A DNA stretch of 63,283 bases, filler included, from Hyphochytrium catenoides (taxonomy: Eukaryota; Protista; Hyphochytriomycota), in NCBI GenBank assembly GCA_900088475.1. It is 5 parts of 5 records of this genome, joined end to end, with 100 filler letters (N's around TTAATTAATTAA, not from the genome) between each part and the next. Parts side by side here need not be neighbours in the genome. Positions count along the whole stretch, not along the records: positions 21,136 to 52,056 come from FLMG01000144.1; 4 more parts are not named here. The stretch is one strand, 5' to 3'. Shown piece by piece: positions 1 through 63,283 of the stretch. The notes beneath the pieces are model-generated. The model had not been told where the DNA came from. It made no database searches and saw nothing but the letters and a program-made list of their open reading frames with translations. A program made the translations under genes and the position numbers. Each line of letters opens with the position of its first letter. Positions within the stretch are counted from its first letter, which is position 1.

Positions 1-324
1 TTGTTTCGATAGAGCGAAGCGTACTCCTTCCTTCTGAAAGGGCATTAGCTGACGCTGCAGGTCAGCGAAGGGAATCTTGGGTACAGTTGCTTCAAAAGCA
101 CGATAGACTTGGGTATCTTCAGCTTTCTTCTTCTTACGCTTTGTCTGGGTCTCCGAGCCCTGTTCTTGCTTCCTTTTCGATGGCGTCCCGTCCTTCTTAC
201 TCTGTTTGGGCTGTCGTGTCTCCTTTTTCTTTTCTGCGGCTACTTTGTTCAATGCCTTTCGTTTTGCCTCAGCCTCGCGATTGTACTCAGCTCTCAGCTC
301 TTTTATTGTTTTTGCTGGAGCCAT
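1..324 (-). CDS. 5' part of a SNF2-family helicase, SMARCAL1/ZRANB3-like; runs off the left edge
   Basis: Manual translation from the ATG at 324: MAPAKTIKELRAEY…(Lys-rich)…DLQRQLMPFQKEGVRFALSKQ. LMPFQxEGVRFAL is the Q-motif segment preceding motif I in SMARCAL1/ZRANB3-type SNF2 ATPases. Absent from the ORF track because it is open at the edge. Confidence 0.75.
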   Translation of the reverse strand, partial: MAPAKTIKELRAEYNREAEAKRKALNKVAAEKKKETRQPKQSKKDGTPSKRKQEQGSETQTKRKKKKAEDTQVYRAFEATVPKIPFADLQRQLMPFQKEGVRFALSKQ

Positions 325-903
325 GGCTCCCAGAGCTCAGGTGACCGGTCTGCTTACTATCGTAACCTTTAAAGTCTTGGCTTCTCTGTCCCGGGGCCTT
401 GACGCAGAACTTGGTTCCTAGCCACTCCCTACTTTGAAGGTCCAGCTTCAAAACTCTCTCATGTCAGCTCTTCAATCTGTCTCTCCGTCTCAGTCCTGGC
501 GGCCGCTCAGGGTAGCTTCGCTCTAATATAATAAGAAGCTAACCGAGAATCTCTGTCTGCAAAGCGCTGCGGCCAAAAAGCTCAGAAAACAGAGAAAAGA
601 GAGATCCAGAAGGCCGATAACCCTTTACAACTCCCGGGGAGCTCTGGTAGCGGCTAATCTCCAGGTAGGTAAAGAGTATTTATAGGGAAAGGAAGTGGGG
701 AGCCGGACTTTCTTTAGCTCCTTGAGAATGGAGGGAAAGCAAAATTGCGCCAAAACAAATTTCAAACTGAAGTTAACCATATGAAGTTAATTCTTGANNN
801 NNNNNNNNNNNNNNNNNNNNNAGAGAGAGAGAGAGAGAGTGAGAGGGAGAGAGAGAGAGAGGGGGGAAGTCAGTCATCAGAGTTCCCGTCCTCACCATAA
901 CTC

Positions 904-1681
904 TCAGTAACCTACCACTCCACTCTTGAGCTTCGGCATACTGAAGCCTTTGTCCGTGAACGCGGAGAAGAGAGAGGTGGAGCCGACGTTGAGGTTGGGC
1001 TTCAGGCCGAGAGGCAGTACCGTCTAAAACAGAAGAGGAAAGGCAAAGGAAGGGCTAAGACGAGAGATGATAGCCAAAGGTTGGAATGGAGAGATGTCAC
1101 CTTTTTTGGTGGAAGCGCCAGGTTATTGAAAGAAGAGACAGAAAGCGGGGCCATGTCTTCCTTCCCACTGAAGAGCTTTCTCGTCTTCTGCACAACCGGC
1201 TCCTTGACCTGCTGGGAAGAGGGCGGAGCTGACATGTTCTCCTTCTGCCAAAGCACATAAAGGAAAGAGGCAAGGAGTAAGAAAGAGAGAGTCTCATCAG
1301 AAAGTTCGTACCCGCAGCAATCGATGGATTAGAGTCAGAATAGTTTGCAGGGTGACAGGAGAAGGCACACTGAACTCAGCAGCGGCATAATTGCGATAGA
1401 GTCTGCAGAAGGGAGAAGATAAGGGAAGAGAAAAAGAGAGAGCTCCAAAGCTCACATCGTCCTCATCAAGCGCCGTTTTTGCTTTCTTGGCCTTGGGCTT
1501 GGCTGCAGCTGTGGCAACTCTTTTTTTCGGAGCGGGAGCTGAGGCTTCTTCTTCCTCTTCGTCAGCGGGATTTTCGGACTCTTCTTCCTGAACTTGCTTT
1601 CGCTTCTCAACCACTTTCTTGTCCTCATATATAACAGGTGACGGCTGGGAAGAGGGTTGAACATTTGGTCAATAGGACCTT

Positions 1682-1725
<44 letters not shown>

Positions 1726-4700
1726 GGTAGCGGGTCCTGTCTTTCTAGAACTGAGTCCGCTTTACCTGCTTATTCTTGACTGCTGCCTTCTTAGGCTTAG
1801 AAGCCCTAGTACTGGTTTCTGGCAATACTTGTGGGGAGGTAGAGGAAGCACGAAGGCTTGAGTCTTTCTCTGTCGTCTCGATTTCCTGGGACGTAGCCTT
1901 TGCCGCTGTCCTTTCTAGCTGCTTCCTCGCTTTTCCTGCCTCCTTCTCTCTCTTTTCCAGTTCCTTAGCTGCCTTCTCCATCTCTTTTCCTTTCTTTTCA
2001 GCTTCTTTCTCCCGCTTCTCAAGCTCTTTTGCCGTCTTCTCCACCTCCTGTTCCCTCCTTTGTACGTCCTTGATAGTCTTCTCCAGTTCTTTTTCCCTCT
2101 TCTCGAGCTCCTTAAAGGCCTTCTCCTGCTCTTTAACCCGATGTCCCTGCTTGCAACAATGAGCATGAGACAAGGCATGCATCAGATGAGGAGAGTTCAA
2201 AGCTAGGCGTAGAGACCAGGGATGGAAATAGAAGAACGGGCTACATATGGGGAAGATCACAGGGCCACCAACCTGCTCCGTCATTTTTCTTTGAAGATCT
2301 CCAAGTTTTTTCTGAAGCTCACTTTTCTCCGCCTGGACAGCCGCAGAGGTGGAGTCCGCACTAGTCTTCGCCTTTCGTAATGCTTCCTACAGTCAGTCAA
2401 GGAAAGGGGTTTGCAGGTGCATTGGCTCATGCTCATCAGCAGTCTGGTTTGTTATCAGGACGGAACAAGAAGGAAATGACAGAGCGTGAAAGAATGATGA
2501 CCAACCTCGGCTGCTTTGGCTCTGGCCTTTGCAGTGTCGAGCTGCTGATAGAGGCTTTCCTCCCTTTGGACGAACTGCTCCTCAAGCTTGGCCAAGGTCT
2601 TTTCCTAGACAACAGAAGAACAGTGGCATACCAAGGGGTAGTTAAGATAGAGGATGGGACAGTGGAACAGAAGTGAGCGAAAGTAGAAAAGGCTATTGTG
2701 TCGGCTCATCAAACATCTGTTAAAGCACTTACCAGTTCCTGGTGCTTCTTTTGCATTCTTTCCATCTCTTTCTCCTCCCTCTCACGTTCCAGATCTCTTT
2801 CCTTCTCCGCCATCTGGGATCGCTCCTTTCTCTCCAGCAGCTCGCTTTTCAGAGCTAAAGTCTCTTCCTCCAAGGCCACTGCGATAAGTTGCATGAGATT
2901 AGTACACACGCTTACAAGCATTAAGCGAGGGAGAGCTCTAAGAGAGTAGACGGCAGAAGAAGACTGCGCTATGCTGTCATTACCCATTCTGGCCTGACTT
3001 CGGAGCTGCTCTCTCTCTTGGTCGTACAGAGAGAGACGGAGGTCACAGGTCTGGATATTAAGCTCGAGAGCCTCTTCCTCTTTTCTCTTCTCCTCCTCGG
3101 CTCTCCTTCTCAATTCATCTTTACGCCTCTCTTCCTCCTTCTGTCGTGAGTAATGTACCAAGGAGAAGTAGCGGCAACAAAGGGTGAAAGACAATGTTAG
3201 AATAACTACATGGACGTATGCCACGACATGTGCCAGGGGTCAAGGAAAGAGGACAGGACAAAAGAGAGTGGGATATGGCAACAAAGAAAAGAGAGAGCCA
3301 AGGTCAAGAGAAAGATCCCCCGTACGAGGGGTGGCTAAGGTTAGACGATCATGGTCACCTCATGCTGCAGAGTGAGTGTGTTCACTTCGTCAGTTTTCCG
3401 CTTGAGCTCTGCTTCAAGCTCCTTTTGGCTCCGGTCTTTCTCATCCCTGAGTTCCTTTAACCTCTTTTGAAGCTGTTCCTTCTCTTGTTGGAGAGAGGAG
3501 ACCTCACTCGCCAGCTGCACGTTGAAGCGAGAAGGGAGTACCTTGGGTGAGAGCTGACCGTATGAATAAGAGGCACCCAGCCAGAAAGTGCCCAGATACC
3601 AAGGTGATTCTAGATGAACAAGAAACAAGTCTCGACGGAACAAGAAGGGAGAGAGACAAAGACCTGATTGCTTTTCTCGTAAATCTGCGGATCGGTGAGC
3701 ATCTCCTGGGCCCGGAGAGCTTGGGCAAGACGCTTCCTCTCTTTTTCTCCAGACTAAGGTGGCAGGAGCCCACGCAGACAGCGAGAAAAGAAAGAAAGAC
3801 TGTTACTAAGACCAGTTGACGGAGAAGAGATTCTTATCAGGGAGCTACCAATTGAGCGAACTGGTGAGAATGGCAGGTAGGGAGCAGGCATCTGCAACGC
3901 TTAGAAAAACAGCAGCCTCACCTCCGTCACTAGTTTGAGCTCGTAGCGGAGCCTGTCATTCTCCTGCAATATATCGGCTAGCCGGCTTTGCTGCACCTTG
4001 CTCTCTTCCTCCTTCTCTTTAAGAAGCTCCTTCAGCGCATCACGCTCACGGACGGCCTCCTACACAAACGAAGAACCCATTGCACATCCACAGTGTGCGT
4101 AAGGATGCATGCCAGTTAGGAAAGAAAGCCTTTGATAGAGCTCTAATGCATAGAGCTGTGTATGCTCCCTTAAGGTGCTTTTGTCGAAAACGACAAGCTC
4201 ATGATGGGGTTCAGACAGTCAAGGTGGTCGTATACTACTTACCTCTAAGTTGGCGTCATCCTGCAATTGGAAGTTGATCTCTGCCTTGTTCTTGATAAAT
4301 TTTGCTCGTGACGTGTAGTCGAGGGCCACAAGCGTTTGTCTGTGAAGGCAGGCAAGTGCAGGATAAGGTAGAAGATCGTAAGACAAAGAGAATAAATGGT
4401 CCCTATGATTTCGGGCCCATGGAAAGTCAGGATAGACCATAGAGGAGCCTAGAACGCAGCCCAATCTCGATCAAGATGGTCTTCGGTCAAAAAAAGACGA
4501 ACGAGCAGGGTCTGAGAGAAAGCCTGACCGGTAGTGCTGCTTGGTAGGTCTCACATGGGTGATCATGAGAGTCTTTGCCGTGCCTCCCAGCGAGTCTTTC
4601 AGCAAATGAGTCAACTGCAAGAGGAAATGAAGTGAGGAAGTCCGACTGTGACGGCCGATGCTACTGGGACGGCAGGAAGAATAATCATTCAGACGGAAAC

Positions 4701-6969
4701 AAGAGTTCGACGAGGGGACAAGTAGCGTGACTCAAAGGATGGCTGCAAAAAGAAGAGTCAAAGCAAAAAGGTCTGTTTCGCGCTTGCCTTTGAGTTTCTG
4801 TAGGGAACCAACCAAAGATCCTCCCTAGGCCTTGAGAGATGGGAGAGCACATTCGAAAGAGCTGTGAGTGAAAGGTTGATAGCCTGAGTCTCTGTCATGG
4901 CCTCTCCTTCTGCGCCAGACATCGACAAGCGCTCGCTAAAAAGATCGATCATGTCAGCGCCAAGAGAGATAATGCGATCACATAGTATTGCGCAGTAGGG
5001 AAGTGGTTAGATGACTGTTCAAAGCAGGCCAGTACATTCCCTGCAGAACCCTGACAGTCTGATATTGGAAGTGTCAGCAAAGAAAGGGATACCTTCCAGC
5101 CAGGTCTACAATATTAAGCTTGCCTCTCCTTGTAAGGCCATTCACTGAAGACTCTAGGTACAGGATGAGAATCAGGTGGGATCGGCTGCTCTGATCGTTG
5201 AGCAGGGTTTTGCCCACGGCCCTGCTGTCGAGGCCTCTGTTTAGTCAGCAAGAGACACATCAGCCACCCGCATTAAGACTAGAAATGGACAAAATTCAAC
5301 TAGACCTAGAAGAGTCCAGAGTCAAGGTGACCCGAAGGCATCGTAAGAGGCGGAAAGAGAAGCGGATGCTAGAAGAACGAGAAAGGCAGCAGTGCGTTAT
5401 TTTAGAGGCATCATACCTCTTCAGCAACTGCATCGCTTGCTCTGCAGAATCAATCATGGTAACCAAAGTCGGTCCGCCTGATAGGAAGACTCCGTCTTTT
5501 TTGCTCTCATGAATCTGGATGGCAGCCTTCTTCTCATTGTTTGAACTAATCGCTGAGCTCATACTAGACGGACTAACATCAAGGAGATCTCTGAAGGTGT
5601 TGTTATACAGTTCCACGAAGGTCATCTTGACAGCAAACTGATTGCCCGCTGAGCCTTGGATGTGAGAGAATATGTCTTGTATGGCTCTGGTCATGAGCAG
5701 CGATAAAGACGTAAGTGGATGTCATGGAAAGATTGCGTACCAGGGAAGACAAGTCAAATAACTTGTGACAGTAGGAAGAAGACAGCGGAAAAGAACGTGG
5801 CTGTGTCCAAGTGAAGGCAAGATCACAAGATGGAGGCAGGCAACACATGAAGCAAATGGAGATCTTGACAAGGAGAGAGTCGTCCTTCTGTTAAGATCCT
5901 TTGCATGGCAGAAGAGAGAGATATCAACAAATTGGGATGGAGAAGGGTAACATAGAGAGAAAGTGATTCCAAAATGTCGCCACCTTGGGGCAATGCCGGG
6001 GTTATTTTCACTGCCGATGATGGTATGAGTCTTGCCGGATCCGGTCGACCTGCGCACAGGAAAGAGCCGGGTAAGAGAGATGAAGCCACTTAGACGAGCA
6101 CAGAAAGAGGAGTCACCTCTCAACCCTTCTTCACCTATTATTGCACTTACCCGTACGCGAGCACAGTCGCATTGTAACCTTTCAATGCTGCTTCAAGAAG
6201 TGGCTGGGCATAGCGATAGACCTCCTCCTGCGTGGCATCTTCAGCAAAGACGCGGTCAAAGCTGAAGGTCTTCGGCGTAAGTCTTGCCTAGAGGAAAAAT
6301 TAGAAAGGGAATAGGGGACAAGCGTCTTTCAATAAGATTCTTGCACGGTAGGAGGAAGAGTTCAGAGAGTCTTCAGCAGTGCAAGGCAAAAAGGAAAACG
6401 ACGAAGCATGCCAGGCAAGCCCAGGTAGAGATATATGGCAAAAGGTGGTCCAAGATATATAATAATCGGCTAGATCGGAGGGCACGAAAGGACTGCACCG
6501 ACAGGAGTTCTCCATGGCGTTCTGAGCTTTCTCAACCCTCCAGGGGTCCTCAGGATCCCAGCAGAAGGGGCCTTGGCAGGCGTCCTGGGGCAAGCTCCCT
6601 GATCAACCTGGCTCACCGAGAGGTTTCGTACGACGTCGATCTCCTGATAGAATAGGTACCAAGGTCAGAAAGGCGGAGAAGGACGCGAAGAGAAAGAAAG
6701 CCTCTGTAGGAGTTAGAAAGAGCACTGACACAGAGCAAGAGAGAGAGAGGGACAGGGAGGGAAAAAGTAGGGCTTGAGAATGAGCTACGCACTCCATCCT
6801 CTGCATTCTCCCCTGGGGGAGTGACAAGAACGCTTTGCTCGTCTAGCCTTTCCACAGATCTCTGTCCTTCCAGATTCTGGAAAGGCCCTCCTTGGTTCTC
6901 TTCAGTCTTCAAAGGCCTAACACGGACAAAGACGGTGACCGCCTCACCGTCAGGCTTAGACGTCACCAT
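904..6969 (-). CDS. Kinesin with N-terminal motor and long coiled-coil/charged tail (multi-exon)
   Basis: Spliced motifs in order: VTVFVRVRP; [10 protein letters not shown]|STGSGKTHT (P-loop); [15 protein letters not shown]; NDQSSRSH (switch I); KLNIVDLAG|SER (switch II); [12 protein letters not shown]; VPYRNSK|[11 protein letters not shown]; [13 protein letters not shown]-rich coiled-coil exons lie at about 1750-4050. The last exon reads …[13 protein letters not shown] (stop 904-906). Subfamily not assigned and the start could lie further upstream. Confidence 0.92.
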
Positions 6970-7297
6970 GGCTTTACGTGAGCCGGTCGACGTGTGTCTC
7001 CTTTCGCTGCCCTCTAGTCCCTATTCAGACTATGGGTTGGGGCATGCAGGAGATGTCCACCTAGACAAAGATCCACCTATCGAGCGCTCTTGAATTGGAC
7101 CGGGCAGAGGCCCCCGGATGTAGGTCAACGATTACTTTGCCCGCGTCCTGAGGTGCACTGCGTCTAGTAAGTGAATATAGAGGGACAGGTCCAGCAGGAA
7201 AATGCAAGAGCATACCAGGAAGCAGACGCCAAACAGATTATCACACAGCAAACGTACAGAACTCCCAACTCCCGCGTCACGCGCGATGTTTACACTC

Positions 7298-7340
<43 letters not shown>

Positions 7341-7630
7341 GGAGCAAGACAAAAGGGACGAGAACCGTCGGAGAGAGAGAAAGGAAAGAGGAGAACAAAG
7401 AAGAAATTTGAATTTGTTTGAGACCGTTCGAGCCGTTGTACCGGGGGACGCCTCAGTATTTCTTCAATAGATTTCAGGGAAGATTTCGCTGTCATATCCC
7501 GAATCATACTAATGCGATATCCCGAATCTATGGTGTCTATTCAGAACCCCTATTATTTGGCATTTTGGCAGTCTGCAGTCTGCACTTCAGATCTTCACAT
7601 CATGCAGAAGGAACATCTGAAGACTGAGTC

Positions 7631-7825
7631 TCAGCTCTCTCTTACATACAGGCTGAAGCCATCAAAGCACCTCAAGCAGAGCAGCAGCAGCGAGCCTCTG
7701 GGGTTGTTGAAGTAGATATTCTGCCAGGTGTTGACTACCTGAGGATTTTGCAATCTGAGATCCGCTGGAGTGGCACGAAGGGACCTGCATAGGGGGCAAT
7801 GACAACTTGAGTTCTTGGCCATCAA
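7631..7825 (-). CDS. Short Cys-rich ORF/first exon of unknown function (CxCxxC…CxxC)
   Basis: MMAKNSSCHCPLCRS…LLLCLRCFDGFSL, followed by GTATGT/GTAAGA donor-like sites. Downstream exons were not resolved. Confidence 0.3.
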   Translation of the reverse strand: MMAKNSSCHCPLCRSLRATPADLRLQNPQVVNTWQNIYFNNPRGSLLLLCLRCFDGFSLYVRES

Positions 7826-7955
7826 GGGACCCGCTCGTTCTTTTACTGCTAGTTAAAGGTGGGTTATCCTCGTCTAATCGGGATGCCGTGTGGCGTAACA
7901 GGGCCAGCCCATAGTGACAGTATCGTGCTACTTTCCTTTTAGAAACTCTCGAAGG

Positions 7956-8292
7956 ATGTCTAGAGTACGAGCTTTACTTGCCGGCGGGCTATTGTCAGGA
8001 GCTGCCTACGCAGTGACATTCGACTCCATTAACAAGTGGGAGACCAGGGTTCATACCAACATCCTTTCCATCCACCAAGACATCCCTAATGCAAAGCATC
8101 TACCGGTAGGTTTCGAACGTATTGCGCCCTTCTTTCCTTAACCTCACATTAGTGGCACAGGTAAAGCCCGAGAAGGAGCCACTCAGAGCTGTCCCTTCTG
8201 AACACGAACTGTGGACAAGGTTCAGGACAACATGGAATAGCGGGATCTATAACTTTAGGGCTACCGTACTTCAGATATTTGCCCAGCGATGA
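7956..8292 (+). CDS. Small 93-aa membrane protein, MICOS subunit MIC13/QIL1/Mic12-like (2 exons: 7956-8105, 8161-8292)
   Basis: Spliced product MSRVRALLAGGLLSGAAYAVTFDS…KHLP|VKPEKEPL…LWTRFRTTWNSGIYNFRATVLQIFAQR*. It has an N-terminal GxxxG hydrophobic helix and a C-terminal RxxWNxG motif, both features of MIC13/Mic12. The intron is a canonical GT…CAG of 55 nt. Confidence 0.6.
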
Positions 8293-9396
8293 GCTAGGGG
8301 GTGAGATATATATGAAAGCTCTTTCCATGGGGCTGCGACAGAGACACATGGGCTAGGAAAGCCGTAGCTCCTGCCTCACCTAGAGGACAAATGCTCGAGT
8401 AGTCATAGACTGAGAGACTTAAAAGATGGAGGAACCTAATGTGAAGCGCTATTTAGCCCATTATCGTACTGTTCTCGGAAGGAGAGCTGATGCCTCCCAC
8501 TATCACTGGTCCTCTGACTAATCAGCAACTTCTAGCCTGATACCACGAATCCATGTTCTTGATGCCTTTTCCTTCTATTTGTACTTAGCGGGCGCTTTCT
8601 GTCTGCGCTCTGTCTGTGTAGGGGTCGAACAGCAGTGGCCTCTATTATCCCCGGTCATGAACGTCTATACTGCCCGCTCCGTCCCTTTGTCTGGATCTCT
8701 GGGTAGTACCAGGTGCACTAGCTAATCGTGTGTGGCGGCTGATGGCACTTGGGAGAGCGGTCTGATGTCAAGGTTCCCTGCACAACCTTCTCATCCTTTC
8801 TGGCTCTTTGTTCTCACTCTTTTGCCATGCTGTGATGGGGCCTACGTGTATGGCGACCATTCTAGGACAATTATTCCGATATCCTCTCGTTTACGCTGTG
8901 ATGGTATCCATCTATCTGCAAAAGGTGTTAAAGTGTATCACTAGCTGAAGGAGTCACGACAATTATAGGACTAAAGGCAGCGTTACAAGGTTTTTGCCAG
9001 TGTCTCTTATCTGATCGCTCCGTAAACTGTCAACCTACTCCCGCGAGCGAAGTGTTGCTGCTTCTCATCCGTCAAGCTCTGCTCCTGAAGACCATCGTCC
9101 TTAAGACTGCTGACTGTTGCACAAGCATAGGGTTGGTCAAGTACGCCGAAGATCTTGCTTGTCGTGTGTGCATACAAAGTCAGTCTTGGCTGCCGTCTTG
9201 ACTTCTTTAGGCCATCTCAAGAGAGATCGCTCTCTCTGGACGTACGAGTTCCTGGTTCTTTTTAAAGGAGAAGCAGCGATCAACAAGGCGGAGGAGGAGG
9301 GAGGGACAAGTGTACAGGGGAGGTGTACGGACAGATTCAGGGAATCGTTATTAGGGCCGATCTGGCGGCCAACGGCCCGAACCTACGATCCGAAGA

Positions 9397-11490
9397 TGGC
9401 CCCTCGGTTCAAAGAAGACGTGGGGGGATCCAGCCAATCTGTCACACGTCTGCTGCAGCACATCCAAACCCTCAAGGCTACATATGAAGGTACAGGACCT
9501 TTAGTCGACGTTACTTTCTGAAGATCTCTTCTTGCACTACCGGCTGTCCTCATTACTATTTTGATCTCGCCTGAGTTATGTATGACCTGCTACTCCCTAG
9601 CATCCCTTGTCCCTTCACTCCGCTTCGTATACTTCTCCTCGACAAAGCTTGGAAGGTACCTACTCGAGCTACTGCTATAGCTGCACGAAACTCGGCCTTG
9701 CTCTGGGTGTCTTTTATGTTTTCTGTGTTCCTGGTCTCAGAGTCTGCTCTGCTTGCTATCTCCCTGTACCTCTTCTGAAGCTTGAATGGTCTCATTGGCC
9801 TGCTATTAACATGATGTCTCTAGCCCATATACAGACACTCACAACGTCTCTAGAGGCCATGAGAGAAGAGAATGCCTCTCTGAAGAGGTTCATAGTGGTT
9901 CTGGAGGAGGAGATAGAACACAGAAATAGCATGGTAGATGACGTGGTTCCATGCACTTTTAGGGGCGCCCCGCTTCCTTGCTTCTTTTCTCTCTGCTCAT
10001 CCTACGCCCCTTCTTGCCTCAAAACAAGTATCTCATCTTGCCTGTCCCTCATGGTGCTTTTCACTCCATATCTCGCTACAAGTCTGTCCTCTCTTTGCCA
10101 TTCTCCCCTCTTATATTCCTGCCGTAATAACGTGCTCTTCTGTCCCTTGCCCGACGGAAATTTCGTGCTTTCTACACTATAGGTCCTCAGCAATGGCTTT
10201 GAGTGCTTTTGGGTCTGGTCCTATGTATTCAAATCTCTTTCATCTCTGCTAACTGCTGTGTGCTATGGCTTCCTAGCTGATTCAAATCTGCACTCTACAA
10301 ATGTTCACCCGTAGGTCCATCAGCTAAAGGTAGAAAACAGTGAAAGGTGGCGCATCCAGGAGGGGGATGACTGGAGAGCGTTAGTGGATGCAGTACAGAA
10401 AGATAGAAGGCGGCTTGAGGTTGAAAATGAAGAGGTAATGAGACTCTAGCATACACGCTTCGTACGGGAAGGAAGACCACAGTCAATAGAGATGGGCTCC
10501 TCAGCTGAGAGAAAGACGGGTTCTTTCGTGATTACCAAGCAATAGAAGGATGGAGGTTACCGTTCTTGCCTGTTGATGCTTCTCTCCAGAGCCTCAACCT
10601 TTAGAGTATCAACTTGTGGACCGTTATGCATTGGCCTCCCTCTCTTGGATGGGTTTAATGGCTGGTGTTTATCCACTTCCTCCCTTTTTCTTCTTGTCCT
10701 CGTCTACGTCCTTTGCTATGTCTGCTCTAAAGTTGGCAGCCTCATTAGCTGAATACAAACAGCAAGTAGCGTCTCTTCAAGCCACTGTTGCGGAACACGG
10801 TCTTAGTTCAAACCAGAGAGGTCTTAGATCCCGGAAATATTCGCTGACTAGGAGAATGTCCTCATCTGGCCCATCTCAAGGCGGCGCGGCGCCAGTTTCT
10901 CCGAGGTAAGATTCCGACCTCAAACTATTGAGAGACACTGTCCAGAGCAATAAGAGTATGAGAAGAAACGGGTAACAGGTAGAACTAGTTTTGACGTTGT
11001 TGGAGTAGGTCTCCGAAGTTGGAGGAGCTATAGAATGCTTTCCTGAGAAAAAAGGAGTCTCCTAACCAGCTGACCATCTCTCTGCATTCGCAAGCCATCA
11101 GAGCACAACAAAGAAGGTGATGGAGGAAAACGAGGCTCTCAAGGTATGAAGAACGTGCAGACTCGTTTAGCGATGCCTTCATGCTCAACCTCTTGTCTAC
11201 TGCTTCGTCACATATGTCTAGCATGCCTTGGCTGAACTCCGCGAAGAGCTAAGGATGACCAAGACAGAGAGAGAGGAAGAGATTGAGATGTATGAGCGAG
11301 AGCTCAACTGCTTACGCCATGATGTCAGTGTTCTGTTCTCTGTTGTAGTCTTTGTATAGTATCTAACTTCAGATACTTCTTCTCCCTTGTATTTCAGCGG
11401 AAATCTTTCTCAGCAGGAGAAGACGAAGAGAGGAGCTTGCTAAAGTCCATCTACTCAGCGGGTCAAGGCCTCTTCTGGCTAGCTATGAAA
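9397..11490 (+). CDS. Coiled-coil protein of unknown function (multi-exon; 3' end approximate)
   Basis: Exons flanked by AG/GT read MAPRFKEDVGG…LKATYE; AHIQTLTTSLEAMREENASLKRF…; VHQLKVENSERWRIQEGDDWRALVDAVQKDRRRLEVENEE (10315-10434); ASLAEYKQQVASLQATV…. These are heptad-like helices. Confidence 0.55.
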
Positions 11491-12797
11491 CCTAGTCACT
11501 CGAAGAAGTCATATCCTGTCATCAACGTGTGAAAGCTGACAAAGCGCTCCGTGTTAAAGGAACTTTGTGCCGCCTGGCAAAGCCTACATCGCATCACGTA
11601 GGCGTACGAGATGATGGACAGCTCCTTACTCTTCCTTGTCATGGTAGACGTGTCTCGAGACTCCTGACAACTGTCCACTTTTCTTCCCATATCTCGCATG
11701 TCTCAGTTGAGCACTTCCTTGTTCTCAACGCTGCTCAAGATCTATTGCTGTCCTTTAACTCTCATCAGATCTCTCATCGCAACCGTTGAGGTGCACCATC
11801 AAGAGGGTAAGGGCAAGAGTGAATGTCGCTTCGCAGAGTGATGGTTCCTTTTGTATGATAATCAAATCTCTTCTATCTATGATTCTTTCCACAATTTCTG
11901 AGATCTGTCCTTGAAGTAGTAATAGTAATATCTGAGCTAACCCAGTGCTCCTCGGTCTTCTATTTAGTAATGCGATCTGATAAAGGAGGAGTGAGCTAGG
12001 CGCTAACGGCCATCTCCCTTCCTCCCTGTGTGAATGACAGCTTTGGCTACTTTTTCTGTAAAGCGCGGGCTTTTGAGTTCGGAATTCCGTCCACTTTCCC
12101 TCCTCCCTCTCTCTTGTTTCTTGACTCCATTTTTATGTTTGATCATAGCCTTGCCTTATCTCCCTCAATTCTGTCTCGTCTAGGTCTCTTCCTCTAGTAC
12201 AGTAAAGCTCTTTGTGTTACCTCTCATCGAGGGGATCTCCTTTGCCCTCTGTCTCGATTGCATTCGCCGTTTCTCTCTCCTTTCTTGTCTTTTCTCCTTT
12301 GGACACAACGGCATTCTGAAGAATCTTCGGTGTCTCCACCTGTCATTCCAATAATCTCTGCCTTGAACGACAGGCGATTTCTGAAGCTTTTCTGGCCATT
12401 GAAAAGTGAAAGAGACACCATCAGTGACAATCACTCTGGGGATTCCCGCCATTCTGTTTGGACTGGAGAAGCCCTGCGCCCGCCAGGTTGGAGCCTATCG
12501 TTGCTGGTAGGTGACACTCAAGCAGGTGGGCGCCCAAAGATAAAGAAGAGAGAAGGAAAGAGAGAAGAAGTGAGGGAGAAAAAGTAGGAGGAGTAGAAGG
12601 AGAGAGCTAGAATGAGAAGGCCAAGACGACCGTGAGGGTAGTTGCAGAGAGAAAGTTTTGGGCTAAAGGGTTTGATGGAGGTTACTCATTTTACTATTTG
12701 CTCTCCGCCTGGCAGACGGGTGCTACTCTCGCCGATAGTAGGGCAAAGCTAACTTGCAAGTGCTGGAACCGTGATGACGTTCTATTCTTCACTCGCA

Positions 12798-15784
12798 ATG
12801 AAGTCCACTTCTGAGCACAAGCTCAAAGACAAGCTGCTGCTATCCAAGCTGTGGGCCTCTGACGAGGACGTAAAGCAAGCCATTCGCCTCTGTTCTGACG
12901 CTTCTGCAGCTTTTCAATGGCTTGTGGACATTGGAAGCGCAAAGCCGCTGCCTAGCCCTCAGGGTAACTGCTTCTATTGTACAGAGCATAGGGCTAAAAG
13001 ACATCGTTTCTTACCACGTGCTGCTCATCGGCGTTCTTCTTCTCCACCTTCTCCCCTCTCTGCTTTGTTAGGGTTCTACTCTTCCTCTTCTTCTTTTGGC
13101 GAAAGAAACGGGCCGTCAACCGCTACGGTCTCGCAGAGCGCTGCCGTGGGAGGAAGCAAGAAGGGAAGCGAGCTGTTCAACACTGCTTTAACCCAGCCGA
13201 GTGAGAGCAGACGAGAGAGGTCCTCGAATGGAAGCGAACCTAATGTTTGGCATCTTGTGAGCAGCAGAAACAGAAACAATGCGGATAAGGGAAGAGAAAA
13301 CTCTCCTTCTGTTAGCCCCCAAAGCGCGCAGAGCATCTGCCTCTCTCCTCTGTCGCACTCCGGAGAAGGAGAGGGTGAAGTCATTGACGTATCAGAAGTG
13401 GAAGCCGCCGTAGAGGCTGTCATTAGACAACTCGGTGTCTCGACAACGATACCAGACACCTGGTGGAAGTCTCTTTCATCATTCCTTGATATCAAGCCCG
13501 TGGAAGAGCTTGCCGGAGCCGTGACAGAGGCAACAGCCAAGGCTCGCGAAGTCTATGACATCAAGAACGAACAGACCAATCCCTCTCCATCAGAGCAAAG
13601 GGCCATGCTTCGGACTCTGCTGACTGATTTAGTGGAGCCCATGACGCTGATGAAGCAAGCGAAACAAGAGAGGGAACTCTCTCTCTCCCCTTCACCTTCA
13701 CAAGAGGAACTCTCGCTTCTTGCAAAGGACTGTGAGGTGGTAGAGGGACCTTCATCTATGACAAAGAAGGACATTTCGCCCATTCGCTCCCTCTGTGAGG
13801 CTTACATCAACCTTCTCACCTGGGTGGAGACAGAGAAAGGGAAAAGGAGTCGCTGTCTCTCTGCATTCGAAGATAAAGTGAGGACTGTGACAAAGAATAG
13901 GACTACGAGGATGGAGGCTTGGGAAAGAGAAATGACGTCAAGCAAAGCACAGCTGGAGAGGGACTTGGAAGAGAAGAAAGGCATCGAAGAACGCATAGCC
14001 CAGATGATTGGACACTTTGATAGCGAGGCTGAGAGGGCTGGGGCATATATTGATCTTGTCAACTCGAAGGATGCAAGGTACGCTAAGGGTCAGAAAGCCG
14101 CTCAAACACACATTACATCATGTCTGCGCCTTTTCCTTCTACACAGTCGGTCGTCTAACTAAAAACTTCGCTGCGTCGTTCTGTTTGCCTGGTTTTCTCC
14201 TTTCTCTCCATCCAGCCACATTGCTGTTATGTCTAGCCGCACCCTTGCGGCGGATAAAGTACGAAACCAGCAGCAGAAGATGAAGCAGGTTGACGCAGAA
14301 GGAAGCCATCTACGAGCATCATTAGACCTTCTCAATGCCGTTCTTTCGTACCGCAAGAGACAACTGGAAAGCTACTCCTCATCACTGTCCCCAGTCGCTG
14401 ATAAGGCGGTTGAGACGGCGACGACAGGACTGGTAAGAACATATTCTAGCAGAGATGGAGAGCACGTAGCGGGACAAAAGAAAGGGCAAGGCAATGTCTA
14501 GATTTGTAGTTAAAAAGGGTTTTGGGTTGAACCTCAGCTCTCCGTTTCCCTATAGAGAAGAAAGGCTAACACACAGATCTCTTTTGACATTTCCATACCT
14601 TTGTCTCCCCATTGTCCCTCTGTTTAACAGTGTGACACCATCCCTCGACTGTGCAATGCCCTCAAGGCATTCTGCAACTTCCATCGCCAGAGGACGGTCA
14701 ATGCGGAAGCAAGGCTGGAGGAGAGAAGGAGTGACTTGGAGCAGCATATACAACTGTACGGAGATGACTGTCCTACTGAGAAGCAGAGCTTGGAGGCTAG
14801 AATCCGAGAACTGCAAAATGTAACGATCAGCAGTACAAATATTCTCCGCCAGACTGCCGAGTCCCAGGAGAGATTCTGGAACTCTGTGTATGATATTCTT
14901 CCCACGCCAGCCCGACGGAGTCTCCTGCACAATCTAAAGGAGCTTCAGCCTCAATTGGCAGTAGGACCGGTAAAAGATATGGTCAATAGAATCTGCACAC
15001 CAGAAAAGCTTCAGGCAGCCTCCTCTGGAGGAGGAGGGGCAGCTAGCATTCGCTCTTTGGCCCCGGTGCCAGCTCCTGCTGTGTCTGTTCCCATATCTGT
15101 CCCCGCGGCTCTCGCTGCTACTCAGCAAATTGATGCGAGCGCCAACGCAGTAAGACCACCAAGCTTTACAAACGGCGTCCTCACAAGGAGCACCGCCCAT
15201 GGCTCCTCATCGTCAAATCTCAAGAGGCAAAGAGAGGAAGAGACGCTATCTAACAACAAGAGAGGAGCTGTGGACCCCACAGTATCCTCTTCGACTGCTG
15301 CTGGCTCCTCCTCTGCCACTACGACCTCCACCTCTGCCTCCACAGCCCAACGAGATGCTCTTTTCTCCGCTCCTCTTCGCCAGGGTGAGACTATCTTCAC
15401 CAAGTTCAATTGCGGCGGTACCAGGAGGTGGATGAGAGGAAGAGTAACTGCAGTGAACCCAATCGGAACCTACAGCGTTGAGTACGAGGACGGAGATCGC
15501 TATGAAAACGTGGCAAGGAAGTTTCTCCATTCCACAGCACAGGTAAGAAAAAGTGATGGTTAGTTTATAAACGGATTTCGTAGGACAGCCGTCTAGGACG
15601 CAACAGACGAGGCGCTGCTGAACGGATGGGATAAGGCTGTTCGTCTCTGCTAATCTTACGCCCTCCGATGCTCTTTCAGATTGAGTTCGAGCAGATTGAT
15701 GTCACAAGAGAGACCAAGGATGGACAGCTTCCTTCTGGAACGGAAGCTAATCAGCCCAACAACGCTGGCTGTGCCATCATGTAG
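12798..15784 (+). CDS. Coiled-coil protein with basic NLS-like motif, C-terminal Tudor-like domain and CaaX box (…NAGCAIM*)
   Basis: ORFs 12771-14162, 14229-14501 and 14736-15563 are joined by GT-AG introns. The Tudor-like segment is LRQGETIFTKFNCGGTRRWMRGRVTAVNPIGTYSVEYEDGDRYENV. A phase-0 intron 15543-15679 leads to a final exon IEFEQIDV…NAGCAIM* (15680-15784). Confidence 0.75.
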
Positions 15785-16474
15785 AGCGTAGCTCTCCCTT
15801 CCTCTTTCCATTTCCTCCATCTGTCCAGCTCTTCACCGATAAACCAAACCGCTGTGGACTTCCTAGTGTCCCTTTGTCTTGGTGTCTTTCACTGTGCTCG
15901 TCTTCATACTGCCAGAGTACTCTCATACACTATAGTTTAAGATATATATGGAGATGTCTCAAGGCAAATCTTATTTGATTTTTCGTCATTGACTCTCGAG
16001 GGTACTGGAGGGCCCTGACATTAGTTACTTTTAGAGTGTGGACAAGAAGAGCTTATATTTCGAAGACCATGAGTCCGATCACGGCCTCAGTGACAAAGAG
16101 AGAATCGTCCGATAACAGATGTCGACACAGGTCCTCTTATAGAGACAGTGCGGGGAGAGGTTGCCAGCTGAAATGAGGCAGAGACAGAGGAAGCAGAGGA
16201 CAGCCGCCAGACGAGTTTCTAAGAGTCAAACTAAAGCTATGTATTTTAGTGTACAAAGAGGAGCGATAAAGAAAGTGACAAGAAGACTAATCGTCATCTC
16301 ACGCTAGAAGAACACATAGTGATTGTTACGCGGTGGGCGTTATGAGCGAGAGCAAGAGGTTTGCTCTCAAGCCGTAGTGGTATGAGAAAGGGTCAGCAAG
16401 GCAAAGATAAGCCTTCCCTCTCCATTCTGAAGCTTTTCCTCTGATGGACTTCCTCTTCTATCTGCTTCTCTATC

Positions 16475-18607
16475 TCACAGTCTGGCAGCGAACTGGTTGC
16501 TTTTGGCCCACTCCCTGCCGTCTTGGACTCCTTTTTCATAGATTTGGAGCAATTCTTCCCGGTTAGGAGGGACCAACCGGTGAATGCCCTTAAATGGAAT
16601 CTGTTCAACATAATCGAAGTGCCCAGAAGGGGACAAACGAGGATGAAGATACCTTAGAATGCGATGCCTACTGTTTAACAGTTAGCAGGACTAACCCATA
16701 CATAAGAGAAGCAAAAGAACGAGAGGCTCGAGAAAAGAGAGAGGAAACATTGCTACCCGAATAAGAGGATATACACACCTTAGGTGAGATCTCTGCTTCT
16801 CCTACGCCTGGTGAGACGGTGAGGGTAAGATCATCCAACATCGGTTGGTTATCCGTGAGCCCGCCATCCACAAAGACACTGTCACAACCAGTATAAGTTA
16901 GATTACTAAGAACTTAGGATGTAAGAGGCTTAGAGACGCCTTGAAGGTTGGTGAGATATGACAGAAGCAGAATGGAAGCATAAGGCAGAGCGGCTTACAA
17001 GGCGAGACAGGTAAGGGGCAAGGTAACTTCCACAGAGACTGAAAGGGATGGCGCTAAAGAAAAAATCAGACCAAAACAACGGACAAAGGAAGAAGATATT
17101 TTTCCTTACATTTTGTTGAAGGTAACCGGTCTCTCATAGTAGAGCGGGATATAACAGGACGCTAGTAAAGCTTTTCGTAACTCATCTCTTGAAGAGAACC
17201 TGGAAATGAGCTTATTGCAGAGCCGCTTCTCTGCGGTTCCAGTCATTGAAAGAGACAAAAGACACAAACGCAGAGAGAAAGAGAGAAAGAGAGAGAGAAA
17301 GAGAGAAAGAGAGAAAGAGAGAAAGAGAGAGAGAAAGAGAGAGACAGAGAGACAGAGAGAGAGAGAGACAGAGAGAGAGAGACAGAGACAGAGTGAGTGA
17401 GAGAGAGAGAGAGTGCCCAAAAGAGTATTAGAACGTGCCAGAATAGAGTTGCAGACCAGACAGACATGGGTCTCCCTCCTTTGTCTCCTCGTTACGCTGT
17501 ACCCTCCCTTTCCTGACAGCTTCCTATTAGCTCTCCATTAGGTTCTCTCCCTTATCGTGCGAGTTACCTTTAAGCAGAACAGTGACAGATATAAAAAGCC
17601 TTCCTGAAGCTCGGATGTGGGCATCTAACGGCAATAACCGGCCTAGAGCAGTGCTGACGATACTGAAGGAAATGACAACTTGTACGTAAGATACAATCGA
17701 GGACCCAGGAAAGCGATGTCAGCAAGCAAAAGGAAAGAAATGAAAGGGCGCATTGAGACAAAAAAGATACCCTGAAGTGCTAAAGCATGGCGAGATAAGT
17801 TAAATGACCAGAGCCACAAGTAAGAAGAAGAGGAGTGATAGGGTCTTCACGCGGAGAGGAATTAACGCGGAGAACCATAAGAAGACATCGCTAGGGTCTG
17901 AAGTGGACCTTGAAGCAGGAGCAGGGAATCTAGACAGTGAAAGTACACTAACGGAAGACTTCAACTCACTCTGTCATTCGACCGAAGGGACCAAACGGTC
18001 TTTTGGCAGACAGCTTCGCCATCAGCAGCACAGCTTCTACTGCCTCGGACGGTGCAACATCGCAAGCTAAGAGTGCAGCCGCCAGGCTATCGCAACCCGG
18101 TAGGCGCACGGACGAGAGAGGAAGGAAGACGCTGTGAGACGACGAAGAGAAAGAACAGAAGGAGAGAAACACCAAGAGAGTTATTTAATGACCGACAGTA
18201 TGAGTTGTAGAGATCGCATGGAAAGGTCCAAGGGAATATCTCGCATAGACAATACAATGGTAGCAAGGTCAAGGCCAGCACGGAGCTTTCCTCATCGTCT
18301 TACCTTCCTGACGAAGTTCCTAAGAATTTGGTCTTGGAAGTCATGCCACCAATCTCCTGCAACAGTCAGAGACTGTCAGTCAATCAGTAGTCAAAAGGTG
18401 GTGGTCGAACGTTGAGCTATGTTGGAAGGTAGTCTGTACCAGGACAAAGAGAACACAAGGTTGGAGGGAAGCATAAAGACCTTGGACGGCCCACAGATTA
18501 GGAGCGGCCAGGAATAGAAAGAGAGGAACAGAGGAAGAAAAGGAGAGGGAGAGAGAGAAAGCAAAAAAGAATATAAGAGGAAAATAAAAGAGAGAAAAAG
18601 AGAGAGG

Positions 18608-18640
<33 letters not shown>

Positions 18641-19770
18641 AGGGACGGGAGAGAGAGAGAATGGAAGTAAGCGCGCATTGGAAAGAGGGCAATGAGAGAA
18701 AGAGGAAGGGAGCAAAGAAACAAAAGGAGGGAAGGATAGATTAGAGATAAGGGGGAGAGGGGGAGAGAGAGAAGAGAAATGGAGAAAGATTGAGGAACGC
18801 GGGGAAGGGAAAGGGAAGTAACAGGAAGGAGAGAGAGAAGGAGAGAGATTCAACGACAAAGAAAAAAGAGAGAGAAGAGAGAAGTTGATTGAGGCTGCGA
18901 AATCACGAGACAAGAGGGCTCTCCTCTGACACTACTCAAGCTAGCACACAGAGAGTCCACTGATACAGGGCTCTTTCTATCAGACCTTCAGAGCCGCGGC
19001 GACCCCAAGATGATAGATCAGCAGCCACGCACAGCCGCTGAAGGAAATAGAGGTAGGAAACTAATAGAGAAAGAGAGAAGGACGTTAGCCATTCAGTGGA
19101 GACCCTTTCTTATCGAAGTGCATCCTGGCACTCGAAGCTAGCTAAGAACCTTAGAGACCTTAGCTTGTAAACTGAGGATTGTAAGACGGAAGAGAAAGAG
19201 AAAGATAATGTCCTTGCAACCCCAAGCTTGGAGCCGGGCAGAGATCAGGAGAGAGAAGAAAGGGAAAAGAGGTAGCCTCAAGTCACTCACCGGCCGCGGA
19301 CCGCCATTGGACTTCCAGCCGACATAGGGACCCCTGTCGGGGACGTAGATCACTCTCAAGAACTAGCATTAAGGGAGATTAAAGAGAGCGATGTTAGTGA
19401 ATATAAGCAGGAGGAAGCAAAGCCAATGGCAAGAGAGAATAGAGAAAGAGAGTGAGAGAGAGAGAGAGAGAGTGAGGAGAGAGAGAGAGAGAGTGAGGTG
19501 AGAGAGAGAGCGAGGGACAAGAAAGAGGGGGAGATTGGCAGACAGAGGGAGAACGGAAGAGAGAGGGAGAAAGAACGAAAGAAGCGGAGAGAGGGGTGAG
19601 AGAGAAAGAAGGGAGAGATGGCGCGTCGACTTGGAGCACCTGATGTCCTGCACTGGTGCTCTTTACTATGGCTCCCAGCGCCGCGAGAGCGCGATCTCTC
19701 GCTCCTTTAAGGCGCACTATCTTGTTCAGGCGGTGAGTCAGAGTGTTGGCTAAGCGTACAGCCAGGCCCT
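16475..19770 (-). CDS. Patatin-like phospholipase/triacylglycerol lipase (PNPLA/ATGL-like); 5' end uncertain
   Basis: Spliced motifs: SISFSGCAWLLIYHLGVAAAL (oxyanion region); FLGTSSG|SLAAALL (GxSxG); LLASCYIPLY; VFVDGGLTDNQP (catalytic DGG); terminal exon IPFKGIHRLVPPNREELLQIYEKGVQDG…ARL*. Confidence 0.88.
17270..17412. repeat. (GA)n/(GAAA)n/(GACA)n microsatellite in an intron of the patatin gene; representative of many in scaffolds 1 and 3
   Basis: Seen directly. Similar tracts occur at about 822-860, 1687-1722, 7300-7336, 18600-18660, 19440-19510, 52710-52780, 53706-53740, 55940-56080, 58100-58400 and 60550-60587. Confidence 0.95.
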
Positions 19771-20355
19771 GGAGAAACCAGAGAGCGAGAAAGTGAGAGA
19801 GAGAGAGAGAGAAAAAGAATTGGGAGACAGTGAAGGCAAGGGGGTAGATTGTAGGCATGGATGAATCGCTTTTCGAGAGAGAGAAGAGGAACGGCAGAGA
19901 GACGACGAGAGAGAATAAAAGACATAGAAAGGAGCGAGCAAGGAGCTAGGAACAATAGAGTTACAGCTCTCAGCCAAGCTGTCTTCTCGTTACCAGATTG
20001 TAGCAGGAGATAAGGAAGATCATGGCCATGGTTTGCTGGGGGAGAGAGAGAGNNNNNNNNNNNNNNNNNNNNNNNNNNNNGAGAGAGAGAGAGAGAGGGA
20101 TGATAAGCGAGAATGAGCGATCGAAGAGGAGACGGAAAAGAGGGGAGGAAGGGAGCAGGGAGGCAGCAGAAGAATGGTTGAGGAGGCACCCAGCTAACTA
20201 GACAGACGGAGGCGGCAAGAGGAAAGGTGATGGACGAGGTCCATTTCTTTCCTCGCTCTCTACTTTCATTTCGCTCTCTCTCCCTCTTCTTTCCTCTTTG
20301 TGTGCCTCTCTTTCCCTCCTTCCTCTCTCCCTCTTTCTCTCATCAGTCTCTCTCC

Positions 20356-21035
20356 CTAATGTGTCTCTCTCTCCCTAATGTCTCTCTTGGTTTCTCTCAG
20401 TTGTCTCTCGAGGTCCTTCCAGTTGGCACCGCGACGTCTTAACCTGTCTCTTCTCCCTCTTTCTCCTCTTAGACTCACATCTATGACCTCCTGAGAGAAC
20501 GTCTTCTCTCCTTTCTCTCCTCCTCCGAGATGCTCTAATGTCTCTCTGGCAGAGTCCAGGTACTGAGAGAGAGAAGGAGCCACTCCAGAGGGCACTGGTT
20601 GATCCAAAACGATGCTGTCTCCTCCTCCTTGGACATCGGGAACCGAGCCTGCTCTCTCTTCTCCATCTACTCTTTCCTCCCTTCCCTTCATCTCCTCCGC
20701 TCCCAGGCCTGAGAGGTCCGTAGAGGTCATCCCTCCCTTCTCCGGCTGCCTAAGAGCTTGACCTCTTTCGTCTTCTCCTTGTTCCTTGGCCCTTTCCTGC
20801 TCCCTAGCTTCAAAGAGTGACCGCTTCTGTCAATGTGCCCGTGTGTCTTTCTCTCTCTCTCTCTGTGTCTCTCTCTCGTTTGATGGAGCTGCTTCTGCTT
20901 GTTGGGGCCTTCTCTGGTCGCTGCTGGTCCTCTATTTTCTCCTCTACGATCCTCTTGCCAGCATCTCTCTTTCTCTTTCTCTCTCTCTTCCTGTTTCTCT
21001 CTCTCCGTCTCGCTCTTCTCTCTCTCTCTCTCTCT
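20356..21035 (-). CDS. Charged low-complexity coding segment, possibly upstream exons of the patatin gene or another gene cut at the scaffold end
   Basis: Open frame EAREQERAKEQGEDERGQALRQPEKGGMTSTDLSG…SLSQYLDSARETLEHL. No recognisable domain. Confidence 0.3.
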
Positions 21036-21135
21036 NNNNNNNNNNNNNNNNNNNNNNNNNNNNNNNNNNNNNNNNNNNNTTAATTAATTAANNNNNNNNN
21101 NNNNNNNNNNNNNNNNNNNNNNNNNNNNNNNNNNN
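21036..21135. other. Artificial scaffold-joining spacer
   Basis: 44 N + TTAATTAATTAA (stops in all six frames) + 44 N; an identical 100-bp structure occurs four times in the window. Confidence 0.97.
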
Positions 21136-21139
21136 CTAT

Positions 21140-21945
21140 TTAGAACTGGTCGAGACCGCTACATACCTTAGGTATGGCAAATGTGTGGGAATCAACGGAA
21201 TCCCCTTCCTTTCGTTCATGAAAGAGATGCCACACCTCGTTCGCCAATATTTCTTCTGTGGGCTGTTCCTCGACGCCTCCGTTGACATCAGCGTACAAAA
21301 GCTGATGTTTACCGCTCTCCAGGTCAAAGCTACTCGAGATGTAAAGTGATGAGCGAGGTGGCGCTATCTTTCTCTAGTAAGGAAGAGAGCCTAACCAACC
21401 TTAACACTTTGGCCTCATAATATGTTCTGTCCTCGGGCCAGAGAACGCGGATGAACCTGTTGACCAACGCTTGTCCTTCTTCATCTTCTCTGGGTCGTCT
21501 CCATACTCCTTCCAGATCACTTGTAAGGTTGGTCGCCATAGTATCATCACTGCTGGGATCCTGTCAGCTCAGGATGACTTTGATTTCATGCCAGATCTTG
21601 CTCTCCTGGCTCCTGACGTCCTTTCTTTACTGGTAGGATCCAGGCAGTGCTGCTATTGAATGGTCCAGTCAGACCTCCTATCGACCTTCGAAATCCCTGG
21701 TCGAGCAGGTTGGTACCTTGCTGTGTGTACGTTGAAACAGATATGAAGTGGAGGAATCCTTGGCCAACAAGCGGACTCGATGCCGAAGGTTCGACAGGAT
21801 CTCACCATTTCAGAGGGCCAAAAAGATCTCGTGATCCACCCTAGACTTACGCACGCGACGGGATAGTGCCTGTGCACTGCGGGAAGAAGAGGTGCAAAGG
21901 GACGTGGTTTTATGTCATCATATATTTACAGCTTTCACATTTCAT
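21140..21945 (-). CDS. Tudor-domain protein (PDS5/MSH6-type Tudor); separate small gene or 3' extension of the neighbouring fusion gene
   Basis: Spliced LVNRFIRVLWPEDRTYYEAKVL|SFDLESGKHQLLYADVNGGVEEQPTEEILANEVWHL matches the pattern RIxVxWPxDxxxYxGxVxxFDxxxxKHxxxYxD…ExW. Start and end are tentative and the gene lies next to a scaffold edge. Confidence 0.6.
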
Positions 21946-22223
21946 GGAGTCCCAAGTCAGTTAACAGCAATCTTGATCGAAGGCTGGCCAACCTCGACTG
22001 GCACCCAAGCTGCTAATTGAGCCAGAAAGGGAACACCGGCCAAGGGCAATCGAAACTCAGCTAGTGTATGGTGGAACTCAATTAGAATAGTGTTACAGGC
22101 ACCCGGACCATCCTAGGGAACGCCGTAGATGAGACTGCTGCCAGTCTGCTATAATACGGAAAACGAGCCTCCGAGGCCCATGACGACCATCTTCCGTAAT
22201 AAAGGGCCACAAAGCCTTTGCGC

Positions 22224-25200
22224 TCACCACTTCATGCTATACTCTGTGGGAGGAGGTAAATATGCGACTTGGAGCCTCTCTTCCTTGGAATACCGCTTTC
22301 GAACAACATAAACAGTTGAGAACGGCGACTGAGAGTACATCAACTGCAGCTCCTTCATGCACTCCTGCAGGTCTGCCCACACATAGCGACTAGCCTTCTC
22401 CAGTTCTGGATTCTATAGAACCAGCAGGAGGATGACAAACCGAACGAGTCAGGACCATGTTAAACAAAGAAGAGAAAGGAGAAAGAGAACACGGTGTGAT
22501 TGGGTGCGTTAAAAAGTGGGGAGAGGTCGTCTTAATAACAGGTCTGAGTAATGAGGAAAAGTCACGTTTACAAAGCCTAGCAACGGTAACGCGACTAGAG
22601 ACTAACAGAAACCAAGGACGTAGAGCGACTAGAGGGGCTATCAAGACGGTAAGTAGGTCATTCTCGATAGGTCAAAGCAGACAGTCTAAGAAAGAAGCCC
22701 ATCGTCATTGTTTTCTTACCCAGCTGATTCTGCTTATGCAATACATTGAAAGAGAAACAACGCAGGTGGCCACCAGTGACGGCTTAAAGCGCAGGAACCG
22801 GTATTCCTGTAGGACGAGCTCGGAGAGATACTATTGACAAGAAATAGTGGTCAAGGCGAGGACACTGAGGCATCAAAAGTATCATTCGACGTACCAGGGC
22901 TAGCATTTGAGTCTGCTTAGTTAGTGGAGGCATCATTTCTTGGAATATGTGAACAAAATCTAAAACTGTGGACGACCAACAGTGACACCCAGTAACCGAT
23001 GAAAGAAATAGAAATAGATGGTCAGATAACGATTCTAGTACTCTGGCTATCAGTGTAACCAGATACCTGTGGGAGCAGCCAGCGAGAAGCCAAGAGAGTT
23101 AAGCAGAGTCTCCTCCATTGCTAGTACTTCGGGCGGTTTATAGACATTATCCGCGCACATCGCCAAATCGTCTACTCCAATGTAGGAGACATCCTCGCAT
23201 TTTGAGGCCACGTGGAGACAGGTAGCTCCCAAGAGTTGGAACTTCTTTTTTGGGACCTGAATAGCATATTAGCGACAAGAAGCCCAAGAAAAAGCTACAG
23301 GATATGACCGACGCGGAACTCTACGGTCAAGTGGCGTCTGACCACAACGGAGGGCAAGCCACGAAGACTGAGAAAGACAACGGGGAAAGGAAGAAGATGT
23401 GAAGGTGCTTTGACAGTGAGGTCGCTATGTGACGTTACCTGTACTTTCTCTAGAAACCTATCTGTATAGCTCACTGCTAAAAAAGCGGTCCGAAGACACA
23501 TCTCGAAAACATCAACCACTGACAACATCCAGAAGCGGTTAGCCAGAGAGAAACAGTCAGAATGAGGTGAGATTTGATGTATTGTGGCTGAGCAAGTATC
23601 AGACGGTTTACCTTCAATAAGCCAATCTACAAGCATTGATCGGTGGATGGGCCGAAGGTTCTTCTGTTTGCTGTGTCAGATTATGCAGGTGTTAGTGCGG
23701 GCCCCAAGTAAAAGCTACCTTTTACAAGTGAGTTATAGAATCCCTTTGTCTACGGGTCTTACTTAAGATAGCTCATCACTGGACAAAGCTTCTGTTCTGA
23801 GTCTCTAAGGTAGGCATGATATAGCTCAATCTGCTCTGAAATGCCTGAATGAGCTGGGGGTAGACGAGGGTAGCATGAGCAAATTTGTCTCGGCAACGGG
23901 GATGCAGGATTTGCTAAGGACAGCGTAACGCAATCATGCGGATGCACCTACTGCAAGGTAGATAACCCCATATTGATTTTTGCATTCTCTACCTTGTAGT
24001 TTTAGAAAGGGCTTCGAAAGGTCGATGGGGATACAAGGAAAAAGTGGTCGATACAGCGCTGTTTCAGAAGTAAAGAACGGATGTCGCAGTGCTTCTTCGG
24101 CGGTGATCCGCCTGTCTGGATCATAGTTCAGCATCCGTTGCAATAGGTCGATACCGAGCTCACTTAAAGTAGGAAATAAGCGCTTGAGAGGTCGGGGACC
24201 CCAGTTTGGAAACTTGAAATTGCAATTTGGCAGGTTTTTAAAGCCTGGCCAGGTCTGCTCCGTTGGCGTGGAAAGTTTGCTAAATATCTGAAAGAGCTGT
24301 AGAGCGGAGAAAAAACCAGAAGCATTAGAAGCAAGGCCTAGACTTCTTTCATCACCCGTGGTATCTCCCTTTATCAGAGCTTTCCGACCCCCTTGCCGTT
24401 TTTCAGCGTTGTGCCCTTTTCCGTCAGCTTACCTGGTCCACCTCTGATATTCCAGTGAAAAGTGGCCTGCCTTGTGCCATCTCAGCAAAAATGCATCCCA
24501 CGGACCAGATATCTACCGCTGGAGAGTAACCCCTGACTCCCATAAGAATCTCAGGTGGTCGATACCAAAGTGTGACAACCTCTGTGGTGTAGACTCGCCG
24601 CGGATAGCCTGTCGCTCTAACTAATGCAAAGTCTGATACTAAGAGCTTCGCGTCGTCTGCAAGAGGAAAGAATGCCCGTCAGAAGCAATACCTGATACGA
24701 AGGCAAGACGACGATAGGTGTATGACAAAAAGCGGAAACAGGAACGGTCAAAACACGGAAGAATCACGGTGCTAAAAGCAAGCTGAACAAAGGTGGACGG
24801 ACGGGAAGAGTGACGTTACTGCCAGACCTAGAGAGCCATCATGCCCCTTTTTGATAAGTAGGTGCTTAGGTTTCAGGTTTCGGTGCAGTATTCCCCGTCG
24901 ATGGCAGTAAGCTATCGCATCTAATAGCTGATGAAGGAGCTTTCTCGCCTATATACAAATCATTGCTTAGCGCCTGGCCCGATCAATAGTGGGCAGCTAA
25001 ATATAACGGATTCTTACCTGTCTCTCTGGTAACACGGTGCCACCATTGGGGTCATTTCCGGGGTTGACGATATCATGCAAGGTGTGGTCTATGAATGGAA
25101 AAAACACGTGAAGCTTGTTGCTTGACAAGTTCACCATTTCTAACGACGCGATGTGTCGATGGTTCATTCCTTCCAACACCGCCAACTCTCGAAGCATGTA

Positions 25201-26566
25201 GTAAGGCACGCCTTCACCTGTTGGATACACTCGTGCCCGCTTCATAGCTAGAATACGCCCTGTCGATCGTTCTCTGACCCTGAAGCAGACGCCCTCTGTG
25301 CCAGTATTTTTGATACCAAAATTTTGAAAGTTTCTCCAGTTAACGCCTCCATCTGGATCCATCCAAGATACTCGATTCCAGAGCGACGGGATGTTGTGTA
25401 GCTCTCTCCACTTCTTGGAAACGAGCATCCTGTTCACCTGGTCATCTACATCCACCAAGTACTCAAGGATGTGTAGGAGGAGAACGGTCGGAAGATCCTC
25501 AATGTGGAAGCCGATTGGCTGCTTATCCAGGGCATCATCTTCTTCATGGTCACTCTTCGTGCTTGAGGCAGTGGGCGATGTGATTTTTATCTCGCGCCTG
25601 AATGCCTTGACATTCCGGTAGCCTTCTCTTTCCCGGACGTCAATTGAGAGCATATCCTCTCCATGGGGAAATGTCTGCTGGGTTAAAGCCGCTCCATCGT
25701 CCGAGCCGGAAGCGGCTTCTAAGATACGCTTTCGCTTCCCTAAAATATGTGCAGGAAGCTCATCATCTGTGAAAGGAGTATTAGAGGTTTAGGTTTAAGT
25801 GCAATCTGGATGAGTCCACTCACAGGGTGTTGAGATTGCATCTGGATATGGCTCCTCCTTAGCACACGAATCTGTCACTTGCGTGCTTTCGAGGTCAGAC
25901 GCTTTCTCCTCTCTCTGTGGATAGTCTGCCATTGCCTCCACGTCTTCAGCCCACTCGGATGTGGAGTCTGCAGCCAGAAGGCTGAGAAATCAGTCCAGCA
26001 ACCACCCAGAGACACGATGTGAGGTCAACAGCGTTCTAGAATCTGACAGGTGATAAAGGTCGACCAGACCACAGAAAACTTAGAGCCTGAAGGACTCCCT
26101 GTTCCCTGCTATAAAGCTATAAAGTTGCCGCCATCTGCTTTCGTCGGCCTCTTCTGCACGCAATAGGCTTCAGCAGGAGCTTCGTATGGAATCAGATTAC
26201 TTTGTCTGAAGAAGATGCTGTCGAGAAGATGCTGTCGGCCGCGCGCTCGGCTGGTTTGCTCTGAAGGTGTTTCAACCAAAGCAGCCAGCCTTCTTCACTT
26301 CGCTACAAATGTTCTTCTCCCTTACTAATCCCTTTTGATAACGAAGCCGTGTCTCATCCACTCTGTCTTGCGCTGTGGTTCCGTTTAGGCTCTAAAGTTT
26401 AAGGCTTATGACACTGCTATCTATCTCAATCCACTCTGTCCCTCACCTACGTTAAAATTTGATCATAAATGACAAGAGAAGGAGAAATCGCCAGTTTCTG
26501 CTCTCCCTGGCTTCTAAAATTGTCCTCACACAGTGTGAAGCCAAACACACAACTCACAGGCTTCAT
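22224..26566 (-). CDS. F-box + CDK-like (probable pseudokinase) + A/B-type cyclin fusion protein (multi-exon; start approximate)
   Basis: F-box: [42 protein letters not shown] (about 25380-25503). CDK domain: [74 protein letters not shown]|[24 protein letters not shown] phase-1 intron 23992-23854 links in frame to the cyclin: [62 protein letters not shown]…[25 protein letters not shown]…MKW*. Confidence 0.9.
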
Positions 26567-27070
26567 AGGATCTCAGAGAGATGTAAAGAATGGCAATTTA
26601 GGGTGTTCAAAAGCCCAGAACGTTTTTGACATCAGGTAAGCTTCAGTAATCATAAACCCATCACACTTTTTATTTTCGATGGTTTCACGAAGGTTTCATA
26701 AGACGTATAAGCTTCAATAAAAAAGACCTGCCTGTTTGAAAGCTTCACACATTCCAAAGCGGCACGATGCAACCTACATACCCTTTGTCCTGGGGGAGGC
26801 TTCCCTGAAGGCCAAGAGAAAAAGACTGGGCTTGGTTGTGTTGCTTCCTCATTGGCTCATTGGTCACATCATCGCCGCGATCTCCATCTGCAGATGTCAG
26901 AAGGCCTCAAGTCCATGAGAAAGGGATCTCTGGCTGATACATCTGTTAGGTCCTCCTCTGAGATATTATTTATATATTGCTCCGTCTGATTTCCACCCCT
27001 CTGGCGAAACCTGGGAAGTGATATAGGGGAAAACTAGAGTAGGTTTGGGAAAGCGCGGCGTAGCCGTCAG

Positions 27071-28779
27071 ATGATAGTAGGCGGCGATGACGACAATGGA
27101 TTTCGGCCATCAGCCCAAGTTTATAAGGATGACGAGGAGAATGAGAAAGGTGACCAGCCGCTCGCCAACGAAGAGACGCTTTATAATGAGGGGGTACAAA
27201 AATGCTATACCCTGAAAGAGCTATGTATCAGGTCCATGGTGAGAGGATGGCGCTCGAGCTTCGAGTCAATGCTTCACTGGTAGGTGCCACGACAGCCGTA
27301 ATTTGACTCCTTGTAGGAGTAATAGACTCTTTTCAGGGTGCCGGACGAGCTGGTCAACGAGATACTGGAGGATATGTCACAGAGCCATCAGGTAGTGCTT
27401 ACAAGTCCCGTGATCATGGGAAAGCATTATCTGACAGCACGCATTCTGGTTCCACGTTCCACAGGTTACAGAGCCGGTGGTTTGTGCGATGACAAGGTCC
27501 TCCCGCCAAGCTCTAAAGCTTTCTAAGTGCTATATGGTGCGCAAATCTATCATCAGGCAAATTCCCTATCATAGTCCAAAGTTGGTAAGCTCCTAGAGCA
27601 CAACCACGCACTTCCTCTTATTGCTAAGGTCTCTCCGACAGCTATCCTTAGATCTTACCGGCTGCCAACAAGTCAATAATACTGTCGTAAGAAGCATCCT
27701 TCAAGGATGCGGGTCGCTAAGGAATCTATCCCTCGCTGGTTGCTCCCGTATCACCGACTCGGCGTTCGATCCTGAGCAGTCGCCCTTCTATCCACTGGCA
27801 GCATTGCTGTCATTGCAGGTGGCATTGGTTCTGCTTGTGTAGATCGCCCTCTTGCTCAATCCTTTTGCTGCAGTTCCTTGACCTTAGTGGTTGCACCCAA
27901 ATCAATGGAGAGATGATGCACATTATGGTTAAAAACTGCAGATCTCTGGAATACGTGAATCTATCAAAGTGCAAGGTACAATCACAAGCCCTTATTAATA
28001 GTGTTTCCGCTTTGCTTAGTTTTGGCCATTTATGTTCCTACAGAAGCTCCGAGGTGACTGCCTGCGGGTGTTCCTACAGTCTATGCGGAGTCTCAAGAGA
28101 TTAGACCTAGCTGCAACGGTGAGTCCAGCTTAAAACGTTCTGCAGTTCTGAGGTACTGACGCATGTGCAGCGTGATGTCATGGCCAGTGCCATTCTCGAG
28201 TGCTCGGAAGGGAGCAGTTTCCAAAGCCCATTTAATAACCGGCTTGAGGAGCTAGATCTTAGTCACTGTACTCTATCGGACGCCAGCGTTTCGCAGCTCT
28301 CGGTGGTTTTGCCACGTCTGACAACCCTGAACTTACGATGGAACGTAAAGATCACCGACTCGGGCTTAGCAGGTCTTGCCCAGAACTGCCATGACTTACG
28401 AGTTCTCGATATTCGTGGGTGCAATGAAATAACGGACGTAGGTGTGACAGCTCTCTGCAGTGCTTGTCCGTTCTTGACAGAGTAAGTGGCCTCTCGAGAC
28501 GACTTCAAGATAGGTAGACTGATGCATTGTGTGAACTGCAGGCTCAACCTATCATTCTGTATGAAGCTCACAAACACAGTAGTTGATCATCTCAGCAGAA
28601 GTTGTCGTCAACTAGAAGTGATCTCTTTCTCCTGGTGCCACGATATTAACCCACGGCGTATAGTCAGATTTGCCAGAGAAGTTCCGACACTGCGGATGAT
28701 CATAGTCCATAATGAGCACTCGTGGCCCAAAGAGCTCCGCCAGGAGTTAGTTGACTTAGGGATAGTAATTGGCCTCTAG
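27071..28779 (+). CDS. Cys-containing leucine-rich-repeat protein (FBXL/AMN1/Rad7-like) with possible BC-box
   Basis: Many LxxLxLxxCxxITD repeats (LRNLSLAGCSRITDS, LEELDLSHCTLSDAS, LRVLDIRGCNEITDVG). The N-terminal TLKELCIRSM fits the [STP]LxxxCxxxΦ BC-box pattern. Confidence 0.85.
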
Positions 28780-28908
28780 AGTGCCTTTAGAACGGTTTAT
28801 TTATGGCCTAAGGGCCTATTTGAAACTACAACTGGCTTTAGAGTACATCTTTCCGGATGGGGCCCCGAGCATCTCGGCCTGGCCTTAAATAGGGTATCTC
28901 GCTATCTT

Positions 28909-29307
28909 CTATAAGGACGGCTTCAGGGTGGAGTCACGCTTGATGCCGTATCGCTTTTGACCCACAGTCATGAACGGCTGCCCTAACCCATACTCGGCGT
29001 TAGTTGTAGCCAAGACCCCGCTCTCGCCCGCATTAATGCTGGTTCAAAGAAGAATTTCATGAGTACTTCCTTAGCTGTGGTTTGTCAATGTGATGATAGT
29101 AAGGAAAAGCGCTTACTCGTTAAGAGATTTCTTTAAAACCTCCACTTTCTCATCGTAGGTCTTGGGAGTGTTTGGGTCAAAGAATAAGTCCTGATAGTCT
29201 TCTTGCCACCGCTTCGCCGATTGGAGCTCTTTACCGACGCGTTGGGCCCAATTGGTCATCTCTGCTACAGCGTCCTTTGTCTTCCCTTTCTTGTCGTCAG
29301 TAGCCAT
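28909..29307 (-). CDS. Small protein resembling ciliary microtubule inner proteins (C20orf85/CIMIP1-FAM183-like), 2 exons
   Basis: MATDDKK…NWAQRVGKELQSAKRWQEDY… and a second exon …LATTNAEYGLG…KPSL*. W-x-x-R-x-x-K-E…W and TT-x-x-EYG motifs are typical of these families (recalled, not searched). Confidence 0.45.
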
Positions 29308-30195
29308 CCTAGGATGCTGCAGTAATGCTCCTTTGAGAATAACTGCCTATGTAAAGCTTCGAGCTCTCGTATACGTCTTGAGTAAGCTGCAGACTGGTAA
29401 ATTTTGTGATATCAAGATGGCTCGGCTTGAGTCTCAGTTCAGTAAGCTACCTATCATGTTATTGCTATTGGCGGCAGCGGCACGAGTGGCGCTATTGATG
29501 GCTTCTGATGGGCAGAGCGGATGGCGGATCATCCTTTTTGCTATAAATAGCTTCAAGTTGGCATAGAAGTGTAACCAGAATCCTAGGCTCTACATCAGCG
29601 ATTAAACCCTACGGCATGAAGGACATTCGGAATGTATAGGTTTCGCCGTTTATTGCAACACAAGCGACCGGGAGCTTACCCCACACGCTTGAGTATTGGA
29701 GGAATATTTCCAGTCGGGTGAAGATTTCAAAAAGAAGAACTTTCTTGCTTGAGCTCAAAAAGTACAACCACTCTGAAACCCAGTGCCCACCCACCCTTTC
29801 AGGTGTCAATAAATGTGCAGAATCCCTCCCCAGAATTGCATTGAAAACGAGTTTTGGAAAACGACAGACGCGGTAATTGGGAGGAGACATTATTGAGAGA
29901 CGAGGACCCTCGAGGGTGGGTAGGATGAGGGCCGAATCTCATGTGGGGCTTGTCAGTACACAGATTGTGCGTCTGCAACTTCTCTCGCCCATGAACAAGC
30001 CAAGTAAGCGCACCTTCCAGATTCGATGACGCTACAAAAAACCCGTTTGCGAGAATTAGTAGAAGGGGAAATACAAAGGCCATTTTGGAAACAGGAACTG
30101 GTTAGGTTCAGATGCATACTTTGCCGATAGAGCTTCGTTCGCTCAGGGACAAAATTTTAGGCTAAGCTATAGCTGTTGTCTGAAAAGAGATCACC

Positions 30196-31208
30196 ATGAA
30201 GTTCTTAGAAGAGCCGAAGCTTTCTTGGTTGACCTCATTTTTGGGAGATTGCTCAGTTGGAGATAGAGTCCTACACGCAAGATTGGAGGCGTTCTCATGT
30301 GAGTGACCAGCTGATAAGTTTCTCAAGCCTTCTATTGACGTTTCTGGACTAGGCAAAAAGTCCACCGATGATAAAAAGCTGGCAAAGGAGCTGGTAAAAT
30401 CCTTTCCTGATGGGTCAACTTTTAGTGCTGGGAGCCCGCAGGTTCTTGGCACCTCTCCTTTTGGAGAATACAACGATGCGGCAACTAGGAAGATACTGCT
30501 CAACCTCATCTCGACGATGAATGCATCTTTTCCAGACTATGATTTTAGGTATGTCTTTAGGACTGCAAATGTCCGACCCACAAGTCCAGAAGCTCTGTGG
30601 CCCCTAAAGTGAACGATTTTGCAGTCATCTTCGACCAGACCACTTCCAAAGCGAGAAGAATTTAAGTTTGGTGATGAACTCGGTCAACACAAACCTCGCA
30701 GAGTTTGTGGAAGACAATCATAATACCAACAATGGCTTCTTAACGGAGCTGTGGAACTCTATTGACAACGTCGTGAATCTGAAGGAGTGCGAAGTGTATA
30801 GCTACGTGCCGGAGATGGAAGCAGACCCCTTTACAGATGACGGCTCGTTGTGGTCATTTAATTACTTTTTCTACAATAGACGTGAGAAAAAGCTGGTTTA
30901 CTTCACATGTATAGCAAAAAGGTAAAAGGCTTTGGAGCTTGGCGGCTAACATCCTTATATCTAGAGCTGCGGCTAACGTGATGATGTCTGCAGCAAACTT
31001 GCAGAAATGGATGAAGAAGATGCCGAGGAACTCGATGATGATGAATACGACGCGGGACAAAGCGTCTATGACAATGATGATGTGGACATGGAGGCAGATT
31101 CGATTGAATGGTATGGTTAGAGATCCTACTACCACACTTATAGCTGGTACCCGGCTAACCTGCCTTTCTTGTGCTTGCTCCTGCCGCTCTCACAGGGATG
31201 AAGACTAA
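30196..31208 (+). CDS. MAF1: MAF1, repressor of RNA polymerase III transcription
   Basis: MKFLE…ARLEAFSC; KKSTDDKKL; RKILLNLISTMNASFPDYDFS; LWNSIDNVVNLKECEVYSY; DPF…GSLWSFNYFFYNRREKKLVYF; acidic tail ending DED*. Confidence 0.96.
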
Positions 31209-33148
31209 TATGTCTTTTAAGTTGCATGTAATATGCGCTGTGATTTAGCGTAAGCTTCCTCTGTCACTTCTGCGGCAAAGGATCGTAATTTATTATCTAT
31301 TGGCACACCGCGCCTATCTGTTGTAAGCTGCTAATGCCAGGTACTGAACCAGAGAGATTGTCTACTGCATAAGAGGTTACAATGTCAAGCGACTAGTGTT
31401 ATCGGTACTCTCTGATCTTTTCATCGGGCTTGACTTGCGCTCCTCCTCACTCTTCTTATAACATTACGACCGTGTGGCACATTGATATGAAAAAACATTA
31501 GGTGAAGGTTCTCTTACATCTAGCCGCGCAACCTCTTAGCACCAGCCAATCTCCAGCCTACTATTGGCCGCTGTTTGATACTTCCAACTGTTCCTTGCAC
31601 CTACCCAGACTAGAGTTTGGCTAGAGATTTCTGTCTGGAGCTGCGATGCCTTTAGCTCTTCATTCCCCCATAACCAGTGTTCAGAATGCGACCTTTATCG
31701 CTGAGAGTCGCTTGGTGTTAGTGATTAGTATGGAAGGGATTTCTCTGCCCTGCCGAAGATCTTTCCCTACCTCGCGGTACCCAGCAATACAGAGATTTAA
31801 CATATCTGACCTTTTCCAAGGTTAACATGGCTCATTTGCCGATGAGGGTGTGCTTGTTATGTGGCAGAGCGCTTCATCTTCCCTCTAACTTTTCTCCGGC
31901 AGTACATAATCAGTCATCCGTAGTCAGTCTCCATGGCCAGAAACTCAAGTGTTCCTACTTGTTCCATCGAGTATGCATCACTATAGATATTATGAGCGGC
32001 GATCTCCAAAAGCTGAAAAATAGCTAAAAACCAATGCGGATACGTCGTAACCAATAATGTAGGTTGCGAGAGAAAGGAGCGCCCTCTGCAGGGACAACTC
32101 AAGGACTCTATTCCTATCAGGCTCCGCCAACTGAGAACTTGGTAGAGGATGTCAAGAAGGGGACAATTGTTCTGATGCACCAGCAGAAGAAAGCGGGGAC
32201 TACTTCGACAGCACCGCCGCCCTCATCTTGCGGTACGAGGATGAGGAAGAGAAGGATGTTTCCTCACAAGGAGTAGAGGTTCCTATCCAACCATTAGATG
32301 GAGAGTTCAAGGACTATCCTGATCGCGCGACACGATAATAGCTGGGTCATACCAACAGCCTGGGCGTGTTTCCGAACCTCTGCCACATAATAGTTTGTTA
32401 CCCTTTGTCCTCGTCTGCGCGGTCTGCTGCAATCATAGCACGATCTCTATCTTCTTGTCTTCCCTATCGCATTACAATCATCCCAGCTCTTCATCCATGT
32501 TACATTGGATCTGTTGCGAGCTGCAGAAAGATGAGATTATGGTCCTTTCGCGTAGAAGCCCAAGCAGTAAAGTGCAAGGTCAATAATGATGGCATCTCCT
32601 TGTTCACCTGTACAGTAGGTTCCAGTACGACAGGACTGTAGGAACTACCAGTTCTTGGGTTCTCGATCATCCCGGTCGAAAGGGCGTTAGCGGACACTTA
32701 GGATTGTGTTTGCTAGGAGAGAGATGTTTGACAAGCTATTCTCCATTCTTTGCTTGAGAATTGTGTTGTGTCTACATCAAGGTCTACATCTAGATGCTGA
32801 TCAGGCTCTTTGAAGATTGACTTCTTGGCTTTACTCCGTCGTCGGTTCTTGTCATGATGAGACAGAGCGCTTGACAGCCTCGATTGAGCCCGTGGTCACC
32901 TTCCACCGTCGACGGCGCGGAAGTACTGTCAAGAACCACAAGAAACTCCTGCTCCTCTGACTGTTTCCTTTGCTAGTTATAAGAGGTGACAGGCTCGAGG
33001 AGTGACGGTCAATATATACTGGGGGGAAGGCTATCGAAGCAGCCCAAGAAGTAACCCTTTGGCTGCGTCTCCCGAGAGCTGTAGGTCCAAACAGACCCTC
33101 CATCCTGATAGAATAAGGAGGACCTAGGACCCCGTCTAGCAGGAGAAG

Positions 33149-36100
33149 ATGCAGGTCTTGGTACAGTTTCGGCGGACGCATTGCTTAGATTTTGATGGCG
33201 ATAGGGTCGATGTGGGCGATGTCCTTAGCCGCCTACAGGTATGCGCGAGATTGTTATTCTATTGTACGGCTTACTTTAACAGGGTTGTCTAGGATCTCGA
33301 GGGTATTCCAGCAGATCAATGCCTTCTCTACGCCAATGGACAGCGACTGCTACCAGGTGTACCCGTTCCCACTGCTCCGTCAATTGTCAGAGCCTCTCTT
33401 CGAGGTCTGCTTGGAGGGAAAGGAGGGTAGGGCTAGAAAAGCGTCAAGAAAGATGAACGAAGTCTGTTCTGATACATTCTTTTTAGCTTTGGTGCCATGC
33501 TGAGGAGCATGGGAAAGGCAGCAGGCAAGAAGACGACGAACTTTGGTGCTTGCCGAGACCTCAATGGCAGAAGGTGGGTGAGGGAGCATTTTCCCCTCAG
33601 GCCAAGCAGCCTACTGATCCTCAATATGGGCCCGATTGTAGGCTGCGGCATGTGAACGATGAGATTCGACTGCAGAAGTGGCTGGAGCAGAAGGAGGAGC
33701 GCGAACGGGCAAAGCGCGATGGACTTGACCTAGCAGATCTGTAGGTTCCCCTTGTGTCTGGATGCAATCTTAGTCTTGGCCTGAACCTTTGCCATTATGT
33801 AGCGCGGAAGAGCCAACTCCAAGTGGCATCGAGGGCTGGTATTTGAGCTTACCCTCCTGGTAATATAGCCGCTCGTAGTGAACGGAGAAGCCCACGGTAC
33901 TAATAGGACAAATATTTAGGGCTGAGGGATTCAAAGGTGGACAGAAGAAGAGTTATATGAAGTCGAGAAAGAAGACCTCACTGTGCAAGAACTGGGTGGA
34001 GGCGCGGGCTCACCGACAGCGTAAGTGAACCGAGGGCTTGCTTTGCAATACTGCAGTAAGTTCTACATAAGAAAGTCTGATCCCCTTACACAGCTCCCCC
34101 AAAGGCTCCCAAGTGGTGGGGTTGTCCGCGTGGTCGAGACTGTGACTTCGCACATGGCGAAGACGAGTTAAGGGGTAAGGGATTGATGGAGCTTAAGGCC
34201 AAACGAAAGGACGAACAGGCAGCGAAGAGAGAGAAAAGGTAAAGAAACTTCTACGTATCCCTCTTCCTGCCACGTTCTTATTATTAGTCGCCGCACCGCC
34301 TGTGATTCTTGTCTCCCTTCTCTCTCTTGCTGATCATCAGCCTAAGCCCCATCTTTTGCCCTCTGCAGCCTCAATGAATACACTGATTATCAGTCGTCCA
34401 TCTCCAACAGCTTAGATGACGCTATAGCGGAAGGCCTAAAGTAGGTATTGTAAATTGGTGGAGAGCAGCCAAGTAGCGCGGAGGTCGTTGAACAGAAAAC
34501 GAGGAGAGTGGAGGAGGTGTGGACCAGTGCTAGAAAGTTGATGCAACAAAGGCCTATAGGGCTAAATATGAGAGCATAAGTTGCGCGGTTGACAGCAAGA
34601 TTGACAGTAGCAAACGTGGAGACGTAGGGGCAGGGGTCATTGATCATGGTCAATAAGACTAAAATATTCCAACAGGAGAGAGCGTGAGCGTAAGCGTCGG
34701 CGATTGGAAGATAAAGAGCTGGAACAGGTAAAACGACTGTGTGCTCCATCTTTCTCCTTTACCCATTATCATCATTGCGTAGCTGGTTCAAGGACGGGTC
34801 TTCCTCACTGTCGACAATTCTCCCTACGCTTTCTCATGTTTATCATTGATGAACCACGGTCTCTTTCACGATCATGAACTTTATTGATTTACAGATGACT
34901 TGTTTGGAAGTGTATTAAGCNNNNNNNNNNNNNNNNNNNNNNNNNNNNNNNNNNNNNNNNNNNNNNTCTCTCCTACCTGCTTTGTTCTCAATGTGGTTTG
35001 CAGTCGTCAGTCCTTCCTGTCGACATCACTCTTAAATCTAAGGGAATCAGGCGGACCACCCCATACCTTCGACCGGTGGTTGGAGACCTAATGATAGCAG
35101 AGGCAGGTGAAGTGGAGGGCGGTACTGACTTTGGGACTGTCGTCGTTCGGTCTTGCCGCTTGGTAAGCGGAAAGTGGTACTATGAGGTAGAGCTGCTGAC
35201 GGCTGGTGTTATGCAAATCGGCTGGGCGAACACACAGTTCCAGGTACCGTCCATTCCTTCTAAGCAAGCTCTTGATATATGTTCCTTGTGGAACTAACGA
35301 CTCCCAAAATGTCATAACGCTCTCCGTCCAGGGAGATGAGGACTCAGGCGACGGTGTCGGAGACGACTTGAATTCTTGGGCCTTCGACGGCGTCCGCCAA
35401 CAAAAGTGGAACGGAGAGTCTTCTGACTACGGTGAGACTTGGCGGGCGGGAGACATTGTGGGCTGTTTATTAGACTTGGACGCAGGATCTATGCGCTTCT
35501 CCCTCAACGGCAAGGACTTAGGAGTGGCGTTTGATAATATTCAGTTTTCCCTTCCTCCATCTTCGCCTTCAACGAGGCAAGCTTCTGGGAGCGTCATGCC
35601 CTCTTCGGTCGGAGGAGCTGGGGAAGACCTGGGTATGTTTCCAGCTGTTAGTCTAGAGGAAGGCGAAGCAGTCAGAGTGAATCTAGGGGAAAGACCCTTT
35701 ATGTATGGCCCTCCAGCGGGCGAGAGAGCATTTGGTCAAGTGCGAGGAGTTTGGGATGCTCTTCCGCAACACCTTCGGGCCATTTCTGCCACTGGCACTG
35801 CGACAGTCGACGTCGACTACGAACAAGAAGAGGGTGGCATGGCGCTGAGCACAGTAGAGACAGATATGAAAAAGAAGAAGACACCAGGAGCAGATGGAGA
35901 ACAACAGGACGGAACGCCAGTGTCAAAGGAGATAAAGGGTAAAAGTGAGAAAGAGATAACCAAGCAGGATGCAGCAAAACATGCGCCTAAACCTGCAAAA
36001 AGTGAGACGAACGAGGAACATGCCCGGTCAAAACCTTCAATAGATCTAGAATCGGCAACACAATCGACTCTAGAGGCCCTCGGCTTGGAGCTTCTAAAAG

Positions 36101-36306
36101 AGGAACTCATGGCTCGGGGCCTGAAGTGCGGGTGAGGATATTATGGCTTATGTAGTAGAGACAAGACAAACAGAGCGACAAATGGGTATCTAACATTGCT
36201 CTTCACCAGGGGTACGCTACAAGAGCGGGCACAGAGACTCCTGGCTGTCAAAGGGAAGAAGCCCGAACAAATTGATCCCAAACTGCGCGCCAAAGGCAGT
36301 AAATAG
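33149..36306 (+). CDS. SDE2: SDE2 homolog (ubiquitin-fold, GG|KGG cleavage site, C-terminal SAP-like domain) with inserted CCCH zinc finger and SPRY domain
   Basis: MQVLVQF…LRGLLGGKG|GFGAMLRSMG…TTNFGACRDLNGRRLRHVN; KTSLCKNW…CPRGRDCDFAHGEDEL (CCCH); SGKWYYEVELLTAGVMQIGWA…GDGVGDDLNSWAFDG…GDIVGCLLDLD…FPAVSL…NLGERPFMY (SPRY); LEALGLELLKEELMARGLKCG|GTLQERAQRLLAVKG. There is an assembly gap at 34921-34966 within the gene. Confidence 0.9.
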
Positions 36307-36329
36307 CATGCATGTGGGAATCTTCTACA

Positions 36330-38366
36330 TTAGTACCTTCCTTCAATTAAGGCATCTGCCACTTGCTCTACGTTGTGTGGAAAGAGAATCGCGTTTAGAA
36401 GTCTATCCGTTGTCAGCGGTTCTGCCTTTCTCCTCTTTCTAGGCTTTGTCTTGCTATCTGTTGTTTCTTCTCCTTCGTCTGCCCTTTGCATTGCTCTCGC
36501 TTGACTGACTGCCCTTCGCAAGCAGCTTAGATTCTCCTTGTGAGGGTAGACTTCCTCTCCTGGGTTAATCCAATCATCGAGCTCCTCTTCATCACCCGTA
36601 CACTCCACTTCGTAGCCCTTGAGGGCCGTGACAATGGTCCTTACAATCGCTTCTTTAACTCTCTCTCTGTCATCACTCTTTGCCTCCCACCAACAATTGA
36701 CAGAGAGAGATGCTGCCCTGCACTGAGCCAAATGCCACCAATGCCGAGGCAAGAACAACACATCACCTTCTTTCAAGTCAATGACGGTGGGAGGGTGGGC
36801 TTGACAGAACAGAGGGAAGAGTGATGAATCAATAGGAAATCTTGGGTCTAACTGGCTGTAGACACTACTCTCCTCATAAGGTACCCGGGTTGGATAGAGA
36901 AAGGGTGTGTCTTCGGGAGCAAAGAGAAGCCATCGCTTCGTTCCTTTCACCTGGAGGATCAGGTTGGAGCCGTAAGTATCGTAGTGCAGAGGAGTGAAGG
37001 CGCCTGCAGAGCCCAGCCACAGAGTCGCGTCGAGGAGAGTTCTGTCTCCTGGAACTCCAAGCTCTCTCCACGGCGTATAAATCTTGAGCTCTTCTTTAAG
37101 ACCTTCAGACGAATCCGAGAGAAGCTCCTTGATAGCAAGCAGAGTTCGCATGAGTGACAATGTCCCCATATCGCCCCCTTAACATCTATAAAGTATGCGC
37201 ACTCCTTATTCTAGGTGGATGAGCCCTAGTCTTCCTATCTCTAGGGCTTCCTCAGTCTATGGAGCTTACCGCAAAGTGCTTGTAGCTGCAATAGCCCCAA
37301 TGTCGAGGACGTTTCCTCTTCTTCCCTGCCGCAAGTGTTCCGAGTGCCTGGTCTCTGTCAGCCCCCTCAGGTAGGGCAACCCCGTTCGGACCTATAGCAC
37401 AAAGCAGTTCAGTGAGGATTCACTCTTCTTCGTCACCAATCGAGAGCAGGAGGCCCAAGGGGAAGAGGAAACCAAGAGCCACAGCGGGCTGAAACGAGAG
37501 CCCAGTTTTGCCCAGCAACCGCAATCTGTTGCTTCTGGCTAGCATCACCCCTTCCCTATTCTGAACCTTGCATCCTGCTCTGTTAAATTCCTTGATTCCG
37601 CTACCAGGACAGGTCCCTCTCTCCTACAAGGCTAGCTCTGGACCGGCAGCGTCCTTATCCGCACACGTGCACCTATTTCTGCGAACCGTCATCCCCTAAC
37701 CTCTTTGTTCCTTAAGTCTTTGGTGGTCGCACCTATATGGGGCTGCTGCTCGCTCAGTTGTGTTGTCACTCCTGCGTTATCGCTTGAGGACAGAACTGGG
37801 CTTGCTTTCCCTTCCCCTTTGTCTTTTGCTTGCGCCTTCTTGTAGCGTTCTCCATCTGCCTCCTCCGCTGTCAATGCTTCAACATGCTGGATCCAAGCTG
37901 CAAACTCTCCGAGACTCACCTCGCGCCAGTAGCACTCATGCTCCCATCCATGACACTCTTTTGCTTTATGTTCCTTCCTCATCCTCTCATTTTCCCGCCC
38001 GATTCCCAAGCCCAAGGCCGCCTGCCCACCTTCCTCATGATCTCCTCCTGGTTTGCTCTCTGTCTGAAGAAAGCGCGCAGAGGTGCGAAGGTGCCCTAGC
38101 TGCTCTTGAAACAGCACCAGGTCCTTCCATTTCAAGACTGGCCAATGCCCAACGCCGCCGGAAAGCATCACAGGTTGAGTGCCATCAGCTAGAGCTGCCA
38201 GCCAGTCAGAGCGCCACGTCTCGCAGGAGGAAGCATCAATTTGGATCACCGATGGCGACAGGCGAGCGCTATCCCCTCTGGATAAGTCCTTCTCCATCAC
38301 CAGCCACCCTTTGTTGGTCCTGCGTACGAGCTCTCCGTTTCTAACTAAGGCTGCTCTCCTTTCCAT
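36330..38366 (-). CDS. JmjC/cupin 2-oxoglutarate oxygenase, HSPBAP1-like
   Basis: PVMLSGGVGHWPVLKW; LWLGSAGAFTPLHYDTYGSNLILQVKGTKRWLLFAPEDTPFLYPTRVPYEESSVYS; LKEGDVLFLPRHWWH (HxD…H triad); ERVKEAIVR. The LYPTRxPYEESSV stretch is characteristic of HSPBAP1. Confidence 0.88.
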
Positions 38367-39200
38367 GAAAGCACCACACACTACCAGGAAGATCGCCCTG
38401 GATCGCAGACAGCCGTTGTATCGATGACGAAGCGCATTGAGTTATTGCCAAACTTGATCTCCAGATTACGGCACCTGAATTCTGAAGCTTGTGGCCGTAG
38501 AGACTAGGAGATTTCGCATTATGGCCCCATGGGGCTTCATGCCTGTATTCTTTATTCACCTCTGTGCTACCTCCAAACAATAACGGTACAGATCCTTGCA
38601 TTTTATCCCATTATTGTCGCATATCCTTGGTCAAAGAAATGAAGACCTCCCTCTTTATTTTTAACTTCACGCTAGGAAAGATCCCCTTAAGTGGCTGATT
38701 GATTATGGGTTTTATGCTTATCAGAAGTTCTTTTTATAATATACCTAGGAAAGGGCTTGAGAGTAGAAGTCCTTCACTCTCTTTGACCCGACCCTATCTA
38801 CGTCCCAGTGCCTCTCTCAACCCTAGCGGTTCCTTAGCTTCCAGGACGGGACTCCAGCTCACTTGACTCGCCTAATCCTTCTTCTCATCATGGGCACAGT
38901 TCCTCGACCATCGATGATGGCTGGAGGAGACTAAAGGAAAGGGAAAGAGTGTTTAAATGATCACCATAGCAGTGGTAGCCCTAGCCTCTTTCCAAATCGA
39001 CCATAGCGGCACCCTCACCACGGTCTACACTCGGAAAGGCCATGGTTGTACCACATCCTCTTCAGTGGCTCCATGACTGATGCTCTCATACAGGAAGGGA
39101 GCATGCAGGGGCTTGTCGGTGAAAGACTCGGAAGAGCCACCCCAAGCGATGAACAGGAGCCAAAAGAAAGAGCTAGAGAGGCAAAGTATGGAGCACGGGC

Positions 39201-42200
39201 CTAGGGTCTGCCGGTTCCATAATTGCCACTTTGTTGCCTGGAGTGTCTCTGAGGATAAGAGGCTTGCGGAGACGGGAAGAAATTATGTGAAGGCCCAGGG
39301 GGGAACGGCATGGGCATCCCTGGGTGCCCAAAATGGGGAGGGGGAGGGAAATGATAGGGAGGAATGGGGCGGGCATGAGGATGCAGATGGGCGTTCGGAG
39401 GTGGAGGGGGAGGAAAGAACATCGGGTGCGGAGGTCCAGGTGCAACTGCCGATCCAGCACTTTGTATGGGAAGACCAGTTATTGGATCAATAGCCATGCG
39501 CTCCACAGTAGCAGGAGAAGGCCCAGTAAAGAGAGATAGAAGGTTGACTGCAGCCTCAGTCTGGGACGTAGTAGAAGGTGATTTGTTGACAGCGATCGGT
39601 GCCGCGCTTTCCCTCATCTCCTCGGCGTCGGCCTCCACGGTCTGCTGCGGAATCAGGTTCAACTTTGTCGCGGGTGCTGAAACAGATGGTTTCTGAGCTC
39701 GACGAAGGAGCTCCTCTTCCGTGTTAGAAACAGATGGCTTCTGAGCTCGACGAAGGAGCTCCTCTTCCGTGTTAGAAACAGATGGCTTCTGAGCTCTACG
39801 AAGGAGCTCCTCTTCCGTTAGCATCTGCGGTAGACGTGAGGGTTGGGACTGATGGCTTTCTAACTTGGTGCCGAAGAGTGAGGAAGCGAAGTGGTCGAAC
39901 GAAAAGCCTGAGGGTTTAGTGTCCTGATGACTCTCCTCGCGAATTGTCCGTTGATCTTCGGTCACCTCTCTGGTCGAATCGCTACGCTTCGTCTTCTTAG
40001 CTTCTGTTTCCTCTTCTTCGTTCGTAAGGGGATGAGATGGAAGCCCTTCGTCCCCGTTGGCATGTGCATTCTCAAGACGAATGGAGTCTATCGCATCTAA
40101 AAGAGGATTTCTATCAGTCAGATCAAAGCTGCCACCTGACTCCAAAATAGACCGTCGGGGAAGGGGATCAGCGGGGGAGGAGAGAGGAGAATATTGCGGA
40201 AGAGCAGAGAGGAGGCGTGAGGTGCTCGCCGATCTTCCTTTGGGGTTGAATAGGACGATATCTTCTTCTTCGTCCAATATGGCTCTGGCACCGACGGCAA
40301 AGTGTCCAATGTGAGGTTTCACCCCATTGTCTAATACGTCTTCTTCCTTGTGCCTTTCCGGCACCTCCTCTGTCTGGACACTAAGCACCTCCTCAGCTGT
40401 CTTTACGGTATAGATGAACTCCTCATCGTCACTTTCTCTTCCGTCCCTTAAAGCCCTAAGTTGATCCTTCCTGTTTCTGTAGGTCTGCAATCTCTCTTTC
40501 ATGAAGGAACGATATTGCCTGAGCTTCTGAGCTTTGATGAAGGGAACTTGTCTCAATCTTTGAGCAAACTGCTGTTGCAAGCCCAAAGTTTGTATATACT
40601 TCACAGCGACATGGAATTGATCATCCTGCAGGGAAAAAGGGAAGGAACGCCAAGAAGAGACCGCGTCGTCGTTGAGCAGAAGAAAACCTCGAAGACTCGA
40701 ACAGATAGCAATAGTCCCAAGATCATGATCGCAGCACAGCCCATATATCTGCTTACGGAGCCGTACAACTCCCCTCTCTGCCTACGGAGCCGTACAACTC
40801 CTCTCTCTTGCTCTCTACCTAAATAAAGCTGTGCCCCGAACCCTTTGGTCCCACTTTCAGTGAATCCTCGGTCCCTTACCTCAAAAGCCTGCTCAATTAG
40901 TTCTCGGGGGCTAAACTCGGCTTCACAGCTTAATCCAAGCTTGATTGCATACTTGATTGCCTTGTAATGCTCCTTGCATGCGATCAGTGTCCGCACGAAA
41001 CTCCTTAGGAGCTCCACGTGCTTGTGAGGGGCCTCCAGGTTCTTGTGTTGGAACTCATGCATCGATTTTAAGGTGTGGTGCGCAGTTTTGGGTGCTATTC
41101 CCATTTCCCGGATGTAAGTTAGTGCCGTCAAGAAGTCATGGGAGTCTATGACGCTTTGCACAATCACTTCTTTAGGGAAAAGCTCCTTAAGCTTGGAATC
41201 GTTGTTAATGTACTTAAGAGCCGTGTCCCACTCTCGGTTACGAAGCATGTGTTGGATGAGAATGCGTGGAGGAATGTGATCCTCTAAGTGCAGGGCCTAC
41301 GCGGGAGAGTGAGAGGCTTTAGACAACAAGATAACCAGAGAACGTCGAGGGCACAAGCACGGGAGTGAAAGTTGTACACGGCAGTGCGAGAGCCAACTAC
41401 ATCCCTGCATCTGGGCGGCGTGCAGACCGATGTATTAGACTAATAGAAGAGGTGTGAGAGTAGAAGCCGCAATGGACGTAAAAAGCGTTTCTGAAGGATG
41501 GAACCTCGCAAATTCGCCAGCGCCTTACTATTTACCTTCACTTGCTTGTACGCTGCAGACCACTGCTTCTCGTGTACCATGGCCTTCACGACATCTATTG
41601 GTGGGAAGATAGACGCTAGGTTGAACTCGTCAATGTATTTAAGCGCCAGCGTAAACTGCTTGGCCCTAAGAATAGCTTGGACTAGGGTCTGAGGGGTCCA
41701 AGAGGGCTTCCTAGTTGCAGAAGACGTTGAAATGGTGGCGCCAAAACCTTCAATGAACTCCTTCGCATACTTGACGGCGAGATTAAACTGATTGCTCATA
41801 ACTAGGCGGGATATCAAAAGGTTGACAAGCTGCTGGTTGCCTTGCAACTTGAAGTCACGAATCCAGCGCCCTGTAAGGTCAAACATTTTATCCTCTAAAG
41901 CAAGTTTGACAAGGTCTGCTAGCTGATACTTTCCGGCCAGAAAAGTACTGCGACGGAGCAATGTCGCAGCTTCATCATATTGTTTGCCCTGCAATGTAAG
42001 ACGGAGCCTATTCTCCTGCTCATCTGGTGCTAAGGAGTTGATATCGGTCTCAGCTTGTGGCTTTCTACGGATATGAGGAGAGACGTAACGGCTAGGAGAG
42101 CTGTGCCGATCCTTTAAAGGCTTATTTCCCTCTGATGACACTGACTGAGGATTCGAGGCCCGGGTTCTACTAGCTGAGGTGTCTCGAGAGGCTTGAGGGC

Positions 42201-43520
42201 TCGAGGAACGCCAGTCCCCTTTCTGGCTGGTGCTTGGATACTGCCGATGAGGTGAAGAGTAGCGTCCGGCCATATGGCCAGGTGATGCAGATCGCTGGGC
42301 TGTCGTCTGGCCGCGGTTCGGTGATGCTGTCCCATCCTTCGGACGCTGACTTGGGGTCGAACTGTCGCACAGTTAAGATAGTGGAGTTGAGTTCACTTGG
42401 TAGTATGGTATGTGCTGAGGTAGGCCATAACTCTATTCCCTGTCAGCTTACCTCAATGGTGGCTTAGGCTTAGATGCACCTGCGGGCGCTCGTCTTGGCT
42501 TGACGACCCCTAAGGATTCGAGCTGCATAGGGGCAGCGGAGGGAGGTGGTTGCTCCCAAGCTGACATGAGGTATCTCCTTTCCCACGGGCTTTTCGTCTT
42601 TCACGGGTTCCACAGACTTACTTGTAACAGCGGCATAAGCCTTGGTAAGGGGATAGCTAGAGGTCCACAGCCCCTCTTAGAATACTTTCAAGGTCTATTC
42701 TGTTATGCGAAGATCTATGGAAAAGACAAGTAACCAGCCCAATCAGCTTTGAGCCCTCGTGAGCGGTCTAGCTTGGAATACAGCTTCCCTTTTAGTGAGG
42801 TCTCTGCACTCTGCGTCTTCTTCAGAATCTGCCGTGCTGCGTCGAGCTCTGCTTTCTCGGAGGCTTTTTGAAGACTGCTGACAGTTCTGGTCCCCGATAT
42901 CTTCTTGTTCTTGGCTTGTGTTGTTAGCGCTCTAGGATGTCTCTATCACACTCTTCTTCTTCCCGGTATCTTGTGTACTTGGTAGAACGTCTCTTTCACT
43001 GCGGTCTGTCTCGCACCGTCTGCCTGGAGTTCCCATCTTCCCTTCCCCATCTCCTGCCATATCTTTTTCACTGACGAAAACCCTGGAAGCACGAGATGCG
43101 GATCACTCCAAGGGGGTATCTGGTCTTGCCAGGCTCCAGGGGGAGCTCTGACTTTCCCTTTCTAATGACAGATCAGAGATCAGAAGCCCAGGTCACTCAC
43201 TGCTTCGGCTCTTCAAAAGAAAAAAGTTACAGTCTCTGCTTGGTCGCTGAGGCGCTTCCAGAGTGTTCGCCTCCTCCTTTCTCGCTTCGTCGCTCACTTC
43301 AAGCTTGCTGCTTACACCGCCTTCAGCAGCGATGGTACGGCCAAGAGGATCCCCTTAGTTTCTTAGCTTGAATCACGCTGGGACGTGGCACGGACAGAGC
43401 TTGGAAGAGACGGAGGAAGACAGCGTTACAAGAAACGATTGAGGAAAGGGGCAGGATCAAAGGGAGGTGGCGATGTTGGCCACCCACTCTGCTAGAACTG
43501 CAGGGCTCCTCGTCTACCAT
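39201..43520 (-). CDS. Large protein with repeated short helical units, low-complexity ends and a Pro/His-rich C-terminus (start approximate)
   Basis: ORFs 41440-42273, 40601-41248 and 39201-40604 are joined by introns. Recurring units include KQFTLALKYIDEFNLASIFPP, REWDTALKYINNDSKLKELFPK and KEHYKAIKYAIKLGL…FSPRELI. Confidence 0.7.
39679..39820 (-). repeat. Coding tandem repeat, 3 x 48 bp (TEEELLRRAQKPSVSN)
   Basis: Three near-identical copies of GAAACAGATGG(C/T)TTCTGAGCTC(G/T)ACGAAGGAGCTCCTCTTCCGT on the + strand. Confidence 0.95.
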
Positions 43521-43576
43521 GCAAGTCAACCACAAGTTTGACAAGTCGGGTCCCAGCTGATGGTTGGTACTAGCAG

Positions 43577-46500
43577 ATGATCAGCGGACAAGAAGTCATG
43601 GCTGAGAAGGAAGCTCTTCCCCCCCAATCAGCGCTTCAGTTCATTGCCTCCTTTGATGTGGGCCAATGCGTTGACGGTTCAGCAGGGGAACCAACCGATA
43701 GCCTCAGCCGTGCCCTGGTTCCGGTGCAAGGGTCCGGAAGCTTATCGCTGGCGCTTGCAGAGGGAGGTGCTGAGGTGCCGTTTAGGCAGCTGGAGGTGGA
43801 GACAAATTTAAACGAGAGCGTGGCGGACATTGCAGAGGTAGGGTTGGAAAGTACGGCTTCAAAAGGCCAAGATTGAGGGACTTGCTCCCTAAATGTTCTT
43901 GTTGCTGCATGTCAGCCACTTACCTCCTTTTCCTTCCCTAGTACCATAAGCAACTTGCAGTGCGACTGACAAATGGGCAATATGAACTGGCATCCAGTGG
44001 GGAGGACATCCCTGTTGGCGAGGACATTGATTTCTTAGGTAGTCCATACTCCCTGCCATATTTCCTCCAGCTTTTCCATCTGTCTCCCTCTTTCTACTTG
44101 TCTCTCGCTCTCTCTAGAAAAAGAGAAGCATCAACAACTTAGAGTGTGCTTTGCTCACAAGGACTCAGCGATGCTCTGATAGCTGGCAAGCCACCAAGAA
44201 GTCCTCTTATTTTTGAGAACCTGTTTTGGCTCTTATGCGTTCGTCGTCTTTTGTCCTACCAATAACAATCACCCTGTCCTCTGTTCGCAATATCTAGGGC
44301 CTGCCGATAACATCAAAACTCTCTTTAAGATCCCTTACTCCTCTTCATCGGTATCGCTCGCTGTCCACAAGCTGGGGCAAACACTGATAGTCGATGGTGA
44401 AGTGGACTATGAAGATATCAAAGCCCACACGCGGCAATTTAGCCGAGATGAGGTGAGCTTAACGGCAACTGCTGGGCAGAAAAGGAAGCGTGAGCACGGT
44501 ACTCTATTTAAAAGTGCCTAGGGCACCATTTACGGGTACCGCACACTAGAGATAGCCGCAAAAAGTGAGCGTTGCGGCGATAGACAGGAGAGGCACGGAC
44601 CAGCGGGAAGAAGGAGGAAAGGGTGGTCGACTCATTATATTTTCTCTACACTCCTCTTCCTACACATCTCTGGGCTTACCCACGCGACCCAGCTATGTCC
44701 CTTCTAAATAAGTTACTGCTTGTGCATCCCTTAGAACCTCTATCGGGCCCTATTGACACGGAGTATTGAAGGCTTTCCCTCCACTTCCGAAGCGGAAGCT
44801 GCACCCGTCGATGAAGGTATTGGCCAGAATTGTTTCCTGTGCGATTGTTCTCAGATCCTTGATTTCTGGTTGGAGTGCTTACCACACGCGGCAATAGACT
44901 TCTGATGTGACTCATTTATCAGAAGAGAAGACTAGTAAACATGATGAGAACTTTCACACCGTGGAGGATAGAACACAAGGGCAGCTGGTGAAGGCGGAGG
45001 ACTCGCCTTCCCCTCTTTTAATGCCAGAGTTTCAAGATATTCGAGAGCAGTTCTCAGCTGGAAGCATGGGTGCAGCGCAAACGACTCAATCGTTTAGGAG
45101 AGTTCTGCACTGGAACTTTGCAGGCTTAAATATGGTACGAAGGCAGTCAATGTGCGTAATGACAGGGGCAGGGGCGTTTAGCCATTCAAATATGAATGAA
45201 TGCAAGTTGCAGCGAAGCCGTTGTGGATCACTGCGCAAAGCATACTCAAGGCAATAGCGGAGATATAGTCTAGGCTCGATAGGGTCGTGTAGATTGTTGC
45301 AAGAGACTATGCGCGAAGTTAGACGGAAGGAGGCGGACGAGAGAGCGACGGTCAAACGTGGTGTGCAGTGCTGATAGTCTCTTCGCTAACGAATGCTCGC
45401 GGGCAACCCATTTAGCTGCTTGGTAGCGACCTCGTTGTCTTCCGGAACTCGGAACACCCAGCAGTTTCTCTCAAGCTGCAGGATATGAACCAGAAAATAG
45501 CTCCCCTAACTGCTTTGGATTACTATTTGGATAATCTGGTCGGTTCCTCCTCTTAGCATCTTTTTCCTTGTATGAAGGACTTTCGTTCTGTCGTATATCG
45601 CCTCCCTAATCACTCATCTTTTCACATTATGGCCCGCTGTCCACCCATCCTTCCCGCGATTGTGGTCTCATGATCCTCTCCTTTCCGTCATAACCTTTGA
45701 TCTCTCTCGCCCACAGATGGCAAATGTTCCCGAACTGGCGGTCTGTCTGCATTCTGAAGGCTTCGTTCGCGGTTACCGCCTGGTTGAGACAAAGGACATT
45801 CCTTACCTGAACGGTCCCTCTGTACCGCTATTTGACCCGTCGGTCGTCCACCTTTCGGCTCTTGAGCTCATGAAGTTCCTGAAGGTAAATGCAAAGTACT
45901 CACTATGTAGACACTGGAACGGAGACGAAGCGAATCAGGTTGACGGGAGGAGGTAGAGCATAAGGTGTGGGCAAATCGATCGGAAGTGATACGACAGCTA
46001 TAAGCCATACCACTGAAATTGTTAAGGGACATAGCAAGTGAACAGTGACCTCTGATGAAAGAGTAAAATACAACGGGTACAAACTTTGGAATTCAACCTC
46101 CTTTGGCTAGTGCTCACTTCTTTTGTTTTTTTCACAGAGTCACTGCACGACGGAAGGGGGCACATATCTCCTCTACCGGGAGTCAGAGCACGACATGCTG
46201 CGGCTCTATGACGTAACCTCGCTTTCCATAAAGCAGCAGAAGAAGTGGAAATATATGCTTTCTATGCTGTGCTTCCGATTTGCCCTTCGTCTTTCGCGTC
46301 TTCTTCTTTCCCCATCCTGTCCTTCCAACGTCCGTCAGAGGGTACAGGAGAGACAGAGACAACTCTTTAACGCTTGTCTGAATTTGCTGAGAGACCTCCA
46401 CCAAATGGGAGGAGCGGGACATGAGACCATTTGTGCTTCTGTGGAGGTGAGGTATTGTTCCTTTCTAATACGACATCTGGGGCGACAAATGTATCTCCTC

Positions 46501-49497
46501 CTTAACTTCTTCCAACTCTCCTCTTTTGGCGCCTAGGTTTCTCTTTTCAGCATCTTGGTAACCTTTTCTTCTTCTGCCTCCGTCTTGTTGTCTATCCCTT
46601 GACAGAGTCGATTGTGCTTGCCATATTAAGGGTGCCTTGAATTATACGCTCAGCTACCTCTTTTTCTCTCCCCTTCCGCTTTTGAATGATAAGGGTATAG
46701 TGACCACTGTACCATAGATTATATTCTTTGACAGGTGCTCTGACTTTCTCGACTCTGTGCAGGAACACATAGCAGACTCATATCTTAGGGAAGCAAAGGA
46801 CATAGATAGGGGGGACAACTACGGACAGAAAGGGCAACCGAGTGATAGCGACGATAGAATTGCACCCTCTGTATGTTGGTTATTTCCACTTTTCAGATAT
46901 ACGTCCACGCATATATCTGATTTCTTCATTGCTTGTTTCTTCTAGATTGAAGCTCTTCTATCTGCGAACAACCATCTAGGCAACGCTATCGATACCTTGC
47001 AATGCCTAAGAGAAAGTAGAGAAGACAGCGAGGGAGGCGCCTGGGATGAGGCGGAAGTGAGAACCAGTGGTGCAGAGACAGAAGAGCGGATTAGCTTTGG
47101 CTATGAAGAAAACGAAGACGAGGAAGACGAAGAAACTATGGATGATATGCTGCTGCTGCAGATCATGAGCCTGGAAGCAAAGAAGATGAAGACATGTCTG
47201 GATATTATAGAGAAATATTTTCTTCTGAAGAAGGTGCAAGAAAGTCTTCACCTCCTATCTTCGGCGGTTGCGTCTCTCTTTAAATTCGTACAGACCAACA
47301 TTAAGAGCCTTAGGTCGGAGATATTCAGATCTAACCGCATTGAGGCTGCCAGACATTATTTATCTCTCATGAAAGCTCTAGGAGACATTGCCATAGCGAT
47401 GGGTTCGGCTGCATCCTCCCATTCAACATGCTTTTCCACTATCGGCGAACTGCACTCTAAGCTTAGGGAGATTGGTCCCTTGTTGGCTGTTCCCCATCTG
47501 TTGGACGGCGAAGAGACTGATATACCTATGGCAGATCATGGAGAGGATTATCTACTGAATCTTGGAATCTCTTGTTACACCTACCTCAAGGACCTGGGAC
47601 GAACAGTGGATGAAGAACGGTAAGCATTGCGAAAACTTTGCATTGTTATTTCTAAAGTAAGCTGTTATTTGACGATAGTTTGAAGAGTTGGATCCTTCTA
47701 GATCTCCATGGCCCACGCGTCATAGTATCATGTCACTCTACTATTCTATTTTCTTTCCCGTCTTCACCAATTTGGATGCCATTTCATTGGTGCAAGGTGA
47801 GAATAGTGCTAAAATCATCTCACATCCACTCAGTCGGATACGACAGCGGCTAGGAAGCGCTTTGAACGAGAAAGGAAAGAGAGAGAGGGAGAGGAGTCAA
47901 CCAGCCAAGGCGAAAGTTCTCTTCGAGGAAGCACTTGCTTTGTTCCAGGAAATAGATGATATCCATCCCTCGTAACCCCTTTTTGCTGCCCTGACTTTTT
48001 GGTGTTATAATGGAGCCCTGCTGTGCCTTGATTGTTTGAAGTATTAACAGTATGGTGCCTGGCGCCCTGTCTGCATGTTAATCTGGTGACCTCTATCTCC
48101 TCATTTCCTAATTTGTCGGCCTTAGGGGGTTCCTTAAGTTGTGTCATCCTTAACTCCAGTGAACATCGGGATAATATCGCTCTACTAAACCTCAATTTGA
48201 GCTCGCTGTACAGAAGCTCTGCACACGGTAAAGCGAGCGACGCACATAGAGAGCTACTCTCCTCGCCTACCCCTTCAGAACACTTTGAGCAAGCTGTGCG
48301 TCATTGTGAGAATGCACGGGGGGCTCTCGGTGAGAGGAAAACGTAAGAACTGCCCTTCTCAAAGCAGTACCTGCTATCGCCGTCCGTGGTGTGAAGAACC
48401 TCGTAGCTCTGACATAAGAGCCTCTCCATCCATTACCCTTACATTGTGCGCAATTCTCCTCACATGTCTTTTCTAACAGCAATGCAGAGATCTGGGATCT
48501 CATAACCTCAGAGCTTGCAGTTGTTCATCTCAGCTGGGGGGTGCACCTCGCGCAACAACTACTTATAGACGAAGGATTGGTCCCAGAACAAAAGGAAGAG
48601 AGGACTATCGAGCAGATGGTGAAAGAGGCAAGCGTCCATCTGACCAGAGCACTAAACCTTTATATTGACCTTCAGAACAAGCGTCAAACGGCGGCGACCT
48701 ACTATCAACTCGCCGCGTTCAACTTAAAATGCTGGCAGCGGAACAAACGCCAGGCAAACCTTCAGGTGGCTCTTCGGTATTATCAGAAAGCGCTGGAGTA
48801 CTTTGGAACCCAGGTACGTGGAGCCTGAGCACCTTTCTTCGTGCTATACAAACGGCCCTTCAATTTATGGCCTTCTTGCTCTGGTAGTCGTAGAGTTTAT
48901 CGGTGCTCCCTTGAGAAGGGAGTTCCCATCAAAACCTCGTCTTTGTAGTTGCCTCTATCCAAAAACCTAGGGCCTATATCCCACTTCTGCTTGCTGCCAC
49001 TGACTTTGGCAAATAAGCGTTCCCAGAGCCGTCCGTAACAATTGTCTGTATTTTGGTTGTTCGCAACAGTTTGTGTTAGGGGTGAGGTGTTATACCTGTG
49101 CTGACCTTTGACGTCACGCATCCTTTTCTCTCAGGAGTGCGGTCAGGTGTTTATTATCATCCACTTGGACTTGGCCCTCCTTTACTCCTCTATAGATTCG
49201 ATAGACTGCCAGAGAAAAGCTCTCCAGTGCATACTGCAGACGAGGTATGCAATCAAGAATGTCGTGGATCACGGCGCTTTAACAGCCGACATAGTAGCGA
49301 GATTGAGAAGTTGCCTTCTCCATCTGGTGAGGGCGTCCGAGGCGGAGAAGGAGGGAGAAAAAGAACTAGATAGAACAGAGAGGACTGAGGAGTATAAGCG
49401 GCTTTACCGGAAAGCACTGTATGTGAATAGCGAAAATATTGTCGAGAAGCTCTCAGAGATTGCCAAAGACCACGACGCCCTCGTATTGAAGACATGA
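43577..49497 (+). CDS. EDRF1: EDRF1 (erythroid differentiation-related factor 1) homolog with C-terminal TPR-like helices
   Basis: DIDFLG|PADNIKTLFKIPYS…VSLAVHKLGQTLIVD; FRRVLHWNFAGLNM|LLGSDLVVF…PAVSLKL…LTALDYYLDNL|MANVPELAVCLHSEGFVRGYRLVETKDIP; MKFLK|SHCTTEGGTYLLYR…LRLYDVTSL; RLGSALNEKG; NIALLNLNL. Confidence 0.88.
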
Positions 49498-49900
49498 CGG
49501 TAAGGAGACCTCAGAAGAAGCTAGGGAGAGGAATAGGAGATTGGCATAATGGGGAAAGCGGGGAGGTGTAACGTGAGCTCGTCAATAGAACTGGAGGCTT
49601 TGCTTTTAATGGATAAATATTTATGATTGAAGAGCAGTGAACTATATTTGGTGAGAAAGGTTGACTATGCCTCTATAAATGACACCCGCTTCCTCGCGCC
49701 AAAGTTCAGTTGCGTATTGCTCACGATATAATTGGGGTGGGAGTCAACCGGCGAAGTAGCAGAAGCGCCCCAGTGTAGTGAGGATGGGACGTTGAAGAGA
49801 GGGGAGGGACTTCTTTGAGGATCGTGGGAGAGATCGTGCCAAGACAGAACGGCATAGCCTTTTTAGCGCTCCGTACAGATGCACTTGAAATTATCTGTGC

Positions 49901-52056
49901 TTATCGCATGTCTACCTCGCCCAAGATGCGAAGGCTGGATATGACACAGAAAGGGGAGAAACCACTCTTGACCTCAAAGAGGAGTCGCTCCACGGGAATC
50001 CCACTTAGCTTCTCGACGTGCTTATGCAACTCTAGAGCTGGCTCTCCGTCAGCGAGAGTCGACGGAGGGGGGAAGGTGAGCTCTAACGGCTGGGGATCCG
50101 AGGGCAAGCCAGTGTACTTTGGATGCTGAAACCTCACAACAAGCTGCTCTGCCATTCCCACCGAGAACTGAAGAACAGAGAGCCGCATACTGCTCTTAAA
50201 GACGACCTGAAGTTGCTGAGGGTAGAGGCCTGTTGAGACCCATGGAGAGGATAGAGAAGGGAAAGGATCGAATCGACTGTCAAGCGAAGTAACCACTATA
50301 TCTGCTATCTGGGAAGATGATATCTCCTCCACATTCTTGAGGACTTTGTGATGGATGCTACCAGCTCGCTGGTTGTCCTCTGCGTTCTGTTCTTCATCCT
50401 ATAGATTTTCATGCCAGAAAAATAATCAGGCACGAGCAGAACCTGGGAGAGCAGCAACGTAGAACTAGGGAACGATTATATGTGACACAGAACCAATACA
50501 AGCCGGAAGAAAAAATCCTAAACCAGAGTAGAGGTCGGTTTCCTTAAGGGAACGATGGAAGAAATGGACTGTCGATGGCGAAGAAGCACCCACTCTGTCG
50601 TGGAGCATATGATCTACTTCAGAAAGCAACCCATATGCCCATTTTGACAAATGGACAATGGTCCAAGCCATTCAGACGGTCACTGGGTATCCTGACTGGT
50701 TTCAAGACCTAAGAGGTCATATACATACCTCATTCAGCGCCGGCAGATCATTCTGAGCTCTTGAGGTAACTAGAGGTCTGTCTATCACAGTGCTCTGGCC
50801 TCTCTCGTCCACTACCAGTTTACGGCCAGTTCCTTCAAGACCAAGTTCGAGAGATCTCCGCCGAGGCTTTGGCGCCTATATCGAGTAGTATCCGGGAAAG
50901 TTGTGAATTAGGAAGGGTCAAAAAGATGATTAGTGAATAAGTAGTAGGGCGATGTGGAAAGCGCGACTCAGCTCCAGTAGAGGCTTACATCTTTCAAAGT
51001 CGTTCTCGGCGCAAGCGACATGCCGCCAGATGGAAACTTTCCTTGAGACCCAAGTAAAAACTTTCTAGCCTCCTGCCCTCATGATTGTACCTCCATGACT
51101 TCCTGGTAAGAAGAGCCCAGCACTTTGATGCAAAGTCTGCCAAGGGCTTCCTCAATAAGAAGTAGTAGGTGCCTATACAATCCTGCCGTGCGGACAAAGA
51201 CAAGCGATTAGTGAAGGCTATGTAAAGAAATCTATCAAGAAGAAGATGCGTGGCTGAGATGTGCCTCAGACAAGATCTTTACCCTGAACGTGCAATCTGA
51301 CTGCCCAGGTAGTTCCTGCCGGAAGAGACACTACAAGCCAAGCAACTGCCCAGATGCGCCTCGTCTGATGACTGATGATAACTCAGGAACGACTCGGCTG
51401 CCGACACGAGCAAGCGCAACTGTCAGGTAGAAGCCAGCGACGCTGAGCTCTGTCCTCTTTCCCAATGGCGCTACGTAGGAACTACGAAGAGGAGCTGATG
51501 AGTTTTTGTAGGCCGCGGCGGTTCATGACGTTTGGGCGGATTGGACCGGTACCAGCTATCTGAGCACGGCGTTACCAGCTACTGGAGACATTGGTTCTGA
51601 TCTTTGCCCGAAGGAGTTCCTGATCTCAGGGACCTCTGATCTCATAGTGTACTTCTAGATGTTCTTGAGCTTTGTATCGTCAGAAAGTGAGTCGTATGAG
51701 CCTTCTAACAACCCAGGAAGCCTTAAAGTAAAAGTGTACAGAGCATGACCGGTCTGTGCTGTGAGAGTCTGTCATCTTAGTCATGACAGCTAAGAGTGAG
51801 AAGCAGGGTACAAGTACAGAAGGGCTATCTAGTACGGCGCCAGCAAGGTAGCTGTAGTCTGCAAATAAGAAGAAGTTTACCAAGCCCGGTGCGGCACCCC
51901 TTTCATGGCCTTCCTATAGCAAAGCAAGTCAAAGTGTTACTGGAGCTGGAGGCTTACTTTCATCTGAAGGCTTTAGTCGTCGAGCCAAGAGTAAAGCTCA
52001 AGCTGGCGTCATAGGAGGGGTGAAGAATGGGTTTCTTTCAGGACCTTTCCGAGCGC
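49901..52056 (-). CDS. Multi-exon protein with C-terminal IFT25/HSPB11-like (galactose-binding-fold) domain; 5' end probably cut at the scaffold end
   Basis: Last exon: VVTSLDSRFDP…WVSTGLYPQQLQVVF…LLFEVKSGFSPFCVISSLRILG, resembling IFT25 (W-x-[ST]-TG-x-x-PQ; SG-F-x-x-F). It is preceded by an AG acceptor near 50400 and further open exons (about 50730-50880, 51283-51420). Confidence 0.6.
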
Positions 52057-52156
52057 NNNNNNNNNNNNNNNNNNNNNNNNNNNNNNNNNNNNNNNNNNNN
52101 TTAATTAATTAANNNNNNNNNNNNNNNNNNNNNNNNNNNNNNNNNNNNNNNNNNNN
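52057..52156. other. Artificial scaffold-joining spacer
   Basis: 44 N + TTAATTAATTAA + 44 N. Confidence 0.97.
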
Positions 52157-52734
52157 TACTCAGCTTCTGATAGGCCTCAGACAAGGGCTCCAGCTGGGAG
52201 AAAAATGGTTGCAGATTTAGCCAAGAAAGTCCCGTCTATTCTGCGTTGACCACCCTCCCCTTTCTTCTGTTGCCTGCTCTACTATGTGACCTAATACTGA
52301 CCATTCTGTCTCCTCCTTAGGCTATGGCTCTTCGGCCTATTTCTTTCCTTCTCTCTCCTCCTCTCTCTCTCTTTCTCTTTCCCTTTCTCGCCGGCCTATG
52401 TCTTATCTTTCCTCTTAAGCCATCCCTGCTTTTTGTCTTGCCTCTCTCCTCCCTTCTAGGACTTCTCCGTGGTTTCCTCCCTTTTGTTCCTCCTCCGTTG
52501 TCTATTCCTACCTTTGCAAGCTTCTGCAGCTCCATGTAAGCGCGAAGAATGACTAGAAGAGAGTTCTCCTTGGTAACTTCAAAGATCTCTGTCACCCGTA
52601 AGTCCGTCTCCGGCAGTAGTGAGAGCAGCAGGTAAAGCGTATGCATGTCACGAACTTCATGGAGGCTGAAGAAGGCCGTGGAATAGGGAAAAAGAGAGAA
52701 GGAGTAAGAGAGAAGAGAGAGAGAGAACAGAGAG

Positions 52735-52782
<48 letters not shown>

Positions 52783-53701
52783 GCAGCGAAAGTTAGGGGC
52801 AATAAAAGGCAGGATGACGGTGAGCAGGAAGAATAGAAAAGCCTAAAGTGTAAGAAGGAAGAAAGATCGAAAGACCGGACGGCAGGGTGATGGAGGGTGT
52901 CGGTCCCAAAGCAAGGAGGACGATATAGATATAGGGAGATATGGAGAGAGCCAAGGAGAAGGGGACAGGGGAGAGAAACGTAGAGAAGGAGAGAGGAGAG
53001 ATAAGAGTGAGAGCCGACAGCTTCCTCTTCTCATACAATTTTGGGAGAGCCTCTCTTCTTGATAGCGTCTCTTTTCTAGTTTCCTTGCGCTTGAGCTGAG
53101 AATGAGAAAGACGATATGTCAGACCTCCTGCTTGGCCCAATTAAGTTGCCTCACCGCCACATTTCTCTCCCTCGCTCCTTCTTTGTCTTCCCACCCTGCT
53201 CTATTACCCTGTCTCTCCCTACCTCACCTTGTTCGCTTGCAATCTTTCTGCAAGCTGTTTGATTTCCTGTGCCACTTCTGCAGCTTCTCTCTGACCGAGC
53301 AGGTCCTCAACTCTCCTGAGCGTGACTTGGGAGCTCTTGAGACGGTTCTGGAGCTGGCAGAGAGAGACCAGCGCGAGAGAGAAGAGGAGAGACGGAGAGA
53401 AAGAGAGACGGCAAATTGAGCCAAAGTGTATTCGTGCGGAGATAAAAAGAGGGCAAAATGAGGTCAGGCAGTGAGATGGACAAGTAACGGGAGTAGAGAG
53501 TATATAGCTCTGAGTCTCTTCTGAACCTCGCTCCCTCATTTCCCTTCTCCTTTCTGCATCCCTTCCCCAGGCAGGTGCGCTCACCTCGAAGACCGTGCTC
53601 TTCAAAAATAGTGACTGAATGACGCAGTGATCTCCCTTCGTAAATAGCTGAGTAGGTCACGAGAGAGAAGTTCAGTACAGACGCCAGTGGATTGAAGATG
53701 C

Positions 53702-53744
<43 letters not shown>

Positions 53745-55937
53745 CAGAGAGAGCGCAGGGACGGCTGGGATAGCATGACCCTAGCCACTGACAATAGCGA
53801 GAGAAAGAACAGGAGGAAGAGAGCGTGCTAGACAGAGAGGGTCAAATTTTGAGTACTAAGCAGTAAGAGACTTCGCCGGCGGGACTGACTGACCTTCATT
53901 TGAAGCTCTATCACGGCATCAAGCACTCTGTGAGCTTCCTGAAAGCGGCCTTACGTAGGAGGGAGATGGAGAAGATTAAGATAAAATAAAGGGGCACAAG
54001 CGATAGAAGACTGAATAACACGGAAACACCGTCTCACGGAGAGAGAGAGAGAGAGAGAGAGAGTTATGGAAACTGGGAGTCATCCTTTCTGATACCTGTC
54101 CGTGCGTAGAACATAGCGAGCTCGTGTTCTCTTGGTTGCGAGAAGGCGGTGGCTCCTGTTTCACAAGAAAAGGAGAAGAGTCAGTTCTAAGTCGTGGCAG
54201 AGAGACAGAAGAAAGACGTGAGAAGTAGAGATGAACGAAGGAGTGAGGGACAGAAAGAGAGAGAGGGAGAGAGAGATGTTGGTAGCAGGTAAGAGAGCGG
54301 AGCAAGGGGAAGTTGCAAGGGTAATACCGGCACTTCTGGCTAGAGCAGCTCCGAGTTGCTCTGGAGTTAGTGCTTCAAAGGCTTCAGAAGACACCTGGCG
54401 GACGCTTGCCGCCAATTGCATCAGCTCCTTCGCTCTTTGGAGCTTCTCTTTTCCTTCTGGACATTGTCTTTCTCTTGCCTCTTCTCTTTCTCTTTCAGGC
54501 ATATCCTCACCGTTTCTTGTGGCCACTGCAATGATGTCCCGCACCAGGAGATGAGCCAGGCCCGAAACCATCAGCTGCTTGGCGTAGTTCCTCTGAGCAG
54601 CAGGAGAGCTGAGAGAAAGGGAGAGCGCGGAAGACGATAGACCAATACAGGGCTCGGCTTCAGAAGGGAGAGATGAGAGAGAGACGAGCTGGTGCGTGCC
54701 TAGTCCTGGTTCTTTATGTACATTTGCTGCGCAGATGGTGCAGAAGTTGAGCTTGCAGTTCTTGCACCGGACAGCCTCCTCCTTCTGACGGCAAAGAGGG
54801 CAAGGCTTGGCCAACGGGTCTACGAATGTACAGGCCGAGAGTTGAAGGTAGAGTAAGGAGGATCGTAGAGTCTAAAGAACAAAAAAAGGAGGTTCAATTG
54901 TGAAGAGAGAGGCACGGATTGAACGTAGCAAATGTGTGGCGAGAGAGAGAACAAACGAGAGGAGAGAGAGAGGGGGGGGAAGAGAGAGAGAGAGAGAGAA
55001 AGAAAGCGAGAGAAAGAGAGAGAGAGAGAAAGAAAGAGAAAGATGGGAAAAGAGAGAAAGAGCTCGAAAGAAGATTGAGAGAGCATTAGAAAAGAAGAGA
55101 AGGAATGGGAAGGCGGGAAAGAGAGAGAAAGAGAGAGGAAAGATGGTGGCGGAAAAAGAAGAGAGCTTCCCAGACTGAAGCCAAGATAGTGTGCCAACTC
55201 GACTCAAGGACGGAAAGAGGTTTCGGGAAGACTACCTCGAGGACGAACAGCTAAGGCTGGACGTTGTCTAAGGTTTCGAGGCCTTCGCCGTTTAGCTTCT
55301 TCCATTCTATCTTCTTCTCTCTCTTCTTCTTCCCTCAGTTGCGCCTCAGCTCTCTCCTTCCGTGACATGACTGATAGGGGGAAGGTTGTTAAACCAGGAC
55401 GTACAAAGCCTAAGATTTTCTTGGCTAGCTTACCAATCTGACTCTCTTTCTTCACATCATCAGGATATTCGTTCTCCTCAGGGCTTAGGGAAGAGCTGGC
55501 AAGCATCTTTTTCCTCTTCTCTTCCATACGAAGTCGCCTCTGTTCCAGTTCTTTCTCTCTCTTCTCTCTCTCCTCTTGAGTGACAGTCTCTATGCTACCT
55601 TTCATTTTAACTTTCCTGAGGAGAGACACAACCTCCCCTCTCTCTTCCCTCACGGCATGCTCTAGGGTGTCAACGCCTCTCAGGTCCGCGGCGAAGGGAG
55701 AAGCACCAGCTTCAAGAAGAAGCCTGACAATCTAGGGACAGCAAAAGTATGAGAGGAGAGAGAGGCGAACAACTTTGAAGTCAAACACGGACTCGGTATG
55801 TAGAGGTAACGAAAGCAAGCGGAAGACAACGAGCGAGCAAGGAAGAAAAGTAAAGAAATGTGTACTAAAAAGAATGACCAATGAGATAACCAAGCAAGTG
55901 GAGCGAGCAGAAAGAGAAAGAGAGTGCGAAGAGAATG

Positions 55938-56004
<67 letters not shown>

Positions 56005-58097
56005 TAAAGAGAGAGAGAGAGAGAGAGAGAGAAGAGAGAGCGGAAAGAGAGAAGACAGAGAGAGAAGAGAGAGAGAGCGCACGGAGGCATTGTCTGGCAT
56101 ATAGTCTCATATAACCGCTACTGGCGCGTCCTTACCTGTTCCTTGCCTGCCATGCAAGCCAACAGTAGCGCTGTCTGCCCGTTGCTATTTACATAGTTGA
56201 CGTCAAACACCTACGGGAGAGGGTGACAGAGGGAACAGAACAGAAAGGTTAGCGCCACGTTTCACAGGGACAGACAAGGAGAAGAAGTTAAGCACAGAGA
56301 TGAGGGAACAGCAAGCTTTTATCTCGTCACCGCGGATGAGCATAGCAGAGAGAGAGAGAGTGTGTGAGAGAAGAATAGACAGAGAGATAGGGTGTTCATA
56401 TACAGAGAGTGTGGCAGGCAATACTGAGAGAGACACGGGGAATTAGAGAGAGAAGGAGAGAGAGAGAGAACGAAAGAAAGAGAGAGAAAAAGAGAGAAAG
56501 GTAAGGAAGGAGAGAGAGAGAGAAAGCGTTGGGCGTGGAGAAGGGAAAGCCTGTGAATGAGAGCATGGAGACAATAGCAACATAGCGGCGGACTGGAGCC
56601 GAACTTTCGCCTTGCCTTCTGCGCTAGTAAGTCTCTCACTGTCGCCTCTCTCTCCTCCTGAACATGTTTCTGGAGCAAGGTCAATCCTCCGCACTCTGTT
56701 TCTGGTGAGAGGAAGACAGCGACTGATGGCTGTGACGGTTCTTTCCCTTCTTCGACTGGGGCGGACAGGACGCCCAGGTGGACGGGAGAGGCGGTGGGCA
56801 GAGGAAGAGAAGCTGAGGGAGAGAGAAGATAGTGCAGACAGTCCGCCCATCGGCCGAGGTCGAAGAGAGATGCAAATTGCTGAAGGAGCTCTCCATGCTT
56901 TTCCTCTACTTTTTGATGGAGGGCAGCGAGCTCTTCCTCTAACGAAAAGATCTTTTTCTCTGCTTCCTCTCTCTCCTCGGGTGTCAGTTCTTCCGGTTCT
57001 TCCTCACTCTCTTCCTCCTGGCGCTTGCTTCTCTCTTCTTCTTCTCTCTTCTGACGCTCTTCCTCCTCTTTTCTTGCTGCTGCTCTCCGACGGAGCTCCG
57101 CATTCTCTAAACCTGCTCCACTCTTAGAAGGCGTCAGGGGCCGCGCGGCTTTGCTCTTAAGCAAGTTTGTTAGCCTCTTCCGTTGCTGGGCACTGAGTCC
57201 ATCATCGTCATCGAGTTCGAGAGAGGAGGCGAGAGAGAAGGGCTTGCTACTCTTCTTTCCTCTCTTCTTCTCCCCTTTCTTCTCTTTTTGGTAGGTCTTC
57301 TTTCTGCTTCTTTTCCTAGGAGTCTTTTTCAACTTCTCTTCTCCATCAGATCGCTCGCTCTCTGACTCTCTCTGCTTGGTGGAGTCTCCCTTCTCTTCTT
57401 TCCCTTCGATCTGCTGATGTACAACCTCTATTTCTATACGATCCTCGTTCGCCTTCTTTCCTCGCTCCTCTGACTCTTTCTTCTTCTCTCTTTTCTTTCG
57501 TTTCCTTCGGTAGTTAACTCTAGCTCGCAGGAGTGATATCTCTCTGTTCTTCTCGGCCATGGACGTAAGGAGAGGAGAGGAAAGCCGTGCAATGTAGGAG
57601 AAAGTGTGCTCTCCCTCGGCATCTACGGCTTCAACCATTGCCAAGGACTTCAGCAGTGAGGATGCCTGAAGAAGAAAGAGCACGCAAAAGATGGTAGAGA
57701 GAGAGAGAGGAGAGAAAGAGAGTGAGTCAGGACTAGGGAGCCAAGAGAGATAGAAAGATAGACATTGACCGTTTATGAGAAGGATATTCAAGGGAGAATC
57801 AGAAAGAAGGAAATAGGATCCAGATACAGAAGAAAGAAACACCTACGCGAGCTGAGGATGATAAAGATGAGAGTCGGAGAGAGAGAGAGACGGTGCTGGA
57901 CTGACCACAATGGCGTGTCTCCCCTTGCACGCGGCCATTAACGCTGTCATCCGCTTCTCTGTACACAGAGGGTTCAGGTTGAGGCGGCCTCCCAAGTTCT
58001 CCAGAAAGAATTGCACTATCTCACTGCGACCTAGCAGAGAAGCCAGGTAGAGAGCTGTGACGCTCTGAGACACAGCGCTGGGATAGCAGCAGATGGC

Positions 58098-58191
<94 letters not shown>

Positions 58192-58324
58192 TGTTCAGGG
58201 ACGCTTTCATGTATGGACCCAAGCGGCCTGAACTGCTGGGAGGGAGAGGAGGGGAGGGGAAGGAGGATAGAGAGAGAAAAAGAGAGCGAAGAAACATATA
58301 TATTCATAAAAAAAGAGAGAGAAT

Positions 58325-58370
<46 letters not shown>

Positions 58371-58612
58371 AGGGAGAGACACAAAGCAGTCAAGAAAAGA
58401 AATAAGGACGCAGGTCATCTCACGGCATGCTCTACCTGCTTTGTCTATTGAAGTCAGCTCCGAGCTCTATGAGCACCCGGCAAAAGCTCAGATCGTCCGC
58501 AATGATCGCCACCAAGAGAGGAGTTAGACCTTGGCCGTTCTCCATATCAAGAGAAGCCCCTGAAGCCATAGGACAAAGGTGACGCAGGAAAGCGAAAGTG
58601 AGAGAGAGAGAA

Positions 58613-58643
<31 letters not shown>

Positions 58644-59371
58644 AAGGAAGAGAAATTTAAAAGAAGGACGACGTAGCGAAGCTAGGAGAACGGGCCAGAT
58701 CCGAGAACGAAATGAGGAACATAAGCCGTGAAAAGGGAGACGAAACGTTGAAAGACAGCGCTCCTAAGAGGAAGCACCCGCCAGGAGAAAAATAAATGGA
58801 GAGACAGAGAGAGGCCGCAACCTACCCATGGCGACAAGAGTTCTGACAAGGTCTTCCCGGCGCTCAGCAACGGCCAAAGTGAGAGGAGTCAGGCCTCGAG
58901 GGCCGACGATATTACATAGCTCACTAGCAGCAATTACAGCCAGGTGGCAGTGAAGAAGGAAAGACAAAGGGCAGCGCGAGGAAGGAAGAGAGAGAAATAG
59001 ACAGAGACGCACAGAGAGGGAGAGGGGAGGAAGAGAGACAGGGATGAGACAGGATGGAACTGAGGACAGTAATTCCAGAACAGAGTCGACAGGGCGACTA
59101 CTGCTAATAGGATAGGAAGAGCAGGGAGGAGACGAACGATGAGACCTCAACGACTTTCAAAAGGCGCTCGCGTAACAAACCGTAAGAGCGAAAGAGAGAA
59201 GAGCATTGGAAAGATAGAGAGAGGAGGAGAGAGGGAGGGTGATGTGGAGAGAGAGGAGAAAAGACAGTATAAAGAGACTTCTATAGAACGAAAGAGGGAA
59301 AATTAAGAGGCTCACACCGTAGGACCGGAGAAGATGAAGCTTCTTCGTCTCCTTTGACAAACTCTAAGAGC
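52157..59371 (-). CDS. Ankyrin-repeat + B-box zinc finger + coiled-coil protein (partial, spans the whole scaffold)
   Basis: Ankyrin exons GLTPLTLAVAERREDLVRTLVAMG, GLTPLLVAIIADDLSFCRVLIELGADFN, TALYLASLLGRSEIVQFFLE, MTALMAACKGRHAIV and NSNGQTALL. B-box CPLCRQKEEAVRCKNCKLNFCTICAANVHKEPGLGTHQL (about 54690-54805). KE-rich coils. Introns are filled with (CT)n on the sense strand. Confidence 0.8.
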
Positions 59372-59471
59372 NNNNNNNNNNNNNNNNNNNNNNNNNNNNN
59401 NNNNNNNNNNNNNNNTTAATTAATTAANNNNNNNNNNNNNNNNNNNNNNNNNNNNNNNNNNNNNNNNNNNN
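59372..59471. other. Artificial scaffold-joining spacer
   Basis: 44 N + TTAATTAATTAA + 44 N. Confidence 0.97.
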
Positions 59472-59519
59472 TGTCGGGGTAACGTACTTCACACTATAGC
59501 TTAGTCCGACAGAACATTT

Positions 59520-60412
59520 ACATCTTCCCAGCCATTAAGAAGTGCGCTCTATTTCCGCACAACCTCCACGTCCTGCCGTGTTGATGGTATTCCCCTGGTT
59601 TACGCACTATTCGGTCATTTGTCGATAAATATTGCCGTTAGCCGTATTTATGGGCCTCCTGTTCTATTGACAAGTAACGACATCTTCTCAGCCATTAAGA
59701 AGTGCGCTCTCTTTCCGTACAACCTCCACTTCTTGCCGTGTTGATGGTTTTTCCCTCGATTTCCGCACAATCCGGTCACGTTGCTATCGATGACTGTTAT
59801 CGTTAGCGGTATTTATGGGCCTCCTGTCCTATTGACAAGTAACGGGCACCGTGTATATCTTCTCAGCCATTAAGAAGTGCGCTCTTTCTTCCGTACAACC
59901 ACCGTGTATATCTTCTCAGCCATTAAGAAGTGCGCTCTTTCTTCCGTACAACCTCCACTTCTTGCCGTGTTGATGGTTTTTCTCTCGATTTCCGCACAAT
60001 CCGGTCACGTTTGTGTCGATACCTCTTATCGTTAGCGGTACCTCCTGTCTTCTTGACAAGAAACGGGCACCGTGTACAACTTCTCAGCCATTAAGAAGTG
60101 CGCTCGTTTTTCCATACAACCTCCACTTCTTGCCGTGTTGATGGTTTTTCTCTCGATTTCCGCACAATCCGGTCACGTTTGTGTGGACAACTCTTATCGT
60201 TAGCGGTACCTCCTGTCTTCTTGACAAGAAACGGGCACCATGTACATCTTCTCAGCCATTAAGAAGTGCGCTCTTTCGTCTTGCCGTGGTGATGGTTTTT
60301 CCTTTTTCCCTCGATTTCCGCACAATCCGGTTACATTGGGCGATAAATCTTATCGTTAGCGGTACTCTGGGCCTGTTGTCTTCTTTGTTGACAAGAAACG
60401 GCCACTGTGTAT
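59520..60412. repeat. Tandem satellite-like repeat, unit about 160-175 bp, about 5 copies plus a 53-bp partial duplication
   Basis: The core CTTCTCAGCCATTAAGAAGTGCGCTC recurs near 59524, 59684, 59859, 59912, 60080 and 60248. Intervening blocks (GCCGTGTTGATGGT, CGCACAATCCGGTCAC, CGTTAGCGGTA, TTGACAAG) are also conserved. Confidence 0.93.
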
Positions 60413-60545
60413 CGAAAACAAATAGATAAAAAATGATATTATCGAAGAATAATTATGGATATCATTCTAAATATATGTTCTTGCCAGGTTGCGGGGGCTG
60501 GGTGCATCATCGAATGGAACGCTGACTCAGGGAAGTGAGAGAAGA

Positions 60546-60589
<44 letters not shown>

Positions 60590-61118
60590 CAAAAGAAGAC
60601 CGAGATGAGAGAGGAATAAGAGACAGAAACGGCCAAGCCTCATGACAGACGTGTTAAAAAAGAAAAACCTAAAAGAGAGGAAAGCGCCTGCATTGACACT
60701 AAGGCCTTAGCTCTTATGACGTGCTCTTCTTGAACAAGTTTCCTTGAGGGCAAAGTGCGTAGAGGGAAAGCTGTTCGAGCCTTCAGTTCTCATCATCAAT
60801 TTTCAAAGAGCATAAAGCCCGGCAGGGGCTGGGATGGGAGAGCGAGAAACTGACAGAAGTGACATAGATCTTGCTGCGTCCCCTCTCCGGTATTTCCCCG
60901 CTTGGAGTGTCAGCTGTCTTATCCATGTCTCTGTCTTCTGGCTCTCGGTCTGCCTCTCTCTCCCTTTCTCTCTTTCTCTTTCAGTCTCTCTCTTCCTCTC
61001 TCCTCTCGGATGACTGGCTATGAGGAGGAAAGGGTCATGTGCACATAACTACTATTATTTGCCTCGTTTAGGTGATCTCTCTCTCTCCCCGTGACTTGAG
61101 GAAGGAGAACGAGAGCGG

Positions 61119-61218
61119 NNNNNNNNNNNNNNNNNNNNNNNNNNNNNNNNNNNNNNNNNNNNTTAATTAATTAANNNNNNNNNNNNNNNNNNNNNNNNNN
61201 NNNNNNNNNNNNNNNNNN
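61119..61218. other. Artificial scaffold-joining spacer
   Basis: 44 N + TTAATTAATTAA + 44 N. Confidence 0.97.
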
Positions 61219-62020
61219 TGCATTAGCCCACTGCCCTAACCTTCTTCCCTAACTCGCTGCCCTAACCCGCTGCCCCAACCCGTTGCTTTAACCTGCTACC
61301 CTAGCCCGCTGCCCTAAAAGCCTGCCTTACCCTTGCCCTACCGACTGTTCTTAGTTGCTGCCCTTACGCGGTCCCTTATCTTATCGTTACCCCACTGCCT
61401 ATCCCTAACCCACTGCCCATTCTTACCCGCTTCCTATCTTATTGTATTCCGGTACCCATCCCTATCTCACTCCCTATCCCTAACCCGCTGCCCTTTCCTT
61501 AACCCTAACCTGCCGCACTAACCCAACCCCCTAACCCGCTGCCCTATCCGTCTCTTACCCGCTACCCTTACGCGTTCCCTTATCTTACCGTTAGCCCGTT
61601 GCCTTTCCCGAACCCACTACCTAACCCTTACCGCTCCCTATCTTATTGTATTCCGCTACCCCATCCCTAACCCACTGCCTTATCCCCAACTCGCTATCCT
61701 TTCTTATCCGCTAGCTAGCTCCGCTGCTCTATCTCTTATCCCACTGTTCTTCCTTACCCGCTAGCTAACCCGCTGTTCTTTCTTTTATCCCTAATTCTTT
61801 CCCGACCTGCTGCGCTTGCTAACCCTCCTGTTCTGCTCGGTATCTCTAACCCTAAGCCATTTACTAGCCCGCTGCTCATTCTCATCTTCGCTGGCCTTGT
61901 TGTATCCAGCTGCTCTTTTCCTAAACGGCTGCTACTTCTACCCGTTCTTTAATTCGCTCACTGACCCGCTCAGTACTGCGCCAAACCCATTCCAAACTGC
62001 TAACTACTCTCTAACCCATC
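61219..62020 (+). repeat. Degenerate telomere-like/subtelomeric repeat (CCCTAA-containing, about 13-bp unit CCCTAACCCGCTG)
   Basis: Repeated CCCTAAC, CCCTATC and CCCGCTG variants begin at the scaffold start, with the C-rich strand on + as at a left chromosome end. A block is duplicated at about 204-bp offset (TCTTATTGTATTCC at 61437 and 61641). Confidence 0.7.
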
Positions 62021-62802
62021 TTTTCCTTCCGGGTTTTTCTTCCGGGTTGTTGCGCGGCCGGAGGCGCTCCTCCGCAGTCTGGTGGATGGTCTTCTTCAGA
62101 GCTTGTACTACTGATCTGGAAAGCTACGGGAGATCGAGGCTGCCTGATGCTTTGCCCACTAGTCAAGGTTGCAAGACCAGCCGGAATCTTGTCTCTCCGC
62201 TCTCTCCTATCAGCCTCGTTCACCAGTGTGGACATGACGAACTCTGGAGTTGGAACAGTTCTATCAGGGAATGCACTTTATCGCCAGGATAAAGCTGTCA
62301 TAGCTCTTCGGCAAGCTGTTGAAGAGTCTCAAGACAAAGTCACCGTCTCCCACCGCATACGGTGTCTCATCTAGGTTGTTCCTTAGATCCATCAAGTCTC
62401 CCAAATGTCTTTTGACAGATCCTCCTTCTGCTAACTGGAGATTCAGGAATCTCATCTTCAAGACTTCTGGGTCGTCAATCCCGTTGTTCTGGTAGACTTT
62501 CTGTAAGGCCTGCCATTCTTTTCCAGGGGTGTTCGTCCCTTCACGTACACTCTCTGTGCCTTCTCAATGGTCATGCATATGTAGGCATAAGATCTCTCTG
62601 CAGCTTCCTCTGTCTTGGGATCATATGAGTAGGATTCTTTCTTGTCCAGCGCTATCAGCTCAGGCTGAAAGACCTTCCATCAGTTCTCCTTCCGGAGGAA
62701 GTGCTCCATCTCATATGCCCAATCCCGGTAATTGTCAAAACTGAGCTTCTCTACGGCAAAGGCGCCCTTAGAGGTCGAGAAAGTGCGCTTCGTGCTATCC
62801 AA
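62011..62802 (-). mobile_element. Decayed Ty1/copia LTR-retrotransposon gag fragment (pseudogene)
   Basis: Manual translation: VEKLSFDNYRDWAYEMEHFLRKEN*WKVF…AERSYAYICMTI…(frameshift)TPGKEWQALQKVY…LKMRFLNLQL…SVKRHLGDL…VLRLFNSLPKSYDSFI…(frameshift). KLxxxNYxxW, WxxLxxxY and LxSLPxSY are copia gag (UBN2/Retrotran_gag_2) motifs. There is one in-frame stop and two frameshifts, and no pol. Confidence 0.82.
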
Positions 62803-63283
62803 GTGATCACAGTGTACGCTATGAACAGAACTCAAGCGTGGGCCGCAATAAGCTTTAGCTGAGTGCTTTTCTTCTGGAACTTGATGAATGATTAGTTTGT
62901 GAGCTAGTGCTCTTTAACTGATAACTCTAGCTACATGATGACGCTTCACCAACAAGTGCCATCTTCTACATCACCAATAAGCCTATCTAAACTCACACAG
63001 CTGAGCTCCTCTGAGTCTCTAAGAAGTCCTTCCTTAGCCAGAGAGGGACAAGAAGGGAGGAGGAGTACAAGATAGAAAACCCAAGAGCACCTATCTCCTA
63101 TCCTCAGCCAGGCAGCAGAAAGCCAGTTCCTCTATCGTCTCCATGTGCTTGCAGTCACAGGTTCCCAAGAGATGATGCTACAATGCCACAGTTTCCCGAG
63201 AGATGATGCTGCAATAAGTTCAGCACCACAACTCCTACCACCGCCATATAGTCGTGACGCTCACTCTCGTAACATACTTCCCT

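Follow-up and report, generated by a model that had tools for sequence, protein, structure and literature searches.

A catalytically dead CDK-like domain joined to an F-box and an A-type cyclin in one protein of Hyphochytrium catenoides: a candidate SCF substrate receptor

F-boxes bind SKP1 and recruit substrates to SCF ubiquitin ligases; F-box proteins are sometimes SCF substrates themselves, many of them being auto-ubiquitylated, and sometimes act outside SCF. Animal cyclin F serves SCF as a receptor, choosing its substrates via the cyclin hydrophobic patch and without kinase activity, and in the human SCF-Skp2 assembly a CDK-cyclin pair is part of the platform that presents p27 as a substrate. 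Fusions of a CDK to a cyclin that carry the same Asp-to-Asn change as the protein described here were confirmed by RT-PCR in Phytophthora infestans, and the added domain was proposed to regulate protein stability (Judelson and Ah-Fong 2010, PMC3019232); a Stentor fusion, SteCoe_2757, has also been noted (bioRxiv 10.1101/168187). These oomycete and ciliate proteins, for instance PITG_21617, likewise place Cyclin_N and Cyclin_C behind a CDK-like domain in which Asn stands for the catalytic Asp. The F-box is mentioned in neither of the two papers, PMC2705460 is likewise silent, and we found no literature discussing an F-box in CDK-cyclin fusions. The earlier note on this locus had mentioned CDK-cyclin fusions in some stramenopile genomes; the prior characterisation that it had allowed for exists for the kinase-cyclin fusion and was not found for its F-box.

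We analysed a window of 63,283 nucleotides (the whole stretch of DNA, filler included) from H. catenoides. Its minus strand carries a gene that was confirmed to be real and intact, and to encode one protein in which a catalytically dead CDK-like domain is flanked by an F-box and an A-type cyclin, much as first read from the sequence. In our splice model the coding region (25932..22224, minus strand, stop codon TGA at 22226-22224) comprises 12 exons that form a single open frame of 765 aa with colinear Pfam matches. All 11 introns are bounded by GT..AG, in agreement with the continuous frame previously obtained by hand splicing at canonical sites, and in 9 of the 11 read-through leads to an in-frame stop. 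The putative exon 1 (25932-25824), which begins with the ATG at 25932 and ends before the donor GTGAGT at 25823, is a likely additional 5' coding exon; homology cannot confirm it because the N-terminal region of the protein is not conserved among homologues, and Met75 at 25653 offers an alternative start. The ATG at 25766 lies out of frame, this position being the acceptor edge of exon 2.

Exon 2 (25766-25018) encodes a low-complexity N-terminal region, the F-box, a W..P..G..NW linker and the kinase N-lobe. The F-box and the N-lobe share one uninterrupted ORF, bearing out the claim that a CDK1/2-like domain follows the F-box within the same exon. Exons 3 (24948-24828), 4 (24656-24433) and 5 (24296-23993) complete the kinase domain, the last of them also coding for the first half of the kinase-cyclin linker. 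Intron 5 (23992-23854; 139 nt, GTAGAG..CCCCAG) marks the kinase/cyclin junction and is in phase 1, exactly as had been proposed. Exons 6-8 (23853-23763, 23670-23612 and 23518-23439) and exons 9-12 (23256-23067, 22965-22895, 22830-22720 and 22412-22224), together spanning 23853..22224 on the minus strand, code for the second half of the linker with an 11-residue motif, the cyclin N-box with a 21-residue motif, and the cyclin C-box. A paralogue elsewhere in the same piece was rejected, as tblastn matched only the gene itself. A JmjC/Cupin_8 ORF neighbours the fusion gene; its closest matches, at about 48% identity, are for the most part animal HSPBAP1 and unnamed contigs.

Pfam was run exon by exon, while searches of protein collections and the PDB as well as AF2 modelling were carried out on exon pieces and on the Saprolegnia diclina orthologue P0162. 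F-box, Pkinase, Cyclin_N and Cyclin_C were all matched in this exon-wise scan, the domain set that the earlier note had expected. The F-box-like profile PF12937 matched exon 2 with an E value of 4.9e-11 and 42.7 bits against a cut-off of 24.3. The F-box proper (25390..25521, minus strand; about 44 aa, with a 13-residue motif followed by KKWRELH and LW) occupies residues 88-132 of the exon-2 translation, about aa 124-168 of the model; it lies directly upstream of the kinase domain and aligns with the F-box module of the family, in which the W..P..G..NW linker to the kinase N-lobe is also conserved. When the family F-box profile was compared with the PDB, it matched only F-box proteins solved with Skp1, the best being Skp2 (6e-8). 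The window F-box as a single sequence gave weak matches (E about 1) to FBXO44, FBXO3 and MAX2. In the AF2 model of the S. diclina orthologue it forms a confident three-helix F-box. Selection maintains the F-box in most lineages; in some, e.g. in Hondaea P0204, P0224 and P0040, it falls under the Pfam threshold or is undetected, and therefore the link to SCF may not hold family-wide.

The kinase domain was matched by colinear, non-overlapping Pkinase segments (9-90, 100-134 in exon 3, 137-201 in exon 4 and 223-263 in exon 5). It is 44% identical to CDK3 over 296 aa (BLASTP), and the best PDB matches of the orthologue are CDK1/CDK3/CDK2 at about 1e-77. The overall CDK fold, the T-loop Thr and the cyclin-binding helix are all present; the hallmarks of an active cell-cycle CDK (the HRD Asp, the Mg-binding Asn, GxGxxG with Thr14/Tyr15, and DFG) are lost. 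In exon 3 the catalytic loop reads HRNLKPKH in place of HRDLKPQN, i.e. Asp127 is changed to Asn and Asn132 to His (CDK2 numbering), and these residues, N310 and H315, recur in 77/77 and 78/78 homologues, respectively. DFA, encoded by exon 4, replaces DFG in 78/78 homologues; the Gly loop NTGTEG, encoded within exon 2, lacks the first Gly and has Glu for Tyr15, GTEG being found in 78/78. A signature of 21 residues plus DFA in the window protein matches a family signature of 19 residues plus DFA, with the columns conserved in 77-78 of 78 sequences. Either Asp to Asn at the catalytic base or Asn to His at the Mg-binding position alone normally abolishes phosphotransfer. Since HRN, His for the Mg-binding Asn, DFA and GTEG are invariant in the family (77-78 of 78 sequences), the domain is, judged by its residues, a pseudokinase that has lost the catalytic Asp and the Mg-binding Asn, in line with the dead-kinase reading of the earlier note, and the extreme conservation of the dead active site argues for a specific non-catalytic role.

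Other parts of the kinase domain have been retained. These are the ATP-binding Lys212 (AMK, exon 2; 76/78 homologues), the C-helix Glu, the Asp of the former DFG, the T-loop Thr350, equivalent to Thr160, in the activation loop of exon 4 (75/75) together with its Arg partners, and the near-invariant PSTAIRE-equivalent helix PYYMLRE of exon 2 (77-78/78). Exon 4 further encodes PPE and alpha-F, and ISEVDQLF and FKFPNW, within exon 5 (23993..24296, minus strand), correspond to the Cks-contact regions of CDK2. Given Lys212 and the Asp of DFA, nucleotide binding is conceivable, and conceivably some atypical activity. The kinase part of the P0162 model (pLDDT 84.9, pTM 0.84) superimposes on CDK2 chains with a TM score of about 0.9, and 50/50 of its listed Foldseek matches are cyclin- or Speedy-bound CDK2/CDK3 chains, a comparison against single PDB chains that is blind to domain arrangement.

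In the cyclin half, Cyclin_N (45-65 and 68-126) and Cyclin_C (28-64 and 65-119) were matched colinearly and without overlap in single exons. Among PDB entries, the cyclin part of P0162 is closest to cyclin A2 (6.5e-42), followed by B1 (1e-31) and then D and E; cyclin F is absent among its best 60 PDB matches. The five hallmark residues of the cyclin box (R493, D522, L537, K548 and E577 in P0162 numbering), whose roles are those described for cyclin A, are nearly invariant and spaced as in cyclin A (29, 15, 11, 29), and the hydrophobic-patch helix RSMLVDW is conserved in the family. By these sequence features the cyclin half is an A-type cyclin. The region upstream of the cyclin box is occupied by the kinase.

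Exon 2 alone, used as query, retrieved 24 representatives below 1e-30, many of them 700-980 aa long, and 7/10 homologues scanned combined F-box-like, Pkinase, Cyclin_N and Cyclin_C. Public databases list this four-domain architecture for nearly all oomycete genera, and also for ochrophytes, a labyrinthulid, a dinoflagellate and MMETSP transcripts. Full-length structural matches from query residue 55 onwards were found in AFDB to Q231B8 and G0QSS3 (TM 0.75 and 0.73), which we take to be ciliate proteins. The window protein, encoded by a gene with 11 introns, is 62% identical to P0162 over 698 columns, and in a tree it falls within the CDK-cyclin fusion family, branching outside the named oomycete genera. 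The database orthologues, among them P0162 (database name 'CMGC/CDK/CDC2 protein kinase') and Achlya hypogyna P0163 and Thraustotheca clavata P0177 ('cyclin-dependent kinase with F-box domain'), share the domain order, signature motifs of 22 residues and the linker with the window protein. The P. infestans T30-4 model P0192 looks N-terminally truncated because its start falls inside the F-box in the alignment. By homology, the locus is an intact member of a stramenopile/alveolate F-box/pseudo-CDK/cyclin family. The novelty of the architecture had accordingly been overstated: it is already public, the kinase-cyclin fusion was published in 2010, and what is new here is a further family member, the organism's own protein not having been found in the protein collections searched.

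What such a protein might do is suggested by its conserved surfaces. The pseudokinase would bind its own cyclin intramolecularly and adopt a cyclin-bound, active-like shape, since the T-loop Thr and its Arg partners, PYYMLRE, and the Lys and Glu of the cyclin box have all been kept; this interface is predicted from residue conservation, from the kind of chains matched in the PDB and from the pTM. Its F-box would bind Skp1, and the protein would thereby serve an SCF ubiquitin ligase as substrate receptor, offering the cyclin hydrophobic patch, the substrate cleft and the Cks site as docking surfaces; the usual docking partners of CDK-cyclin would then receive ubiquitin and not phosphate. A role as SCF adaptor is plausible from the Skp2-like F-box profile and the conserved docking surfaces of cyclin and CDK, and the evidence leans slightly towards a member of the fusion family, F-box/pseudo-CDK/A-type cyclin, that acts as an SCF substrate receptor presenting CDK-cyclin docking surfaces. 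More tentatively, and with rather less than even confidence, we propose a widespread stramenopile/alveolate receptor in which a T-loop-phosphorylated, active-shaped dead CDK-cyclin would serve as a substrate trap, such that S/T-P substrates caught in the dead cleft, or else RxL proteins, CDK inhibitors or Cks-bound phosphoproteins, may be ubiquitylated rather than phosphorylated.

Conserved docking surfaces and a dead active site would also fit a decoy or sponge, i.e. a natural dominant-negative CDK that occupies CDK inhibitors, Cks, CAK, Wee1/Cdc25 or RxL proteins and uses its F-box mainly for localisation or for its own turnover through SCF auto-ubiquitylation. Auto-ubiquitylation is common among F-box proteins, and the role in stability proposed for the added domain (PMC3019232) points the same way; however, a simple degron has no need of the rigid, conserved coupling of F-box and N-lobe (W..P..G..NW, pTM 0.84), which suits a receptor that presents substrates, and we regard the decoy as unlikely. 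The protein might instead be primarily a cyclin that activates separate CDKs or forms a domain-swap dimer, with the pseudokinase as a scaffold and the F-box vestigial or engaged outside SCF. The invariant CDK-contact Lys and Glu of the cyclin box agree with this, but the near-invariance of PYYMLRE suggests that the cyclin has a partner of its own with which it has co-adapted, the kinase-cyclin linker is short and conserved, and the F-box is selected for in most lineages, which together make a stand-alone cyclin function improbable. Even less can be said for a self-activating CDK-cyclin that is catalytically competent through some unusual chemistry and whose F-box couples phosphorylation to ubiquitylation: the retained ATP-binding Lys, C-helix Glu, DFG Asp and T-loop Thr are set against invariant changes of the catalytic base and the Mg-binding residue, the missing first Gly of the Gly loop and Glu for Tyr15, and we consider such an enzyme very improbable.

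The remaining rival is an artefact in which hand splicing fused an F-box-kinase gene with a separate, adjoining cyclin gene. The sequencing runs listed for H. catenoides are DNA only, and the TGA at 23936-23934, to which the earlier note had drawn attention, is indeed met 19 codons into unspliced intron 5, so that an F-box-pseudokinase-only isoform could exist. Against this, the 11-residue linker motif lies just 3' of intron 5, ahead of the first in-frame Met in the cyclin half, and the linker across the intron aligns gap-free and colinear with oomycete orthologues. Moreover, the variants seen in DNA runs of H. catenoides itself include 11 in exons, every one of them synonymous in the 765-aa frame, and variant density is 3.7 times higher in introns than in exons (17.7/kb versus 4.8/kb; Fisher p 1.8e-4), intron 5 showing an intron-like density with 3 variants in its 139 nt. 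Purifying selection on the gene is strong. Dozens of gene models made independently of one another show the same fusion, as do single MMETSP transcripts, and RT-PCR in P. infestans established that kinase and cyclin are transcribed together there as a single transcript (PMC3019232). The unity of the gene, as read from linker colinearity, synonymous-only exonic variants and the recurrent architecture, therefore leads us to reject the two-gene artefact, which is hardly credible.

Cell-cycle control is poorly mapped in stramenopiles and alveolates, groups that include oomycete pathogens, brown algae and their relatives, and ciliates; these groups often lack a clear equivalent of the CDK inhibitors known from animals and fungi, and of the corresponding ligases. 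A dead CDK-cyclin tied to an F-box is a concrete candidate route for degrading CDK-docking proteins in these organisms, and Phytophthora and Tetrahymena are tractable relatives in which to pursue the hypothesis. If the substrate-trap reading were true, the family would represent a missing cell-cycle degradation arm in stramenopiles and alveolates, and would have evolved independently as a single-chain equivalent of cyclin F as well as of Skp2/Cks1/CDK2/cyclin A.

Like the window protein, animal cyclin F (FBXO1/CCNF) combines an F-box and a cyclin box in one protein, but it has no kinase domain, whereas here a full CDK-like domain lies between the two. Many UniRef orthologues of the family are auto-named 'Cyclin-F', a label that reflects architecture and does not demonstrate orthology. 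Orthology to animal cyclin F was rejected, since the family is closer to cyclin A2 in its cyclin part, where cyclin F lies outside the best 60 PDB matches, and to Skp2 in its F-box profile, against which human cyclin F scored an E value of only 0.54 compared to 6e-8 for Skp2. With a cyclin nearest cyclin A and an F-box nearest Skp2, the suggestion of a cyclin-F analogue built by a different route fits. The human SCF-Skp2/Cks1/CDK2/cyclin A assembly (e.g. PDB 7b5l) likewise unites a Skp2-type F-box with a CDK2-type fold and an A-type cyclin, but does so with separate proteins, an active kinase and a Skp2 that carries LRRs, while the window protein, as known here from its sequence, is one chain with a dead kinase and no LRRs. 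Altogether, the protein may be functionally analogous to animal cyclin F and may form a kinase-dead, hard-wired counterpart of the human SCF-Skp2/Cks1/CDK2/cyclin A assembly.

Splicing of the reverse complement of 27200-21136 at GT-AG sites resolved the F-box/pseudo-CDK/cyclin gene (25932..22224, minus strand) into 12 exons, which form a single open frame, 765 codons long, that closes with a TGA (22226-22224). A putative exon 1 (25932-25824, ATG at 25932) was added to the earlier model. It precedes exon 2 (25766-25018), exon 3 (24948-24828), exon 4 (24656-24433), exon 5 (24296-23993), exon 6 (23853-23763), exon 7 (23670-23612), exon 8 (23518-23439), exon 9 (23256-23067), exon 10 (22965-22895), exon 11 (22830-22720) and exon 12 (22412-22224, up to the stop), all on the minus strand. 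The alternative start is Met75 at 25653, and the F-box is retained with either start. As the earlier note had described, F-box and kinase N-lobe share one uninterrupted exon (exon 2), the kinase-to-cyclin intron 5 (23992-23854) is in phase 1, and its unspliced read-through meets a TGA at 23936-23934. Retention creates an in-frame stop in 9 of the 11 introns, and the length of six is not a multiple of three. Intron 7 (23611-23519, 93 nt) contains no in-frame stop. The Achlya hypogyna (P0163) and Bremia lactucae (P0170) proteins carry extra residues precisely at this site, between DWLIE and VVDVF; these may represent introns retained in those gene models, in which case the position of intron 7 would be common to them and the window gene.

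Pfam searches with single exons matched all four expected domains: F-box-like in exon 2 (4.9e-11, 42.7 bits, cut-off 24.3), Pkinase in four exons (profile positions 9-90, 100-134, 137-201 and 223-263), and Cyclin_N (45-65 and 68-126) and Cyclin_C (28-64 and 65-119) in later exons. These pieces are colinear and non-overlapping, an arrangement not expected of chance ORFs. Over 296 residues the kinase domain shares 44% identity with CDK3. For the Saprolegnia diclina orthologue P0162, our stand-in query, the closest solved relatives were CDK1, CDK3 and CDK2 (~1e-77), and its cyclin half matched cyclin A2 (6.5e-42) ahead of B1 (1e-31) and the D and E types, in agreement with the former labels "CDK1/2-like" and "A/B-type cyclin".

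A mis-joined gene model, in which kinase and cyclin halves would belong to two genes, is contradicted by several lines of evidence. The linker aligns without gaps to oomycete orthologues on both sides of intron 5, and its conserved motif directly after this intron lies upstream of every in-frame Met in the cyclin half. Only DNA runs were listed for the organism; comparison of the window with their colinear contigs revealed 36 variant positions within the gene, 11 exonic and 25 intronic (4.8/kb versus 17.7/kb, Fisher p 1.8e-4). All exonic variants are synonymous third-position changes in the spliced frame; they lie in exons 2, 3, 4, 5 and 8 and so cover both the kinase and the cyclin halves. 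Exon 2 as sole query retrieved 24 representatives with values below 1e-30, among which lengths of 700-980 aa are common, and 7 of the 10 scanned contained F-box-like, Pkinase, Cyclin_N and Cyclin_C. Moreover, the kinase-cyclin fusion was confirmed by RT-PCR in P. infestans (Judelson and Ah-Fong, PMC3019232). Because of the colinear linker, the variant pattern, the recurrence elsewhere and the RT-PCR result, a two-gene artefact is very unlikely, and we give mis-joining hardly any credence; the single gene proposed before is supported.

Two stretches, 22953-23063 and 23656-23785, lying mostly inside introns 9 and 6, are represented in two DNA runs by paired alternative contigs of about half depth each (4 and 7 differences), a pattern suggestive of two alleles in a sample that is heterozygous or mixed. 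At 22961 (exon 10), an additional A beside an A4 run is present in one low-depth 2011 run but absent from deeper runs, and sequencing error at the homopolymer is a likelier cause than a frameshift allele. A single difference separates 23690-23960 (intron 6, exon 6 and part of intron 5) from a 271-base contig of a groundwater metagenome dated 2024; this match places the organism, or a very close one, in groundwater.

The dead-kinase reading was borne out. Compared to CDK2/CDK3, the glycine loop reads NTGTEG instead of GEGTYG, with loss of the first Gly and replacement of Tyr15 by Glu, the catalytic loop HRNLKPKH instead of HRDLKPQN, with Asn for the catalytic Asp and His for the Mg-binding Asn, DFA replaces DFG and PYYMLRE replaces PSTAIRE. 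Retained are the ATP Lys (AMK), the C-helix Glu, the DFG Asp and the T-loop Thr (YTTEV). Across 78 aligned family sequences the changed states are nearly fixed (Asn 77/77, His, DFA and GTEG each 78/78), the ATP Lys is found in 76/78 and the T-loop Thr in 75/75, and the PYYMLRE positions are kept in 72-78/78, except Leu (61/78). With the altered residues almost invariant, the domain shows a conserved pseudokinase configuration rather than decay.

With an Aphanomyces orthologue as query, all four domains were detected in Aphanomyces, Saprolegnia, Achlya, Lagenidium, Pythium, Phytophthora, Bremia, Peronospora and Albugo, and all but Cyclin_C in a partial Thraustotheca entry. Further carriers of the kinase-cyclin fusion are ochrophytes, a labyrinthulid and a dinoflagellate, as well as complete MMETSP transcripts, and some of these have no F-box match above threshold. 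The window protein, which has no entry of its own among the protein collections searched, shares 62% identity with its Saprolegnia diclina counterpart and was placed by maximum likelihood (44 rows) as sister to crown oomycetes plus two contigs (SH-aLRT 93, enclosing clade 99). A 688-aa protein labelled Batrachochytrium salamandrivorans BASA81 (P0234) shows the full F-box-Pkinase-Cyclin architecture under a chytrid label; its branch is very long (2.21) and falls amid labyrinthulid-like and dinoflagellate-like sequences. Assembly contamination, transfer or a wider family distribution could account for it.

When 47 family members were combined into a profile of their N-terminal module, it retrieved from the PDB, above noise, only F-box proteins, with Skp2 on top (6e-8), followed by Fbw7, FBXL5, FBXL17, beta-TrCP and TIR1; human cyclin F scored E 0.54. 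A conserved W..P..G..NW segment joins the F-box to the kinase N-lobe. Lineages below the Pfam threshold gave F-box-like matches at the same pre-kinase position (6e-5, 1.3e-4, 6.9e-4 and 4.5e-3), and for this reason most of the family probably descends from an ancestor that had the F-box; three proteins had no F-box-like match even below threshold.

The AF2 model of P0162, computed with the 78-sequence alignment (715 residues, mean pLDDT 84.9, pTM 0.84), has 72 disordered N-terminal residues and three confident F-box helices (81-117). All 50 PDB matches listed are chains of CDK2 or CDK3 in complex with a cyclin or Speedy (TM by target ~0.9), none of them monomeric CDK2. Full-length look-alikes in AlphaFold DB include Q231B8 (named Cyclin-F, TM 0.75) and G0QSS3 (TM 0.73), which we take from their accessions to be ciliate entries. 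Their alignments begin at query residue 55 and therefore include the F-box module; scores of this kind over the full length require the kinase domain to superpose jointly with the cyclin domain.

Conserved in the family alignment are the CDK-cyclin interface residues (PYYMLRE; cyclin Lys598, Glu600, Asp601 and Glu627), the T-loop Thr with its Arg partners in LRE, HRN and VRA, the RSMLVDW helix of the hydrophobic patch, and the SEIDQLF and F.FPNW regions, corresponding to those contacting Cks in CDK2. Five hallmark cyclin-box residues occur at cyclin A spacing. The interface, T-loop and docking roles are those of the CDK2-cyclin A literature. Judged from these surfaces, the pseudokinase and its own cyclin would form a private CDK-cyclin interface, and the locked, dead unit would serve as substrate-binding domain of an SCF substrate receptor. 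Because of the three conserved surface sets and the Skp2-like F-box, we lean modestly towards this receptor as the most economical reading. A decoy whose turnover is driven by the F-box appears unlikely, a cyclin acting on other CDKs is still less probable, and an atypical active kinase, in a domain keeping the ATP Lys and lacking the catalytic Asp, is highly improbable. The SCF receptor thus proposed is a reasonable, testable functional hypothesis.

Short ORFs at 27071-28104 (plus strand), oriented divergently from this gene, match LRR_6 and LRR_FBXL18 below cut-off (E 0.0015), and one starts MPDELVNEILEDM, resembling an F-box start; an FBXL-type F-box/LRR gene may adjoin here. Further along the window lie an ORF with SPRY and SDE2 C-terminal matches (35206-36135, plus strand; 2.2e-19 and 5.3e-9) and a Cupin_8/JmjC ORF (36330-37169, minus strand; 5.1e-31) closest to HSPB1-associated protein 1, its best matches (~48% identity) being mostly from animals, with brown-alga and Tribonema entries besides. 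A long minus-strand ORF (39201-40604) with a threefold ~16-aa tandem repeat (EEELLRRAQKPSVSNT-like) and a proline-rich C-terminus matched no Pfam family.

The gene is real and intact, and its architecture is already public, this protein being a further instance. The earlier suspicion that the fusion itself may not be new proved right: the kinase-cyclin fusion with the Asp-to-Asn change was published in 2010 for Phytophthora, with relatives in ciliates and Theileria (PMC3019232), and a relative was recorded in Stentor (10.1101/168187). GenBank uses the label "cyclin-dependent kinase with F-box domain", and UniRef automatically names many orthologues "Cyclin-F". No paper analysing the F-box or testing the SCF idea was found in the literature searched; neither of the two papers mentions an F-box. 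The P. infestans T30-4 model (P0192, 592 aa) begins inside the F-box, in its third helix in the family alignment, and has no Pfam F-box match, whereas related Phytophthora paralogues have one. The N-terminus of this 2010-era model looks truncated, and this start inside the F-box may explain the omission in the literature. Membership of the animal cyclin F family is ruled out by the kinase domain, a cyclin nearest cyclin A and an F-box nearest Skp2, in all of which the window protein differs from animal cyclin F; by analogy, it may nevertheless work like cyclin F.

What the first reader, a model, noticed from the sequence alone, without database searches (positions are those of the whole stretch)
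24433..25310. The fused CDK looks like a pseudokinase with a built-in 'Y15E' inhibitory mimic
Seen: the catalytic loop is [10 protein letters not shown] (24877-24885) instead of HRDLKPQNLL, losing both the catalytic Asp and the Mg-binding Asn. DFG is DFA (24625-24633). The Gly-loop is NTGTEGVC versus CDK1 GEGTYGVV, so G11 is N and the Wee1 site Y15 is Glu. PSTAIRE is PYYMLRE. Scaffold features are kept: beta3 Lys (LAMK), alphaC Glu, T-loop Thr ([11 protein letters not shown]), and the CKS-binding GDSEIDQ-like GISEVDQ. Inference: several targeted active-site changes in an otherwise clean, stop-free domain indicate selection for a non-catalytic docking or decoy role rather than decay.
Basis: partly seen in the sequence, partly recalled or inferred. 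Interest (0 to 1): 0.85.

Follow-up and report, generated by a model that had tools for sequence, protein, structure and literature searches.

The report
F-box–dead CDK–cyclin fusion gene

Summary
They lie in an 11-exon gene (12 with a putative 5' exon) encoding F-box, CDK1/2-like kinase domain, then cyclin A-like N and C folds. The spliced 711-aa model aligns end to end at about 60% identity with oomycete orthologs and shares six intron positions with them.

The changes are family hallmarks, not private mutations or errors. Across 63-97 homologs:
- HRN, the following His (in place of the Mg-binding Asn) and DFA are invariant or nearly so.
- Glu replaces Tyr15 in 95 of 96.
- PYYMLRE replaces PSTAIRE.
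- The beta3 Lys, alphaC Glu, DFG Asp, T-loop Thr and its Arg triad are kept.

dN/dS for the kinase domain between two oomycete orthologs is about 0.01. An AlphaFold model of an ortholog is one rigid body (pTM 0.85).

The CDK-cyclin fusion with Asp-to-Asn was described in Phytophthora infestans in 2010. Loss of the Tyr15 motif was noted in Stentor in 2017. The F-box appears only in database names. I read it as a non-catalytic CDK-cyclin module acting as an SCF substrate receptor; that step is inferred. The "Y15E inhibitory mimic" label is untested. It is a new member of a known kind, of moderate interest.

The parts
22224..25653 (-). Core gene model: 11 exons (25653-25018, 24948-24828, 24656-24433, 24296-23993, 23913-23763, 23670-23612, 23518-23439, 23256-23067, 22965-22895, 22830-22720, 22412-22224; stop TGA at 22226-22224), 711 aa
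   Evidence: All ten introns are GT..AG, 64-307 nt. The model aligns over aa 2-711 to oomycete orthologs at about 60% identity. Six intron positions are shared with the P. cactorum and Bremia orthologs.
25824..25932 (-). Putative extra 5' exon (ATG at 25932), joined through a 57-nt GTGAGT..CACAG intron to an acceptor at 25766; gives a 785-aa protein
   Evidence: Homology to ortholog N-termini continues upstream of ATG 25653 as far as 25767. The splice phase fits. There is no RNA evidence, so this exon is tentative.
25369..25503 (-). F-box (model aa 51-95)
   Evidence: Pfam F-box-like PF12937 E 4.2e-11 and F-box PF00646 E 7.9e-5. The F-box columns are filled in at least 85 of 97 family members.
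24090..25332 (-). CDK1/2-like pseudokinase domain (model aa 108-396), interrupted by three introns
   Evidence: Pfam Pkinase hits on all four exon pieces. The ortholog's domain matches CDK3, CDK1 and CDK2 in the PDB at E 4e-73.
25285..25308 (-). Degenerate Gly loop NTGTEGVC: first Gly lost, Tyr15 position is Glu (25296-25294), Val18 position is Cys
   Evidence: Family composition: Gly 95/96, Thr 92/96, Glu 95/96, Gly 96/96, Cys 88/96; no Gly at the first position among the five commonest residues, which cover 84 of 96.
25240..25251 (-). beta3 strand LAMK with the ATP-anchoring Lys retained
   Evidence: Ala 95/96 and Lys 94/96 in the family.
25186..25206 (-). PYYMLRE, the PSTAIRE-helix equivalent; Arg and Glu kept
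   Evidence: Tyr 93/94, Tyr 90/94, Met 89/94, Arg 94/94, Glu 91/94.
24856..24885 (-). Catalytic loop [10 protein letters not shown]: catalytic Asp replaced by Asn (24879-24877), Mg-binding Asn replaced by His (24864-24862)
   Evidence: HRN, Lys and His are invariant in the 63 homologs of A1. His 96/97. Top-ranked hits read HRN; HRD appears only from rank 68.
24625..24633 (-). DFA in place of DFG; the Asp is retained
   Evidence: Asp 97/97, Phe 97/97, Ala 94/97; invariant in A1.
24550..24591 (-). Activation loop [14 protein letters not shown] with the Thr160-equivalent (24588-24586)
   Evidence: Thr 94/95. The three Arg that hold phospho-Thr160 in CDK2 (in PYYMLR, HRN and LVR) are 94/94, 97/97 and 96/96.
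24433..24453 (-). GISEVDQ, the GDSEIDQ equivalent, at the end of exon 3
   Evidence: Gly 94/95, Glu 90/95, Asp 86/95, Gln 92/95, followed by conserved LFQIF.
22227..23833 (-). Cyclin A-like domain (Cyclin_N plus Cyclin_C, model aa 456-711) with [12 protein letters not shown] (23645-23517, split by intron 6) and ASKCEDV (23208-23188)
   Evidence: Pfam Cyclin_N E 6e-16 and Cyclin_C E 6e-8 and 1e-6. The ortholog's domain matches cyclin A2 at E 7e-42, then B1. The MRAIL-patch residues and the Lys/Glu CDK-contact residues are conserved.

Best explanation
The window holds an intact, spliced gene for a single-chain F-box, CDK1/2-like pseudokinase and cyclin A-like protein. It is the counterpart of a family found throughout oomycetes and in other stramenopiles and alveolates.

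Shown: a fixed, family-wide set of substitutions has remodelled the kinase active site. The catalytic Asp is Asn, the Mg-binding Asn is His, DFG is DFA, the first Gly-loop Gly is lost, and Tyr15 is Glu. The residues that hold a CDK in its cyclin-bound shape are kept: the Lys-Glu pair, the DFG Asp, the T-loop Thr with its Arg triad, and the Arg and Glu of the PSTAIRE-equivalent helix.

Inferred, with structural support: the domain no longer phosphorylates substrates. It is permanently clasped by its own cyclin as a rigid CDK-cyclin look-alike.

Inferred only: the F-box plugs this module into Skp1-Cul1. The cyclin's RxL-type docking patch, and perhaps the CKS-binding face of the kinase lobe, then serve as the substrate-recognition part of an SCF ubiquitin ligase. 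Targets would be proteins that normally bind CDK-cyclin, such as CDK inhibitors or RxL-bearing substrates. In function this would be a one-polypeptide analogue of cyclin F, or of the Skp2-CDK2-cyclin A assembly.
For: Gene and fusion:
- The spliced model, Pfam domains and end-to-end alignment support one F-box/kinase/cyclin gene.
- Six intron positions are shared with orthologs.

Conservation:
- The altered motifs are invariant or nearly so in 63-97 homologs, and the scaffold residues are kept.
- The family is one clade (support 100) on a long stem away from CDK1/CDK3.
- dN/dS between P. cactorum and Bremia is 0.012 for the kinase domain, 0.007 for the cyclin and 0.077 for the F-box.

Structure:
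- The AlphaFold2 model of the Saprolegnia ortholog has pLDDT 85.9 and pTM 0.85 over 715 residues. That requires a fixed arrangement of F-box, kinase and cyclin.
- Its kinase part best matches cyclin- or Speedy-bound CDK2/CDK3 chains in all 50 listed Foldseek hits, TM 0.91-0.94.
- The cyclin Lys/Glu CDK-contact residues and the MRAIL-type patch are conserved, and the F-box columns are filled in at least 85 of 97.

Literature:
- Judelson and Ah-Fong 2010 confirmed such fusions by RT-PCR and predicted inactivity from the Asp-to-Asn change.
Against: - No biochemical data exist for any member.
- No RNA runs were listed for this genome, so expression, the 5' exon and the weak donor of intron 2 are unconfirmed.
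- Asp-to-Asn kinases such as HER3 keep weak activity (from my own knowledge). The invariant Lys, Glu and DFG Asp could mean nucleotide binding or residual catalysis.
It was not measured.
- Skp1, Cul1 and CKS binding and the substrates are all untested.
- The F-box evolves faster than the other two domains.
- The structure was predicted for a 60%-identical ortholog, not for the window protein.
Confidence: 0.6

Rival explanations
1. Stoichiometric decoy without ligase function. The dead CDK-cyclin module soaks up CDK regulators (CDK inhibitors, CKS, CAK, Wee1 or Cdc25-type enzymes) or competes with active CDKs for RxL substrates. The F-box only ties its own abundance to SCF or Skp1, or acts in a non-SCF Skp1 complex.
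For: The same conserved docking surfaces fit this reading. Judelson and Ah-Fong proposed that the cyclin part might regulate the protein's stability. The F-box is under weaker constraint than the kinase or cyclin domain (dN/dS 0.077 against about 0.01).
Against: The F-box is retained across the whole family and is rigidly packed onto the kinase N-lobe in the model (pLDDT above 90 from about residue 80). That looks like a built-in geometry for presenting a bound partner to a ligase. Canonical F-box proteins are substrate receptors.
Confidence: 0.2
2. An atypical but active enzyme. The fixed Asn/His/Ala/Glu set forms a non-canonical catalytic or nucleotide-dependent switch, comparable to HER3-like weak phosphotransfer, CASK-like Mg-independent activity, or an ATP-binding conformational switch.
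For: The replacement residues are themselves invariant rather than drifting. The ATP-anchoring Lys, the alphaC Glu, the DFG Asp, the catalytic-loop Lys and the T-loop Thr are all kept.
Against: The catalytic base, the Mg-binding Asn, the DFG Gly and the first Gly of the Gly loop are all changed at once. Two independent kinome studies judged the domain inactive. The retained residues are also those needed to keep the cyclin-bound fold.
Confidence: 0.12
3. The Glu at the Tyr15 position works as a constitutive mimic of Wee1 phosphorylation that keeps an otherwise competent kinase switched off.
For: Glu is present at that position in 95 of 96 family members, and the neighbouring Thr14 is kept in 92 of 96. 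The Stentor member also lacks the GxGTYG Tyr.
Against: The domain also lacks the catalytic Asp, the Mg-binding Asn and the DFG Gly in every member, so there is no activity left to inhibit. Conservation of the Glu fits a structural role in a closed, remodelled cleft at least as well.
Confidence: 0.07
4. Private decay, sequencing error or gene-model artefact in this genome.
For: No reads could be laid on the region; no runs were listed.
Against: The same residues occur in dozens of independent genomes and transcriptomes. The frame is intact, all ten introns are GT..AG, and six lie at conserved positions. The model aligns end to end with orthologs.
Confidence: 0.01

Closest known systems
CDKs with integral cyclin domains of Phytophthora infestans (for example PITG_21617; Judelson and Ah-Fong 2010, PMC3019232) and the Stentor coeruleus CDC2-cyclin protein SteCoe_2757 (bioRxiv 10.1101/168187)
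   Same: The CDK-like domain is followed by Cyclin_N and Cyclin_C in one polypeptide. The catalytic Asp is Asn in subdomain VIb. In Stentor the GxGTYG Tyr is also lost. A P. infestans T30-4 family member (P0186) is 49% identical over 637 residues to the window model.
   Different: Neither paper mentions an F-box (0 occurrences). The annotated P. infestans protein P0186 starts inside the F-box region (its residue 3 aligns to model aa 77), so it looks N-terminally truncated. The His, DFA, Glu/Cys Gly-loop and PYYMLRE signatures were not described in the passages I read. The window gene branches outside the crown oomycetes.
Metazoan cyclin F (FBXO1), the SCF substrate receptor. UniProt automatically names many family members 'Cyclin-F'.
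   Same: An N-terminal F-box plus a cyclin box with a conserved RxL-type docking patch. Cyclin F is a cyclin used for ubiquitin-ligase targeting rather than kinase activation (PMC6792013, PMC12232547).
   Different: Cyclin F has no kinase domain and binds no CDK. Here a complete CDK-like domain sits between the F-box and the cyclin. The cyclin domain's best solved relatives are cyclin A2 and then B1; no cyclin F chain is among the 60 listed. Common descent was not tested.
SKP1-SKP2-CKS1 bound to CDK2-cyclin A-p27 (PMC10318019, PMC7895821)
   Same: An F-box protein, a CDK2-type kinase and an A-type cyclin form one assembly that presents a CDK-cyclin-bound protein to an SCF ligase. The window protein joins these three kinds of part covalently.
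   Different: In that complex CDK2 is active and phosphorylates p27 to create the degron. SKP2 recognises it through its LRR domain together with CKS1. Here the kinase is predicted dead and there is no LRR. The resemblance is functional analogy only.
Canonical CDK1, CDK2 and CDK3
   Same: They are the closest solved sequences (E 4e-73) and folds (TM 0.91-0.94, about 41% identity). The T-loop, Arg triad, GxSEIDQ segment and CMGC core are kept.
   Different: The GxGxxG first Gly, Tyr15, HRD Asp, Asn132 and DFG Gly are all replaced, and PSTAIRE reads PYYMLRE. The family forms a separate clade on a long stem.

Membership tests
CDK-cyclin fusion pseudokinases (Judelson and Ah-Fong 2010) | A CDK-like kinase domain and Cyclin_N plus Cyclin_C in one polypeptide | tested here: met
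   The spliced model carries Pfam Pkinase, Cyclin_N and Cyclin_C and aligns end to end with fusion orthologs.
CDK-cyclin fusion pseudokinases (Judelson and Ah-Fong 2010) | Catalytic Asp of subdomain VIb replaced by Asn | tested here: met
   HRN at 24885-24877, invariant in the family.
CDK-cyclin fusion pseudokinases (Judelson and Ah-Fong 2010) | Homology to the P. infestans members, inside one clade apart from ordinary CDKs | tested here: met
   49-53% identity to P. infestans proteins P0186 and P0184. The family clade has support 100, and the window gene lies within it as sister to the oomycete sequences.
CDK-cyclin fusion pseudokinases (Judelson and Ah-Fong 2010) | A single transcript spanning both domains (RT-PCR in P. 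infestans) | not testable with these tools
   No RNA runs were listed for this sequence. Support is indirect: conserved intron positions and an uninterrupted alignment across the junctions.
Pseudokinase (lacks at least one of the beta3 Lys, HRD Asp, DFG Asp) | Loss of the HRD catalytic Asp | tested here: met
   Asn replaces Asp. The beta3 Lys and DFG Asp are retained.
Pseudokinase (lacks at least one of the beta3 Lys, HRD Asp, DFG Asp) | Absence of phosphotransfer activity | not testable with these tools
   Needs an in vitro kinase assay.
F-box proteins / SCF substrate receptors | An F-box motif | tested here: met
   PF12937 E 4.2e-11 and PF00646 E 7.9e-5, both above their curated cut-offs. 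The motif is conserved in the family.
F-box proteins / SCF substrate receptors | Binds Skp1, assembles with Cul1-Rbx1 and delivers substrates | not testable with these tools
   Needs pull-down and ubiquitylation assays.
Cyclin F (FBXO1) | F-box followed by a cyclin box with no kinase domain; cyclin box of the cyclin F type | tested here: not met
   A full kinase domain lies between the F-box and the cyclin. The cyclin domain's nearest solved relatives are cyclin A2 and B1, not cyclin F. The UniProt name 'Cyclin-F' is automatic.
Active cell-cycle CDK (CDK1/2/3 type) | GxGxxG with Thr14-Tyr15, HRD, Asn132, DFG and PSTAIRE | tested here: not met
   The sequence reads NTGTEG, HRN, His, DFA and PYYMLRE.

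The most novel reading that the evidence does not exclude
Across stramenopiles and alveolates, a fossilised CDK-cyclin holoenzyme has been wired through an ancestral F-box into the SCF ligase as a substrate receptor. It would capture and destroy proteins that dock on CDK-cyclin, such as CDK inhibitors or RxL- and CKS-dependent substrates. That would make it a single-chain counterpart of the animal cyclin F and Skp2-CKS1-CDK2-cyclin A systems. The invariant Asn/His/Ala/Glu set would form a self-closed active site that locks the cyclin-bound shape without ATP.
Probability: 0.35. Interest if true: 0.7.

Novelty: new member of a known kind. Interest (0 to 1): 0.45.

Why it matters
The family appears strongly constrained (dN/dS about 0.01 in the one ortholog pair measured) and is present in all the oomycete plant and animal pathogens sampled, yet no function has been tested for any member.

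If the SCF-receptor reading is right, cell-cycle proteolysis in these lineages uses a dead CDK-cyclin pair as its recognition module. That would be a clear case of a pseudoenzyme repurposed as a ligase adaptor, and a lineage-restricted regulator.

For this scan the practical result is more modest. However, the core idea was published in 2010 and 2017.
- The F-box is ancestral to the family.
- The full invariant motif set (His, DFA, Glu/Cys Gly loop, PYYMLRE).
- The predicted rigid intramolecular CDK-cyclin body.

Tried and rejected
- Genome-contig scan with exon 1 found no relatives, which says nothing here because that collection holds only bacteria and archaea.
- The look-up of sequencing runs listed no RNA run. 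Splicing, expression and the base calls could not be checked on reads.
- A PDB sequence search with the F-box alone gave nothing significant; the best hit was FBXO44 at E 0.47.
- I searched upstream of the gene for the ortholog N-terminal 'ALGxTPR' motif and found none.
- I tested synteny with the RecA gene that flanks the Phytophthora and Bremia orthologs and found none in the window.
- The window's own spliced protein has no reference form, so I did not submit it to the fold or large search tools. I used exon pieces and the 60%-identical Saprolegnia ortholog P0156 instead.
- AlphaFold coordinates are not exposed, so I could not measure the kinase-cyclin interface or the contacts of the Tyr15-position Glu.
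- An alternative donor for intron 2 (GCA|GTAACG) was rejected. No in-frame acceptor fits it, and the chosen junction coincides with an intron position in the orthologs.
- The 'Batrachochytrium salamandrivorans' family member sits on an intron-less, gene-dense contig. I did not take it as proof of a fungal distribution.
Full report
**What is in the sequence**

The piece is eukaryotic DNA, about 48% G+C. On the minus strand between 25653 and 22224 I assembled an 11-exon gene whose ten introns all begin GT and end AG and are 64-307 nt long. Its 711-aa product carries three parts:
- an F-box (aa 51-95; Pfam PF12937, E 4e-11),
- a protein kinase domain (aa about 108-396, split over four exons),
- Cyclin_N plus Cyclin_C (aa about 456-711).

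HRN is at 24885-24877, DFA at 24633-24625, NTGTEGVC at 25308-25285, LAMK at 25251-25240, PYYMLRE at 25206-25186, [11 protein letters not shown] from 24591, and GISEVDQ at 24453-24433.

**Is the gene model right?**

The spliced protein aligns from residue 2 to 711 with orthologs from Lagenidium, Pythium, Aphanomyces, Saprolegnia, Phytophthora, Bremia and Albugo at 57-61% identity. I mapped the Phytophthora cactorum and Bremia lactucae orthologs onto their own DNA. Six of the window's ten introns lie at positions shared with them: model aa 212, 252/253, 478, 498, 588 and 649. This includes intron 2, whose donor is weak.

Homology to ortholog N-termini continues upstream of the first ATG as far as 25767. 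A further exon at 25932-25824, joined by a 57-nt intron, fits the splice phase and would give 785 aa. That part is tentative. No RNA runs were listed for this sequence, so nothing could be checked on reads.

**Are the active-site changes private or conserved?**

I searched 1.84 billion representative proteins with exon 1, which holds the F-box and the kinase N-lobe but neither HRN nor DFA. There were 72 hits below 1e-10. Every one of the top 67 with a recognisable catalytic loop reads HRN, almost always followed by DFA. Ordinary HRD/DFG kinases begin at rank 68.

In 63 homologs chosen by homology alone, the following are invariant: HRN, the loop Lys, the His at the Asn132 position, DFA, and the Gly-loop Glu-Gly. 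In a 97-sequence set:

| Feature | Conservation |
|---|---|
| Gly loop x-G-T-E-G-x-C | Glu at the Tyr15 position 95/96; Cys 88/96; first Gly absent from the five commonest residues (84/96) |
| PSTAIRE equivalent | P-Y-Y-M-L-R-E |
| beta3 Lys | 94/96 |
| alphaC Glu | 91/94 |
| DFG Asp | 97/97 |
| T-loop Thr | 94/95 |
| Three Arg that hold phospho-Thr160 in CDK2 | invariant |
| GDSEIDQ equivalent | G-[ILV]-[SC]-E-I-D-Q-L-F-Q-I-F |

So the replacement residues are themselves fixed. That is not what decay looks like.

**Selection**

Between P. cactorum and Bremia lactucae, Nei-Gojobori dN/dS is 0.012 for the kinase domain, 0.007 for the cyclin and 0.077 for the F-box. dS is 1.2-1.7, which is near saturation, so the ratios are approximate. 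The contrast between pN 0.016 and pS 0.63 is still clear. These values come from orthologs. No relative of the window species close enough for its own dN/dS was found.

**Family and placement**

The family carries F-box-like, Pkinase, Cyclin_N and Cyclin_C domains in all sampled oomycetes. NCBI names include 'cyclin-dependent kinase with F-box domain' for Achlya and Thraustotheca, and UniProt's automatic name is 'Cyclin-F'. Members also occur in brown-alga relatives, Tribonema, Phaeothamnion, Chrysoparadoxa, the labyrinthulid Hondaea, the dinoflagellate Durusdinium and many unnamed transcriptome proteins.

A maximum-likelihood tree puts all of them in one clade (support 100), on a stem of 0.88 changes per site away from CDK1/CDK3. 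The window gene is sister to the crown oomycetes plus one unnamed transcript. The source organism is therefore probably a deep-branching relative of oomycetes, and none of the homologs retrieved is more than about 63% identical to it.

By sequence against the PDB, the kinase part of the Saprolegnia ortholog is closest to CDK3, CDK1 and CDK2 (E 4e-73). Its cyclin part is closest to cyclin A2 (E 7e-42) and then B1. F-box columns are filled in at least 85 of the 97 members, so the F-box is ancestral to the family.

**Structure**

I folded the Saprolegnia diclina ortholog (P0156, 715 aa, 60% identical, co-linear with the window model) with the 63-sequence alignment. It gave mean pLDDT 85.9 and pTM 0.85; only the N-terminal 69 residues and a short linker are disordered. 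A pTM that high for a three-domain chain means the F-box, kinase and cyclin are predicted as one rigid body.

All 50 listed Foldseek matches of the model are CDK2 or CDK3 chains from cyclin- or Speedy-bound complexes (TM 0.91-0.94, about 41% identity). This suggests the cyclin-bound conformation. The cyclin residues that contact the CDK (the Lys in ASKCEDV, the Glu in MEE) and the MRAIL-type docking patch ([12 protein letters not shown], and the Gln in FQLLG) are conserved.

**How it most likely works**

Shown: this is a conserved, selected, intact fusion with a remodelled active site.

Inferred with good support: the kinase domain is catalytically dead or nearly so, and is held by its own cyclin.

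Inferred only: the F-box couples this module to Skp1-Cul1, so that the cyclin's RxL patch, and possibly a CKS bound to the kinase C-lobe, act as the substrate-recognition part of an SCF ligase. The CKS role of the GDSEIDQ segment rests on my own knowledge of the CDK2-CksHs1 structure and was not tested here. Functionally this resembles cyclin F (PMC6792013, PMC12232547) and the SKP1-SKP2-CKS1-CDK2-cyclin A-p27 assembly (PMC10318019, PMC7895821).

The last is weak because every member also lacks the catalytic Asp, the Mg-binding Asn and the DFG Gly, so nothing is left to inhibit. Private mutation or sequencing error is excluded by the orthologs.

**What was already known**

Judelson and Ah-Fong 2010 (PMC3019232) reported four P. 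infestans CDKs with integral cyclin domains and confirmed them by RT-PCR. All four have the Asp-to-Asn change. They found relatives in other oomycetes, Paramecium, Tetrahymena and Theileria annulata, and predicted inactivity.

The Stentor kinome preprint (10.1101/168187) noted a CDC2-cyclin protein that lacks the GxGTYG Tyr and catalytic residues. [quoted passage not shown]

Neither paper mentions an F-box. The annotated P. infestans protein P0186 starts inside the F-box region, which may explain the omission. Further searches found no functional study.

**Verdict**

The selection-not-decay inference is supported, and the inhibitory-mimic label is not. This is a new member of a known but functionally uncharacterised family. 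The F-box ancestry, the full invariant motif set and the rigid-body prediction are modest additions. Interest is moderate.

Noticed in passing
window 27071-28779, + strand: The divergently oriented neighbour is a multi-exon leucine-rich-repeat gene of the F-box/LRR (FBXL) type: Pfam LRR_6 E 5e-16, with a weak LRR_FBXL18 hit. Two predicted SCF-adaptor-type genes therefore lie head to head about 1.1 kb apart. This may be coincidence.
   Followed up: partly
window 35206-36135 (+) and 36330-37169 (-): One ORF carries a SPRY domain plus an SDE2 C-terminal-like segment. The adjacent ORF on the other strand is a Cupin_8/JmjC-type hydroxylase. Both look like ordinary eukaryotic genes.
   Followed up: partly
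window 39201-40604, - strand: A 467-aa ORF contains three tandem copies of an EEELLRRAQKPSVS-type repeat and a Pro-rich C-terminus. It was not analysed.
   Followed up: no
L003:6001-8067: The family member annotated as Batrachochytrium salamandrivorans (P0228) is intron-less and lies on a very gene-dense contig. In the tree it sits on a long branch with unnamed sequences, near labyrinthulid and dinoflagellate members. Either chytrids truly have the family, or the contig is foreign to that assembly.
   Followed up: partly
L001:1001-5326 and L002:1001-4253: The Phytophthora cactorum and Bremia orthologs have 8-10 introns, which by my recollection is unusually many for oomycete genes. Both are followed by a convergent RecA-type gene. 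That synteny is absent from the window.
   Followed up: yes
P0186 / P0184 (P. infestans) versus P0182 / P0183: Phytophthora has a second paralog clade of this family. The P. infestans models in it lack a Pfam F-box and begin at model aa 77, inside the F-box, whereas their P. nicotianae and P. capsici counterparts carry one. This points to N-terminally truncated annotation in P. infestans.
   Followed up: partly
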